Source of the DNA: a candidate division FCPU426 bacterium
GTDB taxonomy: Bacteria; Oederibacteriota; Muellerivitia; Muellerivitales; Muellerivitaceae
DNA length: 64,000 nucleotides
Direction of reading: 5' to 3'
Assembly (NCBI GenBank): GCA_963771075.1
Contig: CAVYSE010000001.1
Span: 1-64,000, forward strand
Both the position numbers and the translations under genes were made by a program. The notes under the pieces were generated by a model. The model saw only the letters and a list, made by a program, of their open reading frames with translations, had not been told where the DNA came from and ran no database searches. Positions 1 through 64,000 of this stretch are shown in pieces; the stretch's first letter is position 1, and each line of letters begins with the position of its first letter.

Positions 1-97
1 ATTGTTTCGTGGGATAAAGAACCCTGACAATAAACCTTTTTTTGTCACCTATTCCTATATGATTCATGCTATTGACCCATCTAGCCCCTTCTGTTAG

Positions 98-1297
<1,200 letters not shown>

Positions 1298-1413
1298 TTT
1301 AATCAACCAGTCATTCAAGCCGCGGGTGAAACCATGGATCCCAGAACCCAAAAAAGGGTGAGCCGAAAAGGGGTTGGGGTTTTGTCCGCGGCTTTTCTTT
1401 TGAGGCGGTCTTC

Positions 1414-1888
1414 ATGGTGATGCATCCGGCTTTGTGGTGGGCGGTCGTGGCCCTGGTTTTTTTCATATTGGAAATTTCCACCGCCTCCTTTTTCTTTTTG
1501 TGGATCGGGATGGGCGCCCTGGTGACCGTGGTGGTTGCCTTTGTCCAGGTACCGGTTTGGGTCGAATACACCGTTTTCGCGGTTTCATCCGTGCTTCTGG
1601 TCGCGATCAGCCGGCGATGGGCGGGAAAACTTTCCGGCAAGTCTACGCAGGTTGCGAATGTGGATGCTCTGATTGGGAAAAAGGGGCAAGTGACAAAGGT
1701 CTACCCTCAAACCCCATGGCAAGGATATGCCAAGTTTAGCGGGGAAATCTGGAGGGTCAGAAAACAAGGGAGAGGTTCCCCTGCGGCTGGAGGAGGAAAT
1801 CCGGGTCGTGGCCTTGAGGTCCAATGTTTTATGGGTGGAGCCGGCCGAGGATGGGACGCCGGAAATCAAAAACGAAAGCAAGCTCTAA
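1414..1888 (+). CDS. NfeD-like membrane protein with a +1 frameshift near 1759
   Basis: Hydrophobic N-terminus, LIGKKGQV..GEIWRV; +1 frame continues ENKGEVPLRLEEEIRVVALRSNVLWVEP to TAA 1888; lies upstream of an SPFH gene. Confidence 0.85.
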
Positions 1889-1942
1889 CACCTAACGCTG
1901 GGTGCGGGAGCCGAAACCCAATTGTCGAAAAGGAGCACCCCG

Positions 1943-2866
1943 ATGGAAATCTCTGGTTTTGTACTGTTTGTTTTGGTTCTTTTCGCCTTGATTTACGCAT
2001 CCCGCGCAATTCGTATTGTCCGGCCCTTTGAGAAGGGATTGATTGAGCGCCTGGGCAGGTTCACCCGTACCGCCGATTCGGGCCTGACCGTACTTTTTCC
2101 CCCCTTCGAGAATATGCGTAAAGTCGACATGCGCGAGCAGGTCATTGAAGTGCCTCCCCAGGAAGTGATCACCAAGGACAATGTGGTCGTGACGGTGGAC
2201 GCCATCATTTATTTCCACGTCAGCGATCCCTTTAAGGTGGTCTATAACGTGGCCCGGTTCGAAATGGCGGCCTTGAAGTTGGCCCAGACTAACCTGCGTA
2301 ATACCATCGGCGAACTGGACCTGGACCAGACCCTCAATAGCCGTGAGCGTATCAATACCCAGCTTCGGGAAATCATGGATGAGGCCACCGACAAATGGGG
2401 CGTGAAGGTGACGCGGGTCGAGATTCAAAAGATCGACCCTCCTAACGATATCGTAAGCGCCATGAGCGCCCAAATGAAGGCGGAACGCACCAAGCGCGCC
2501 GCCATCATCGAGGCGGAAGGCATCAAGCAGGCCGCCATCACCAAGGCGGAAGGGGAAAAGCAATCCGCGATTTTGAAGGCTGAGGGTGAGGCGGGCGCCA
2601 TTGAGCGCGTCGCGACCGCCAATAAATTCCAGAAGATCGCCCTCGCGGAGGGCGAATCCCAGGCTATCATCACGGTTTTTAAGGCGATCCATGACGGGAA
2701 CCCGACCCAGGATCTGTTGGCGTTGAAATACATGGAAATGCTGGGCACGGTGGCGGATGGACAGGCCACCAAGATATTCCTGCCGTTGGAAGCCTCCGGC
2801 ACCCTGGGGGCCTTGAGCGCCATCGCGGAGGCTTTCAAGACGGACCCGAAAGCGAAGCAAAAGTAA
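1943..2866 (+). CDS. SPFH/stomatin-like (QmcA-type) protein
   Basis: VPPQEVITKDNV, KWGVKVTRVEI and QMKAER motifs; AAGGAG RBS. Confidence 0.95.
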   Translation: MEISGFVLFVLVLFALIYASRAIRIVRPFEKGLIERLGRFTRTADSGLTVLFPPFENMRKVDMREQVIEVPPQEVITKDNVVVTVDAIIYFHVSDPFKVVYNVARFEMAALKLAQTNLRNTIGELDLDQTLNSRERINTQLREIMDEATDKWGVKVTRVEIQKIDPPNDIVSAMSAQMKAERTKRAAIIEAEGIKQAAITKAEGEKQSAILKAEGEAGAIERVATANKFQKIALAEGESQAIITVFKAIHDGNPTQDLLALKYMEMLGTVADGQATKIFLPLEASGTLGALSAIAEAFKTDPKAKQK

Positions 2867-2946
2867 GGGAAGTTATTTCAGGGGAGAAGGGAACTTAATC
2901 AAGGTCCCGGTTGTGTTTGAATCTATCTCTTGGGAAAGGATGACAG

Positions 2947-4152
2947 ATGGCCAGCTATAACAAAATGAGCGTGGAAGATATCAACCCCTCGGGGAAGAGG
3001 ATTTTCGTAAGGGTTGATTTTAATGTTCCCCAGGACGAGCAGTTAAAGATCACGGACGATACCCGTATCCGGGAATCGCTTAAGACAATCCAATATTTGG
3101 CTGACAAGGGTGGACGGGTGATCCTTTGTTCCCATCTCGGCCGTCCGAAGGGGAAGAAGAACGAGAAATACAGTTTGAAGCCCGTGGCGTCCAGGCTTTC
3201 GGAACTATTGGGCAAGAATGTGCTGATGATGCCGGATTGCATCGGGGACGCGGTGAAAGCCGAGATCGGGAAAATGAAAAATGGGGATGTGGCTCTCCTT
3301 GAAAACGTCCGCTTTTACAATGAAGAAGAGGGGAACGATCCCGCCTTCGCGAAACAACTTGCCGATCTGGCGGAAGTTTATGTGAATGACGCCTTTGGCA
3401 CGGCCCACCGGGCTCATGCCTCCACCGAGGGCGTGACGAAGTACTTGAAACCCTGCGCTGCTGGATTTTTGATGATGAAGGAAATCAAGTACCTGGGCGG
3501 CGCCGTTTCTAACCCGGGCCGTCCCTTTGTCGCCATCATCGGCGGTGCCAAGATCTCGGGGAAGATCGATGTCATCTCGAACCTCATGAACTTGGCCGAC
3601 ACGGTCATCGTGGGTGGGGGAATGGCCTATACTTTTTTCAAGTCCGAGGGTTACGAGGTTGGGAAATCCCTTTTGGAAGCCGAAAAGGTGGATTTGGCGA
3701 GGGAAACCCTGGCAAAATCCAAAGCCATCCATAAACCATTACTCCTTCCCGTCGACAATGTCATCGCGCAAGATCTGAAGGAAGGGGTTCCCACGAAAGT
3801 GGTGGCTTCCAACCAGATCCCAGCCGATTGGGAAGGGTTGGATGTGGGGCCCGAAACCCTAAAAAAATACCGCGAGGTGATCTCGAAAGCCAAGACCATC
3901 TTCTGGAACGGCCCCGTGGGGGCCTTTGAGGTGAAGCCTTTCGACAAGGGCACCAAGGAAGTGGCCTTGATGATGGCGGAAGCCACGGGCCGCGGAGCGG
4001 TCACCATCGTGGGAGGCGGGGATTCGGTTGCCGCTGTCACGCAGATGGGCCTGTCTGACAAGATGTCCCACGTCTCCACGGGTGGGGGAGCTTCCCTGGA
4101 ATTTATGGAAGGGAAGGTTTTGCCAGGAATTGCAGCACTAACAGACAAGTAA
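2947..4152 (+). CDS. pgk: phosphoglycerate kinase
   Basis: RVDFNVP, DAFGTAHRAHAS, STGGGASLE. Confidence 0.98.
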   Translation: MASYNKMSVEDINPSGKRIFVRVDFNVPQDEQLKITDDTRIRESLKTIQYLADKGGRVILCSHLGRPKGKKNEKYSLKPVASRLSELLGKNVLMMPDCIGDAVKAEIGKMKNGDVALLENVRFYNEEEGNDPAFAKQLADLAEVYVNDAFGTAHRAHASTEGVTKYLKPCAAGFLMMKEIKYLGGAVSNPGRPFVAIIGGAKISGKIDVISNLMNLADTVIVGGGMAYTFFKSEGYEVGKSLLEAEKVDLARETLAKSKAIHKPLLLPVDNVIAQDLKEGVPTKVVASNQIPADWEGLDVGPETLKKYREVISKAKTIFWNGPVGAFEVKPFDKGTKEVALMMAEATGRGAVTIVGGGDSVAAVTQMGLSDKMSHVSTGGGASLEFMEGKVLPGIAALTDK

Positions 4153-4160
4153 AAGGAATT

Positions 4161-4197
4161 GGCGAAACCCTGGCCTCGTCCAGGGTTTCGCTTTGTT
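4161..4197 (+). terminator. hairpin after pgk
   Basis: GCGAAACCCTGG..CCAGGGTTTCGC followed by TTTGTT. Confidence 0.55.
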
Positions 4198-4227
4198 CAT
4201 AGCGGTTGAATCATCCCGGAGGAAAGA

Positions 4228-4977
4228 ATGCGCATACCCATCATTGCAGGCAATTGGAAGATGTACAAAGGCGTCAAGGAATCGGTTGTCTTTGTGAATC
4301 AGTTGAAGGAAGCGGTGAAAGACGTGAAGGACCGGGAAATTCTGGTGTGCCCTACCTTTCTTGCGGCCTCTGGCGTGGTGGAAGCCCTTCGCTTCACCAA
4401 CATCCAGGTGGGCTGTCAGGACGGCCATTGGGAATCGGAAGGGGCCTACACCAGCCATGTGAGTCCTGCGATGTTGAAGGACACCGGCGTGCAGTACGTG
4501 ATCTTGGGACATTCGGAACGGCGCCAGTACGACGGGGAAACGGACCAGACCATCAACCGGAAACTCAAAAATGTGCTGAAGACCGGCCTCAAGGCCATCG
4601 TTTGCGTGGGGGAAACCCTGCAGGAGAGGGAAGCGGGCAAGACGGAGAAGATCGTGGAAACCCAGTTGGTGGGTTGTTTCGAGGGCATTGGTTTAGGCGA
4701 CCTGGCCCATATCGTCATCGCCTATGAGCCCGTTTGGGCCATTGGGACCGGCAAGACAGCGACTCCGGAGCAGGCCAACGAGGTTCAAGCATTCATTCGG
4801 GCCCAGATTTCAAAAAAATACAACTCCGAAGCGGCTCAAGCCCTGCGAATACAATATGGTGGAAGCGTCAAACCCGACAATGTGAAGCAACTAATGGCTC
4901 AACCGGATATCGACGGCGCGTTGGTGGGTGGGGCCAGCCTGAAAGTCGATTCTTTCACTGCTTTGGTCAAGTTTTGA
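4228..4977 (+). CDS. tpiA: triosephosphate isomerase
   Basis: AGNWKM, GHSERR, AYEPVWAIGTG. Confidence 0.98.
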   Translation: MRIPIIAGNWKMYKGVKESVVFVNQLKEAVKDVKDREILVCPTFLAASGVVEALRFTNIQVGCQDGHWESEGAYTSHVSPAMLKDTGVQYVILGHSERRQYDGETDQTINRKLKNVLKTGLKAIVCVGETLQEREAGKTEKIVETQLVGCFEGIGLGDLAHIVIAYEPVWAIGTGKTATPEQANEVQAFIRAQISKKYNSEAAQALRIQYGGSVKPDNVKQLMAQPDIDGALVGGASLKVDSFTALVKF

Positions 4978-5165
4978 AGGCGTTTTGACAAACTTCAAAA
5001 TGGGCGGCGCCTAGAGTTAAGCCTGATTGAACTGAGGGCTGGTGTGTGGCTTTGGGCGCTTTGGGGTGGTTTTTTTGAAAGCATTTCTGGTTTAAAAGTT
5101 TTATTGGATAAACCTATCGGGTTTCCTTTAAAATAAACCTAGTTTCATATCCATTGGGGGAATTC

Positions 5166-5552
5166 ATGAGTTTCGTTTTTACTGTCCTTTTTGTTGTCAC
5201 CTCGATCCTTTTAATAGGCGTTGTTTTGATACAACAACCAAAAACCGCGGGCGGCTTATTTTCAGGTACAGGCCAAAGCCTCCTGGGTACAAGCGGGAAG
5301 ACTTTTTGGACCAAGACGACGGTGGTAATCGCCGCGGTTTTTATGGTGCTTTGCCTGATCCTAGGCCTGTTACCTCGCTGGGAAATGACATCAAGCCACT
5401 CCGCGGTGACGGACCTCATCCAGAAGCAGCAAGCCGCCCAGGCTCAACCGCCCGCTAACAGCCAAGCTCCAGCACCGGCCAAGGCGCCCCAACCGCAATC
5501 GAACCCCATGGCCCCTGCGGCCGCTCCCGCACCTGCGCAACCGAGTAAATAA
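5166..5552 (+). CDS. secG: preprotein translocase subunit SecG
   Basis: Two TM segments with a Gly-rich loop; usual position after tpiA. Confidence 0.85.
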   Translation: MSFVFTVLFVVTSILLIGVVLIQQPKTAGGLFSGTGQSLLGTSGKTFWTKTTVVIAAVFMVLCLILGLLPRWEMTSSHSAVTDLIQKQQAAQAQPPANSQAPAPAKAPQPQSNPMAPAAAPAPAQPSK

Positions 5553-5597
5553 TTTTTTTGAATTTGAAAAAATAAAATGTAAGGTTCTAAAAACGAT

Positions 5598-6663
5598 ATG
5601 ATCTACGGCGGAAAATCCAGGGCTACCCTTAAACAAATCGCAAAGTATTGCGGTGTTTCCCATACGACCGTTTCCATGGTGATCAACCAAAATCCCCGTA
5701 TCTCGGCCGATACACGCGAGAAGGTAATGGCCGCCATCAAGAAGTACAACTATTACCCCAATGTGGCCGCCCGAAGCTTGGTGATGTCCCGCACGAACAC
5801 AATCGGCATTTTCGGCACCATGTTTGATTCGCCTTATTACAACGAAATCATCCGCGGGATTGAGATGGAATGCCGCCACGCCAACGTGGATTTGAAAATT
5901 TACAACTGCAATGGAAGCCTGGAGGATTATAACGAGATCAACGAACGCATCCTGGGTGAGCGCCGAATCGACGCCGTGATCGCCCTGTCCGTCCCCATGG
6001 AGGACGCGGTTTTGCAAAGGTTCCAAAACGAGGAACTTCCGCTGATTATCCTTCAGCCCGTGGCGATTGAGGGGCCCAACCATATCCTGGAAAAGATTCC
6101 CACTCTCCAGGCGGAGGATCACAAGGGTATTTATAAGGCGGTGGCATATTTGATTTCCTTGGGGCATAAAAAAATAGGTTTCGTGAACGGCCCCGAACAC
6201 CTCAAGATTTGCCAGGACCGCCTGGCCGGTTATCGGGACGCCTTGCGGGACAATAACATTCCATTCCAGGACCACTTTGTGGCCTATTCCCATTTCCGCC
6301 CCGACGCTTTCACCATGGATGCCGGCTACCAGCTGGGAAAAGAACTGATGGACCGGATACCTGAAATTACGCCGATTTGTTGCGTTTCCGATACGATGGC
6401 TATCGGGGTCATCAAGGCCGCGCGACAAAAGGGCTGGATGGTTCCGGAAGATCTTTCCATCATTGGTTTTGACGATACCTATGTAGCCCGATTGGCCGAT
6501 CCTTCTTTGACGACCCTGCACCAGCCCCTGCTGGAAATGGGGAAGGCTTCGGTCGTCCTCGCGCATAATTTCCTCAGCAAAAAACCCATCGAATATCTTC
6601 ACCGCGGGTTACGATGTTGATTTAATCATCCGCGAATCCACCGGCAAACCCCGTAAAAAATAG
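5598..6663 (+). CDS. LacI-family regulator with a +1 frameshift near 6595
   Basis: TLKQIAKYCGVSHTTVS HTH, VPEDLSIIGFDD; typical LIIREST C-terminus is in the +1 frame ending TAG 6663. Confidence 0.9.
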
Positions 6664-6705
6664 ACTCCTCTCTTCCTTCCTAAAACTCTCCCCTATAATG
6701 TCGCC

Positions 6706-8322
6706 ATGTTTAGAAATCTTTCCATGCCCCGGCGTTTTTGGCTTTGTATGCTCAGCGCCTTTTTTGTCTGGTTATCCTTCCCCAACTCGCTGGAAAAGAA
6801 TCTGGCTCCTTGGTTCGCTCCCCTGGCCTGGGTCGCCCTCATCCCTTTCCTTCTGGCTTTGGAAAACACCACCGCTAAACAAGCGGCGTGGTTGGGCTAC
6901 CTTTACGGTTTTGCCCAGCTCGGCTCCATTCTTTATTGGATCGCGGTTTTGGAAGAGGCGAAATACCTTGGGCCGCTCGGCTGGGCGGCCTTGGTAGGGT
7001 ACTTAAGCGTTTATTACGCCATCTTCGCTTATGTGTTCCGCAAGACCGCCTCATTGGGCTGGTCGCCGGTTTGGGTTGCACCCGTGGTCTGGCTGGGGTG
7101 CGAATATTTCAGGGGTTCCCAGCCATGGGGAGGGTTTAACTGGGGGGAAATCGGCTACAGCCAGGCTCCCTATCCGAACCTTGCCTATTGGGCTTGCCTG
7201 GCGGGCGAATATGGTTTGACCTTTTTGATCCTGATGGTGAATGCCTATTGGTCCGATTACTTGGTGAAGCATTGGAAGAGTTTTCGAATGTCCTTCCCCC
7301 AATGGCTTCGTTTGGCTCTGCCCATCCTTGGTTTGGCCATTTTGTCATTGATCGGCCAGGCGATGATTTTGTCCCATGCCCCTCATCGGACGGGAAGGGT
7401 GGCCCTGCTACAGGCTTCCGTGGACCAGGATGACAAATGGACCAAATCATTCGAGAACGAGACCTATCGTCGTTATGAAAAATTAATTCTCAATTCGGCC
7501 AAGGCCCAGCCCGACCTGATTGTCTGGCCCGAGACGGGCGCACCCTCTTTTTTAAAGTTGGACCCGGCTCTTTTAACCCGGGTATCCCGCATGGTGGCAA
7601 AGGGCGGCGAACCGGAACTCATAGGCTGCCTCGACGTTACCAAAAAAATTCCGAACGGATTGGATTATTTCAACGCCGCGATAATCTTTGACTCAAGGGG
7701 TCAATCGGGCATGACCTATCACAAAAGCCATCTCGTTCCATTCGGGGAGTTCATGCCCTTTCAAAAATACATTTCTTTCCTGGGACCCATTGTTTCCAAC
7801 CTGGGGAATTTCACGGCGGGCGACCATTATCTATTGGCCTCAGCCCGATCCTTTACCTATTCCCCAACCATCTGCTACGAGGCTATTTTCCCAGGAGATA
7901 TGCGTCATGCCGCCCAAACGGGGGCGGACGCCCTCGTGAATATCAGCAATGACGCTTGGTACGGCCATACCGCCGCCGCCTACCAACACGCCCAGATGGG
8001 CATCATGAGATCAGCTGAATTACATCGTCCCATGTTGCGGGCCGCAAATACCGGTATTTCATATATTACCGATCCCTATGCACGGGTTTTGGCCTTCAGC
8101 GGTTTTTTCACTCAACAGGCGTTGGTGGGGGAAGTGATGACCTTGGACCATCCCAGGACGCTATATTTCGTGTTAGGAAATTGGCTTCCCGAAATATGCC
8201 TTTGGACGACGATCCTTATGATTGTTTTCTTGTTTGTCCGTAAAAAACCGGAGGATATCGCCAGGAATACGACGGAGATCCCGGGTTCAATCCCAAGTAA
8301 CCCGCAGGATGGGGTGTCATGA
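6706..8322 (+). CDS. lnt: apolipoprotein N-acyltransferase
   Basis: WPET, KSHLVPFGE, ICYE, NDAWY, RAANTGIS. Confidence 0.96.
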   Translation: MFRNLSMPRRFWLCMLSAFFVWLSFPNSLEKNLAPWFAPLAWVALIPFLLALENTTAKQAAWLGYLYGFAQLGSILYWIAVLEEAKYLGPLGWAALVGYLSVYYAIFAYVFRKTASLGWSPVWVAPVVWLGCEYFRGSQPWGGFNWGEIGYSQAPYPNLAYWACLAGEYGLTFLILMVNAYWSDYLVKHWKSFRMSFPQWLRLALPILGLAILSLIGQAMILSHAPHRTGRVALLQASVDQDDKWTKSFENETYRRYEKLILNSAKAQPDLIVWPETGAPSFLKLDPALLTRVSRMVAKGGEPELIGCLDVTKKIPNGLDYFNAAIIFDSRGQSGMTYHKSHLVPFGEFMPFQKYISFLGPIVSNLGNFTAGDHYLLASARSFTYSPTICYEAIFPGDMRHAAQTGADALVNISNDAWYGHTAAAYQHAQMGIMRSAELHRPMLRAANTGISYITDPYARVLAFSGFFTQQALVGEVMTLDHPRTLYFVLGNWLPEICLWTTILMIVFLFVRKKPEDIARNTTEIPGSIPSNPQDGVS

Positions 8323-8699
8323 GCCCGATATCGGAAGAAGGTCTTTTTAAGATCGCCAAGGCCAAAGATTTTAGGGAAGGGAAGGCCTTCAAGTTTAAAT
8401 TAAAACGCGCGGACCGGGTAACCGAGGCCTTTGCCTTTCGCAAAGACGGTAAATTTTACGGTTACTTGAACCTTTGCCGCCATTGGACGGTGGGATTGGA
8501 TTTTGATGACAACGATTTTTTTACGCGGGACGGGGTATTCCTGGTTTGCAAAAACCACGGGGCGATTTATTCGCCTGAAACAGGGGCATGCCAGGGCGGC
8601 CCTTGCAATGGAGCATCGCTTTACCGGGTACCGTTGGTGGAAATGGAAGGTATCATCTACGCCGACACCAAGAACGTGGATTGGGGTGAGTTTTTTTAA
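8319..8699 (+). CDS. Rieske 2Fe-2S protein
   Basis: CRH and CKNH ligand pairs, GACQGGPC. Confidence 0.9.
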   Translation: MSPISEEGLFKIAKAKDFREGKAFKFKLKRADRVTEAFAFRKDGKFYGYLNLCRHWTVGLDFDDNDFFTRDGVFLVCKNHGAIYSPETGACQGGPCNGASLYRVPLVEMEGIIYADTKNVDWGEFF

Positions 8700-8800
8700 A
8701 GGTTATTTATAGATTCTATAGCTTCCATGTTTTTGGTTAGGTGTACGTTTACAAGGTCCAGTTTGGCGGAATATGTCCCGGAAGTGGATAAACACCTTTG

Positions 8801-8841
8801 TTCAAATCAAAATGAAGCCATATAGGCTTTTTTGATTTGAA
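8801..8841. terminator. hairpin between convergent genes
   Basis: TTCAAATCAAAA..AAGCC-ATATA-GGCTT..TTTTGATTTGAA. Confidence 0.55.
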
Positions 8842-8851
8842 CTTCCACCTG

Positions 8852-9907
8852 TTAAATCGGATGCATGCCCCGGCGGGTTAAACCGGCGTTTTCGGGAAGG
8901 CCGAACATCAGGTTCATGTTCTGAACCCCCACGTGGGCCCCGCCTTTTCCGATGGAATCCAGCACGCTAAAGACCACAATACGGCCGCGAGCCTCATCCA
9001 CATCCAACCCAATATAGGAATAGTTGGTGCCAGATACGCTGTTCACCCATGGATAGGGGCGGTATTGCCAGGAAACCCCTTGTTCCTTGGGCAGGTCATA
9101 AACCTTCACGAATTCCTCACCCTTGTAAAAATCCTTGTAAAGTTCAAGTAGTTGGGTTCGGTTTACCTTTTTGAGTGGAAATGCGTGAATGATGTCTAGA
9201 ATTCCACGTACGATGGGAACGTAAATCGGCGTGAAGTGAACTTTCACCTTTTTCTTGGTCAAAAGGCCCAATTCCTGTTCAGCCTCAAAAGTATGGCGGT
9301 GGCCTACGACGTTATAGGGAATGAGGTTATTGCCGATCTCCGCATGGTGGGCGGGACGTGATAATTCCGCCCCGATGCCCGCAGTCCCAGAAAGGCCATC
9401 CACGGTAATCTTGGTCGTGTCAATGAGGCCAGCCTGCACCAAGGGGGCAGCCCCCAAGATGGCCGCTGATGCGAAACATCCGGGGTTGGCGATGACTCTG
9501 GCTTTCTTGATGGCTTCCCGATGAAGCTCGGGAATGCCGTAGACGGCTTCCTGAGCCAATTTCCAGCTCTTGTGTTTCTTTTGATAGACTTTTTCCCATT
9601 GGGCCCGGTCATGGAGGCGGAAATCCGCTCCTAAGTCGATCACCTTTGCCCCGTCTTTGAGGAATTTTGGCGCCAATTCCATGGGAGTGCCCGTGGGAAG
9701 GGCCATGAAAACGACATCGCAAGGCGTAGTATTTTCGGGACGGATGAACTCGATCTTTTCACCGTAAAGGTTGGGGTGATAGTCCGACAGAAGGGCTTCT
9801 TTTCGGCTGGTGGCCCAAACGATCTGGGCGTAGGGGTGGTCCATCAAGACGCGCAAAGCCTCGCCGCCCATGTAACCGCTGGCTCCGTATATTCCAACCT
9901 TGATCAT
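8852..9907 (-). CDS. argC: N-acetyl-gamma-glutamyl-phosphate reductase family (ArgC/LysY-like)
   Basis: GASGYMG, DLGADFRL, ANPGC, GHRH, QNMNLMFG. Confidence 0.88.
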   Translation of the reverse strand: MIKVGIYGASGYMGGEALRVLMDHPYAQIVWATSRKEALLSDYHPNLYGEKIEFIRPENTTPCDVVFMALPTGTPMELAPKFLKDGAKVIDLGADFRLHDRAQWEKVYQKKHKSWKLAQEAVYGIPELHREAIKKARVIANPGCFASAAILGAAPLVQAGLIDTTKITVDGLSGTAGIGAELSRPAHHAEIGNNLIPYNVVGHRHTFEAEQELGLLTKKKVKVHFTPIYVPIVRGILDIIHAFPLKKVNRTQLLELYKDFYKGEEFVKVYDLPKEQGVSWQYRPYPWVNSVSGTNYSYIGLDVDEARGRIVVFSVLDSIGKGGAHVGVQNMNLMFGLPENAGLTRRGMHPI

Positions 9908-9970
9908 GGGGTCCTCCTGATTTGGCTTATGTCGGCGGATGGAAACTTGGCCTAACTAAAGAGGGAAAGA

Positions 9971-10046
9971 TGGCGTCCCCAACGGGATTCGAACCCGTGT
10001 TGCCGGGATGAAAACCCGGTGTCCTGGGCCTCTAGACGATGGGGAC
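9971..10046 (-). tRNA. tRNA-Glu(TTC)
   Basis: 76 nt, GTCCCCATCGTCTAGAGG..CCGGG-TT-TTC-AT-CCCGG..GGTTCGAATCC..GGGGACGCCA with encoded CCA. Confidence 0.97.
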
Positions 10047-10270
10047 GGAGGCCAAAAACCGCTGAAAAAGAGGGGTAATTCTACGGGCCATAGTGGGGGA
10101 AGTCAAGGAAACCTCAGGAACGGGCGATCTAGCCTTTTCACAGGTTAACTCGATATGGAAGAGGAAAGTGCCTGAGATTATGATGTCGAAGTTATTTTGA
10201 CAATCCGTGTGAGTGAAAATTTAAACAGGTTGAGGCTTCTTGCCTGACCGGGAAAAAGTGAGCGTCATTC

Positions 10271-10762
10271 ATGGCCAAGAAAAAAAAGAAACCTTCGGTA
10301 AAGATATCGCAACCGGGCTCCCAAACGAATACCCAAGTGCGTTTTGAGACGACGCAAGGAGTCTTTATCGCCGAGATTTTCGCGGACGTCCCTACTACCG
10401 CCAAGAACTTCATTGACCTGGTCTCGGGAAAATTCTATGACGGTCTCACCTTTCACCGGTACGAACCCAATTTCGTGATTCAAGGAGGAGACCCGACCGG
10501 GACTGGCACGGGAAGCTCGAAAAACCAGATTCCACTGGAAATAACGGCCCACAAGCATGTGAAGGGCGCCTTGGGCATGGCCCGCTCCCAGGACCCCAAT
10601 TCCGCATCCTGCCAATTCTACGTATGCCTTTCAGACGCCCATTTTTTAGACGGTGGTTACGCGGTTTTTGGACAGGTTGTCGAGGGAATGGAGAACGTTT
10701 TAAAGCTCCGGAAGGGCGATAAAATGGCCCAAGTTACCGTGACAAAGGCGGTTGCTCCATAA
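10271..10762 (+). CDS. cyclophilin-type peptidyl-prolyl isomerase
   Basis: FYDGLTFHR, VIQGGDPTGTG, LDGGYAVFGQV. Confidence 0.95.
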   Translation: MAKKKKKPSVKISQPGSQTNTQVRFETTQGVFIAEIFADVPTTAKNFIDLVSGKFYDGLTFHRYEPNFVIQGGDPTGTGTGSSKNQIPLEITAHKHVKGALGMARSQDPNSASCQFYVCLSDAHFLDGGYAVFGQVVEGMENVLKLRKGDKMAQVTVTKAVAP

Positions 10763-10833
10763 TTAGTTCAAGGCCAATCGGGCCTTGTGTATAATCCTTT
10801 CATTCATTTCCTCAATAAAGGGGCATAGAGCTC

Positions 10834-11871
10834 ATGGCGATCACCATTAAGGATGTGGCCCTGAAGGCGGGAGTATCCGTCGCGACGGTTTCAAGGGTCG
10901 TGAATCAAAAAGACATCCACAAAGTTGGGCCGAAAACCCAGCAGCGCATCGAAAAAATCCTGAAGGAAATGGGCTATTACCCCAACACCATGGCCCGCGG
11001 CCTCAAGACCCGCCGAACCTACAACATTGGGGTGGTTTTTTTCTGGTATGAGCGTCCCAGCCTGAGCGATTTTTACCTGACGCGGGTCCTGGACGGCATC
11101 ATCAGTTTCATCAGCGAAAAAAAATACAACATCCTGATGAATACTTTCAGCAGGAACATCCAAAACGAGGGGGTTTACACCAACTTCGTGAATTCCGGGT
11201 TGGTGGACGGGGTCCTCGCCATCGCTCCCCCCGTCGAATCCCGTTTTTACCAGGATCTGAAGGACGGGGTCTTGCCCTACGTCCTGATCAATTACCAGGT
11301 GAATGACCCGAATGTTTGTTTCGTGGACTGCCTGAACACCCAGGGCATCCTGGACCTGGTGGACCATCTTTATGCCTTGGAGCACCGCCGTATCGGTTTC
11401 ATCGCGGGGGATATTCAGTACTCGAAAAATTCCCTCGACCGTTACAACGCTTTCCTCTTCGCCTTGAAGAAAAAGGGACTGACCTACCATCCCGACCATG
11501 TTTATTACGGCAATTGGACCGAGCTCTCAGGCGCCAAAGCCGTCGAGGCCTTTTGGAAAACCAAAACACCTCCCACGGCGTTGATCGCTTCCAACGATAC
11601 GATGGCCTGGGGCGCGATCAAGGAATTACGTAAGCAGGGTTTGCGGGTTCCCCAGGACGTAGCCGTGTGCGGGTTTGACGACCTTGCGACCGAATCCGGG
11701 CTTACCACGGTCCATCAACCGGCCTATGACATGGGGTATGAGGCCGCCCGGATGCTTTGGAACCAAATCGAAAAGAGGCCGCTGGAATACACCCATCGTT
11801 TTTTCCCCACCAAACTGGTGGTGCGCGAAAGCTGCGGCTATTACTTGAGTAACCTCCGCGAGAAAAAATAA
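10834..11871 (+). CDS. LacI-family regulator
   Basis: TIKDVALKAGVSVATVSRV, VPQDVAVCGFDD, LVVRESC. Confidence 0.96.
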   Translation: MAITIKDVALKAGVSVATVSRVVNQKDIHKVGPKTQQRIEKILKEMGYYPNTMARGLKTRRTYNIGVVFFWYERPSLSDFYLTRVLDGIISFISEKKYNILMNTFSRNIQNEGVYTNFVNSGLVDGVLAIAPPVESRFYQDLKDGVLPYVLINYQVNDPNVCFVDCLNTQGILDLVDHLYALEHRRIGFIAGDIQYSKNSLDRYNAFLFALKKKGLTYHPDHVYYGNWTELSGAKAVEAFWKTKTPPTALIASNDTMAWGAIKELRKQGLRVPQDVAVCGFDDLATESGLTTVHQPAYDMGYEAARMLWNQIEKRPLEYTHRFFPTKLVVRESCGYYLSNLREKK

Positions 11872-11945
11872 GAAGCTTATTGTCTTCGTTTTGGCCGGTT
11901 AGTTATGCGTAGAACAAATCCTAAGGAAAGGTTTATAAAAACGCC

Positions 11946-14837
11946 ATGCAAACACTTAAAAAACTCCAGGTTTTATTGAGCATTACATTGTTAATCCCCG
12001 CCGCACTGGCTTTCGCCGGGCCCGTCGTGGAGGTGAACGATACGGCAACTCCGCCCTCTTTGGATGGAACGATCGCCTCCTGGAATCTTACTCCCGTGAT
12101 CGTATTGGATAAGAAAGAACAGGTGGTATTGGGCCAGGCCGAATGGACCGGAGCGGATTATTCCAGCGCCAGGGTTTATCTCACCTATGACGCGACCAAC
12201 CTATACATCGCCGCGGATATTTCCAGCAAAACCCCCATGTACAACAGCCAGGAAGCCAGCAACATCTATAACGGCGACGCCTTAGAACTTTATGTCGGAA
12301 CCGATTTAACCGACCCCAAGCGGACCGCATACGCCCCCACCGATGTCCAGATTTTCATTTCGCCCGGTAAAAACGGAGACAACCCGGTTGTTTACAGCAT
12401 GACGGACAAAGCTCCCATTCCCGATGCGAAAGTGACCACCAAGATGATTCCGGGTGGCTATTCTTTGATGGCCAATATTCCCCTGAAATACTTCTACAAA
12501 ATCGATGTGGGACCCGGTAAATCGATCGGTTTTGACCTTGGGTTGGACGATGTGGGGGCCGCTTCCAAGGTCCGCGCTTTACAGCTGAGTTGGACCCAGC
12601 AGGACAAAAGCTGGCAGGACCCCTCCCAATGGGGCACCCTGACCTTCAAGGGAAACACCGTCTACAAAAACACAACTCCTAAACTGGCCATGCCTGGTTC
12701 GACAGCCACTGATATGGATCCCAAAGACGGGGCTAAAGGCGCGTCCACGGACGGTGTTTTGATTTGGGGCTTCAATGATGACCTGGGAGGGTTTGAGGGA
12801 TCGGTAACCCAGGTGACGGATATCGTCAGCGAAGGAAAGGGCGCCATGCTGATCGGCGCGGATGGCTCCGCGGGTTGGAACCAGAGCCTGGCGGTTTGCA
12901 CGACCCCGCCCGTACCCGATCAATGGGAAACCTTTAAGTCCATCACCATGGACGCTTATTTACCGGCCAAGAGTTTGGCCAAGGCGGGTTACGGGGAGCT
13001 TTACTTGGTAACCCAAAGCCCCGCCAATTCCTGGTATGAGATCAAGATGATTTCCCATGAGGGTTGGAACCACTTCAAAATCGACGTGGATTCCGCCCAG
13101 TTCAAAGGCGGCCTGACCAAGATATTCCTGGTGGTCAATTCCGGCGGCCCCATCCAGGGCCCCATTTATGTGGATAACATCCGCGGTTTGGTGAAGGGCG
13201 CGGTTTCATCCGTGAAAGGCGCGGTGATGGACGAGGCTTCCAAGCCGGTCGTTGGGGCGATCGTGGCCATCGGGAAGACGCTAGTCAAATCCGGAAACGA
13301 CGGCTCCTTTACCATGCAGGTTCCATCGGATGATTACATCGCCGAGGTTTTCTGTCCCGGTTATGTTCAATATAAGGAAAACCTCAAGGTGTTGTCCGGC
13401 AAGGACAATGTTTGGAACATCACCATGAAATCTATGAATAATTCCCCCAAGAAAGCGGTGATTGACGTCTTTATGGAACCGAAGGATAAAGTGCGCACGA
13501 TCAATCCCCATTACCTATACGGCAATAATATCGCCGCATGGTACGACCCCAAATGGCTGACCAATCCCACGGCCTTGAAGGAATGCAACGCCATCAGTAA
13601 CTACATCCGGGTTCCCGGCGGCGCCTATGGAAACGTTTGGAATTGGAAAACCGGCGCGGTTTTCCGCAAGGACGGGGTGAACATTCAATGGACGCCGGAC
13701 ATGAAATGGGCGGACATGGTGGCTTACCTCAAGGCCACTAATTCCGAGCCCTTGATGATCGCGAACATCATGACCTTGGATGTCCAAAACTGCCTGGACT
13801 GGATCGCGGACGCCAAAGCCCAGGGCCTGACCGTCAAGTACGTCGAGTTGGGAAACGAGCCCGACTACGAGGCGGAGCTGGCGAAGAACGGCGAAACCCA
13901 GTACTGGACGGTGATTGATAACTATTGCAAGGCTTACCTGGAGTACGCCAAGGCCATCAAGGCCAAGTGGCCTGATATCAAGCTGATGGGCCCGGTGCCA
14001 GCCCAGGTGGAAAATCACGAGCGCAAGGCGGGACAACCTTGGCTCGCTTCCCAAACGGATCCTTGGTGGGTTGAGAAGTTCCTCGAGGAATGCGCCCCCT
14101 ACGTGGACGTGGTCTCGGTCCACAGCTATCCCTATTGGAGCAATGATAGCGACGTGAACCTGTTGTCCAAGGTCGGCCATTGGGCTGAATTCATACCCAA
14201 GATTCGCCAGTCCATCCAGAAAAACATGCCCGACCGGGCCAACCAGATCGAGATCGCGGTTTCGGAATGGAACTCGGGGGATGAGAATTCAACGACCGCC
14301 CGCCTAGTCAACGGCGTTTTCTGTACGGATTACCTGGCCCAAATGGCCCTTTATGGGGTCAACCAAAGCAATATTTGGGACATGATGACCCAGAAGGCGG
14401 GGCAGGGCGGCGGACATGGGGTGATCGACCCCCAGGGAGACCCCGATCATCCATTCGCGATGCGTTCAACCTACTGGGGCCTCGACTTGTTGGAACACCA
14501 CTTTGGGACGGATATCTACCAAGCGGTGACCGATCAACCGGATGATTTGGACGCCTACGCCAGCGAGGGCAACGGTAAGAAATATCTCATGGTCATCAAT
14601 AAGAACTCCAAGAATCCCTTTACCGCTGAAATTAACCTGGGCGCGGGCGCGGGAAAGAGCAAACTGGATTTCTACCGCCTGGGACCGGATGAGTTCCAAT
14701 GGAGCGAAAACCTCTACCGCGCCGTGATCAATTCAGGCCCATCCCATTTGGAGGGTTCGGCGGTGGTGGGGGGCCATTTTTCAGCCACTTTCCCACCCTA
14801 TTCAGTGACTTGTATCGAGATGACACCCGCTCCTTAA
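11946..14837 (+). CDS. secreted modular glycoside hydrolase (CBM9-like + beta-sandwich domains + clan GH-A barrel)
   Basis: Signal peptide; YDATNLYIAA and GDALELY (CBM9-like); ELGNEPD, SVHSYP, VSEWN; follows a LacI gene. Confidence 0.75.
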   Translation: MQTLKKLQVLLSITLLIPAALAFAGPVVEVNDTATPPSLDGTIASWNLTPVIVLDKKEQVVLGQAEWTGADYSSARVYLTYDATNLYIAADISSKTPMYNSQEASNIYNGDALELYVGTDLTDPKRTAYAPTDVQIFISPGKNGDNPVVYSMTDKAPIPDAKVTTKMIPGGYSLMANIPLKYFYKIDVGPGKSIGFDLGLDDVGAASKVRALQLSWTQQDKSWQDPSQWGTLTFKGNTVYKNTTPKLAMPGSTATDMDPKDGAKGASTDGVLIWGFNDDLGGFEGSVTQVTDIVSEGKGAMLIGADGSAGWNQSLAVCTTPPVPDQWETFKSITMDAYLPAKSLAKAGYGELYLVTQSPANSWYEIKMISHEGWNHFKIDVDSAQFKGGLTKIFLVVNSGGPIQGPIYVDNIRGLVKGAVSSVKGAVMDEASKPVVGAIVAIGKTLVKSGNDGSFTMQVPSDDYIAEVFCPGYVQYKENLKVLSGKDNVWNITMKSMNNSPKKAVIDVFMEPKDKVRTINPHYLYGNNIAAWYDPKWLTNPTALKECNAISNYIRVPGGAYGNVWNWKTGAVFRKDGVNIQWTPDMKWADMVAYLKATNSEPLMIANIMTLDVQNCLDWIADAKAQGLTVKYVELGNEPDYEAELAKNGETQYWTVIDNYCKAYLEYAKAIKAKWPDIKLMGPVPAQVENHERKAGQPWLASQTDPWWVEKFLEECAPYVDVVSVHSYPYWSNDSDVNLLSKVGHWAEFIPKIRQSIQKNMPDRANQIEIAVSEWNSGDENSTTARLVNGVFCTDYLAQMALYGVNQSNIWDMMTQKAGQGGGHGVIDPQGDPDHPFAMRSTYWGLDLLEHHFGTDIYQAVTDQPDDLDAYASEGNGKKYLMVINKNSKNPFTAEINLGAGAGKSKLDFYRLGPDEFQWSENLYRAVINSGPSHLEGSAVVGGHFSATFPPYSVTCIEMTPAP

Positions 14838-15038
14838 TGTAGATGAAATGGTTGCCGGTTCCCAAAATATAAGACTTTTTTGGGAATCGGCGGCTTTTGT
14901 TTCTGGCAATGCCGAGAAAACCCTTCCACGATCCTATTCCTCCCTTTGCAAGCCGGTTCCATGGATAAATCCTTTTCCCCGCCCTCAACCCTGTGTAAAA
15001 TTGTTTTTTCCAGCCTCCGCCCAAGGAGCCAAGCGAAA

Positions 15039-17372
15039 GTGGCCGAAGACAAAGCAGTCCTGATCAAAACCGCTTACTCCTATTATCAAAAAGGGGATTG
15101 GGATAGGGCTATCGAGGAATACCACAAGTTAGCCGACCTGGACCCCAAAGATCTCAACGTTCACAACATGCTCGCGGATATCTACGGTAAAAAGGGCGAT
15201 GTCCCGGAGGCCCTTCAGCAGTACGACGTGGTGGCCCAGGGTTTTGACGAGAAGAACCAGATTGATAAGGTGCTTCAGGTTTACAAGCGCATGTTGAAGT
15301 TGGTTCCGGGGGACCCCAATCTTTCCATCGCGGTGCAAAACCTGCTGGAAAAATACCTGAACCGGGCGAAGACTCTGGAGGAAACGGAACCCACGAAGTC
15401 GATGGAGATTTACCGTTCCATTCTTCGCGCCGAACCCACACGGTCCGAGGCCGCTTTCCAGTTGGCGCGGGTGCTGATGAAATCGGGGCAGAAACTAGAA
15501 GCGATCGATAGCCTCATGAACCTGGCGGCGGGATTGGACCCTGAAACCCAGACCGGGAAACTGTCTGAAGTCCTCCAGATGGTGGCGGAAATCGATCCCG
15601 TCAACGTGGAAGCCCGTGAATCTTTGACCCAGTTACTCGTGCGGGCCGGTCAAAACTCCATCGCGCTGAAAAATCTCCAATCCCTCATCGAAATTTATAT
15701 CAGCCACAACGATTACTCCAAGGCGGAGCAGGCGGCCCAGCAGGCCCTGGCCTTGGGCGACCAGAACACTTTTTACCATTTGGGAGTCATTTACTTCAAC
15801 CAACAGAAGTATACCGAGAGCCGGCAAGCTTTCGAACGGTTCCTCCAGATCCAGGACACCCATGTGGGCGCCTTGAAATATCTTGCCCTTGATTTCCTGC
15901 GGATGAACCAAAACGGCGATGCGGTGAAGGTTTACCAGAAAATCCTCGATGTGTATTTTAATGAGAACCTCCTCGACGAGGCGAGGGAACTGCGCCAGAC
16001 CATATTGGAATTGGACCCGAATAACCAGGTGGTGGGGAAATATCCCCTGGACCAAGTCCTGGTGCCGCCCACGGAAGCTCCCGCGCCGGTCGTGGAAGCT
16101 TCTCCCGAGGCCACTGCGGCCCAGGAATCGGCGGACCAACAGGCTTATTTGGTCGAGGCCCAGGCCTACGCGGACAAGGGCCTTTATGAACAATCCATCG
16201 ACGTTTACCTGGACATGCTCAAGCGTTGGCCTCACTTGGCTGAGATCCGGGTGAAACTCCAACAGGTCTATGCCCTCATGGCCCGAAGCGCCGAGCCGGT
16301 TGAGAAAACGCCCTCTCCCGATGAGATCAAATTGGAGCTGGAACTACAGCTTCGTGAACAGATGCGGCAGGAATTGGAGGAACAGGCCCGTGCTTCCCGC
16401 CAATTGCAAGATGAGATGGAGCGTAAAAGGGAATTGGAGCAAATGAAGTTCAAACAGGAACTGGAAGCCAAGATGGCCGAGCAAATGCATAAATCGAAGG
16501 AGGATGAGCTTCGCCAGAGGCTTTTGCATGAATTCGAGGAAAAGCAGAACAGCCTTCTCCACGAGAAGGAAAAGATCGAGATGGAACGGCAACTCCTCAT
16601 GGAGAAGATGCGCCACGAAATGGAAAGTTCCCGCGCGGAAATGGAAAAGAAGATACGGGAACAATTGGAATGGGAGTACCGCCAAAAGATCGAGAAGGAA
16701 GCCAAGGAAAGGGAAGCCCAGGAAGCCCAGGATCGGGAACGTCGGCTTCGGGAGGCTAAAAACCAGGAAGAGCGGGAAAAGGAATTAAGGCTCCAGGAAG
16801 CCCAGATCCTCGAGGCGAAAGAAAGGCAAAAACGCCAGGCGGAAGAACAGGTTCGGGAAGCCTTGGAACGGGAAAGGCGCAAAGCGGAAGAACTGGCCAA
16901 GGAAGTTCAGGAACGGGAACGGAGATTGGCGGAGTCCCAGGCGCAGGCGACTTTGGAAAAAGAAAAACGGCAAGCGGAGGCCCTGGCCCGGGAACGCGAG
17001 GATCTGGTCAAGGCGCAATTGAAATTGGAGGAAGAACACCGGCACAAACTGGAAGAACAACGGAAAGAACAGGAGGCCGCCAAGGCCCGCATCAACCAGG
17101 AAATATTCCAAGGGATGGAACGCATCCGGTTGGAAAAAGAGAAGGAAACCCAAAATCCCCCCCCGTCCCAGGCGGCGTCTTCCAAAAACTCGGGTGGTTC
17201 CGCGGATTCAATCGAGGATCCCTTTGTCCGCAAGACCCTGGCCGATATCTACGCCGCACAAGGACTCTATGTGGAAGCCCTCAAGATCTACGAGCGTATC
17301 CTCAGCGAGGAACCCGATAACAATGAAGTGAAGGAAAAACTGCGGGATATCCTTCGAATGAAGGGGATCTGA
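15039..17372 (+). CDS. TPR protein with a long charged coiled coil
   Basis: Several TPRs, E/K/R/Q-rich segment, C-terminal TLADIYAAQGLY TPR; GTG start after AAGGAG. Confidence 0.8.
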   Translation: MAEDKAVLIKTAYSYYQKGDWDRAIEEYHKLADLDPKDLNVHNMLADIYGKKGDVPEALQQYDVVAQGFDEKNQIDKVLQVYKRMLKLVPGDPNLSIAVQNLLEKYLNRAKTLEETEPTKSMEIYRSILRAEPTRSEAAFQLARVLMKSGQKLEAIDSLMNLAAGLDPETQTGKLSEVLQMVAEIDPVNVEARESLTQLLVRAGQNSIALKNLQSLIEIYISHNDYSKAEQAAQQALALGDQNTFYHLGVIYFNQQKYTESRQAFERFLQIQDTHVGALKYLALDFLRMNQNGDAVKVYQKILDVYFNENLLDEARELRQTILELDPNNQVVGKYPLDQVLVPPTEAPAPVVEASPEATAAQESADQQAYLVEAQAYADKGLYEQSIDVYLDMLKRWPHLAEIRVKLQQVYALMARSAEPVEKTPSPDEIKLELELQLREQMRQELEEQARASRQLQDEMERKRELEQMKFKQELEAKMAEQMHKSKEDELRQRLLHEFEEKQNSLLHEKEKIEMERQLLMEKMRHEMESSRAEMEKKIREQLEWEYRQKIEKEAKEREAQEAQDRERRLREAKNQEEREKELRLQEAQILEAKERQKRQAEEQVREALERERRKAEELAKEVQERERRLAESQAQATLEKEKRQAEALAREREDLVKAQLKLEEEHRHKLEEQRKEQEAAKARINQEIFQGMERIRLEKEKETQNPPPSQAASSKNSGGSADSIEDPFVRKTLADIYAAQGLYVEALKIYERILSEEPDNNEVKEKLRDILRMKGI

Positions 17373-17469
17373 CCCTTCCTTTGCGCTTCATCCCACCCGT
17401 TCGGCGCCTTTGCTTCAAAAACCTAGCGTTCATCCCTTCCCCAAATTACAAGGAAAAGATTCCGTTTTT

Positions 17470-18246
17470 ATGATCAAGCGTCAGGCCTATCCCATTCTCG
17501 AATTCGATCCAGCCAACCAGGCCTATATTCATCCCCGAAATGTTTACTCCTATCGGGGACGGCTATTCCCGGAGAGGGTGGTGATTTGTTTTTTCAAGGA
17601 TGTCCTCGCCCAAGTCATCCGGAAGAAAAAGGCGCGTAAAATCGCCGTGTTTAACTCCGAAAACGGCCCCAACCCGGTTCATGAGATCGCTTTTAAAAAT
17701 AAAAAAATCGCCATACTGCATCCCAATATCGGTGCGGCGGCCGCCGCCGGGTTTCTGGATGAGGCCATTGGCATGGGAGGCAAGAAATTCATCGCTTGCG
17801 GCGGTGCCGGGGTGCTTCGCAAGGAACTGGCGGTTGGCCATTTGATCGTGCCCACCTCGGCCGTCCGGGATGAGGGCGCCTCTTATCATTATATGGCTCC
17901 ATCCAGGGAAGCATTCCCCCATCCCAAGGGCCTGCAAGCCATCCGGAAGGTCTTGGGAAGACACCAAGTCCCGTTTATCGAGGGAAAAACCTGGACGACG
18001 GACGGGTTCTACCGGGAAACCCTTGACAAGGTGAAATTACGTAAAAAGGAAGGCTGTCTGTCGGTGGAAATGGAATGTTCGGCCTTTTTCGCAGTCTCCA
18101 AATTTCGAAAAGTCAAATTTAGCCAAATCCTCTATAGTGGGGATGATTTGAGCGGTCCCATTCATGATGATCGCGGATGGAAGTCCCGGGGAACGATTCG
18201 GGAAAGGGTGTTTTGGCTAGCGGTGGAAGCTTGCGCCTTACTGTGA
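17470..18246 (+). CDS. nucleoside phosphorylase (PNP/UDP family)
   Basis: RDEGASYHY, TWTTDGFYRET, VEME. Confidence 0.9.
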   Translation: MIKRQAYPILEFDPANQAYIHPRNVYSYRGRLFPERVVICFFKDVLAQVIRKKKARKIAVFNSENGPNPVHEIAFKNKKIAILHPNIGAAAAAGFLDEAIGMGGKKFIACGGAGVLRKELAVGHLIVPTSAVRDEGASYHYMAPSREAFPHPKGLQAIRKVLGRHQVPFIEGKTWTTDGFYRETLDKVKLRKKEGCLSVEMECSAFFAVSKFRKVKFSQILYSGDDLSGPIHDDRGWKSRGTIRERVFWLAVEACALL

Positions 18247-18277
18247 GCTATTCCGTGAGCTGTGAGGGGTGGGCGGA

Positions 18278-20344
18278 ATGCAACCCGATCAACATAAAAA
18301 TCCAGATGCGATTGTAACCGGTCCAAAACCGGAAGGTTTGGAACCGGGTTTCGTCCAGTTGAGTCGTCCTATCTTGTGGGCTTGTATTGGCTGCCTGGTG
18401 TTCATGGTCTGTTTGTTTTATCTTCCCGTCTTGCGGAATGGGTTCGTCAATTGGGATGACATGGACGTCATCGCCGAAAACCCCCATATCCGGTCCCTCA
18501 ACCTGGCGAACCTCCGATGGATGTTCACGACCTTTCACGCGGATAATTGGGTTCCCCTCACCTGGCTCTCCCTCGCCCTCAACTATCGGATGGGCGGGCT
18601 CCAACCCGGGGTTTTCCACTTCACCAATGTCGCCCTTCACGCACTCAATACGGCCCTGGTCTTTTTAACCTGTGTGAAGGTGATCAGGCTGATCCGGGGG
18701 GAAAGCGCCTTTCCCATGAGCGCGGTCATTCCCACGGCCTTGGTCACCGCACTCTTGTTCGGGCTCCATCCCATCCATGTGGAGTCCGTGGCTTGGGCTA
18801 CCGAGCGCAAGGATGTTCTTTACTCCTTCTTTTATCTTTCGGGCATCCTTTTATACCTGGATTACGTTTCTTCCCGCCTTAAAAACAAACTGAAACTTTA
18901 CGGTTGTTTGGGGCTTTACCTATTGGCCTTGATGTCCAAACCCATGGCGGTAACCCTTCCCTTGGCATTTCTCATCCTGGACTATTGGCCCCTCGACCGG
19001 TTTCCTTCCGAGCGTTTGAAGCCGTTGGTTGAAAAAATACCATTCTTCATCCTGGCTTTGGTTTTTGGTTGCCTTGCGGTGGCGTCCCATGAGGAAACCA
19101 TTTCCTCCACGGCCCCCACGGCCCAGGTCTATTGGGTGATGAACGCCTTTCGCTCTCTTATTTTTTACCTGTTTAAGATGGCCTTGCCCCTGAACCTGGT
19201 TCCCTTGGTTCCATTCCCCCGCGTGATGGATACCTATTATCAAATCCAAAACCTTTTGGCCGCCCTGCTGGTGGTCATTGCCGTCATGGCTTGCTACCGG
19301 ACCCGAAAGACCGCGCCCTATTGGGGAGCCGCCGGGTTGTTCTACCTCCTGACCCTCCTGCCGGTATTGGGAATTTTACAGACGGGAAGCCAAGCGGCCG
19401 CGGATCGGTACACCTATTTCCCAAGCTTGAGTGTGTTCTTCCTGTTTTCGGCAGGAATGGCCTGCTGGTTGTCGAACCGCCGCTTTTTTCTCCCGCTTTT
19501 CATTGTGGCTTTGACCTGCTTATTGGGGTTTGGAGCTGTGAGGCAAATCGGTTTGTGGAAAAATTCGGAAACCCTGTGGGAAAGCGTGGTTCGGGCCTAT
19601 CCCGCTGATTCGGCTCTGGCCTACACCTATCTGGGGGGCACCTACACGGAAGAAAAAAGGTGGAATGACGCCCTCGGAGCCTTCCAACAAGCCTTGGCCA
19701 TTCCACCCCCTATGGCCGCGGCCCATTTGGGCTATGGCCGTCTTTTGCTCTATTTCGGCAAGGTGGACCAAGCGATCCAGGAATTCAATACCGCCATTGC
19801 CATTGACCCCAACCAGGTCCGTCCCCATGAGAGTCTTTGGAGCGTCTATGAGCGTTTAGGCAAGCACCCTGAGGCGATTTCCCAAATCCAGACTGCGATA
19901 CAAATGGAACCAAATGACGCTGGATTTTTCTGTGATTTGGGGGTGAGTTTTTCCATTTTGAAACGGTATCCTGAAGCGGAAAAGGCCTTTCAAAAGGCCC
20001 ATGAATTGGACCCGGATTCAAGCCTTTACGTGGTGAACTTGGCGACGGTTCAGGTATTTGAAGGCCGGGCTTCCGAGGCCATGAGCTTGTACCAACAGGA
20101 GATTTCGGAAGGGAACCGAATACCGCTTTATTACCTGAAAATGGCGGATATTTTTTTGGACCAGCGGAAGACGGATCAGGCCTTGCAGGCCCTTCAAGCC
20201 GCCTCGCAATTGAACCCGCAAGAACCTAAACTGCTGCAGCAAATCGGCGAGGATTATGACCGGGCGGGGCAGAAGGCGATTGCCCAATCTTTTTACGAAA
20301 GGGTCCGGTCCTTAACCGGAACGAAGCCTCCCCAGGGGAATTGA
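18278..20344 (+). CDS. GT-C membrane protein with C-terminal TPRs (TMTC-like)
   Basis: NWDD, HPIHVESVAWATERKD, ADRYTY, TPRs. Confidence 0.85.
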   Translation: MQPDQHKNPDAIVTGPKPEGLEPGFVQLSRPILWACIGCLVFMVCLFYLPVLRNGFVNWDDMDVIAENPHIRSLNLANLRWMFTTFHADNWVPLTWLSLALNYRMGGLQPGVFHFTNVALHALNTALVFLTCVKVIRLIRGESAFPMSAVIPTALVTALLFGLHPIHVESVAWATERKDVLYSFFYLSGILLYLDYVSSRLKNKLKLYGCLGLYLLALMSKPMAVTLPLAFLILDYWPLDRFPSERLKPLVEKIPFFILALVFGCLAVASHEETISSTAPTAQVYWVMNAFRSLIFYLFKMALPLNLVPLVPFPRVMDTYYQIQNLLAALLVVIAVMACYRTRKTAPYWGAAGLFYLLTLLPVLGILQTGSQAAADRYTYFPSLSVFFLFSAGMACWLSNRRFFLPLFIVALTCLLGFGAVRQIGLWKNSETLWESVVRAYPADSALAYTYLGGTYTEEKRWNDALGAFQQALAIPPPMAAAHLGYGRLLLYFGKVDQAIQEFNTAIAIDPNQVRPHESLWSVYERLGKHPEAISQIQTAIQMEPNDAGFFCDLGVSFSILKRYPEAEKAFQKAHELDPDSSLYVVNLATVQVFEGRASEAMSLYQQEISEGNRIPLYYLKMADIFLDQRKTDQALQALQAASQLNPQEPKLLQQIGEDYDRAGQKAIAQSFYERVRSLTGTKPPQGN

Positions 20345-20428
20345 CTGGTGAGGACCCGGAGGACCCATGGATCGGGAAATCGGTCTTCCCATTTAAATTA
20401 GGTTAAAATTTGTTGAAGGCGGAGCCGG

Positions 20429-21460
20429 ATGCAAACAAAACTCTTTGACTACCATCTTCCGTCGGAAAGCATAGCCCAGAGACCCTTGGCCCAGAGGGAT
20501 TCCTCCCGCATGCTGGTTCTTGACCGGCAAACGGGCCGGGTGGATCACGGTTATGTGAAAGACTTGGCTCAGTGGCTCTTACCCAACGATCTTTATATCG
20601 TGAATCGCACTAAGGTCATGCCCGCCCGGCTCTTCGCGACCAAACCCCAGACCGGCGCCCAACTCGAAATTTTCCTTTTACGCTCTTCGGAGGGTGAAAA
20701 GAACTGGGAAGCCCTGATTCGCCCCGCCCGCAGGGTGCGAAACCAGATGGTTCTTCAGCTCGAACCCCATGGGGAAGTGGAAATTGTGGAAACCCTGGAT
20801 GAAGGCCATTTTCTCATCGAAATCCGGGGCACAGGCCCCTTGCGACCCTTTCTTTTCAAACACGGCCATATCCCCCTGCCTCCCTATATCAAACGCCCTG
20901 ACGATAAAAAGGATCGGGACCGTTACCAAACCCTCTTCGCCAGGCAGTTGGGTTCCGTGGCGGCGCCGACGGCGGGGCTCCATTTCACCCCGGCCATGCT
21001 TTCAAGCCTTAAAAAGAGAGGGCTCAAGCAAAGCGAGGTTTTACTCCATGTGGGTTTGGGGACATTCCTTCCGGTCTCGAAAGGTGAGACGGAGGATCAC
21101 ATCATGCATCCGGAGTTTTACGAGGTTTCACCAGCCACGGTCAAGGCGGTCCAAGAAACCCGAAAAAAAGGGGGAAGGATTGTCGCCATCGGAACGACCG
21201 TCGTGCGGGCCCTGGAATCGGCAAGGGAAGAAAAGGGCGAATTGGTTTCTCAAAAGGGGGAAACCCGGCTCTTCATCACGCCGGGCTTTTCCTTTGGCGC
21301 GGTGGATATACTCTTCACCAACTTCCACCAGCCCCAATCCACACTCTTGATGCTGGTATGCGCTTTCGCGGGCCGGGAAAGGGTTCTGGCGGCCTATGAG
21401 GAGGCGGTCCGGAAAGGGTATCGGTTTTTATCCTACGGCGACGCCATGCTGGTCTTGTGA
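20429..21460 (+). CDS. queA: S-adenosylmethionine:tRNA ribosyltransferase-isomerase
   Basis: FDYHLP, AAPTAGLHF, TNFHQP, YRFLSYGDAML. Confidence 0.97.
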   Translation: MQTKLFDYHLPSESIAQRPLAQRDSSRMLVLDRQTGRVDHGYVKDLAQWLLPNDLYIVNRTKVMPARLFATKPQTGAQLEIFLLRSSEGEKNWEALIRPARRVRNQMVLQLEPHGEVEIVETLDEGHFLIEIRGTGPLRPFLFKHGHIPLPPYIKRPDDKKDRDRYQTLFARQLGSVAAPTAGLHFTPAMLSSLKKRGLKQSEVLLHVGLGTFLPVSKGETEDHIMHPEFYEVSPATVKAVQETRKKGGRIVAIGTTVVRALESAREEKGELVSQKGETRLFITPGFSFGAVDILFTNFHQPQSTLLMLVCAFAGRERVLAAYEEAVRKGYRFLSYGDAMLVL

Positions 21461-21520
21461 CGGTTCTCCTCTTTTTTTAGGGTTCTCCCACGCCGGGACC
21501 TGCCGTTATGATGAGGACCT

Positions 21521-24830
<3,310 letters not shown>

Positions 24831-24870
24831 GTTAAGCGCCCGAAGGCTGTTTTGGCCGTAAAATATCCCC

Positions 24871-25518
24871 ATGTCCCCCCTATCCGTTCATTTTTTCGGT
24901 TCGGAAGATTCCCGAGCGCCCATTCGAAAAATACATTATTGGGTCGCGGCCGCGTCCCTGATCCCTATCGCGGGTTTGGTCCCCGCGTCCCTATCCATCC
25001 TGTGGGGCATTCAAAAGCTGGAAAAGAAGGGCGGCCCGGTTCTTTTGGTACTGGGTCTCCTGGGTTTTACCGTCTCGGGGTTACTGGCTCATCTCGTTTT
25101 CAATCCCTCCACCGCTTCGAATACATCCATACCGGCGGTTGCCATGGGCGGGGAAAGCGCCATCCACTGGCTTCAGCCTTCCGAAGGGTTGAAAAGATCG
25201 CAAGAAACCGGAAAACCCATCCTTTACGATTTCACCGCGTCTTGGTGCGGGTGGTGCAAGGTCATGGACAAGAATGTTTTCGAAAAAACCCAGGACGCGG
25301 TTGGCATCAACAACGCCTGTGTACCGGTGGTGGTGATGGACGTCGGGAGGGAAACGGGGAGCAATCCCCAGGATATCGCCGAACTGCAGGCCAGATACAA
25401 AGTCCGTGGTTTTCCCACCTTGGTTATTCAATATCCCAACAACGGAGGAGCCAGGGAGATGGTGGGCTTCCAGGGGGAACAGGCCGTCATGAATTTCATC
25501 AACCAGGGGAAGCCTTAA
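24871..25518 (+). CDS. membrane-anchored thioredoxin-family protein
   Basis: Two TM segments, WCGWC, VRGFPT. Confidence 0.85.
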   Translation: MSPLSVHFFGSEDSRAPIRKIHYWVAAASLIPIAGLVPASLSILWGIQKLEKKGGPVLLVLGLLGFTVSGLLAHLVFNPSTASNTSIPAVAMGGESAIHWLQPSEGLKRSQETGKPILYDFTASWCGWCKVMDKNVFEKTQDAVGINNACVPVVVMDVGRETGSNPQDIAELQARYKVRGFPTLVIQYPNNGGAREMVGFQGEQAVMNFINQGKP

Positions 25519-25698
25519 AGCCGCTGCTGAGGCGGGGCATTAACCCTCAATCCAGTCGTCTTGTAAACCTTTAGCCAAGGGGCCGACGATAGCAAACCTT
25601 GCGAATCAGGATGAAGGGGATTGAAATGGGTACGTTAATGACTTGGTGAGGTCGGAAAGGCCTAACCTTTTCATTGTTGGCCATTCCCCTTGGTTCAT

Positions 25699-25974
25699 TT
25701 ATTTCAAAAGGTTTGATCCCAAAAGAAATTTGTTCAAAAGCCCCTCAACCAAACCCTTGTCCTTCTTGTTCAAAATCAGGGAATTATCCTGGGCCACCGA
25801 GGCAAGGATATCCTCGAGCATTTTATCGCGCACTTCAAAGTCATAGACTTTTTGGGGAGAATTCAGGTTTTACAGGACCGAATACCACTTTTCGAAAAGG
25901 ATAAGGCCCTGGTTTTTAAGGAAGTCCTCAACGTAACGGGTGATGATTTTATTCCGGTCAGCCTTGGTGCCCAT
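25699..25974 (-). pseudogene. small hypothetical gene with an internal TAA at 25870-25872
   Basis: MGTKADRNKIITRYVEDFLKNQGLILFEKWYSVL*NLNSPQKVYDFEVRDKMLEDIL..; frame stays protein-like across the stop. Confidence 0.45.
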
Positions 25975-26095
25975 TTTTATATAAGCCCTTCCCGCCAGAT
26001 AAACTTTATCGCATCGAAAGGCTTGGCGGATTAGCGTCTCGATGGTTCTGATCGCCCTTAGCCAGGGGCTGGCAGTGCATATACGAGGTTTTTGC

Positions 26096-26239
26096 CTATT
26101 GTTTCTCCAAAGATTTCCGGATGGCCGCTAAGTGTTCCTCGATCTTGTCCAGTTTCCAGTACCAAAGTAAAAGACTTCGACAGATGAAGAAAATCACGAT
26201 CACTACGACGGCGGTTACCACAATTCCAATGAGTCCCAT
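26096..26239 (-). CDS. 47-aa single-TM protein (not in the ORF track)
   Basis: GGAGG RBS; MGLIGIVVTAVVVIVIFFICRSLLLWYWKLDKIEEHLAAIRKSLEKQ. Confidence 0.75.
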   Translation of the reverse strand: MGLIGIVVTAVVVIVIFFICRSLLLWYWKLDKIEEHLAAIRKSLEKQ

Positions 26240-26605
26240 ATTTCCTCCTGCATCTGTCCTACCGTTATAAGAAATATCCGAATAAGTTCTGGATTTCGAA
26301 ATAGGGGATCAGGATCAGGGCGGACCCTCCATGAAGCGGATAGCCGCCCGAAGATGCGAGGCGGATGCCCCTAACGGCGATGATTATACCAGCCACGCTG
26401 ATTTGAAAATGGTTACCGTTTTCCCTATTTACCCAAAACTTCTCGTAAATGACCTGTAAATCTTCTGAAACCTATATTTTTCAATGGTTTTAACCCTCGT
26501 TTTTTCAACACTTCATCAATGATTTAGGGATAATCACCCATCTGGTTTTGCGGTTTTTAAGACGCATTTCTTTCCAGACACTTTCAGCCATAGGGGAGCT
26601 ATGAC

Positions 26606-28165
26606 ATGAAGAAAATGTTTTTATTTTTATGCGCTTTTTTGTTGGTGTCAGTCACTACCTGGATGACCTCTTGCGGTTCCAAGAGCAGTCCCACCACCCC
26701 CCCCGCGGCACCCGCGAATACCGCCACCATCACCAACAGCCCGACGATTACGCTATCACCCACTCGGACCCAGTCGCCCACGTCCACTTCGACCATTACG
26801 GTGACCTCATCTCCCACTCAAACTTTTACCTCGACCAGTACGGCCACGGCCACCAACAGCTCTACCCCGTCCTTGAGCCCGACGACCACCTTTAGCCCGA
26901 CAGTCACTTTGAGCCCAACCGCCACTTTGAGCCCCACCTCGACCACGAGCCCCACCGACACCAGCACAACCACGGCCACGGTCTCACCCACATATACCGG
27001 CACCCCGTCCGCCACGACCTCGCCCACCTCCACCTCGACCATCACCAGCACCCCTACGGTCACGGAAAGCCCCACCCAAACCTTGAGCCCGACGATAACG
27101 CCTTCCACGCTCTATAGCATCAGCGGGAGCGTGAGTTATACGGGGAGCTTGACGAGCGTGACGTCGGGCCATCCCATTGTGATTTTATGCAGTACAACCA
27201 ACACCTTTTCGACCCACTTTTTGGGGACGGAGGTCAGTACCAATAATAGCGCCTTTAGCTTCCCGGTCTCCGCGGCCGGTACCTATTACCTAAGCCTGTC
27301 GGTGGGGACAGTGAACATACCATCTTGTCAGCAAAATCAAATCACCCAAGGGGCGGTCTTGGGTGTTTATGGGTCCTGCACGACTGGCCTCACCCCGATC
27401 ACAGTGACCGGTAATACCACGGGTATCGGTGTGACATTTGGCGACTCTTCTTGCGACAAGTACGTCGGGGAGTCGGGGGGCGTGACCTACACGGGGAGCC
27501 TGGCTCCCATTTCCTCTTCCAACCCGATTGTTCTGCGCAGCTATTCGGACACGAGCTATACATCCATGGTTGGGGAAGACAAAATCACCTGCAACAATAC
27601 CACTTACAGCGAGCCGGCGACGACGGGAACTCCGGCCGAGTACCTCCAGGCCTTTGTGGATCTGAATGGCGATGAAACCCTCGATCCGGGAGATCCTTAT
27701 ATTAACCTGGGACAATATACGCCGAGCGCCGCACTGAATATCCCCGTCAGTTTTGGCGATAACAACATCTACACCAATCCCTATACCCTTACCGGAACCT
27801 TGACTTATCAAGGCGCGGGAAGCAACAACCTTTTTATGGTCCTTCAAGAAGGTCAAAATCCTGTTTCCGTCATCGGGCCCATCACCAATGGGGGGACCTA
27901 CACCCTTCCGAGCCTCACCGAGGCTTCCCAACTGTATGCCGGTTACGATAATACCGGCAACGGAATCGAGATCGTCGGCACGAATGTTTTGCAAGGCAAC
28001 GGCGCCAGTCTTACGGGGTCGGGAGATGTGATCGTTTTGGATGGATACACCGGAGGTTGCCCAAATACCGGCGGCCAGTCGGGTACCTCTTATAGCACCA
28101 CCGGCACGGTCAGTATCACTTGGGGGGGAACCACGGGTCAAAGTGGAACGAGTTGCACGAAATAA
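26606..28165 (+). CDS. lipoprotein with a Thr/Ser/Pro-rich linker
   Basis: Signal peptide ending MTSC, long T/S/P tract, repeated beta-rich domains. Confidence 0.8.
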   Translation: MKKMFLFLCAFLLVSVTTWMTSCGSKSSPTTPPAAPANTATITNSPTITLSPTRTQSPTSTSTITVTSSPTQTFTSTSTATATNSSTPSLSPTTTFSPTVTLSPTATLSPTSTTSPTDTSTTTATVSPTYTGTPSATTSPTSTSTITSTPTVTESPTQTLSPTITPSTLYSISGSVSYTGSLTSVTSGHPIVILCSTTNTFSTHFLGTEVSTNNSAFSFPVSAAGTYYLSLSVGTVNIPSCQQNQITQGAVLGVYGSCTTGLTPITVTGNTTGIGVTFGDSSCDKYVGESGGVTYTGSLAPISSSNPIVLRSYSDTSYTSMVGEDKITCNNTTYSEPATTGTPAEYLQAFVDLNGDETLDPGDPYINLGQYTPSAALNIPVSFGDNNIYTNPYTLTGTLTYQGAGSNNLFMVLQEGQNPVSVIGPITNGGTYTLPSLTEASQLYAGYDNTGNGIEIVGTNVLQGNGASLTGSGDVIVLDGYTGGCPNTGGQSGTSYSTTGTVSITWGGTTGQSGTSCTK

Positions 28166-28193
28166 AATAGCCCAATAAACTGCCGTCGGTTTC

Positions 28194-28228
28194 AAGCCCG
28201 CTCCCTTAAAGGGGGGCGGGCTTTTTTT
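28194..28228 (+). terminator. Rho-independent terminator
   Basis: AAGCCCGCTCCC-TTAAA-GGGGGGCGGGCTT followed by a T-run. Confidence 0.85.
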
Positions 28229-28501
28229 ATCAGCACCACAAAAGGCTCAGGCATCTTAGTTTGCGTTCCAATTAGAGGCCACGGCGGGAATGCGTTTGGC
28301 ACAGAAAAAATCATTAACAGTTCAAATCATCCTTCGTTTTGGTCGATGTAACCCCCCCATTTCCTCGTATTCCTTCAAAATCATGCGGGAGTAAATCCAA
28401 AACTAAAAATTAACAAAATGTAAAGTGTGACTTAAGTTATATCTATAAGTGTCGATGACGATTAAAAAGGGGGGGATGAAAATTTAACCAAGGGGTAAAA
28501 A

Positions 28502-30757
28502 ATGGAAATTTCTAAAGCTTGGCGGCATGCGGCGGTGCTGGTCCTGGTCATCGGCTTCACCGTCCTCATGTTCATGGGAAAAAATCTTTATGACAACGCG
28601 CCTCCTATTCCAACCAAGGTGGTCGATGCCACCGGCCAAACACTTTTCACGGGTGATGATATTTTGGCGGGCCAGGCGGTTTTTCAAAGATATGGCCTGA
28701 TGGACTACGGGTCGGTGTTTGGACACGGAGCCTATCGGGGGCCGGATTTCACGGATGACTACCTTCACCGTTCCGCTTGGATCCAAAGGGACCTAAAAGC
28801 CCAGGCGCAACTCAAACAATCCTACGCCGCCTTATCTGGCCCGCAAAAGGCCCAGGTCGACCAGCAGGTGGTCGCGGACGCCAAGACCAACCGATACGAC
28901 GAATCCACCCAAACGCTCACATGGACTTCCGAACAGGCCCAGGCCTGGCCGTCCCTCGAAAAGCATTACGAGGATATGTTCATCAATAGCGGGGAAGACC
29001 ATACCCTTCCCAAGAATTACATCAAGACCACGGACGAGGTGCGGCAGATCACCGACTTCTTCGCCTGGACCTCCTGGGTGGCCTCCACCCAAAGGCCTGG
29101 AAAAAACTACAGCTACACCAACAACTGGCCTCCCGAGGACGCGGTGGGCAACCGACCCACGAAGGCCGTCTTCCTCTGGAGCGCCTTGTCGCTCATTTCC
29201 CTCCTGGGCGGCATCGCCCTGGTGCTCATGTTCTTCGGGCGGTTCGACTACCTGGGCTGGGGCGGGGAGGAACCCGCGATTCGAAAAAGCATCCCCTTGA
29301 AAGATTTCAAGATCACCCCGAGCCAAGTGGCCACTTATAAATACTTTCTCATCGTGGCCCTGCTCTTCGCCTTCCAGACCCTGATGGGGGTCTTCACGGC
29401 CCATTATTTCGTCGAGGCCACAGGCTTTTACGGCATCGACATAAGAAACATCCTTCCCACCACCATCACCCGCACTTGGCACCTGCAGCTTTCCATCTTC
29501 TGGATCGCGACCGCCTGGCTGGCCGCCGGGCTTTTCATCGCGCCCTTCATCGGCAAGCGGGAACCCAAGCACCAGGCCTTCTGGGTCAACGTGCTCTTCG
29601 GGGCGGTGGTGCTGGTGGCCGTCGGCTCCATCGTGGGCGAGTACTTAGGGATCAAGGCGCAGTTGGGCCAGTATTGGTTCTGGTTCGGCCACCAGGGCTG
29701 GGAATATCTGGAACTGGGCCGGTTCTGGCAGGCGCTGTTGACGGCGGGCATGGTCATATGGGCCGTGCTGGTCATTCGGGCCGTCTGGGGCCGATTGAAG
29801 GGGCAGGATTGGGGCAGCATGCCTTACCTGCTGGTTTACGCCATATTGGCGATCCCCCTCATGTTCTCGGCGGGCATGCTCTATACCCCCAAGACCAATT
29901 TCGCCATCGCGGATTTCTGGCGCTGGTGGGTGGTCCATTTGTGGGTGGAAAGCTTCTTCGAACTCTTCACCACCGTGGTCGTGGCCTACTTCTTCGTGGT
30001 ATTGGGGCTCGTGACCACCAAGACCGCCATCCGGGTCGTGTACCTGGATATCATCCTCTTTCTCGGCTCGGGCATGATCGGTACCGGCCACCATTTCTAC
30101 TGGACCGCCCAGCCCGCCATCAACCTGGCCCTGGGAGCCTTCTTCTCGGCCATGGAGGTGGTGCCGCTCCTCCTGTTGACCCTGGAAGCCTATGATTTCG
30201 CGAAGCTCAGGCGCGGTGAGGCGGGCACGAAGGAAAATGACGGCTTTTTCGCGCACTACTGGGCCATCATGTTCCTCATCGCCGTGGGTTTTTGGAACTT
30301 CCTGGGCGCGGGGGTTTTCGGCTTCCTCATCAACCTGCCCATCGTCAGCTACTACGAGCACGCCACCTACCTGACGCCCAACCACGGCCACGCGGCCCTG
30401 ATGGGTGTCTACGGCAACCTGGCCATCGCGGCCCTGGTGTTCGTGCTGAGGTTCCTGGTCAAGCCCGAGTTCTGGTCCAACCGCATCCTGAAAATTTCCT
30501 TCTGGTCCTTGCAAATCGGGCTGATGATGATGCTCCTATTGGATATCTTTCCGGTGGGCATCATGGAAATGGTCTCGAGCTACACCCACGGTTATTGGTT
30601 CGCCCGCAGCCCGGAATTCTGGAACCAACCCCTGGTGCAGAAACTCACCTGGGCGAGGGTCGCGGGGGATTTGGTATTCGTTGTCGGAGGGGTACTGCCC
30701 TTGCTTTACTTCACGGCCAGGTCCATGTTCCATTTGAAAAAGGCGGATAATACCTAA
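28502..30757 (+). CDS. norB: quinol-dependent nitric oxide reductase (qNor)
   Basis: GSVFGHGAYRGPDFT, WWVVHLWVE, GTGHHFYW, HGHAALMGVYG. Confidence 0.95.
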   Translation: MEISKAWRHAAVLVLVIGFTVLMFMGKNLYDNAPPIPTKVVDATGQTLFTGDDILAGQAVFQRYGLMDYGSVFGHGAYRGPDFTDDYLHRSAWIQRDLKAQAQLKQSYAALSGPQKAQVDQQVVADAKTNRYDESTQTLTWTSEQAQAWPSLEKHYEDMFINSGEDHTLPKNYIKTTDEVRQITDFFAWTSWVASTQRPGKNYSYTNNWPPEDAVGNRPTKAVFLWSALSLISLLGGIALVLMFFGRFDYLGWGGEEPAIRKSIPLKDFKITPSQVATYKYFLIVALLFAFQTLMGVFTAHYFVEATGFYGIDIRNILPTTITRTWHLQLSIFWIATAWLAAGLFIAPFIGKREPKHQAFWVNVLFGAVVLVAVGSIVGEYLGIKAQLGQYWFWFGHQGWEYLELGRFWQALLTAGMVIWAVLVIRAVWGRLKGQDWGSMPYLLVYAILAIPLMFSAGMLYTPKTNFAIADFWRWWVVHLWVESFFELFTTVVVAYFFVVLGLVTTKTAIRVVYLDIILFLGSGMIGTGHHFYWTAQPAINLALGAFFSAMEVVPLLLLTLEAYDFAKLRRGEAGTKENDGFFAHYWAIMFLIAVGFWNFLGAGVFGFLINLPIVSYYEHATYLTPNHGHAALMGVYGNLAIAALVFVLRFLVKPEFWSNRILKISFWSLQIGLMMMLLLDIFPVGIMEMVSSYTHGYWFARSPEFWNQPLVQKLTWARVAGDLVFVVGGVLPLLYFTARSMFHLKKADNT

Positions 30758-30837
30758 AACCCTTAAACGGTTAACCATTCCGGGCCGGGGGAGCCTGCCC
30801 GGAATGGACCCACCGGGCTCTTGGGGGGAAAAACATC

Positions 30838-31281
30838 ATGAAACGCGAGAAATATCTTTGGCCGCTTAGCCAGTCCCACCACCGGGCCCTCGTGGCCGCC
30901 AAAAGGGTGAAAGAACAGCTGTCCTCCGTCCCGCCGGGCGGGGAAGCAACCCGAATTTTAAAGATATCCTCCGAATTAAAAGAACTTTGGGCGGGTGAAC
31001 TGTGCCAGCATTTTTGGGACGAGGAAAGGATATTGGCACTTTTCGAGGATCGGATGGGACGCAACGATCCGGACGTGGAAAAGATAAGGAAGGAACACCG
31101 CCTTTTGGAATCTTTTCTCGCCCTCGGCACCGGAGAAAGTCTCGCCCAGTTCGCCGAAACACTGGTTTCCCATATCCGCTTCGAAGAGGATATTTTTTTC
31201 GGGCGAATGGAGAAGGTTTTTTACGATGCCGATCCATTGACCGTTTCCCAAATTCTTCTTAGAGACTATAACAATACCTAA
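30838..31281 (+). CDS. hemerythrin-like domain protein
   Basis: LSQSHHRAL, HFWDEE, EH, HIRFEE. Confidence 0.8.
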   Translation: MKREKYLWPLSQSHHRALVAAKRVKEQLSSVPPGGEATRILKISSELKELWAGELCQHFWDEERILALFEDRMGRNDPDVEKIRKEHRLLESFLALGTGESLAQFAETLVSHIRFEEDIFFGRMEKVFYDADPLTVSQILLRDYNNT

Positions 31282-31756
31282 TTTGACCACAGGCCGCCTT
31301 TGGCGGCCACATGCCGACCTTCCATAAACCCATTAAGGAGGTCGGTATAGTCCAGCTATCTTTGGCCCTAAGGGCCAAAGGGACAGAGGCACAGAGAAAA
31401 ACCTTTCTAAATTCAAGGAATCTTAAACCCTTTGTCCGGGTTTACTCTGTCCCCTTTCGCCCAAAAGGCGAAAGAAATCGGGACAATGCCGACTCCATTA
31501 AATGTCTCATGGATGGTCGGCATGTGTCTCCGTGTCTCTGTGGTAAATATTGGGTTTTGTTAGAGGTTCTTAATCATCCCGCCCCGGGGGTGTGTCGAAA
31601 GGCCGAATGATTGACAATGCAAAAGGAATTGCATGATTTTGTCAAAATAAAACAGGTCCCGCCGACTTTTCTTCCTCAAAAAACTAAAAGGCTTATTTCT
31701 ATTTCGGGATGGCTTCCCAATAATCAAAACATGAAGCATTTTTGGGGAGGCCTTCC

Positions 31757-31987
31757 ATGGGAAAAATTCTTTCTTGGGCGCGGCGTCTTGGTTTTTTTGC
31801 GTTAGCCGCGATGGGTTGGATGGCGACGGCGGGTTTTTGCGAGACGGGGGATTTTACGCCCAAGCATATTCCCTTAAGCCCGCAATTAACCCATCCCCAC
31901 AACGGATGGATCGCCTACATGCCATTCTTATTGATGGCCCTGGTGGCCTTCGTTTTCTGGTGGGAATTCAGGCACCGTTCCAGCTGA
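31757..31987 (+). CDS. small membrane protein
   Basis: GGAGG RBS, two hydrophobic stretches; stop abuts the ClC start. Confidence 0.55.
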   Translation: MGKILSWARRLGFFALAAMGWMATAGFCETGDFTPKHIPLSPQLTHPHNGWIAYMPFLLMALVAFVFWWEFRHRSS

Positions 31988-33853
31988 ATGGACAAAAAAG
32001 CGGATTTTTCCACCAACCGGCGGGTTCTCTTCATTTCGGCCATTGCTTTAGTGGTCGGTTCGATCTGTTCCCTCATTGCGGTGCTTCTCCTGAAGACCAT
32101 TTATTTTTTCACGAACTTATTTTTCTACCAGCAATTTTCCCTTGCCTTCCGATCCCCCGCCGACAACCACTTGGGGTGGCTGGTCATACTGGTCCCCGTT
32201 TTGGGTGGACTGTTGATCGGGTTCATGGCCCGGTATGGATCGGACCGGATCCGTGGACACGGCATTCCGGAAGCCTTGGAGGCGATTCTTTTTAACAAGA
32301 GCCTCATGGACCCCCGCTTGGCCGTGATCAAGCCCCTTTCAGCGGCCATCTCCATCGGTTCCGGGGGGCCCTTTGGGGCGGAAGGTCCTATCATCATGAC
32401 GGGTGGGGCTTTCGGTTCCATCATCGCCCAGGTTTTCCATCTTACGGCGGTCGAGCGGCGAACCCTGCTGGTGGCGGGGGCCGCCGCGGGCATGTCCGCT
32501 ACCTTCGCCACCCCGGTCGCGGCGGTGCTTTTGGCGGTCGAGCTTTTACTTTTTGAATGGAAGCCCCGGAGCCTGGTTCCCGTCGCCCTGGCAAGCGCGG
32601 TGGCGGCCGCCATCCGTCCGCTGGTGTTGGGGGCGGGACCCCTCTTTCCCATGCCGCCCCAGGGTCCATTGCCTTTCCAAGACTTGGGGTGGGCCGTTTT
32701 CGTGGGCCTCATCGCCGGATTATTCGCGACCTTGGTAACGGGAGCGGTTTATAAGTTCGAGGATTTATTTCAAAAGCTTTCGATTCATTGGATGTGGTGG
32801 CCGGCCATGGGAGGATTGGCCATTGGGTTGGGTGGGTATTTCCAGCCCCGTGCCTTGGGCGTGGGATATGACGTCATCGCGAATTTCTTGAGGGGAAACA
32901 TGGCCCTCAGCGCCGTGATTACGCTTGTTTTGGTGAAGGGCTTGATCTGGTCCTTCTCACTCGGGTCGGGGACTTCCGGGGGCGTGCTAGCGCCCTTGCT
33001 GATGATGGGGAGCGGATTGGGGTTAGTGGAAGCTTCCTTTCTCCCGCCGGATTCCGCGTCTTTATGGCCCTTGGTGAGCATGGCCGCCCTATTGGGGGGT
33101 GTGATGCGGTCGCCCTTTACGGCGATTCTTTTCGGCCTCGAATTGACCCACGATCAAGATGCTCTCCTCCCCCTATTGATCGCCACCATGGCCGCCCACC
33201 TGTTTACGGTGCTGGTCATGAAAAGATCAATCCTTACCGAGAAGGTGGCCCGCCGGGGATTCCATATTTTCAGGGAATATTCCGTGGATGTCCTGGAAAG
33301 GGTTCACGTGGAGGATGTGATGACCCGGGAGGTCGTATCCATTCCGGCCCGGATGAAAGTGAGGGAAGTGGTCCTGAAATACTTCGCCGACGGCCGGAAG
33401 CAAAGGGGTTACCCCCTGGTGGACGGACGGCGCCAATTGGTGGGGGTCATCACCTCATCCGATCTATTGATCCGATCCTCCATCGCTGAAATCGAGAATC
33501 AGCCGGTGAGGGATTTAATCGCAAAGAAGCCCATCGTGGCCTACCCGGATGAGAATTGCCGGGATATAGCGGCCCGCATGGCCGCCGAAGCGGTCGGCCG
33601 CCTGCCGGTGGTGGAAAGGGACCATCCCCGGAAAATGGTCGGGATTATATCCCGAAGCGATCTTTTCAAGCCTTCGGTGAAATACCTTGAGGAATATGAC
33701 GTGAGGGAAGCCTACCTTTTGAGGCAAACAAAAAAACAAGTTGAAAAAAACGACAAAGTTATCCCCTTCCCGTTAGAAAATTTAAATTTATCCTCAGTTC
33801 GCGGGGGGAAAAAGGCCGAGAGAAACTTAATTTCAGTTCCGCGCTCCAGATAA
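31988..33853 (+). CDS. ClC-family anion channel/transporter with a CBS pair
   Basis: GHGIPE, GAEGP, GTSGGVLAP, CBS domains. Confidence 0.92.
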   Translation: MDKKADFSTNRRVLFISAIALVVGSICSLIAVLLLKTIYFFTNLFFYQQFSLAFRSPADNHLGWLVILVPVLGGLLIGFMARYGSDRIRGHGIPEALEAILFNKSLMDPRLAVIKPLSAAISIGSGGPFGAEGPIIMTGGAFGSIIAQVFHLTAVERRTLLVAGAAAGMSATFATPVAAVLLAVELLLFEWKPRSLVPVALASAVAAAIRPLVLGAGPLFPMPPQGPLPFQDLGWAVFVGLIAGLFATLVTGAVYKFEDLFQKLSIHWMWWPAMGGLAIGLGGYFQPRALGVGYDVIANFLRGNMALSAVITLVLVKGLIWSFSLGSGTSGGVLAPLLMMGSGLGLVEASFLPPDSASLWPLVSMAALLGGVMRSPFTAILFGLELTHDQDALLPLLIATMAAHLFTVLVMKRSILTEKVARRGFHIFREYSVDVLERVHVEDVMTREVVSIPARMKVREVVLKYFADGRKQRGYPLVDGRRQLVGVITSSDLLIRSSIAEIENQPVRDLIAKKPIVAYPDENCRDIAARMAAEAVGRLPVVERDHPRKMVGIISRSDLFKPSVKYLEEYDVREAYLLRQTKKQVEKNDKVIPFPLENLNLSSVRGGKKAERNLISVPRSR

Positions 33854-34262
33854 TAAAGCGGTTGATGATTATTTTACGGATAAATTTCCACAAGGCCCCA
33901 GGCCCGAAGGACCCGGCCGGTTGGGAAATCGGGGTCAAGTTGGACGGCAAGGGCTAACCTTTTCAGTGTTGGCCAGGTGACTAGGCCCCTTGGTTCATTA
34001 TTTCCTGTCTAAAACGAGGCTTCCAAGGAGGTACTTCGTACAAATTGTACGATGGAAAACAAATGGATTTTGGGCTTGGAAGCTCTTACCCCGCCTACCC
34101 CATAAAACAAGGGATTTGATTGGCGGATACTCCGCAAATGAAAATAAGGGAATTTGGGGGTATCGGGATTGCTGCCCAGGCTCCGGACAAACCAACAGGT
34201 CTTGCTGCCAATTAGCCGTCGTCCGCCGACGTTTAATTTGCAGCAACAGCCCAAAATCGAGG

Positions 34263-34293
34263 TTTTAATTGTCGGATACTCCGACAATTAAAA
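34263..34293. repeat. perfect 14-bp-stem palindrome with a degenerate copy at ~34115-34145
   Basis: TTTTAATTGTCGGA-TAC-TCCGACAATTAAAA. Confidence 0.8.
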
Positions 34294-34636
34294 TAAGGGA
34301 AATCTGGGCATTCTTGAAAAATTCAAGAATTTGAATAAAACCCTTATTTTTGATGGGCGCCGGGCGCCCACTCATTTAAAGGGTTTTTGAGGGGGTGTCG
34401 GTCCAGCGTCCAATTAACGGATTCGAATCGGCTACGCTCGCTCAATTTGAATTTGTCCCTCGATGAAGAATTGGACGCAAGAATCTGTCCGGTCGGTCAA
34501 ACTTGCCAAACATTGGCGGAATCCCTATTAGACCTTGGAAAATTTGGGGGAGAAATTGGCAGGTAGGGGCGGTCTATCCCGTCTAATTCGCCAAGTCTTG
34601 GCGACCACCCTGTGGTCAGACCCCTATGATCCGATT

Positions 34637-34861
34637 TTATCGAACGATGGCTTTCCCCGTCATAACCTGGATTTTATTCGTTTTGCCCTGGCCCCCGCTC
34701 TTGGGCTGGAAGGGGGGTGTTTTTAGTTTTCCCTTAGTTTCCCCTTTCATCGGGCCCGAATAGGGGGGGCGGGTGTGTTTACGCTTTTGAACCGTCTGGG
34801 CCCAGCTTGCCGACGCCGCCAAGAAAACCACGGCCATCGCAATCGTTAATAATTTCCTCAT
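34637..34861 (-). CDS. small secreted protein
   Basis: Signal peptide MRKLLTIAMAVVFLAASASWA, GGAGG RBS. Confidence 0.65.
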   Translation of the reverse strand: MRKLLTIAMAVVFLAASASWAQTVQKRKHTRPPYSGPMKGETKGKLKTPPFQPKSGGQGKTNKIQVMTGKAIVR

Positions 34862-34876
34862 GAAAACCTCCTTGAT

Positions 34877-36064
34877 TTACGGTTGCCAATCCTTGAATTC
34901 CTTCACTAGGCAATTTCCGTTATCCGCCACGAATAAGTCATCGGTCGTATCCATTGACAAATCGGCAGGTTCAAAAAAACCGTCGATTTCCCCCAGGTAC
35001 TGCCCTTGGACTGAGGCATAAACCACACGGTTCTTTTGGATGTCAGACAGGAAAAGATTGCCTTGGGTGTCCACCGCGACACCGTAAATAAAACCCATGG
35101 GAATCGTCCATGTCGATCCACTGAAGGAATTCGCGAATTGATACTGGGGAGTGAATTTAAAAATGCCCACATTATCCGAACTATCCACACCGGAAGCATA
35201 AAGATTTCCGCCCGCGTCGATCGCCATGGTACAGGGGTAATAAGACCCGGGTGTGGTCTGGTTGAGGATGGAGTCGTCCTCCCAGGCAAGGTTCACGATC
35301 GTTCCGGCGGAAAAATTAGCGACTACCAGGTTACCCTGGGCGTCGATCTTGACGCCGGTGGGTTTTTGGTAATTCCCCTGGCCAGTCCAGGTGTAGTCGT
35401 AAACGGCCCCCTGGGGGCCCAGGTAATAACCCAATACACCGGTTAGTGACGCGGCGATATAAAGTTCACCGTAGGAATCAATGGCTAAGTCGCTAGGATC
35501 GATGGTTGGGATGTCGTAAAGAAATTGGTTGTTCATGTCGAAAATCTGGACGTCGGTGTGACCGTCGCTGACAGCGATATAACCGGCTCCCACCGCGACC
35601 GCCGCGGGGCAGTTAACGGAAAGAGCAGTGACGGTCGGTGTGACCGTCGTCGTGCTGGTGAAAGTGCTTGTGTCGGTCACATGGAACCTTTGGGTGAAAG
35701 TCGGGGTTGCCGTTAGAGTGTAGGTATTTGTGGGGGTGGGGCTTGCGGTAGGCGAAGGCGACGTCGAGGGGGTCGGGATAACGGTATTCGTGCCCGTGGG
35801 TAGGGGTGTGGCGAGAACCACGATGGTTACGGGCGTGGCGGTAGGCAAAAAGGTTGAGGTGGAGACCGGGGTGGTGGTGTGGGTGGCTGTTAAGGTGGCA
35901 GTCAGCGTGCCCGATGGAAAGGTCGGGGTGTAGGTCGGCGTAACCAGAACCGTTACGGGGGCAGGCGCTGCAGGCGTGGGATTCGAACCGCATGCGATCG
36001 GGGAAAATACCACACAAGCTAAAAACAGCAGGCAGGACAATAAAAGATAATAGGTGCGGTTCAA
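34877..36064 (-). CDS. lipoprotein with a Thr-rich linker and NHL-repeat propeller
   Basis: Lipobox-like PIAC, TPT tract, PTGVKIDAQGNLVVA-type repeats. Confidence 0.8.
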   Translation of the reverse strand: MNRTYYLLLSCLLFLACVVFSPIACGSNPTPAAPAPVTVLVTPTYTPTFPSGTLTATLTATHTTTPVSTSTFLPTATPVTIVVLATPLPTGTNTVIPTPSTSPSPTASPTPTNTYTLTATPTFTQRFHVTDTSTFTSTTTVTPTVTALSVNCPAAVAVGAGYIAVSDGHTDVQIFDMNNQFLYDIPTIDPSDLAIDSYGELYIAASLTGVLGYYLGPQGAVYDYTWTGQGNYQKPTGVKIDAQGNLVVANFSAGTIVNLAWEDDSILNQTTPGSYYPCTMAIDAGGNLYASGVDSSDNVGIFKFTPQYQFANSFSGSTWTIPMGFIYGVAVDTQGNLFLSDIQKNRVVYASVQGQYLGEIDGFFEPADLSMDTTDDLFVADNGNCLVKEFKDWQP

Positions 36065-36646
36065 GGAAGGCCTCCGAAATTGCGTTAAATTCCGGATGGC
36101 CGATGATGAGCGGCACGGGACATTCCGCTCCCCAGCGAACGGAGGATATCTTATCCAATGGGCGGGTATTTAGAAGCCTTATAAGGGTGAAACGGTGGGT
36201 TTTAACAATGAGGACATATGAAAATTCACGACGTGTTAATTGTTTGCAAGGCCCCTTAATTCAGAAGGGTTGTCAACTTGCCTTGAGGCTCGCGAAGGGC
36301 TGCGAACTGCGAACTGTCGACTGCCACTTAGCACGAACCTATTGACCAATCACTCACCCACAAGGTGGGTGATGATGTTAGTGATGCCAACTGATAACAG
36401 TTGGTACAAGGTGAGTGCGAGGTTTAGTAGCCCCAATTGAAATGGACAATTGGGGGGGACTGCCATTTCGGTGCGATAATGATTCGGAGAGGGAAGAAAG
36501 GCCAAAAGTGTTAAATGTGTTGGCTCGGCCCTGGTTCACAAATAACGTATAGTAAACGTTTATAAAAAATACTACTTTTTATAATAGTATTACTAATTGT
36601 AAAAGGTATACTTATATATGTAATCACACTATCTGGAGTTGAAATC

Positions 36647-36916
36647 ATGAAAACGACTGAAAACGCCCCAACAAGAACCGTTATTACGCCCAAAGGCCAA
36701 GTCGTCATTCCCGCGAAAATTCGGCGGCATCTAGGCATCAAGGGGAGTACCCAAGTCAGCATCTATGAAAGAAATGGCGAGATCTGCTTGATTCCGACCA
36801 CCCCTGAAACCATTGAAAACAACTTCGGGCTCCTCAAAGGCGGAAAAGGCAAGATGACCCAGGCTCTGCTTGAGGAAAGAAAGAAAGAACGCGAACGGGA
36901 GGATCTTAAATCTTGA
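36647..36916 (+). CDS. AbrB/MazE-family antitoxin
   Basis: ITPKGQVVIPAKIR. Confidence 0.92.
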   Translation: MKTTENAPTRTVITPKGQVVIPAKIRRHLGIKGSTQVSIYERNGEICLIPTTPETIENNFGLLKGGKGKMTQALLEERKKEREREDLKS

Positions 36917-37311
36917 AACGCTATGTTCTGGATAGTTATGCCCTTATCGCTTATTTCAACGGCGAGGAGGCGGGTAAGAGCGTCACCGAAATACTGAAAA
37001 AAACGCTAGAGGATAACGTTGAAGCCTATATGAGTGTTGTCAATTGGGGGGAACTGTACTACATCACCCATAGGGAACAGGGGCCGGTTCAAGCCGAAAC
37101 TTGCCTTAAAGTCCTGGGTGAATATCCCGTGGAAATCGTGGATGCCAACCAAGCTTTAACTTTGGATGCGGCCAAGTTCAAGGCCGATCACAAAATGTCT
37201 TATGCGGATGCCTTCGCGGCGGCGCTGGCCAAACAAAAAAAGGCCGAACTGGTAACCGGGGATCCGGAATTTAAAGTTTTGGAGAAAGATATAAAAATAA
37301 TTTGGATTTAA
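36913..37311 (+). CDS. vapC: VapC PIN-domain toxin
   Basis: YVLDSYA, MSYADA, LVTGDPEF; 4-nt overlap with the antitoxin. Confidence 0.92.
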   Translation: MKRYVLDSYALIAYFNGEEAGKSVTEILKKTLEDNVEAYMSVVNWGELYYITHREQGPVQAETCLKVLGEYPVEIVDANQALTLDAAKFKADHKMSYADAFAAALAKQKKAELVTGDPEFKVLEKDIKIIWI

Positions 37312-37491
37312 TTTTGTTATTAAGATCACTTCCGTTAAACAGGATAAAGGTTGAGCTTAGGCTTGGCCCCTTGGTTCATGCAGATGGTGGTGGAATTAAC
37401 AAGGGGGATAGATGTTTTCGGGTAGTAGTGTGAGGACTATAATGGGCCCAATTCTGGGTAGCCTATTCGCCGAAAATCTTGAGGTAATGCC

Positions 37492-37815
37492 GTGGGAATC
37501 AATGAGGATGTCGTTAAAAAAATAGTCAGACGAATTCTCAAGGTTTATAAAGCCGACAAGATTATTTTGTTTGGTTCCGCCGCCACAAACCGCATGAACC
37601 CGGATAGTGACATCGATTTATTAATCGTCAGCAAGGGTGTTAAGGACGCGCTCACCGAAAGCGTCAGGATCGACACCGCTTTAGGCGGCTTGGGTTATCC
37701 TTTCGATGTCATCGTCATGCCCCTTGAGAGGTTCGAGGAAACCAAGAACCATATCGGCGGCCTTGCCTACCCCGCCAACAAGTACGGCAAAGTCATTTAT
37801 GCCAAAACCGCCTGA
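37492..37815 (+). CDS. minimal nucleotidyltransferase (MNT antitoxin)
   Basis: LFGS..DSDIDLL. Confidence 0.9.
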   Translation: MGINEDVVKKIVRRILKVYKADKIILFGSAATNRMNPDSDIDLLIVSKGVKDALTESVRIDTALGGLGYPFDVIVMPLERFEETKNHIGGLAYPANKYGKVIYAKTA

Positions 37816-38218
37816 CCGGGTCACGCAAAAGCTTGTCAATGAATGGCTTCAGAAGGCTGACCCCGATCTCCGCCTAGCGGAATTCCTCCTGGCCGAAAAC
37901 GCCCCCTTTTGGGATGCCATCGCCTACCATTGCCAACAAGCCGTTGAAAAATACTTAAAAGCCTTCCTGGTCAGCCGCCAAATAGAATTTCCAAAAACCC
38001 ATAACATCCGTGAATTGTTGGGGTTCGTCGCGAGTACCGGTTAGAAGCTGGCTCTTGACCTGAAGCCAACTGCGATTTTGACCCCCTATGGGTTTTTGGT
38101 TCGATATCCAGATGACGCCCAGCGCGTCGATCCAAAGAAGGCGGAAATGGCTTAAGGCTTGGCCCAAAAGGCCGAGAAAAGCGTTAAAAAGAAATTGAGG
38201 AATTTTTTTAAACACTGA
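37799..38218 (+). pseudogene. HEPN-domain protein with two in-frame stops (38042, 38153)
   Basis: YHCQQAVEKYLKA, PKTHNI, then after the TAG LTPYGFLVRYP. Confidence 0.85.
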
Positions 38219-38284
38219 ATGTTATATTGCCCCTTGGTTCGGGTTTGATAATGGGGGGACAGGGGAGAGTCTGGAGACATATCG

Positions 38285-39478
38285 ATGGTTCGAATTTATT
38301 TCGTATTAGTTTCCATCCTGCTTTTATTGGCCATCTTTGGGGCATTTTTCTACATCACCAAGATAAATAAACTCCCCCCGCCTGCCCCCGGGGTCTCCCA
38401 AAAGGTTCTCGCACCTCTAGCGTCACCCACCCCTGCCCGAAAGGAGAAAAGGGGCCCGAAAAAAGTGACCGAAAACCATGTGCGAATCCACACTCCAAAG
38501 GCGGTTTGGCACATCAAGAATAATTTAACCCCGACGCCAACCTCCGCCGTTGAAAGAGGCTCGGCGGATGCCAATAAAATCACTTTTGAACCGACTATGA
38601 TTCCATCTAAGAATATTCCCGAAGGTATGCCATGTCCCGCTCCGTTCATTTATCCATTGCCCCCGGGAGCTCAGGCTCTCCTACCGGAAAAAGCCCAGGT
38701 AATTAGTGACGGGTGGATAAACTTCCCGCGGAGGGAAAAAGAACTTTATGTTAGTTGTACGGTTATTGACCATATGAAGTATTGCTATTCAATCAATATC
38801 TTTTCCGCTCAAGGTGATCATTACGGTCTTGTTTTTCAAAAAGAGTTTTGCAGTATGGGTTTGGGTGAGCATTATTGCCAGCCCAATCCCAAAGACCCCA
38901 CGCTGCTTCTACTTGTTAATCAACTCCCTGTATCGCAGGAAAAAACTTTGGAAATTTATCGATGGGACAGTTCAGGGGTATCACAGATATTTACCGTCCC
39001 AAATTGGGGGGAACACCTGGCGGATCTCAACCATGATGGAGGCCGGCAAATCATTTGCATGAATCGATATGGTCCTGACAATATCCTAGCCTACCGGAAT
39101 GGGGAGATAGTCATCGCCAATTTTGATTACCCCGAAAATTACCATCAGGTAATACAGGAAATGGGTTTTGCCATTGACGATCCCGGCGTGCCGGACCATG
39201 AGAAGCTTTTTAAGGAAGAATACGGGGATTGGCTTCCGGCTTATTTATACGCAGGTCAGCTCCGCTACGGGCTCTATGTTGTCCAACAATTGCGGGAGAT
39301 CGCCAAAAGGTCCACCAATCCGGAAGACCAAAAGGCTCGAGGTAGGTTGGAGGAGAAATTCGAGCGGTTTGAATCGGAAGTAAAGATTCTCCAAGGGAGT
39401 GAAACAAAGAAAATAATGGAATTGAAAACCAAGATACCTTTGTTAGATAAGGCTTTGTCAAGGGACGAAGGGAATTGA
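38285..39478 (+). CDS. hypothetical membrane-anchored protein
   Basis: N-terminal TM segment, 397-aa ORF, GGAG RBS. Confidence 0.7.
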   Translation: MVRIYFVLVSILLLLAIFGAFFYITKINKLPPPAPGVSQKVLAPLASPTPARKEKRGPKKVTENHVRIHTPKAVWHIKNNLTPTPTSAVERGSADANKITFEPTMIPSKNIPEGMPCPAPFIYPLPPGAQALLPEKAQVISDGWINFPRREKELYVSCTVIDHMKYCYSINIFSAQGDHYGLVFQKEFCSMGLGEHYCQPNPKDPTLLLLVNQLPVSQEKTLEIYRWDSSGVSQIFTVPNWGEHLADLNHDGGRQIICMNRYGPDNILAYRNGEIVIANFDYPENYHQVIQEMGFAIDDPGVPDHEKLFKEEYGDWLPAYLYAGQLRYGLYVVQQLREIAKRSTNPEDQKARGRLEEKFERFESEVKILQGSETKKIMELKTKIPLLDKALSRDEGN

Positions 39479-39561
39479 ACCGGGTGCGTTTAGAAAGTTT
39501 CCAAAATCCCGGTTGCGCGGCAGGTAAATTGAAACTGGTATAATCCTGGAATGGAAAAAAA

Positions 39562-40575
39562 GGGTCAGGCCAACACATAACACTTAAAAAACAATTCGGT
39601 ATTTGATAAGATTCTGCCATGCCCCGAGCAAAAAGAATCCATTACGAAGGCGCGGTTTATCACGTCACTTCCCGGGGGAATGAACGAAGAAAGATCGTGT
39701 TTGACGATTCAGACCGTGGTTTATTCCTAAAAATACTCGCCGAAGTCGTGGAAGAACATCACCTGCATTGTCATGCTTGGGTATTGATGGACAATCACTA
39801 TCATTTGTTGTTTGAAACCCCGGCCGCCAATCTTTCCACCGCCATGAAGCATTTAAATGGGCTTTATACCCAAAGGTTCAATCGAAAAAGACACCGAGTA
39901 GGACATTTGTTCCAAGGCCGGTTTAAGGCCATCCACGTCGACAAGGAAAGTTATTAGAAGGAATTGTGTAGGTATGCGGTCTTAAACCCGGTAAGGGCCA
40001 AAATGGCGAAGCATCCGAAAGAATGGAAATGGAGCCGTTATCGGCCTACGGCAGGTATTGAGAAGGCCCCGTCTTGGTTGGAAACGAAGTGGTTATTAGG
40101 ATTATTCGATAAAAGGTTAGATACGGCCCAAAAGGCCTATCGAGAGTTCGTGGACGATGGGCTCCAAGGGGGAACCAGCCCTTGGGATGAGTTGAGGCAT
40201 CAGGTTTATTTGGGGAAAGATGAATTTTTGGAAAAGATGAAGGGCCTGATATCGAAAAAAGAAAACATGGATATGCCGAAATACCAAAAGAAAATCATGC
40301 ATCCACCGGTGGAGAAGGTATTGGCGAAGGTGGCGGAAGTTTATGGCGTGAAGAAGGAAGCAATCATAAAAAGCCGAAAGAAGGGAAATGAAGTGAGGGA
40401 TGTAGCGATCTATTTGCTGAAGAAAACGGCTGGAATAAGCTCAAAAGAAACGGCGAAGGTGCTGGGGGTGAGTTCGTCGGCGATTGGGAACCGATGGGCG
40501 GTGATAAAAATGCGCATGGAGAAAGACCGGCAATTGGAGAAAATGATCCGTAAGTGTCAAGTGTTGGCCTGACCC
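39562..40575. mobile_element. Y1/RAYT-like element bounded by 25-bp inverted repeats
   Basis: GGGTCAGGCCAACACATAACACTTA (39562-39586) vs reverse complement of 40551-40575, 23/25 identical. Confidence 0.8.
39619..40572 (+). pseudogene. HUH Y1 tyrosine transposase (RAYT/IS200-like) with C-terminal HTH; in-frame TAG at 39955
   Basis: YHVTSRGN, LMDNHYHL, GHLFQGRFK, RYAVLNPVRA. Confidence 0.9.
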
Positions 40576-40774
40576 CATTTTTTTTGTTTTTTTGCGAAAA
40601 CATCCAACCTCGAATACCATCGTCATTCTTTAGGATTAAATTCTCCCGGATGTTCTCCCAATGAAACCCCCGCCCGTTTTTTGAGTGCGGGCGCTACAAA
40701 ATGGTTCTTGCCACCCATTCAATGGATGGCGCCGATTTCTACTAAAGTTGCACACCATCCTTTTTGCGAGGGCC

Positions 40775-42502
40775 ATGTGCAGGCTTAAATGGCGTCCCCA
40801 GGTTTTTGCCGACATGGTCGGGCAAGAACACATTACCCGCTCTTTGCAGAACGCCATGAAGGCCGAGCGCGTGGCCCATGCTTACATCTTTGCCGGACCC
40901 CGTGGCGTGGGTAAGACCACTACCGCCCGCATCTTTGCCAAAGCCCTCAACTGCCGCGACCTGAAGAACGGTGAACCCTGCAACGTTTGCGACCTTTGCC
41001 AGGATGTGAACCAAGGGTCTTCGATGGACGTGATCGAGATCGATGCTGCTTCTTTCAACGGTGTGGACGATATCCGCAGCCTGCAAGAAACCGTCGCAAC
41101 CGCCCCCTCCAAGGCTAAATATAAGGTCTATATCTTTGACGAAGCACACCGGATCACCAAACAAGCCTTTGACGCCTTCTTGAAGACCCTGGAAGAGCCG
41201 CCCGCGCATGTCATCTTCATTTTGGCTTCGACTGAAATCCACCAGTTCCCCGCCACCGTCCAGTCCCGCTGCCAACGCTTCGAGTTCCGCGCGATGGGCA
41301 TGGATACCCTGGTCAAGCAATTGCGACGCATTACCGACGCTGAAGAGATCAAGATCGACGACAAGGGCCTCTATCAGATCGCTCGGGCCGCCCGCGGTTC
41401 CATGCGCGACAGCCAAAGGACCTTGGACCAGGTCGTGGCCTTCTCAGGAAAAGAAGTCAAAGCCGAAGATATCGCTATTGCCCTCGGCACCATTGAAGAA
41501 GAGGTTTATCTCAAGCTGGTCGAAGCCGCGGTGAACCAAGACGCTCCCTCCGCTTTGACCGTGACCAAGGCCGTCATCGATGGCGGCAAGGACCTGGAAC
41601 ATTTCTACGCCGGTTTGCTCGAAACCTTCCGCCACTTAGCGGTGGCCAAGGCTTATCCCGCTTCCGCTGCTCAATTCATTTCCCTGTCCGGCGAAGAAGT
41701 CGAAAAACTCGTGAAGTTCTCTTCCCAAATGGACGAGACCCAGATCCTCTCCTCCTTGCGTCTTCTCATTGAGCAAGAATGGGCCCTGCGCCATTCGAAC
41801 AACCCGCAGATCGTTCTAGAAACCGTCGTTTTGGAATTGTCCCATTTAAAACAGCTCACTTCGGTGAATGCTTTGTTGAAGCAGACCGAAGGCGGCGCGG
41901 CGCCGGTCTTGAACAACCCTAAACCCGCCATAGTTGCGCCCCGGCCAGCCGCTCCCATTGCCGCTCCTGCCTCGACCCCGACCTATTCTGCACCCGCCGC
42001 GCCTAAGGCTGCGGTTGTCATGGAAGGTGAGCCCGTATTAGCTGTTGATGAAATAGAAGAACCGATCGAGGCTGAAAGCAGCCCGGAGATGGCCAAGCTG
42101 AAATCCCAATGGCAAGAATTGTTGGAAAAGGTCGGCGCCAAGAACGCCACGATCAAAGCTGTCTTGAACGACACTCATCCGAAAAGCATCAAAGACGGCG
42201 TCTTAACCTTGTCCTGTAAAGGTCCCTTTCACTTCGACAAGCTGTCCGTTGCCGAGAACAGGGCTATTGTTGAAGGCATCATTTAAGAATTGCTGGGGTT
42301 GAAGCTCACCATAGTGCCCTTGGCGCCGCAAACCACTAAACCCGCCGCCGGGGATAAACCCACCATGCGGTCCCCCAAGTCGATGTCCACCGCCAAGGTG
42401 GATGTGAAAGAGATCGAGAAGGACGAGCCCGTTGTGGCCGCCGCCATGAAACTTTTTGGCGCCAAGGTCGTCGAGGTCAAACGCAACAACCCTTCAAAGT
42501 AA
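40775..42502 (+). pseudogene. dnaX: DNA polymerase III gamma/tau, 5'-truncated at the repeat, in-frame TAA at 42284
   Basis: LKWRPQ starts at the first base after the repeat; GPRGVGKTT, EIDAAS, LKTLEEPP, SRCQ, GSMRD. Confidence 0.92.
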
Positions 42503-42511
42503 AAAGCCGTT

Positions 42512-44218
42512 TCAAGATCCATTTTGCGAGTGAATCGAAAAACCGCTGAAGGCTCCGCATTTAAAGACCAATCGCGCGTAGATCTTCTTGTGAAAATTCT
42601 CCAGAACATACTGGTAGTAACGCAACCCCTCCCCGGTCGAGCAAATCACCAATACCCGCGGATTGTCCACTGCGTCCCGAAGAGGTTCTTTCACTCCAAA
42701 ACTTTCCAAACCATTCAAACTGGCCGGACTGGTCTGTGAAAAAGAAGATATCCAAAGATGAAAGGGCCGCAGACACTCGAGGTCATCGAAAGCACCAAAG
42801 CCTTCCAATGGGAACTGCCAGATCACATAAAGCCGATCAGATCGAGGCTGAGCGTCAATGAGATAGTCATGAAGGGTTTGTTGAGCATCCTGCCGCTGTC
42901 GGGCTTGTTGGTAATAACCTTTTAAATTCGGGAAACAAAGGATCAAAGCCGCTGCCAATACCGCGCCTTTTCCCCAAGAGACCAGATCTCTCCCCGTTTT
43001 AAAAGACTCTCCTTCGACGAGAGCCCAGCTCAATGAAAAGGCCAGCACCGGTAAAGTGACCCGGTCCGGCGCCCGCAAAAGATAGATCAGTCCCACGAAC
43101 AGAAGGAGTGTCCACAAGAACTGAGCAAGAAGGAATTTTCTCGCGGACGAAGAACAAAAAAGACCCAATATCAGGAGCGCCAAGATCATCCGCAGGTCCC
43201 AATCAGATAGCACCAATTCTTCTAAGCTGTGGAACGAAGCGGTCTTCCCTTCGGAACTCCATCGGGGAAAAGAAGCCCCGATCTTGCGAAAAGCTTCTAA
43301 GTTGAACTTTGCCGGGTCGGTATAATACCAATTCTTAAAAAGCCAAAGGTCGTTCTCAGTCCACCCCGCCGCGTCAAAGACCGGTTTGGTTTGGGCCGTA
43401 TAAAAAGGAACATGGTAGTCCTGAAGTTCTACCCGAGCCTGGTCAAAGTCGCGGTATTGCCGCCAAGCGGGATCGTTCTGGAACCAAAAGAAATGGAACA
43501 GTCCTAAGACCAATAACCCCGCTCCTATCAGGATAGGGAAGCCTTTTTTCTTAGCAATGAACTCCCGCCACTGAGGGTCTGAGAGACAAGAGATCCAAAG
43601 AGGAAGCGCGAGCACGAATGCCAGTGCTAATGAATCCATTCGGATCAAAGCGGAGAGCCATAAGAGGACCGTCCCAGTGACGAGTGATCCATTCGAAGGT
43701 TTTTCTTGGCCATCCCGGCCGGACAACAGGAAAATAAAAAGTCCCGCTTCGGCGGCCAATAGGGCCGTGATGGTGAACTGAAGAAAAACAAAAAAGAGGA
43801 AATAAACGCAGACCCACGCGATGGTGAAAAGGAGAACTCGTCCCCACACCAAAGCCTTTCGCAGTGAAAGCCAAAGAACGGCCCACAAAGCGCCGAACTG
43901 GGTCAGGCAGAGGAACCAGCCGTACCAAGGAAAGGTCTGCCGCCAGCGATAAAGCTCCCGCAAAAAGTAGCCCAAAAGAACGTTGGAGTAACCGATAAAA
44001 GGTGAAGCCTGGCCCGAAGCATTGATGCCTTTGACCGCCAGGACCTTGAAAATGTCATCGTTGACCAGGAAGAATGGCTTGATAAAAAACAATTGGATGC
44101 TGAAGAGGATTAGCGTTATTGTGAACGACGCCAACGCGGGGTTGTCGCCGAAAACCCGCGAAGGTCGGTTCTCGGCCTTTGCGGCAAGAGGATGTTTGGG
44201 TTGAGAAAGACGGGGCAT
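42512..44218 (-). CDS. polytopic membrane protein, possibly GT-C-like
   Basis: Many TM segments, VNDD after the first TM; TAAAAT 7 nt before ATG 44218. Confidence 0.75.
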   Translation of the reverse strand: MPRLSQPKHPLAAKAENRPSRVFGDNPALASFTITLILFSIQLFFIKPFFLVNDDIFKVLAVKGINASGQASPFIGYSNVLLGYFLRELYRWRQTFPWYGWFLCLTQFGALWAVLWLSLRKALVWGRVLLFTIAWVCVYFLFFVFLQFTITALLAAEAGLFIFLLSGRDGQEKPSNGSLVTGTVLLWLSALIRMDSLALAFVLALPLWISCLSDPQWREFIAKKKGFPILIGAGLLVLGLFHFFWFQNDPAWRQYRDFDQARVELQDYHVPFYTAQTKPVFDAAGWTENDLWLFKNWYYTDPAKFNLEAFRKIGASFPRWSSEGKTASFHSLEELVLSDWDLRMILALLILGLFCSSSARKFLLAQFLWTLLLFVGLIYLLRAPDRVTLPVLAFSLSWALVEGESFKTGRDLVSWGKGAVLAAALILCFPNLKGYYQQARQRQDAQQTLHDYLIDAQPRSDRLYVIWQFPLEGFGAFDDLECLRPFHLWISSFSQTSPASLNGLESFGVKEPLRDAVDNPRVLVICSTGEGLRYYQYVLENFHKKIYARLVFKCGAFSGFSIHSQNGS

Positions 44219-44319
44219 ACCTGGGATTTTATCAAACCCCTCTTCCAGCCTTGCGGTTATGTTGCACACCATCCTTTTTGCGAGGGCCATGTGCAGGAGC
44301 CTGTAATTATTGGATTTTT

Positions 44320-44655
44320 TCAATGTTCAGCCGAATTCGGCGTGATTTGGATAAGTTCAAATGCAGATTCAATGTCAACATCATCTTTCATAGAACTTAG
44401 CGTACCACTGAAAACCGAATCCTCAAAGCACGACCGGCAGAGCGTACTGACAAAAAACTTCTCGGTCTTCTTTGCGAATGTCCCCTTGAATTGTTTCTCG
44501 AGTTTATCCCGTTCTTTTGAATACAATTTCCCGATATACATATTCCGTAAAACCGGCTTGAGACCATAATTCTTGCACCACTGAACCGCCTTGTCCCGAT
44601 GCCGCCAGTTGCGCGTTTCCCACGATACTAGGGTAATGGCATTGAAATTGTTCAT
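44320..44655 (-). CDS. cas2: divergent Cas2-like protein
   Basis: 111 aa, ATGA overlap with cas1, CKNYGL and LCRSC motifs; SWET where Cas2 has YDI. Confidence 0.7.
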   Translation of the reverse strand: MNNFNAITLVSWETRNWRHRDKAVQWCKNYGLKPVLRNMYIGKLYSKERDKLEKQFKGTFAKKTEKFFVSTLCRSCFEDSVFSGTLSSMKDDVDIESAFELIQITPNSAEH

Positions 44656-45662
44656 GATATCGAAAAAAGTTTTTCCGCTCGAAATGGATTGTACTTGCCT
44701 TCCTTTTCAACAAAGTGGCGAGCCAACGCCCTAATCTGGTTATCGATGATCTGCTTAAGAGTATATTGCTTGCCCCGCCATGCCGTCATTTCATTCAACC
44801 GCTTCATGATGGCACCTACCACGACGCTTTTTCCTTCAGGTGATAACAGATATTTACCAACCGCGATTTTTTCAAAATATTTCCGTTGGTTCAGTTTCTT
44901 TTCTATGAAAAGCGGGAAAAGCACCGAGTCGACGATTGGTACGCGGAATTCTTCGACAAGATCGAGCACGAGGGCAGGCTTACCATAGCGTTCACTGTGG
45001 TAGAGGCCGAGATATGGATCAAGACCGACGTAAAGACATGCCCGTTCGACTTCATTGTAAAGGATGCCGTAGCCGTAATTCAGTACGCTGTTAAACTGGT
45101 CTCTGCCTTGTGGTTTACGGCCCGGGAATCTATGGAATTTCTTTAGCCCGCTGAAATATTTGTCAGCGATGTATCCCTCGGTACCAAGGAGTTGCTCCTT
45201 GCCCTTCTCTGAACACGGAACATTGTCCAAGACATCAAAAAGTGTCTGTGCTTGTAAGAGCTCCGTCCCCACATCTTTTTTGTATCGATACGCGAGATAT
45301 CGGAGTAGATCGAGCTGATTAGCGCATTTGCCTCGCACTAATTCTTTCGCGATATTGAACGATCGCTCAAGCGAAGTTGATGCTTCCAGTTGGGCTTTAC
45401 GAAGACTCGCCAGGCCTTTTGGTTCGCTTGAAAATACTCTTCCGATGGGTTTGCCAAATGAACCGAGATAGACGATATCAACATCGTGCTCAATCGCGAG
45501 CTGAACCGCATGAGTCGTGAGCGAGGCCGGCCGAAGTATAACTATTTTCTCCAGTCTATGGATCGGGTATTCTTTTTTCTCTTTAACTTTCGGAAAAGAA
45601 AGGACGATGCGCTCCCCAATTGTGCCGATCTTGGTACCGTAAGTATCAATAAGCAAGTCCAT
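44652..45662 (-). CDS. cas1: CRISPR-associated integrase Cas1
   Basis: LLGTEG, NSVLNYGYGIL, GLDPYLGLYH, LVLDLVEEFR; catalytic E/H/acidic residues present. Confidence 0.96.
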   Translation of the reverse strand: MDLLIDTYGTKIGTIGERIVLSFPKVKEKKEYPIHRLEKIVILRPASLTTHAVQLAIEHDVDIVYLGSFGKPIGRVFSSEPKGLASLRKAQLEASTSLERSFNIAKELVRGKCANQLDLLRYLAYRYKKDVGTELLQAQTLFDVLDNVPCSEKGKEQLLGTEGYIADKYFSGLKKFHRFPGRKPQGRDQFNSVLNYGYGILYNEVERACLYVGLDPYLGLYHSERYGKPALVLDLVEEFRVPIVDSVLFPLFIEKKLNQRKYFEKIAVGKYLLSPEGKSVVVGAIMKRLNEMTAWRGKQYTLKQIIDNQIRALARHFVEKEGKYNPFRAEKLFSIS

Positions 45663-45975
45663 GTGGCCTGTCCCCCAAATTTCGTAAACCATCCTTGTAT
45701 AATTACGTACAATATTTAATAAACCAGCATCTGAAAATATAATTCCTCCAGATATTCTTGATTCGAAACAAAAGCAAAATGATTTGAGCGGAAAAAACAA
45801 ATTTGAAGAAAACCCTACCTTCTTGGCTGTTCCTGGCTGGTAGCTTTGCTTGAAAATGCCCCCAATCTGTTGTATTTTAGCTCCCCTTTCTTTACCTTTA
45901 GCGTGTGGGCCCAAATGTGGGCCTTTTTTTTACCCATGAATAGGAAAACCTGATTCCCGTGTGTGGAGTGAAGAG

Positions 45976-48900
45976 ATGAATAACTCGCCGATAACGCCCA
46001 ACCCCAACGAAAACCTACTCAGCCCCTTTGATATGGGGAAAGATTCCTGCGGCGTGGGTTTCGTGGCGGATATGAAGAACCGCAAAAGCCATGAGATCGT
46101 CCAGCAGGGCGTCGAGATTCTCCTGAACCTTTCCCACCGGGGCGCGTGCGGGTGCGAAACCAATACCGGCGACGGGGCCGGAATCCTGATCCAAATTCCC
46201 GACAAGTTCTTGCGCAAATTCGCCAAAAATTCCGGTTTTGAATTGCCTGTGGCGGGGGATTATGGCGTCGGGGTGGTCTTTTTGCCCAAACGGCCCGACC
46301 ACATTCAATATTGCGAGGAAGTCATTTCGCGCGTGGTGAAAGAAGAAGGCCAAACCATCCTGGGTTGGCGCTTGGTACCCACCGACAATTCCGAAGTGGG
46401 GCCCACGGCCAGGGTCTCCGAGCCCGTCATGAAGCAGGTTTTCATCGGCAAGGGCAAAGACATCAAGAACCAGGACGCTTTCGAGCGCAAACTGTACCTT
46501 ATAAGGAAGCGCATCGAGCATACGGTGGCCGCTTCCATCCTCACCGAAAAGAACCTTTTCTACTTCGCCAGCTTCTCCTGCCGCACCCTCGTTTATAAGG
46601 GCATGCTTACGCCCGGCCAGGTTTCGCCCTATTTCCCCGATTTGAGGGACAAGGACGTCGAATCCGCCTTGGCGCTGGTGCACAGCCGTTTCTCGACCAA
46701 CACCTTCCCCTCGTGGGACCTGGCGCACCCTTTCCGCTATATCGCCCACAACGGCGAAATCAACACCCTGCGGGGCAACATCAACTGGATGCACGCCCGA
46801 GAAGCCCTCTTCGCCAGCGATTACTACACCCCCGACGAAATGAAGAAGCTTTTGCCCATCATTCGGGAAGGGCAATCCGACTCGGCCACCTTCGACAACG
46901 CCCTGGAAATACTGGTGATGGCCGGGCGGCCCCTGCCGCACGCCATGATGATGCTGATTCCCGAGGCCTGGAGCGGTCACGCCACCATGCCCCAATATAA
47001 GAAGGATTTTTACCGCTACCATTCCTGCCTGATGGAACCCTGGGACGGCCCGGCCTCCATCGCCTTCACCGACGGCCGTGTCATTGGCGCGGTGTTGGAC
47101 CGGAACGGTCTCAGACCCTCCCGTTATTACGTGACCAAGGACGACCTGGTCATCATGGCGAGCGAAGTGGGCGTGCTGGAAGTGGAACCTTCGCGCGTGG
47201 CCAAGAAGGGAAGGCTGGAACCCGGAAAGATGTTCCTGATCGACCTGGCGGAAGGCCGGATCATCGACGATTCGGAACTGAAAGAGAAGATTTCCAAGGC
47301 CCACTCCTACGGCGAGTGGCTGCAGGAAAACCTGGTGACCCTGGAGACGCCTGCCCGACGCCCCCCACGTGCCCGAACCGGACCACGACACGGTCTTGAA
47401 GCGCCAAAAGGCCTTCGGTTACACGCACGAGGAGATCAAGATTTTGATGACCCCCATGACGGTTAATGGGGAAGAGCCGGTCGGCGCCATGGGCGACGAC
47501 ACCCCCTTGGCCGTGCTTTCCGACCAGCCGCAAAGCCTTTTCAACTACTTTAAACAGCTCTTCGCCCAGGTCACCAACCCGCCCCTGGACGCTATACGCG
47601 AGGAACTGGTGACTTCGGTGGTCACCACCGTGGGCCCCGAGGGGAACCTGTTGAAACCCTCGCCAGAGAGCTGCCGCCAGATCGAGCTGAAATGCGCGGT
47701 GTTGGACAACGACGAACTGGCCAAATTCACCCACATCAACCACAAGGGGTTCAAATCCGTCTCCATCCCCATCCTCTATAAGGTCTCGGAAGGGGAAGCG
47801 GCCCTGGCGATGTCCATGGAAGACCTGCAAAAGAAAGCCAGCCAAGCCGTGAAGGACGGCTTCCAAATCATCATCCTTTCCGACCGGGGCATGGACCACG
47901 ACCTGGCCCCCATCCCCAGCCTTTTGGCCATTGCCGGGGTGCACCACCACCTGATTCGCAACGGCGAGCGCACCAAGGTGGGCTTGATCATCGAAACGGG
48001 CGAGCCCCGCGAAGTGCACCATTTCGGCCTGCTGTTGGGCTACGGCGCCAACGCCATCAACCCCTACCTGGCCTTCGAGACCCTGGATGACATGATCCGC
48101 CGCAAGATCCTGCCCTCGGACCTCGACCACAAGATGGCCGTGAAGAAATACATCAAGGCCTGCAACAAGGGCATCGTGAAGATCATGTCCAAGATGGGCA
48201 TCTCGACCATCCAGAGCTACCGGGGCGCCCAGATTTTCGAGGCCATCGGCCTGAACAAGGAATTCGTCGACAAGTATTTCACCTGGACCGCCACCCGCAT
48301 CGGCGGCATCGGATTGAAGGAACTGGCGCAGGAACTGGAAAAACGCCACCGCGGCGCCTTCCCCGAGAGGCCCGACCGGGAACTGGATTTGGACTGGGGC
48401 GGCCGCTACCAATGGCGCCGCGACGGGGAAAAGCATCTTTTCAACCCCGAGACCATCCACAAACTGCAAACCTCGGCCAAGACCGGCTCTTACAAGGTCT
48501 ATAAGGAATACGCCCAGGCCGTTAACGACCAGTCGAAGGCCCTCTGCACCTTCCGGGGTCTGTTCGGCTTCAAGAAGGGCAACCCCATCCCCCTGGACCA
48601 GGTGGAACCCGCTAGCGAAATCGTGAAGCGTTTCGCCACCGGGGCCATGAGCTACGGCTCCATCAGCCAGGAAGCCCACCAGACGCTGGCCATCGCCATG
48701 AACCGCCTCGGCGGCAAGTCGAACACCGGCGAGGGCGGCGAGGACGAGGCCCGTTATATCCCGGAACCTAACGGAGACTCGCGCAATTCGGCCATCAAGC
48801 AGGTGGCCTCGGGCCGGTTCGGGGTGACCAGCAATTACCTGGTCAACGCCAGGGAACTGCAGATCAAGATGGCGCAAGGCGCCAAGCCCGGCGAGGGCGG

Positions 48901-50525
48901 GCAGTTGCCCGGCAAGAAGGTTTACCCCTGGATCGCCAAGACCCGTTTTTCGACCCCCTTCGTCCAGCTCATCTCGCCGCCGCCGCACCATGACATCTAT
49001 TCCATCGAGGACCTGGCCCAGCTCATCCACGACCTGAAGAACGCCAACAAGAACGCCCGCATTTCCGTGAAGCTGGTGGCGGAAGTGGGGGTGGGCACGG
49101 TCGCCGCCGGGGTCTCGAAGGCCCACGCGGACCATGTGCTGATCTCCGGCTTTGACGGCGGCACGGGCGCTTCTCCCCTGACTTCCATCAAGCACGCGGG
49201 CATCCCCTGGGAACTGGGGCTGGCCGAGACGCACCAGATTTTGGTCAAGAACCGCCTGCGGGACCGCATCGTGGTGATGACCGACGGACAGTTGAAGACC
49301 GGCCGGGACGTGGCCGTGGCCTGCCTTTTGGGCGCCGAGGAATTCGGTTTCGCCACCGCCGCTTTGGTGGCCGAGGGATGCATCATGATGCGCGTTTGCA
49401 ACCTGGATACCTGCCCCGTCGGGGTCGCCACCCAAAACCCGGAACTGCGCAAGAAGTTCACGGGCAAGCCCGAATACGTGGTGAATTTCATGATGTTCGT
49501 GGCCGAGGAGATGCGCGAGATCATGGCGCAACTGGGTTACAAGACCGTCAACGAGATGGTGGGCCATTCGGATATGCTGGAAACCAACCACGCCATCGCC
49601 CACTGGAAGTCCAAGGGGCTCGACTTCTCCGCCATTTTCCACCGCCCCGCCGAATCGAACCTGGGGCCGGTCTATTGCGTGAACAAGCAGGACCACGGCC
49701 TGGACAAGGCGCTGGATAACGAGGTCTTGATCGAAAAGTGCCGCCCGGCCCTGGACGACAAGAAGCCCGTGAAGTTCGAGACGCCGATTAGAAACATCAA
49801 CCGCACGGTGGGGACCCTGCTGGGCGCCGAGATTTCGCGCAAGTACGGCTCCAAGGGCCTGCCGGACGACACCATCCAGATCACCTTCCACGGCTCGGCG
49901 GGGAACAGCTTTGGGGCCTTCGTGCCCAAGGGGATGACCCTGCGCCTGGAGGGCGACGCCAACGACTACCTGGGCAAGGGATTGTGCGGCGGAAAGATCA
50001 TCGTTTATCCCCCGAAGGACGCCACCTTTACCCCCGAGGAAAACATCCTCGTCGGGCAACGTGCTCCTCTACGGCGCCACCAGCGGGGAAGCCTACCTGC
50101 GCGGCAAGGCCGGGGAACGCTTCTGCGTCCGTAATTCCGGCGTGCACGCGGTGGTGGAGGGCGTGGGCGACCACGGGTGCGAATACATGACCGGCGGCCG
50201 GGTGGTCGTCATCGGGGACACGGGCCGCAATTTCGCGGCAGGCATGAGCGGCGGGATCGCCTACGTGTGGAACAAGACCGGCGATTTCCCGGTGCGCTGC
50301 AACCAGGACATGGTCGATTTGGATCCGTTGGATTCGGAGGACCTGAAGATCGTTTCCGAGATGCTGAGAAAGCACCAGGAATACACCCACAGCCCGGTCG
50401 CGGCCGGATTGCTGAAGGACTGGGAGAAGCATTCGAGGCAGTTCGTGAAGATCTTCCCCAAGGACTACAAGAAGGCCCTGGCGGAACAAAAGAAAGCCGC
50501 CGCCGAAAAAGGCGCGGTGGCGTAA
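45976..50525 (+). CDS. gltB: glutamate synthase large subunit with +1 frameshifts near 47350 and 50055
   Basis: [33 protein letters not shown] and [11 protein letters not shown] across three consecutive frames. Confidence 0.96.
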
Positions 50526-50842
50526 AACCAAAAGCCAACGAGACGGGGAACCAAGAGCCAACGCAAAGCCGCAAAGACGCAAAGGAAGGCAAGAAGAAGG
50601 GTTTAAAACCGAGACGAAAACAAGGCGAACTAAAACCCACGGCCAACACGAAGACACGAAGAAAGACGAGATAAAAGAGATTAGAACCAAAGGCCACGAA
50701 AAGGCGAACTAAAACCCAAGGCCAACGCAAAGCCGCAAAGTTTAAGAAAAGGGTAAAAACCGAAGCCGAAAATTGTAAAGATGTTCTAAGGGTTTTGAAC
50801 AAAACTTATTGTCGTTCTTGGCGGCTTGGCGTCTTTGCGTTG
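50526..50842. repeat. A-rich REP-like repeat cluster between gltB and gltD
   Basis: GCCAACGCAAAGCCGCAAAG twice, GGCGAACTAAAACCCA twice, inverted CTTGGCGTCTTTGCGTTGG. Confidence 0.65.
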
Positions 50843-50888
50843 GATGTTGGTTTGGGATGTTGGTTTATTAATTTTTTTTGAGGAAGAA

Positions 50889-52334
50889 ATGGCGAAACCC
50901 ACAGGATTCATGGAAGCGGGACGGGAAACCCCGCACAAAAGGCCCGTAACCGAGCGGGTGAAGGATTGGAAAGAATACACCCTTCCCCCCGAACCCTCCC
51001 ACCTGAAGACCCAGGCCGCCCGCTGTATGGACTGCGGCATCCCCTTCTGCCACATGGGCTGCCCCCTGGGCAACATCATCCCCGACTGGAACGACATGGT
51101 CTACCGCGAGCGATGGAAGGAAGCCATCGAGCGCCTGCACGCCACCAACAATTTCCCCGAGTTCACCGGCCGGCTCTGCCCCGCCCCTTGCGAGAATTCC
51201 TGCACCCTGGCCATGGACGTCTACGACCAGCCGGTGACCATCAAGCAGATCGAGGTTTCCATCATCGACCATGCCTGGAACGAGGGCTGGGTTCGCCCCC
51301 TGCCCAGCGTCAAGAAGACCGGGAAAAAGGTCGCCGTGGTGGGGTCGGGCCCCGCGGGGCTGGCCGCCGCCCAGCAGTTGGCCCGGGTGGGCCATTCGGT
51401 GACGGTGTTCGAGCGCGCGGACCGCGTCGGCGGGCTTTTGCGCTATGGCATCCCCGAGTTCAAGATGGAAAAGCGCCACCTGGACCGCCGTTTGGAGCAA
51501 ATGCGGGCGGAAAGCGTGGAATTCAAGGTGAACGCCAACATCGGCCATAACGTGCCTGTGGAGGACTTAAAGAAGAATTTTGACGCCATTGTGTTGGCCG
51601 GGGGCGCCACCCAGCCCCGCAACCTGCCCGTACCGGGTAGGGAATTGAAGGGCGTTTATTTCGCCATGGAATACCTGACCCAGTCCAACAAGGTCCAGCA
51701 AGGCGACAAGGTCGAGGGCCAGATCATCGCGAAGGACAAGCACGTCATCGTCATCGGCGGCGGGGACACGGGAGCTGACTGTATCGGCACCGCCCATCGC
51801 CAGGGCGCCAAGAGCGTGACCTCCCTTGAGGTTTTGCCCAAGCCCCCTGTTTCCCGCGCGGCGAACAACCCCTGGCCCGAATGGGCCCGGATCTTCCGCG
51901 TGGCGGGAGCCCATGAGGAGGGCGGGGAAATCCTCTATAGCGTTTCCACCAAGCAATTCGAGGGCGAGAACGGCGTGGTCAAGAAATTGAAGGGCGTGAA
52001 GGTGGAATGGATACCGCAGCCTTCCGGCCCCCCCAAGATGCAGGAAGTGGCGGGAAGCGAGTTTGAGTTGCCCGCCGACCTGGTGTTTTTGGCCATGGGC
52101 TTTACCGGCCCGGAGAAGAACCCGCTGTTCGAAAAGATGGGCATCGAGTTGGACCCGCGCTCCAATGTGAAGGCCAACGCCAACAAGATGACCAATGTTC
52201 CCGGCATCTTCGTGGCGGGGGACATGACCCGGGGCCAGTCCCTGATCGTTTGGGCCATCGCCGAGGGCCGCGCCGCGGCCAGGGGAGTGGATCTTTATCT
52301 GATGGGTGAAACGACACTGCCCAGCCCTCTTTAA
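50889..52334 (+). CDS. gltD: glutamate synthase small subunit
   Basis: RCMDCGIPFC, GSGPAG, GGGDTGADC, GQSLIVWAI. Confidence 0.97.
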   Translation: MAKPTGFMEAGRETPHKRPVTERVKDWKEYTLPPEPSHLKTQAARCMDCGIPFCHMGCPLGNIIPDWNDMVYRERWKEAIERLHATNNFPEFTGRLCPAPCENSCTLAMDVYDQPVTIKQIEVSIIDHAWNEGWVRPLPSVKKTGKKVAVVGSGPAGLAAAQQLARVGHSVTVFERADRVGGLLRYGIPEFKMEKRHLDRRLEQMRAESVEFKVNANIGHNVPVEDLKKNFDAIVLAGGATQPRNLPVPGRELKGVYFAMEYLTQSNKVQQGDKVEGQIIAKDKHVIVIGGGDTGADCIGTAHRQGAKSVTSLEVLPKPPVSRAANNPWPEWARIFRVAGAHEEGGEILYSVSTKQFEGENGVVKKLKGVKVEWIPQPSGPPKMQEVAGSEFELPADLVFLAMGFTGPEKNPLFEKMGIELDPRSNVKANANKMTNVPGIFVAGDMTRGQSLIVWAIAEGRAAARGVDLYLMGETTLPSPL

Positions 52335-52550
52335 ATAATTAGATTTAGAGGGAAGGCTGGACATACCCAGTTCTCATATAAATTCACAAATTGAAACTGG
52401 GTGCCCAGCCCTCTTTAATAAATAGATTTAGAGGGAAGGCTGGACATACCCAGTTCTCATATAAATTCACAAATTGAAACTGGGTGCCCAGTCCTCTTTA
52501 ATAAATTGATTTAGAGAGAAGGCTGGACATACACAGTTCTCATATAAATT
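52320..52550 (+). repeat. tandem 83-84-bp repeats starting in the gltD 3' end
   Basis: Units start at 52320, 52404 and 52487; unit 3 resumes at ~52954 after an insertion. Confidence 0.9.
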
Positions 52551-52554
52551 TTAA

Positions 52555-52945
52555 GGGTCGTTCCCGAATTTGCAGATAAAGGGTTTTGAAGTGCTTTTTG
52601 TGGTCTGTCATCGAGAGGAGGCGCCCCAATCGGGGCGGTTGCCGACGTCGCGATCTCAGTTCGATGTTCGTCTTGGCCTTTTTAAAGGCTTTTTTAAACT
52701 GGGATTGTCCATGGGCTAAAGCCCATGGAGGGTTGGCCGAATTTAGGCCAACTACCACAAGCCTCTCGTGAACGTCCGCCTAGCCCCATTTTTCTTTAAG
52801 GGTAAATAAGGAAAATGGGATGATCCCGCATCATCTTTTAAAATTTTCAAAAGGAAATGCGGGATATCGGCGGCCACTCGTCGCAATGACAACCAAATAA
52901 AGCAAGATTTAAAACGGACTCTATCTGCAAATTCAGGAAAGGGGC
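52555..52945. mobile_element. MITE-like insertion with an 8-bp TSD
   Basis: TTCCCGAATTTGCAGATA / TATCTGCAAATTCAGGAA subterminal IR; AATTTTAA at 52547 and 52946. Confidence 0.75.
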
Positions 52946-53021
52946 AATTTTAAAATTGAAACCGGGTGCCCAGCCCTCTTTGATTAGCTCACAGCTAAAA
53001 ACATAGCAGGTTATTTCAATT

Positions 53022-53118
53022 AACCCTCTCCCCTTGAGGGAGAGGGCCAGGGTGAGGGGTGTCTTTCTTGAGTCATTTCCCCCTCATCCCAACCTTCTCC
53101 CTCCTGGGGAGAAGGAGA
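53022..53118. repeat. REP-like palindromic pair
   Basis: CCCTCTCCCCTTGAGGGAGAGGG..GGGTGAGGGG and CCCCTCATCCC..CCTTCTCCCTCCTGGGGAGAAGG. Confidence 0.65.
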
Positions 53119-53265
53119 AAATAAAATATCAATTTTTTTAAAGGCGAACCCTCGACAAGCTCGGGGTCGCCTTTTTTGTGCCTTTCAGTGGTGAAAAAAT
53201 TATTTGCCACTTCATTGTTTTCCACGATTGTTCCGAACCGGAGTGTATAGTTTTAGCGGATTGAT

Positions 53266-54405
53266 ATGAAATCGAAAGGAAATTTATCCATGCCCAAAGC
53301 GATCTTTTACGTCCTCTTCGCGATCCTGTCTTTCCAAGCCTCGGTGGCTTGGTCCGTGACCAGCGACGAATACCTGAACGCGGGCCTGTCCCTCTACCAA
53401 AAAAAACAATGGGATCAGTCGGCGCAATACCTCAAGGCCGCGACCCAGACCGATCCCAAGAACTGGAAGGCTTTCCAGGCGCTGGGAAACTGCCTCTATC
53501 AGCAGGGCAAAGAGCAGGAAGCGCTCGACGCGTTTGACCAAAGCCTTACCCTCCATCCGGACCCCGCGACACAGAATTTCGCCGACGCCTTGAGAAAAAA
53601 GCTGGGGTCTTCCGGACCCATCCCGCCTCCCATGCCCGGGGTGGGCGCCCCGGCTCCGATCCCCGCGCCCGGGGATAGCTACGCCAAGGCGGTCCAGGAG
53701 GCCGAGGGGAACCTCCGCTATTACAACCTAAACCCCCAGGACCATCCGCTGTTGATGCAATATTATGAGGGGAAGAGCCTCGAGGGCCAATGCCGGGCAA
53801 GCCTGAAACAGGCCGACCAAAGCCAGTTAGGCGTCAATGAAAAATACGTGGAGCTTTACGGCGGGGTCAAAAGCGATTTTTACGATACCCATTTCACCCT
53901 CATGCTGGGGGTGCTCACCCCCACGATTGGATCCCTCGACTTCGGATATTTTCTCAATCCCACGACGAACGTGGGCTTGATGTTAGGTTATATCCCCCTG
54001 AACGATGAGGAATATCAATATTCCGAAAACGACTATGGTTATGTCACCAACGAACAAGTCGTCAATTATGGGGGCTCCGTCCTTTACCTCGAGCCACGGA
54101 TCAAATACTATTCCGCCCCCAGCGGATTGACGACCTATTACGGGTTCAGCGCCATCTATTACGGTATCCATTATTCATTAGCGGGGGATACCAACTTCGA
54201 TATCTTTGGTTTGGGATACCTGTTCGGCTTCCGCACCCTGCCGATGGATGGAATGACCATGGAATTGGGTTGGAAGGCCGGGGTCGCGGTCCTGGTCAAC
54301 GCGACCTACCAATATAACTATGATACCTATACCAGCACACCCACTACCGAGATTGTCCCCTTTCCCTACATCATCCCCGAGTTCCGGTTCGGGTTCACCT
54401 TTTAG
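53266..54405 (+). CDS. secreted TPR protein with a probable C-terminal beta-barrel
   Basis: Signal peptide, TPRs, Pro linker, amphipathic strands ending FRFGFTF. Confidence 0.75.
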   Translation: MKSKGNLSMPKAIFYVLFAILSFQASVAWSVTSDEYLNAGLSLYQKKQWDQSAQYLKAATQTDPKNWKAFQALGNCLYQQGKEQEALDAFDQSLTLHPDPATQNFADALRKKLGSSGPIPPPMPGVGAPAPIPAPGDSYAKAVQEAEGNLRYYNLNPQDHPLLMQYYEGKSLEGQCRASLKQADQSQLGVNEKYVELYGGVKSDFYDTHFTLMLGVLTPTIGSLDFGYFLNPTTNVGLMLGYIPLNDEEYQYSENDYGYVTNEQVVNYGGSVLYLEPRIKYYSAPSGLTTYYGFSAIYYGIHYSLAGDTNFDIFGLGYLFGFRTLPMDGMTMELGWKAGVAVLVNATYQYNYDTYTSTPTTEIVPFPYIIPEFRFGFTF

Positions 54406-54453
54406 GATTCGCATGCGTCCACTGGGGATTCGTTAGTAATGGTCCTATTTAGC

Positions 54454-54771
54454 GGTAGTGTCTCAGTTTGAAGTCATTCCGAGCTTTGACCCGATAGGCT
54501 CGATTTGCGACGTGGGAATCCCAGGTTTTGCCGTAGGTTCAAGGTGTACAACCTGAGATTGTCCTGGGGCTAAAGCCCCAGGATGGTTGGCCGAATTCAG
54601 GCCAACTACTACATGCCTGGTTCATGCCGCTTTACAAAAAAAGACAAAGGGTTAGCGGCATAGTCCTGATTTACGTTGCCCAATGGGCAACGTAGGACAA
54701 ACCGCCCCGATTGGGGCTGACCCTCGCAATGACGACTTAAATTAGTTGCCCTTTTAAACTGAGACACTACC
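54454..54771. mobile_element. MITE copy 1
   Basis: 16-bp perfect TIR GGTAGTGTCTCAGTTT; flanks TATTTAGC / TATTCAGC. Confidence 0.9.
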
Positions 54772-54814
54772 TATTCAGCGCATCTTTTGTAATTAGTCCA
54801 TTCCTTTTTATACA

Positions 54815-57217
54815 ATGTCCTGCCTGAACCAAACTTTACAAAGGGATTCAATGACCGTCCGAAGTTTTTACGCTGGCCTGGTGGTGTTTTTCTTTTCCTC
54901 CTTGACCTTTGCCCAAAATCTCCCAATGACTCCCGTGACCGTTGACGAGTGCGCGACGACCATCCGCATCGACGGCCACCTGGATGATTGGCCCCTTGCC
55001 CGGATGTTCCACCTGAACCAGAAATCCCAGGTCACCTCGGGGCTCTCCTTCTGGAAGGACGAGGACGATTTCAGCGGAAGGGTCTTCATCACCTACAACA
55101 CCCAGTACCTCTACTTCTCCGCCGTGGTCACCAAGGCCAATCCCGTCGTCAACGACGGATCACGGCTGTCCCTGTTGAACGGGGATTGCGTGGAACTGCT
55201 GATTTCAACCCACCATTCCGCCAAGCGCCGGACCCGCCTGTCGCGGGGAGATTATCATTTCGGCTTTTCCCCTGGAACCGATTGCAAGTTCCCTTCGCTC
55301 TACTGTTTCAACCTGGACGAGGAAGTAACGGGGGCGCGGATTGTGTCGCGAAAAACTTCCAAGGGCTATGTGGTGGAAGCGGAGATTCCCCTATCGTTCC
55401 TGAAAGGCATCGACCTGGGGCCGGGGAAGGGGGCCTACCTGGACGTGGCCCTGGACGAAGGAGGCTCCCTGAGCGGCAACCGGATCCTGCGGATGGACAT
55501 GGCCCAAGATGACTTTTCGCCCAGCCATCCGGGCGGCTGGCCCGAAGTGGAGTGGATCGGGAAGGATGAGGTTTCCATTCCCCTGGTAGATCCGGGCGAC
55601 CTTAATTCGGACCTGGTGAAGGATGGCACCGCGGGTGAAACTTTCCGGGGTTCCCATCCCGTGACCGGGGTCGTCCAGGACTTAAACGGCAAACCCCTGG
55701 CGGGGGCGTTCGTCACCACCTGGCCCCGCACCCATGAATGCCAGGCCGACAAGTCCGGCCGGTTCCTTTTTGACCGCATCAAGCTTTATGACCGCACCCT
55801 GTTCTATGCCCGTTTGGACGGCTACCTGACCAGCCTGGCGCCCTACGTGAAGAACATTCCGGTCACCCTCCGGTTGAAACCCATTCCGCCGGAACTGATG
55901 CCCGAAACGGGCAGGGTGGGCGGGTTCTTTTTTGGGCTCAACCTGCCCGTCTCCCAAGGGGGAAACAACCCTCCGCCCCTTGCCGGTGACGAGCCAAGCT
56001 TGAAAACCATGGGCCTGAGCTTTCTCGATTTTTCCGGCCTGGACCCCCGGACCCAAACCCCGGAGGAAATGTCCGAGAGATTGGATCTTTTCGTCGACTA
56101 TTGCGGCCAGGTGGGCTGCGCGCCTCTGGTTCGCTTGGCCCTGCCTTTTTTCAGCGCCGAGCAGGCCGCCGCATTGGTGGAGCACGAGAGTGAAACCCAT
56201 CCGGGCCGAGTGGAATATTGGGCCCTGGGAAATGAGCCTGATCTCTTGGAGGGGATCAACGATGACCCCGACCAACAGCCCTTCAACGTCTATCGGTACA
56301 TCAATGAGTTCCGGGAAATCTACAACGCGATGAAACGGGTGGACCCCGGCCTGGTCATCATGGGGCCGGGACTGGCGTTCAAATATGGACACGCCGGGGA
56401 GGATTGGTTGACTCCCTTCCTTCGTTATGACGGCGACATCGTCAACCTGGCTTCCATCCACCGCTACGCGATGAAGGCCCCCCCGGTGGATGGCAAGGCG
56501 GTCCTGAAAACCCTCCGCGAGGAGCCGGCTCTCATCCGGGGCCTGGAGGACCGGGTCGACGTGAATACGGACGTGACCGTGCCCCTGGTCGTCACCGAGG
56601 CCGGCCTGTTCGCGGGTCCCGGATTACCCGCGGCGACCCCGGTTCCCGCCATGACCCCATCCGCGACCCCTTCCTCCGGTCCGGCGACGCTTAAAACGCC
56701 GACCCCCACCCCCTCCACCCAATACGATAGGGTCTGGCCCGCCCTTTGGGCGGGGGAAGAAGCGGGGCTTTTAATCACGGGGGGAATACCCATGGCGCAT
56801 TTTTCGCCTCTCGTCTATTCGCCGGGTCCGGTTTCGGCCTTTTCCAATATCTCCAGTCCAATCGACTGGGCCTTGCGCGTGATGGCGCCCCAACTGAAGG
56901 GAAAGGTGCTATCGGCCCAAACCCGCATGCCGAACCTTTTTGTCTTCGCCACCGAGGATGAAGCAACCCGCACGGTCCAATTGATCCTGGTGAACGCCGG
57001 TGACCGTTACCTTCACCCGCGCATCAATGTGAGGGGGGGCGACGCGGATGTGAGCCTGCTCTCCGATCTTTACATGGACGCCGATCTGGAAGTGCCGGAG
57101 ATGGGCCTGGCCCGCCTGACCTTGCGGGATCAGGGCCGCCCCTGCGAATCCGAGGTCTACTTTTACCGTGATGTCCTGGACGGGAAGCCGCCCAGGGTGA
57201 AAAAGGAATCATTCTAA
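54815..57217 (+). CDS. secreted CBM9-like + GH-A protein, paralogue of 11946-14837
   Basis: IDGHLDDW, YNTQYLYF, GDCVEL, WALGNEPD, SIHRY, VTE; start may be 54851. Confidence 0.72.
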   Translation: MSCLNQTLQRDSMTVRSFYAGLVVFFFSSLTFAQNLPMTPVTVDECATTIRIDGHLDDWPLARMFHLNQKSQVTSGLSFWKDEDDFSGRVFITYNTQYLYFSAVVTKANPVVNDGSRLSLLNGDCVELLISTHHSAKRRTRLSRGDYHFGFSPGTDCKFPSLYCFNLDEEVTGARIVSRKTSKGYVVEAEIPLSFLKGIDLGPGKGAYLDVALDEGGSLSGNRILRMDMAQDDFSPSHPGGWPEVEWIGKDEVSIPLVDPGDLNSDLVKDGTAGETFRGSHPVTGVVQDLNGKPLAGAFVTTWPRTHECQADKSGRFLFDRIKLYDRTLFYARLDGYLTSLAPYVKNIPVTLRLKPIPPELMPETGRVGGFFFGLNLPVSQGGNNPPPLAGDEPSLKTMGLSFLDFSGLDPRTQTPEEMSERLDLFVDYCGQVGCAPLVRLALPFFSAEQAAALVEHESETHPGRVEYWALGNEPDLLEGINDDPDQQPFNVYRYINEFREIYNAMKRVDPGLVIMGPGLAFKYGHAGEDWLTPFLRYDGDIVNLASIHRYAMKAPPVDGKAVLKTLREEPALIRGLEDRVDVNTDVTVPLVVTEAGLFAGPGLPAATPVPAMTPSATPSSGPATLKTPTPTPSTQYDRVWPALWAGEEAGLLITGGIPMAHFSPLVYSPGPVSAFSNISSPIDWALRVMAPQLKGKVLSAQTRMPNLFVFATEDEATRTVQLILVNAGDRYLHPRINVRGGDADVSLLSDLYMDADLEVPEMGLARLTLRDQGRPCESEVYFYRDVLDGKPPRVKKESF

Positions 57218-57307
57218 GGGAAATGGATCTCCGGGCCCTTGGAAAGGGTTGGGAGAATCCCCAGGTGGGGTTAAAATGGTTCCATTCTTTTCCCTTGAGG
57301 GTATTCG

Positions 57308-58048
57308 ATGAAAAATATTTTCTTTCTTATCCCCTTTTTTTTGATCTCCCTTTGGCTGCCCGTCGCCTGCCAGAAGACCTATACCCTTCCCACAGTTCCG
57401 CCCACGCCAGGCCCCACCGCCACCCCCACCTGTAACACGCCCGCCCAAACCCAGCCCTGTTCCGGGACGGGCATTCAATGGGGTTACGGGCAGGTGGTGG
57501 TTCAAGCCAGCCAAGGCGGAACAACGACTTGGTACGCAGAATTGGAAATTGATGTTGATTGCGCGCTTTGCACTAACGCCCAGGTCACCCTGACGAGCCC
57601 GGAGTTGGCCCTGCCCGTACCTGTGCCTTACGCCAACGGTCATGTCCTCATGAACGGGACCCAATATTCCGATTATGGGACCAATAATTTTCCGGGGACC
57701 CTGGCGGCCGGCTCCTACACCCTCACCGCCGTCACGCCCTCCGGGACCACCTCAGCTACCTTGACCCTGCCGCCCCAGCCGGTCATCTCCGCCGACGGTT
57801 CCACCGCCTCCTGGCCCGGTTCAGCCCAATGGGCGCTCGTCGCGGTCGACAACTCCTCCTATTCCCGAACCTTCATTTCCAGCGACTGCTGGTCTGCCAG
57901 CTCGCCCTACTCCATTCCCGCTTCGGCCTATCCATCCTCCGGTACCTATTACGCGGCCGCGGGTTGTGAAAATTGGACGACGGCCATTAACGGGGGTTCC
58001 GGCATTTTCAGCATATCCAACTCATACGAAACGGGCGTAACGAAATAG
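57308..58048 (+). CDS. lipoprotein
   Basis: Signal peptide ending PVAC, T/P linker. Confidence 0.75.
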   Translation: MKNIFFLIPFFLISLWLPVACQKTYTLPTVPPTPGPTATPTCNTPAQTQPCSGTGIQWGYGQVVVQASQGGTTTWYAELEIDVDCALCTNAQVTLTSPELALPVPVPYANGHVLMNGTQYSDYGTNNFPGTLAAGSYTLTAVTPSGTTSATLTLPPQPVISADGSTASWPGSAQWALVAVDNSSYSRTFISSDCWSASSPYSIPASAYPSSGTYYAAAGCENWTTAINGGSGIFSISNSYETGVTK

Positions 58049-58058
58049 AGGAGTGTCT

Positions 58059-58232
58059 ATGAATTTTGGGCATCTGGATCCAAACCTGGTTTTGCTATTG
58101 ATCATCATTTTCTGGGTTATCTGCGGACGCTTCCTGATGAAATTAGCGATCGAGATCGTCCTGCTTTGGGCCTTGGCCCTGTTCGTTTTCTGGTACGCCG
58201 CGCCTTTCCTTGCCAAGTTTTTCCATCATTGA
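58059..58232 (+). CDS. 57-aa membrane protein (not in the ORF track)
   Basis: GAGGAG RBS; MNFGHLDPNLVLLLIIIFWVICGRFLMKLAIEIVLLWALALFVFWYAAPFLAKFFHH. Confidence 0.7.
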   Translation: MNFGHLDPNLVLLLIIIFWVICGRFLMKLAIEIVLLWALALFVFWYAAPFLAKFFHH

Positions 58233-58258
58233 TCCCCTAACCCCAAACGAAACACCCG

Positions 58259-58578
58259 GGTAGTGTCTCAGTTTAAAAGGGCTATTGATTTAATTCGTCA
58301 TTGCGAGGGTCAGCCCCAATCGGGGCGGTTTGTCCTACGATGCGCATTGGGCAACGTAAATCAGGACTATGCCGCTAACCCTTTGTCTTTTTTTTGTAAA
58401 GCGGCATGAACCAGGCATGTAGTAGTTGGCCTGAATTCGGCCAACCATCCTGGGGCTTTAGCCCCAGGACAATCTCGGGTTGTACAACTTGAACCTACGG
58501 CAAAACCTGGGATTCCCACGTCGCAAATCGAGCCTATCGGCTCAGCTCCTCGGAATGACTTCAAACTGAGACACTAAC
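58259..58578. mobile_element. MITE copy 2, inverted relative to copy 1
   Basis: Same TIR with one mismatch; 9-bp TSD AAACACCCG at 58250 and 58579. Confidence 0.9.
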
Positions 58579-58670
58579 AAACACCCGCATCAAGGTTGAT
58601 CACCTGCAATAGGGTGTAAAATAGCTGCCATTCCAACACTCGCCGGACTCACCGGCGGGGAGGAGGCCTG

Positions 58671-59717
58671 ATGCCGCTCGACCTGCAGTTGTTCCTCATC
58701 AGCGTGTTTTTCATCTTTTTCCAGGGAGTGCCCCGGATCCTGAAACGCCAAGGTTTGCCCCTCCAACTCAACTTCGTCCAGGTATCAGACGCAAGTTTTA
58801 CCGAGAGACAAAAGAGGCATTTCGGGGAACTGGACGAAAAGATGGCGAAACTGGGCTTCACGCCGGTCCTCAATTACGCGGTCACCAACCTGTCGGGGCC
58901 CAACATCAGCCGGTGCTACCTGAGCAGTCTGGACGCGGCCCGGGTGAACGCGGTCCTTTTGATCGGGAGCCGCACCCAGGTAAACCCCATCCAGGCCCTA
59001 TACCTGGAAATCAGCACCAACTTCAAGGATGGGACCAGCCTGACCACGATGAATTCCGAGACCGCCACATTCTTCGACCTCCTGCCGGGACGCGTCCGCC
59101 AGAAGTTTCCCGCCGTCAAGGACCCGGAGGAATTGAAAAACCTCCATGACTTGAAACTGGGGGAATTCAAGGACAGGGAAAGGCTTTATATCTCCAAAGA
59201 GGATATCTTCCCCCGCCATGAGAAATACCACGCGGAATTCTGCGAGTACCAGGTGAAGCGCGGTCTCCTGCGTCTCCATCCCGGGGAGACTCGTTACCGC
59301 TTGACCCTCAAGGCGACCCTGCGCGCAGTGATGAATTACCTGAACCCCTTCGCTCCGGGCCTCGTTTGGAAGAATCTTTTCTGGGCGATCCTGGGCGGGG
59401 TCTTGATCCCGGTAAGCGGGGTTTATTTCAGCCCCGTGATTATCCCATTCCTTCAACAGGCGATGGGGTTGGAACCGGTGACGCTTTCGTGGATCCTGGA
59501 CCTGGTGCTCTACGCCTTCGGGGGAGCGGTGGTCGGCTATGTCCTCGCCCGTCGGGTTTTTGTTTGGGGGTTCCTCCTGGCTTATTTACCCTCCCGTATT
59601 CTCACCCTCGCGGGTCTTCTCGCTTTCGAACCCCGTTTCATCCCTTTGAGCCTGCTGCTCACCTCGGTGGCCCAGGAGGTTTCGGTATGGAAGCGAAAGC
59701 GGGAAAGGATCATCTAG
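58671..59717 (+). CDS. hypothetical membrane protein
   Basis: GGAGG RBS; N-terminal TM, soluble domain, C-terminal TMs. Confidence 0.75.
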   Translation: MPLDLQLFLISVFFIFFQGVPRILKRQGLPLQLNFVQVSDASFTERQKRHFGELDEKMAKLGFTPVLNYAVTNLSGPNISRCYLSSLDAARVNAVLLIGSRTQVNPIQALYLEISTNFKDGTSLTTMNSETATFFDLLPGRVRQKFPAVKDPEELKNLHDLKLGEFKDRERLYISKEDIFPRHEKYHAEFCEYQVKRGLLRLHPGETRYRLTLKATLRAVMNYLNPFAPGLVWKNLFWAILGGVLIPVSGVYFSPVIIPFLQQAMGLEPVTLSWILDLVLYAFGGAVVGYVLARRVFVWGFLLAYLPSRILTLAGLLAFEPRFIPLSLLLTSVAQEVSVWKRKRERII

Positions 59718-59732
59718 CCTAGGTCGGGGAGG

Positions 59733-60590
59733 TTAGGGTGTACTGAAGGTGGTCGTGGAAATGTCGATATTCCAGTTTTCGTTATTGTAGCTGCGCGCGG
59801 TCACCGTCAACCCGCTGGCGGCGGCGGGAAGCACCCCGGCCGTGACGTAGGTCAGCCCCCCGGCGGGCGGCTGCGCGTAAGTGACGGTGGAACTCAAGGG
59901 GTTGCCCTGGTCCCCCCATACCCAGTAATAAGCCGGCACGATCTGGGGAACTTCCCAGGTGCGCGACACGGCGCCGGCCACCGTCCCCGTGGCGGTGAAG
60001 ACCGGGGCGGAGCTGGTGGTGGCGGAAAGGGCCAACCCGTTGGTCGAGGTTGAGGAAGAGAGGGCGTGCACCGTGACCGAGTTGGCGCTGGAGGGAAGGG
60101 TTCCGATGGCGACCACGTAATAGTAGACGTTGAAGTTGGTCATGCCGTTGGACCAGAACATGGTGGACCCGGGAATCTTGGCCCCCGTCGCGAGCAGGGA
60201 ATAGGGCCCGCCGGGACCGGTGGTGCTGTCCCAGACCTGGTAGGCGGTCACCGCGGCGCTGTTGTCCACCAGCCATTCCAGGGTGCCGTTATTCGTGGAA
60301 AGGTCCAGATAACCCAAAACGCCTTGGGGCACCGCGAGAGCCGTGGGGGTTGAGGTCGGAGTCAGCGTGAGAGTCGGTGTAAGCGTGAGGGTTGGGCTGA
60401 GTGTGGGGCTGGGGGTCGGGGATAGGGTGGGTGTACAGGTGTTGCCCGGAAAACCACAGGGCAGGGTGGTGGGAGTGTAAGGTATGGATGAAAGGGGGGC
60501 CAGGGTCGTGTTCTTCTGGCAATCCCACACTATCAGGGGGAAAAAAAGGACCGCGCCGAGGAGCAGAAGCTTTTGAGGATGGGGGGCCAA
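59733..60590 (-). CDS. probable lipoprotein with a Thr/Pro linker
   Basis: Hydrophobic signal ending in Cys, TPT tract, GGAGG RBS. Confidence 0.7.
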   Translation of the reverse strand: MAPHPQKLLLLGAVLFFPLIVWDCQKNTTLAPLSSIPYTPTTLPCGFPGNTCTPTLSPTPSPTLSPTLTLTPTLTLTPTSTPTALAVPQGVLGYLDLSTNNGTLEWLVDNSAAVTAYQVWDSTTGPGGPYSLLATGAKIPGSTMFWSNGMTNFNVYYYVVAIGTLPSSANSVTVHALSSSTSTNGLALSATTSSAPVFTATGTVAGAVSRTWEVPQIVPAYYWVWGDQGNPLSSTVTYAQPPAGGLTYVTAGVLPAAASGLTVTARSYNNENWNIDISTTTFSTP

Positions 60591-60733
60591 GGTTTCCCTC
60601 CCGATAAAATAATAACGTCACAAATGATTATACGCTGGTTTTGTTCCGGAGGGGTTCAGGGAGAATGGGGTTTTGCCCCAAGGGAACGGCCCTAAAATAC
60701 CTTTTAACGGCATTCATATATTGACTATCATCA

Positions 60734-61249
60734 GTGAGGTATTCAGCGCCTTCATCCCGTCCGGAAGTGGAGAAGAACCGGTTGAAAAATCGTCCCTGGT
60801 CCCACTCGATCTATCAGGCCCTGGAGGGGGTTCATTGCCCCTTGTGCCAAAGCGGCGAGGTGGCCTTGATCCTCTATGGCCAGCGCAAATCGGACCCGGA
60901 ATTGGATCAATTGATCCTGCAGAAAAAGGTCATCCTCTGGGGTTCCTGTTTCGGAGTGGAGAACCACTTTTGTTTCGGTTGCCACGCTTCCTGGGCGGCG
61001 AAAGAGAAGATCGAATGGCGGCCCGTCGACCCCTTGACCCGGGCCGATGGAAAAGCCCCCTGTCAGACCGAATTTCCCATGGGAGCCCGAATGCCAGCCC
61101 CGACCCTGCCTGCCCAGGTCAAGGATTTCATTTGCTCCCGGTGCCTGGAACGGGCGCCCGTCAAATACATCCGTTGGAACCTTTTCCATGGGGCGATCTG
61201 CCTAAAATGCGTGGGAACCCTTCGCCAGATCAAGAAATACCTGGGCTGA
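60734..61249 (+). CDS. Cys-rich hypothetical protein
   Basis: Four CxxC pairs; start uncertain. Confidence 0.5.
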   Translation: MRYSAPSSRPEVEKNRLKNRPWSHSIYQALEGVHCPLCQSGEVALILYGQRKSDPELDQLILQKKVILWGSCFGVENHFCFGCHASWAAKEKIEWRPVDPLTRADGKAPCQTEFPMGARMPAPTLPAQVKDFICSRCLERAPVKYIRWNLFHGAICLKCVGTLRQIKKYLG

Positions 61250-61259
61250 GGCAAAAGGG

Positions 61260-61883
61260 TTAATGGGGAAGCTGGGCTTCCGGGTTTGCCCCGGGATCGG
61301 CATCGGGATAGATCTTGACGGAATCCTGGTCCAACACCCCATTCTTGTAATTCGATTCGGATTTCAAACGGCCGTCCTCATAGAAGGTTTGATGCAGGCC
61401 GTGAGGACGATCGTCCTTGTTTCCCCATCTAAATTGGATATGGCCGTCCGGGAAATATTTTTTGGCGATCCCTTGCATGCGACCATTCACCATCGTGTAC
61501 TCATACAAAAGCTTTCCGCTCTTGGAAAAGCCCTGCTTCAAGCCCGTGATCTGCCCGTCCACATAAGGCACCTTGGCTGAGATCCATCCTTCCGGGCTGT
61601 AGACGATCTGGATTCCGTTTCCCTTCCCATAACGGAACCTTAATTTCCATTCGGGTTTCCCGGAGGGAAAATAACAAGTCGCGATCCCGTCGGGGACCCC
61701 GCCCCGATCCACGATCTGGCCTTCCGCGATGAATTGCGTGTCGACCAATCGGTTGTTGACATAAAACTTAGTGATGCCGTTGGCCGATTTGGCGGTAATG
61801 GCCGTTTCCCCGCAGAGGGCCTGGGCAGGGCAAAAGGGAAGGGTGCCCAACAGGATGAAGAGGAAGAATTTATAGGATTTCAC
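61260..61883 (-). CDS. secreted MORN-variant repeat protein (YwqK-like)
   Basis: Signal peptide; repeated YFPSGK / FSKSGK / YFPDGH / FYEDGR. Confidence 0.8.
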   Translation of the reverse strand: MKSYKFFLFILLGTLPFCPAQALCGETAITAKSANGITKFYVNNRLVDTQFIAEGQIVDRGGVPDGIATCYFPSGKPEWKLRFRYGKGNGIQIVYSPEGWISAKVPYVDGQITGLKQGFSKSGKLLYEYTMVNGRMQGIAKKYFPDGHIQFRWGNKDDRPHGLHQTFYEDGRLKSESNYKNGVLDQDSVKIYPDADPGANPEAQLPH

Positions 61884-62254
61884 CTTTCGCCCTTTCGAGA
61901 ATCCAAAGAGTTCAGGGATTCTTACCGGATCGATCCCTTTAGTTAGACTGAAAGATGATAGCCCTATCCCTCTTACTCCGGAAAGTGGGCGCGCGAGGGG
62001 AAGGACCGCTCTCTCCCTCCCAAAAAAACAGGGTGTGATATCGGCACCGGTTCAAATCCAAGTTAATAAAATCACCCTATTTGATTTTAACGGGAAATCA
62101 TTACTTTAAAACGGTCTCGAAACCGGATTATAAATGTACCCGTTTGTTGCTATTTTTGCGCTTTTAATGGGAAACTTCATCCGTCCGTAAAATCGTTTTT
62201 CACCTAATGAACAATGCCCATATTAGATCATTATGCCAGCAAGATTTGACGACC

Positions 62255-64000
62255 ATGGGGAGAATGGATTTTAACATTTCAACGTTTTTAATTACCAAAA
62301 CCCTCAGAAATGCGCGACTGGGAGTACTGCTCCTGGGCCTGCTACCTCTCGCCCAGCCCCTTTTCGCCCAATGTACACCTACCTCGGCCTCCCTTTGCGC
62401 TAGCGGCGATGATTTAACCACCGTCTATGTGGGGGGATCCCTCCTTGGCACTTTCAACTATGCCGGCGCGCCGGGTACCAATTGAGCCGCCAATCCCACC
62501 TGCATGACCGTTTCGACGGCCCTATTGACCGGGGCGCAAGTCTGCCTTTCCGTGGAGACCCAGAACACCGCCCCGGAGGACAATTTCAGTTCCTGGGACC
62601 TGGACATTACCTGCCAAGGCGGCAACCATTCGGAGATCACCAGCTCAGGAACGGGCATCTCGGTGGACTACGTCTCCGGCGGCAACCCCTCCGCGACTCC
62701 CATTCCCGACGGCAGCGGAAATCCCTGGTACGGCACGGGTTTCAATGGGGGCACCACCTTCCCGACCACCTTTTGCTCCAGCGGAGTGACGGCCTCCACC
62801 TGGGCCAACCCCATCTACAACCCGGTCACGGGAAAGGTCATCCCCTTCATCTCCAACAACTGCTCGGGCGATTACAGCACCAGCAATTCCACCGGCGCCC
62901 TTTTTTGGCACCAATGCACCACCCTACCCCTTCCTTCGCCCACGATCGGACCGCCCAATTTCACCATTACCAAGTCCCTGGAAAGCGCCGTCACCAATAC
63001 GTCCAACAACACGGTGACGGTTAATTTCAGCGTGGTGGTCTGCAACACCGGCGGGCCTGTCACGAACGGCCCCACCACTGTCTCGGACAATTTCCTGACC
63101 AACGTGAACCAGGGAACCTGTAACGCGTTCAACAGCTTTAATTGCTGGGGATACGGGGACGCCATGGTGCCCTTTACCGAGTGTTACTACAGCCCTCCCA
63201 ACGGCCTGGCGAACGAGCCGACCGTCACCAATAACCAGCTGATCTTCCCGAATTTCGGGACCGGATGCGTCACGGCGACGGCGGTGGCCATTAATTATTA
63301 CGACAATATCGCGGGCTGCGGCCTGACCCTGGTGGACCAGGCCTCGGTGACCTGGCCCAACGGGAGCAAAAGCTCCGGGGACGTAACCTATATCCAAACC
63401 ATTCCCGCCGCCACCACGCCCACCTTCACCCACACGCCCACCCGTACCCCGACGGTGACCCCCACCCGTACGCCTACCTTCACGCCCACCGTCACCCCCA
63501 CCCGCACCAACACCCCCACCGTGACCCCGACCAATACCAACACCGTGACTCCCACCGTCACTCCAACCAACACGCCTACCAGGACCAACACGGTCACCCC
63601 CACCAACACCAACACCGTCACACCGACGGCGACCCCCACGAATACCTTTACCCCCACGGTCACGCCCACCCGCACCAACACCCCGACCAATACGCCCACC
63701 CGCACGAATACCAACACCCCCACCGTCACCCCCACCGCCACGGCCACTCCGACCGTTACGGTCACCAACACCTCCACGAATACCTTCGTGGTGACGCCCA
63801 CCCACACCCTGACCCCAACGCCGACCGTGACCCCCACTGTGACGCCGACGAACACCCCCACGGCCACCCCGACCCGTACCAAAACTAATACGGTGACAGC
63901 CACCAGCACTCCCACCCTTACCAATACCGCCACCAATACCCGTACCCTGACCAGCACACCTACCGTTACGAACACACCCTCGGTCACCATGACCACGACA
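62255..64000 (+). CDS. large secreted Cys- and Thr/Pro-rich protein; in-frame TGA at 62483; runs off the window
   Basis: Signal peptide ending LFA-QC; frame appears open after the TGA through FTITKS (DUF11-like) and a long TPT tract; start uncertain. Confidence 0.7.

What the first reader, a model, noticed from the sequence alone, without database searches (positions are those of the whole stretch)
40747..45662. Effector-less cas1-cas2 with a single gene-sized 3,477-bp 'spacer': candidate Cas1-driven gene-capture system
Seen: on the minus strand, cas1 > cas2-like > 22 bp > 37-bp repeat > 3,477 bp > identical repeat. Identity stops sharply at both repeat ends. The insert is ordinary chromosomal DNA: dnaX beginning at LKWRPQ on the first base after the repeat and lacking its usual few N-terminal residues, plus a convergent membrane gene. 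No Cas effector or cas4 is recognisable in the window, and cas1/cas2 look more AT-rich than their neighbours. Established: Cas1-Cas2 duplicates the repeat at each integration but normally takes spacers of tens of bp, whereas casposases integrate kb-scale elements using TIRs and PolB, neither seen here. Inference: this integrase inserted a kb-scale fragment at a lone repeat, a state between casposon and CRISPR adaptation.
Basis: partly seen in the sequence, partly recalled or inferred. Interest (0 to 1): 0.95.

Follow-up and report, generated by a model that had tools for sequence, protein, structure and literature searches.

The report
CRISPR integrase that captures whole genes
A soil bacterium carries the two CRISPR "memory-writing" genes next to identical 37-base repeats that enclose a 3.5-kb piece of another genus's chromosome, and related genes in many bacteria have the same layout, so this enzyme pair likely inserts gene-sized DNA instead of 35-base spacers, which would be an undescribed route of gene transfer.

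Summary
cas1, a divergent cas2, a 22-bp leader and two identical 37-nt repeats enclose 3,477 bp. That insert is a dnaX fragment plus a membrane gene, collinear with the chromosome of another genus; the host's own dnaX is intact elsewhere. The genome holds 29 repeat copies, mostly in co-oriented runs. Across 85 inter-repeat pieces from this genome, relatives and other clade members, the median is 1.34 kb (30 bp to 14 kb). Three spacers match repeat-free source DNA at 99.96-100%, and the match ends at the repeat edges. One is a 7.2-kb cut from inside an 11.7-kb block. None of 53 loci of this Cas1 clade (mostly Patescibacteria) has a short-spacer array, against 51 of 102 outgroup loci. No TIR, PAM, PolB or linked effector was found; a separate type I-E system exists elsewhere in the genome. 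Best reading (0.8): a Cas1-Cas2 integrase without a length ruler captures near-random long DNA. The chemistry is untested, and no contig bridges either junction of this locus. Ten literature searches found no description. This scan found the same clade before on other DNA.

The parts
44652..45662 (-). cas1, 336 aa, intact; catalytic Glu162, His222 and Glu237 invariant in 41 aligned clade members
   Evidence: catalytic roles assigned from my own knowledge of Cas1; 48 synonymous vs 11 non-synonymous codon differences to L065
44320..44655 (-). variant cas2, 111 aa; Cas2 fold, conserved CxxC and C-terminal aromatic-Glu motif; the usual strand-1 Asp position is not conserved
44298..44319 (-). 22-bp leader between the cas2 stop and the first repeat; its last 3-4 bases recur in most clade loci
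44261..44297 (-). leader-proximal 37-nt repeat, partly palindromic (predicted hairpin -12.9 kcal/mol, z -2.1)
40784..44260 (.). 3,477-bp spacer: contiguous chromosomal DNA from another genus of the same family, collinear with G015:C24:172361-175714 (72% nt over 3,347 bases)
40784..42286 (+). captured dnaX lacking its first 7 codons; in-frame stop at 42284-42286 in this assembly, after which the frame runs 71 more codons; 94% aa to G015's native DnaX over 350 aa, 63.6% to the host's over 500 aa
42512..44218 (-). captured, apparently whole membrane-protein gene (568 aa; no Pfam or NCBIfam hit), 58% aa to the gene next to dnaX in G015
40747..40783 (-). distal 37-nt repeat, identical to the first; on the + strand its last 9 bases (40775-40783) read Met-Cys-Arg in frame with the captured dnaX
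45663..45742 (-). upstream end of the module; identity with other genera ends near 45700, and with a same-genus genome near 45742

Best explanation
A Cas1-Cas2 integrase derived from a CRISPR adaptation module likely joins both free ends of long DNA fragments (tens of bases to tens of kilobases, nearly any sequence) to the two edges of a 37-nt leader-proximal repeat, duplicating it, and so builds arrays of gene-sized spacers. Shown here: the anatomy; identical repeats within each array; kilobase spacers across the clade; spacers that are exact internal cuts of repeat-free source DNA; a foreign-genus origin for this insert; no TIR or PAM; a symmetric end bias. Inferred: that Cas1-Cas2 performs the integration; that each end is held by an equivalent Cas1 site while the middle loops out; that the variant Cas2 and the lack of Cas4 remove the length ruler; that substrates are broken self or incoming DNA; that selection keeps useful captures. 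In this host family the cas1-cas2-leader-repeat unit itself appears to travel as a cassette behind a separate 30-bp palindromic site (inferred).
For: (1) Clade-wide switch: of 53 loci with Cas1 >=50% identical, 40 have the repeat 340-444 bp after cas1 and 0 have a short-period array; 51 of 102 outgroup loci (<40%) have short-period arrays and 1 has a repeat-like site. The repeat-bearing rows form one side of a branch with 97% SH-aLRT (quick tree). (2) 85 spacers: median 1,340 bp, 2 <=50 bp, 54 >1 kb; further gaps of about 25 and 26 kb in G004. (3) Sources with exact edges: G001's 7,247-bp spacer is 99.96% identical to G000 C3:402693-409939 and lies inside an 11,738-bp block shared at 99.9% by G000 and G014, with no repeat inside the block in either. 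A 559-bp G000 spacer is an internal piece of a 1.7-kb multicopy transposase element, and a 379-bp G002 spacer is an internal radC piece. (4) The window insert is sister to G015's native DnaX (99%) and keeps its gene order. (5) Spacer ends often cut genes (dnaX, DDE transposase, UvrD, RadC, cas1). (6) Ends show no inverted repeats (mean 2.7 of 10 matches) and no PAM, but G is rare at base 3 from both 5' ends (13 of 170 vs about 23%; p about 7e-8 uncorrected, picked after looking). (7) 16 of 16 neighbouring repeat pairs <50 kb apart in G000 are co-oriented. (8) Repeat number tracks presence of this cas1, and cas1 is under purifying selection.
Against: No biochemistry. No listed contig bridges either junction of this locus by the tool's 31-base rule. 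The nearest are an X2 contig with 10 repeat bases joined to dnaX and an X1 contig ending exactly at 44260. 27 of the 40 clade loci with a repeat show only one copy in the DNA held. Many repeats in G000 lie far from any cas1, or beside only cas2 remnants. Several long spacers contain IS elements, which inflates their length. Leader-end polarity of acquisition was not shown. G001's array contig (8.4 kb) could be mis-binned, which would change who the donor was but not the cut-out. Loci are related and not independent: 6 of the 53 are >=96% identical to the window's Cas1.
Confidence: 0.8

Rival explanations
1. The integrase writes ordinary short spacers, and the long ones arise later by IS insertion, recombination between repeats, or rearrangement after half-site integration.
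For: Spacers of 30 and 38 bp occur in a G002 array, and an X2 contig has two repeats about 16 bases apart. IS elements lie inside several long spacers. G027's spacers share overlapping 99-100% pieces with each other, and one is a cut cas1-cas2-leader, which points to local reshuffling.
Against: Only 2 of 85 spacers are <=50 bp. The window insert has no IS and is collinear with a foreign chromosome. Source-matched spacers agree with their sources from the first to the last base, leaving no short spacer remnant.
Confidence: 0.08
2. The 37-nt repeat is a recombination site or tiny mobile repeat served by another enzyme (integron-like or MITE-like), and cas1-cas2 is a passenger.
For: 29 copies on 10 contigs with only one such cas1 in G000. 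The module sits behind a 30-bp cassette site in several relatives. Xer-like or serine recombinases lie directly upstream of cas1 in 6 of 23 clade loci.
Against: Flanks beyond the repeats do not continue into the source sequence, so the repeats were not dropped into a chromosome. Sources carry no site at the cut points. The repeat sits at a fixed distance behind cas2 in 40 of 53 loci and differs between loci by up to 15 bases while staying near-identical within each array. The upstream recombinases score below the integron-integrase cut-off and are absent from most loci.
Confidence: 0.07
3. Assembly artefact: unrelated contigs were joined through a shared 37-nt repeat.
For: In short-read graphs the repeat is a high-depth branching node (37-nt contig, depth 199), and no contig bridges the junctions here.
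Against: A false join needs the repeat on both sides of the dnaX piece in some genome, yet the nearest native locus and its genome have none. The same assembly resolves a normal 9-repeat type I-E array. The layout recurs in independent assemblies of many lineages, on contigs up to 876 kb. The insert and the cas genes occur at similar depth in X1.
Confidence: 0.03
4. A casposon-like element: the repeat is the target-site duplication of a kilobase element inserted by a casposase.
For: Casposases insert kilobase substrates with a target-site duplication (PMC5137440, passages). A chain I recall as a casposase (6opm) is the third-best structure hit.
Against: Casposons need TIRs and encode PolB, with a duplication of about 15 bp. 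Here the inserts have no TIR, do not encode the integrase, are mutually unrelated, and no PolB was found in the window or upstream ORFs scanned. Cas2 is always present.
Confidence: 0.02

Closest known systems
CRISPR adaptation module (Cas1-Cas2, leader, repeat), nearest to generic / I-D / I-G / I-C-like Cas1s with about 37-nt repeats
   Same: Intact Cas1, a Cas2-fold partner, a leader, partly palindromic 37-nt repeats identical within an array, unique intervening sequences from foreign or self DNA. Nearest outgroup loci have arrays with a period of mostly 72-76 bp.
   Different: Spacers of 30 bp to about 26 kb instead of 26-72 bp (range quoted in PMC5137440). No cas4 or effector at the locus, no PAM, a leader of only about 10-40 bp, a Cas2 without the conserved acidic residue.
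Casposons (casposase, PolB, TIR, about 15-bp TSD)
   Same: A Cas1-family enzyme, kilobase inserts flanked by direct repeats, a fixed target site.
   Different: No TIR, no PolB, a 37-nt repeat, cargo unrelated to the enzyme, Cas2 present, tandem arrays of different inserts.
Integrons and gene-cassette arrays (IntI, attI/attC) (my own knowledge)
   Same: Works like one: an integrase beside a growing array of foreign genes separated by a repeated site.
   Different: Inserts are not pre-formed cassettes with their own site. They start and stop inside genes, in either orientation, and the enzyme is Cas1, not a tyrosine recombinase.
Type V-F (Cas12f)-type 37-nt repeats in CPR/DPANN (resemblance recalled, not from a call)
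   Same: Repeat length and terminal bases; small-genome hosts.
   Different: No PF07282 (Cas12f/TnpB) match in G000 or among the upstream ORFs scanned.

Membership tests
CRISPR-Cas system | Cas1 with intact active site plus Cas2 | tested here: met
CRISPR-Cas system | Direct repeats of 23-50 nt next to a leader, identical within an array | tested here: met
CRISPR-Cas system | Regularly interspaced short spacers (about 26-72 bp) | tested here: not met
   2 of 85 spacers <=50 bp, median 1,340 bp; 0 of 53 clade loci with a short-period array
CRISPR-Cas system | Effector module linked to the array | tested here: not met
   No Cas hit among 35 window ORFs and 71 of 94 upstream ORFs from 23 clade loci. 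Genome-wide no PF03787, PF07282 or TIGR01865 match. The PF03787 search did not detect the type I-E genes, so it is insensitive; Cas10, Cas12a-e, Cas13 and Cas4 were not searched genome-wide. A separate type I-E with another repeat exists.
CRISPR-Cas system | Polarised, leader-end acquisition | tested here: inconclusive
   Different sequences follow leader+repeat in several runs, but leader+repeat units occur at several loci; no orthologous arrays share spacers
CRISPR-Cas system | Array transcribed and cut into crRNAs | not testable with these tools
   No RNA run among the 11 holders listed by a DNA-kind search
Casposon | Terminal inverted repeats on the inserted element | tested here: not met
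   mean 2.7 of 10 end matches over 85 spacers, about chance
Casposon | Family B polymerase and casposase inside the element | tested here: not met
Casposon | TSD of about 15 bp | tested here: not met
   37 nt vs 15 +/- 2
Integron | IntI tyrosine recombinase beside the array | tested here: not met
   None in the window; 7 recombinases near clade loci all below the TIGR02249 cut-off
Integron | Cassettes are whole ORFs carrying their own site | tested here: not met
   Truncated genes at spacer ends; no site at source cut points. attC was not searched with a covariance model.

The most novel reading that the evidence does not exclude
A natural, sequence-independent gene-capture machine: a CRISPR-derived Cas1-Cas2 that integrates any long DNA, up to whole operons, at a defined 37-nt site. 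It gives CPR bacteria and their neighbours an integron-like route of horizontal transfer, records DNA uptake in order, can supply a start codon from its own repeat, and itself spreads between genera as a cassette.
Probability: 0.55. Interest if true: 0.95.

Novelty: categorically new. Interest (0 to 1): 0.88.

Why it matters
Fixed spacer length is a defining property of Cas1-Cas2. A natural clade that has dropped it would show how the ruler works and can be lost. It would add a way of acquiring genes that needs neither homology, cassette sites nor element ends. It would also offer a two-protein, site-specific integrase for unmodified kilobase DNA, useful for genome writing and recording. Standard CRISPR finders would miss these arrays (one pipeline merges arrays only within 200 bp; PMC5294841, passages), so they may be common. 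The parts are known; the label rests on failing the defining tests of CRISPR arrays, casposons and integrons alike. This locus and its relatives add source-matched spacers and a traceable donor genus.

Tried and rejected
Fuzzy-regex repeat scan timed out; redone. Junction bridging: seven runs were laid as contigs (X1 twice), and no listed piece bridges a junction by 31 bases; uncovered stretches are no evidence. Donor search for a 17-kb and a 3.4-kb G000 array and a 10-kb G027 array across 32 genomes gave mostly IS matches and homologues at 70-90%; most spacers have no near-identical source there. Viral contigs: 87 pattern matches, none a relative. Type I-E spacers show no match to the 85 long spacers and only one 17-nt match elsewhere in the window. 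Promoter/terminator scan was at chance level. The 30-bp cassette site was not found in the window at <=10 mismatches. The careful Cas1 tree did not finish; the quick tree was used, with 80 of 144 rows (outgroup thinned to every third row). No weight-matrix search for diverged repeats was done, so diverged ones are undercounted (L077's, seen, is missed). No complex prediction was sent, since Cas1-Cas2 is a textbook pair. GC3 for gltB was not frame-checked and is not used. Ten paper searches listed nothing on kilobase spacers. The 2025 classification (PMC12669027, term passages only) has no occurrence of 'long spacer', 'casposon' or 'Patescibacteria' in its main text; its supplements were not seen and may bear on novelty, as may subscription papers and patents outside the library.
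Full report
Observation. On the minus strand the window reads cas1 (45662-44652), a cas2-like ORF (44655-44320), 22 bp, a 37-nt repeat (44297-44261), 3,477 bp and an identical repeat (40783-40747). Identity ends at the first base outside both copies. Cas1 passes TIGR00287 (E 9e-72) and fits no subtype model above its cut-off. Glu162, His222 and Glu237 are invariant in 41 aligned homologues (catalytic roles from my own knowledge). The small ORF is a Cas2 by fold: its model hits Cas2 chains first, and the five best sequence-profile hits in the PDB include three chains named Cas2. In 27 aligned clade members the strand-1 position that is usually Asp (recalled) varies, while CxxC and a C-terminal aromatic-Glu motif are kept. 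None of 35 further window ORFs hits a Cas family or PolB.

The insert is foreign chromosomal DNA. The host has an intact dnaX on C11, 63.6% identical in protein. Among 32 genomes of the order, only G015, of another genus, matches almost the whole insert collinearly (bases 1-3347, 72%). The inserted DnaX is 94% identical to G015's over 350 residues and is its sister at 99% SH-aLRT. It lacks the first 7 codons. The last nine bases of the distal repeat supply an in-frame Met-Cys-Arg; whether this start is used is untested. The in-frame stop at 42284 is a sense codon in run X1, so it is an error or a private mutation. The insert is present at 99-100% identity in runs of three studies. No listed contig bridges a junction by 31 bases on each side. 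One X2 contig joins 10 repeat bases to dnaX, and one X1 contig ends exactly at 44260. These are weak support only.

The repeat builds arrays. G000 has 29 copies at <=5 mismatches; a reversed control has none, and 16 of 16 neighbouring pairs under 50 kb apart are co-oriented. Examples are seven copies in 3.4 kb on C3 and six over 31 kb on C8. Cas1 96-99% identical to this one occurs in 4 of 30 same-family genomes, in four genera. The repeat occurs in 9 of 32 genomes of the order: 10-30 hits in the five with this cas1, 13 in one whose contig starts inside the first bases of cas1, 1-2 in three, and none in 23. G027 has 11 co-oriented copies over 53 kb, and G004 has gaps of about 26 and 25 kb.

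The layout is a property of the Cas1 clade. Homologues at 55-83% are mostly unnamed; those with names are Patescibacteria. Of 159 loci from genome and metagenome scans, 53 are >=50% identical, 102 are under 40% and 4 lie between. In the clade, 40 of 53 have a repeat-like site 340-444 bp after cas1 (44 had at least 450 bp held downstream), 13 of those show two or more copies with 40 gaps of 140-4,242 bp, and none has a short-period array. In the outgroup, 51 of 102 have ordinary arrays and 1 has a repeat-like site. Six clade loci are near-copies of the window's gene and are not independent. A quick tree of 80 rows puts all repeat-bearing rows on one side of a 97% branch, with the window's gene among mostly CPR sequences. 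No Cas gene was found among 71 of 94 ORFs upstream of 23 clade loci. G000 has no match to PF03787, PF07282 or TIGR01865, but it does have a complete type I-E locus with its own Cas1e and a nine-repeat short-spacer array. 'Effector-less' therefore applies to the module, not the cell.

Spacers are cut-outs. I pooled 52 gaps under 16 kb from G000 and five relatives with 33 from eleven other clade loci, dropping two loci that duplicate others. Of these 85, 2 are <=50 bp, 6 are 51-200 bp, 23 are 201-1,000 bp, 47 are 1-5 kb and 7 are longer. Three have near-identical sources. G001's 7,247-bp spacer equals G000 C3:402693-409939 at 99.96%; identity ends at the repeat edges, and G000 has no repeat there. 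That stretch is internal to an 11,738-bp block that G000 and G014 share at 99.9%. A 559-bp G000 spacer is an internal piece of a multicopy transposase element, and a 379-bp G002 spacer is an internal radC piece. Most spacers have no such source in the genomes searched. Cargo among 121 ORFs includes cut genes (UvrD, a DDE transposase, HerA, cas1 itself), IS elements and whole units such as a type III restriction-modification pair, a metal-uptake operon and a nitric-oxide-reductase cluster. Ends show no inverted repeats and no PAM. G is rare at the third base from both 5' ends (7 of 85 and 6 of 85; pooled p about 7e-8, uncorrected and chosen after inspection).

Mechanism. From established CRISPR adaptation (my own knowledge), Cas1-Cas2 joins the two 3' ends of a prespacer to the two edges of the first repeat, and repair duplicates the repeat. 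Everything seen fits that chemistry with the length limit removed. I infer that each end is held by an equivalent Cas1 site, consistent with the symmetric bias, that the middle loops out, and that the altered Cas2 and the absence of Cas4 leave ends untrimmed. Fragments that include parts of other arrays would explain scattered repeats, cas2 remnants with leader and repeat, mixed repeat variants within one array, and the cas1-cas2-leader spacer in G027. Capture looks indiscriminate, so benefit is unproven, although cas1 is under purifying selection (48 synonymous vs 11 non-synonymous; cas2 9 vs 12). How the module moves: in G004, G014 and three G027 copies a 30-bp palindromic site lies about 100 bp upstream of cas1, beyond which the flanks differ, and the site also precedes cas2 remnants in G000, which has 72 such sites. 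The window copy lacks it. It lies in about 20 kb of extra DNA between the tgt region and gltB relative to G002 and G003.

Rivals. Secondary expansion of short spacers (0.08), a repeat served by another recombinase (0.07), mis-assembly (0.03) and a casposon (0.02) are weighed in their sections. The exact source matches and the clade-wide switch count most against them. The lack of bridging reads and of any biochemistry counts most against my reading.

Relation to known systems. It works like an integron built from CRISPR parts. It fails membership as a CRISPR-Cas system (spacer length, linked effector), as a casposon (TIR, PolB, 15-bp duplication; PMC5137440, passages) and as an integron (IntI, self-contained cassettes). 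Ten searches listed no description. I read term passages of PMC12669027, PMC8987985, PMC8860600, PMC5294841 and PMC5137440 and no supplements. My reading was recorded before the first look-up of earlier notes. Those notes report the same clade many times on other DNA; they are unchecked and are not counted as support. One gave the lead to the 30-bp cassette site, and one entry is cut off at a mention of a later check whose content I could not see. Verdict: real, clade-wide, apparently undescribed; interest 0.88.

Noticed in passing
window 39555-40582: Y1 (IS200/RAYT-like) transposase element with 32-nt inverted ends, gene split by a stop near 39957, 165 bp beyond the distal repeat; about 90%-identical copies on C5 and C21.
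   Followed up: partly
window about 25500-45800: About 20 kb between the tgt region and gltB is absent in G002 and G003. Besides the module it holds norB, a hemerythrin, a CLC channel, and MazE-PIN and MNT-HEPN toxin-antitoxin pairs.
   Followed up: partly
L065 9898; L066 9898; L067 9898; L075 9898; L022 6371; L043 1763; L049 179: A 30-bp palindromic cassette site directly upstream of cas1 or of cas2 remnants; 72 copies in G000, many in arrays.
   Followed up: partly
L226 1033-13504 (G000 C3): Complete type I-E system with dinD between cas3 and cas8e, a nine-repeat array and an IS30 beside it; three or four palindromic repeats at 3324-3805 between cas genes.
   Followed up: partly
L081, L084, L145, L155, L087, L160 (upstream of cas1): A divergent XerC/D-like recombinase (4 loci) or large serine recombinase (2 loci) directly upstream of cas1 in 6 of 23 clade loci; a link to dif sites or to insertion of the module is possible.
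   Followed up: partly
L027 5759-6839; L035 3302-16812; L244; L245: G027 spacers include a cut cas1-cas2-leader unit, pieces 99-100% identical to parts of other spacers, and two repeats of another variant nested between its own.
   Followed up: partly
L251 4724-4906; L235 7253-7470: Two cases of inverted repeat pairs 109 and 144 bp apart, against the usual co-orientation.
   Followed up: no
window 40774, 44293 and 44540 (runs X1, X2): Loose ends that look like the termini of one IS inserted into the repeat or into cas2 in other strains.
   Followed up: no
L021 4424-8662: Three successive G014 spacers each hold one whole ORF of 323-370 aa and share similar first 60-100 bases, more cassette-like than the rest.
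   Followed up: no
window 52331-52579: Three 83-nt tandem copies after gltD, with a related piece at 52946.
   Followed up: no
window 45961-50134: gltB is split into two frames near 47400, possibly an assembly frameshift.
   Followed up: no
L254 4568-16305: 11.7-kb block shared at 99.9% between two genera, with a 2.5-kb repeated element at its left end; a recent transfer.
   Followed up: partly
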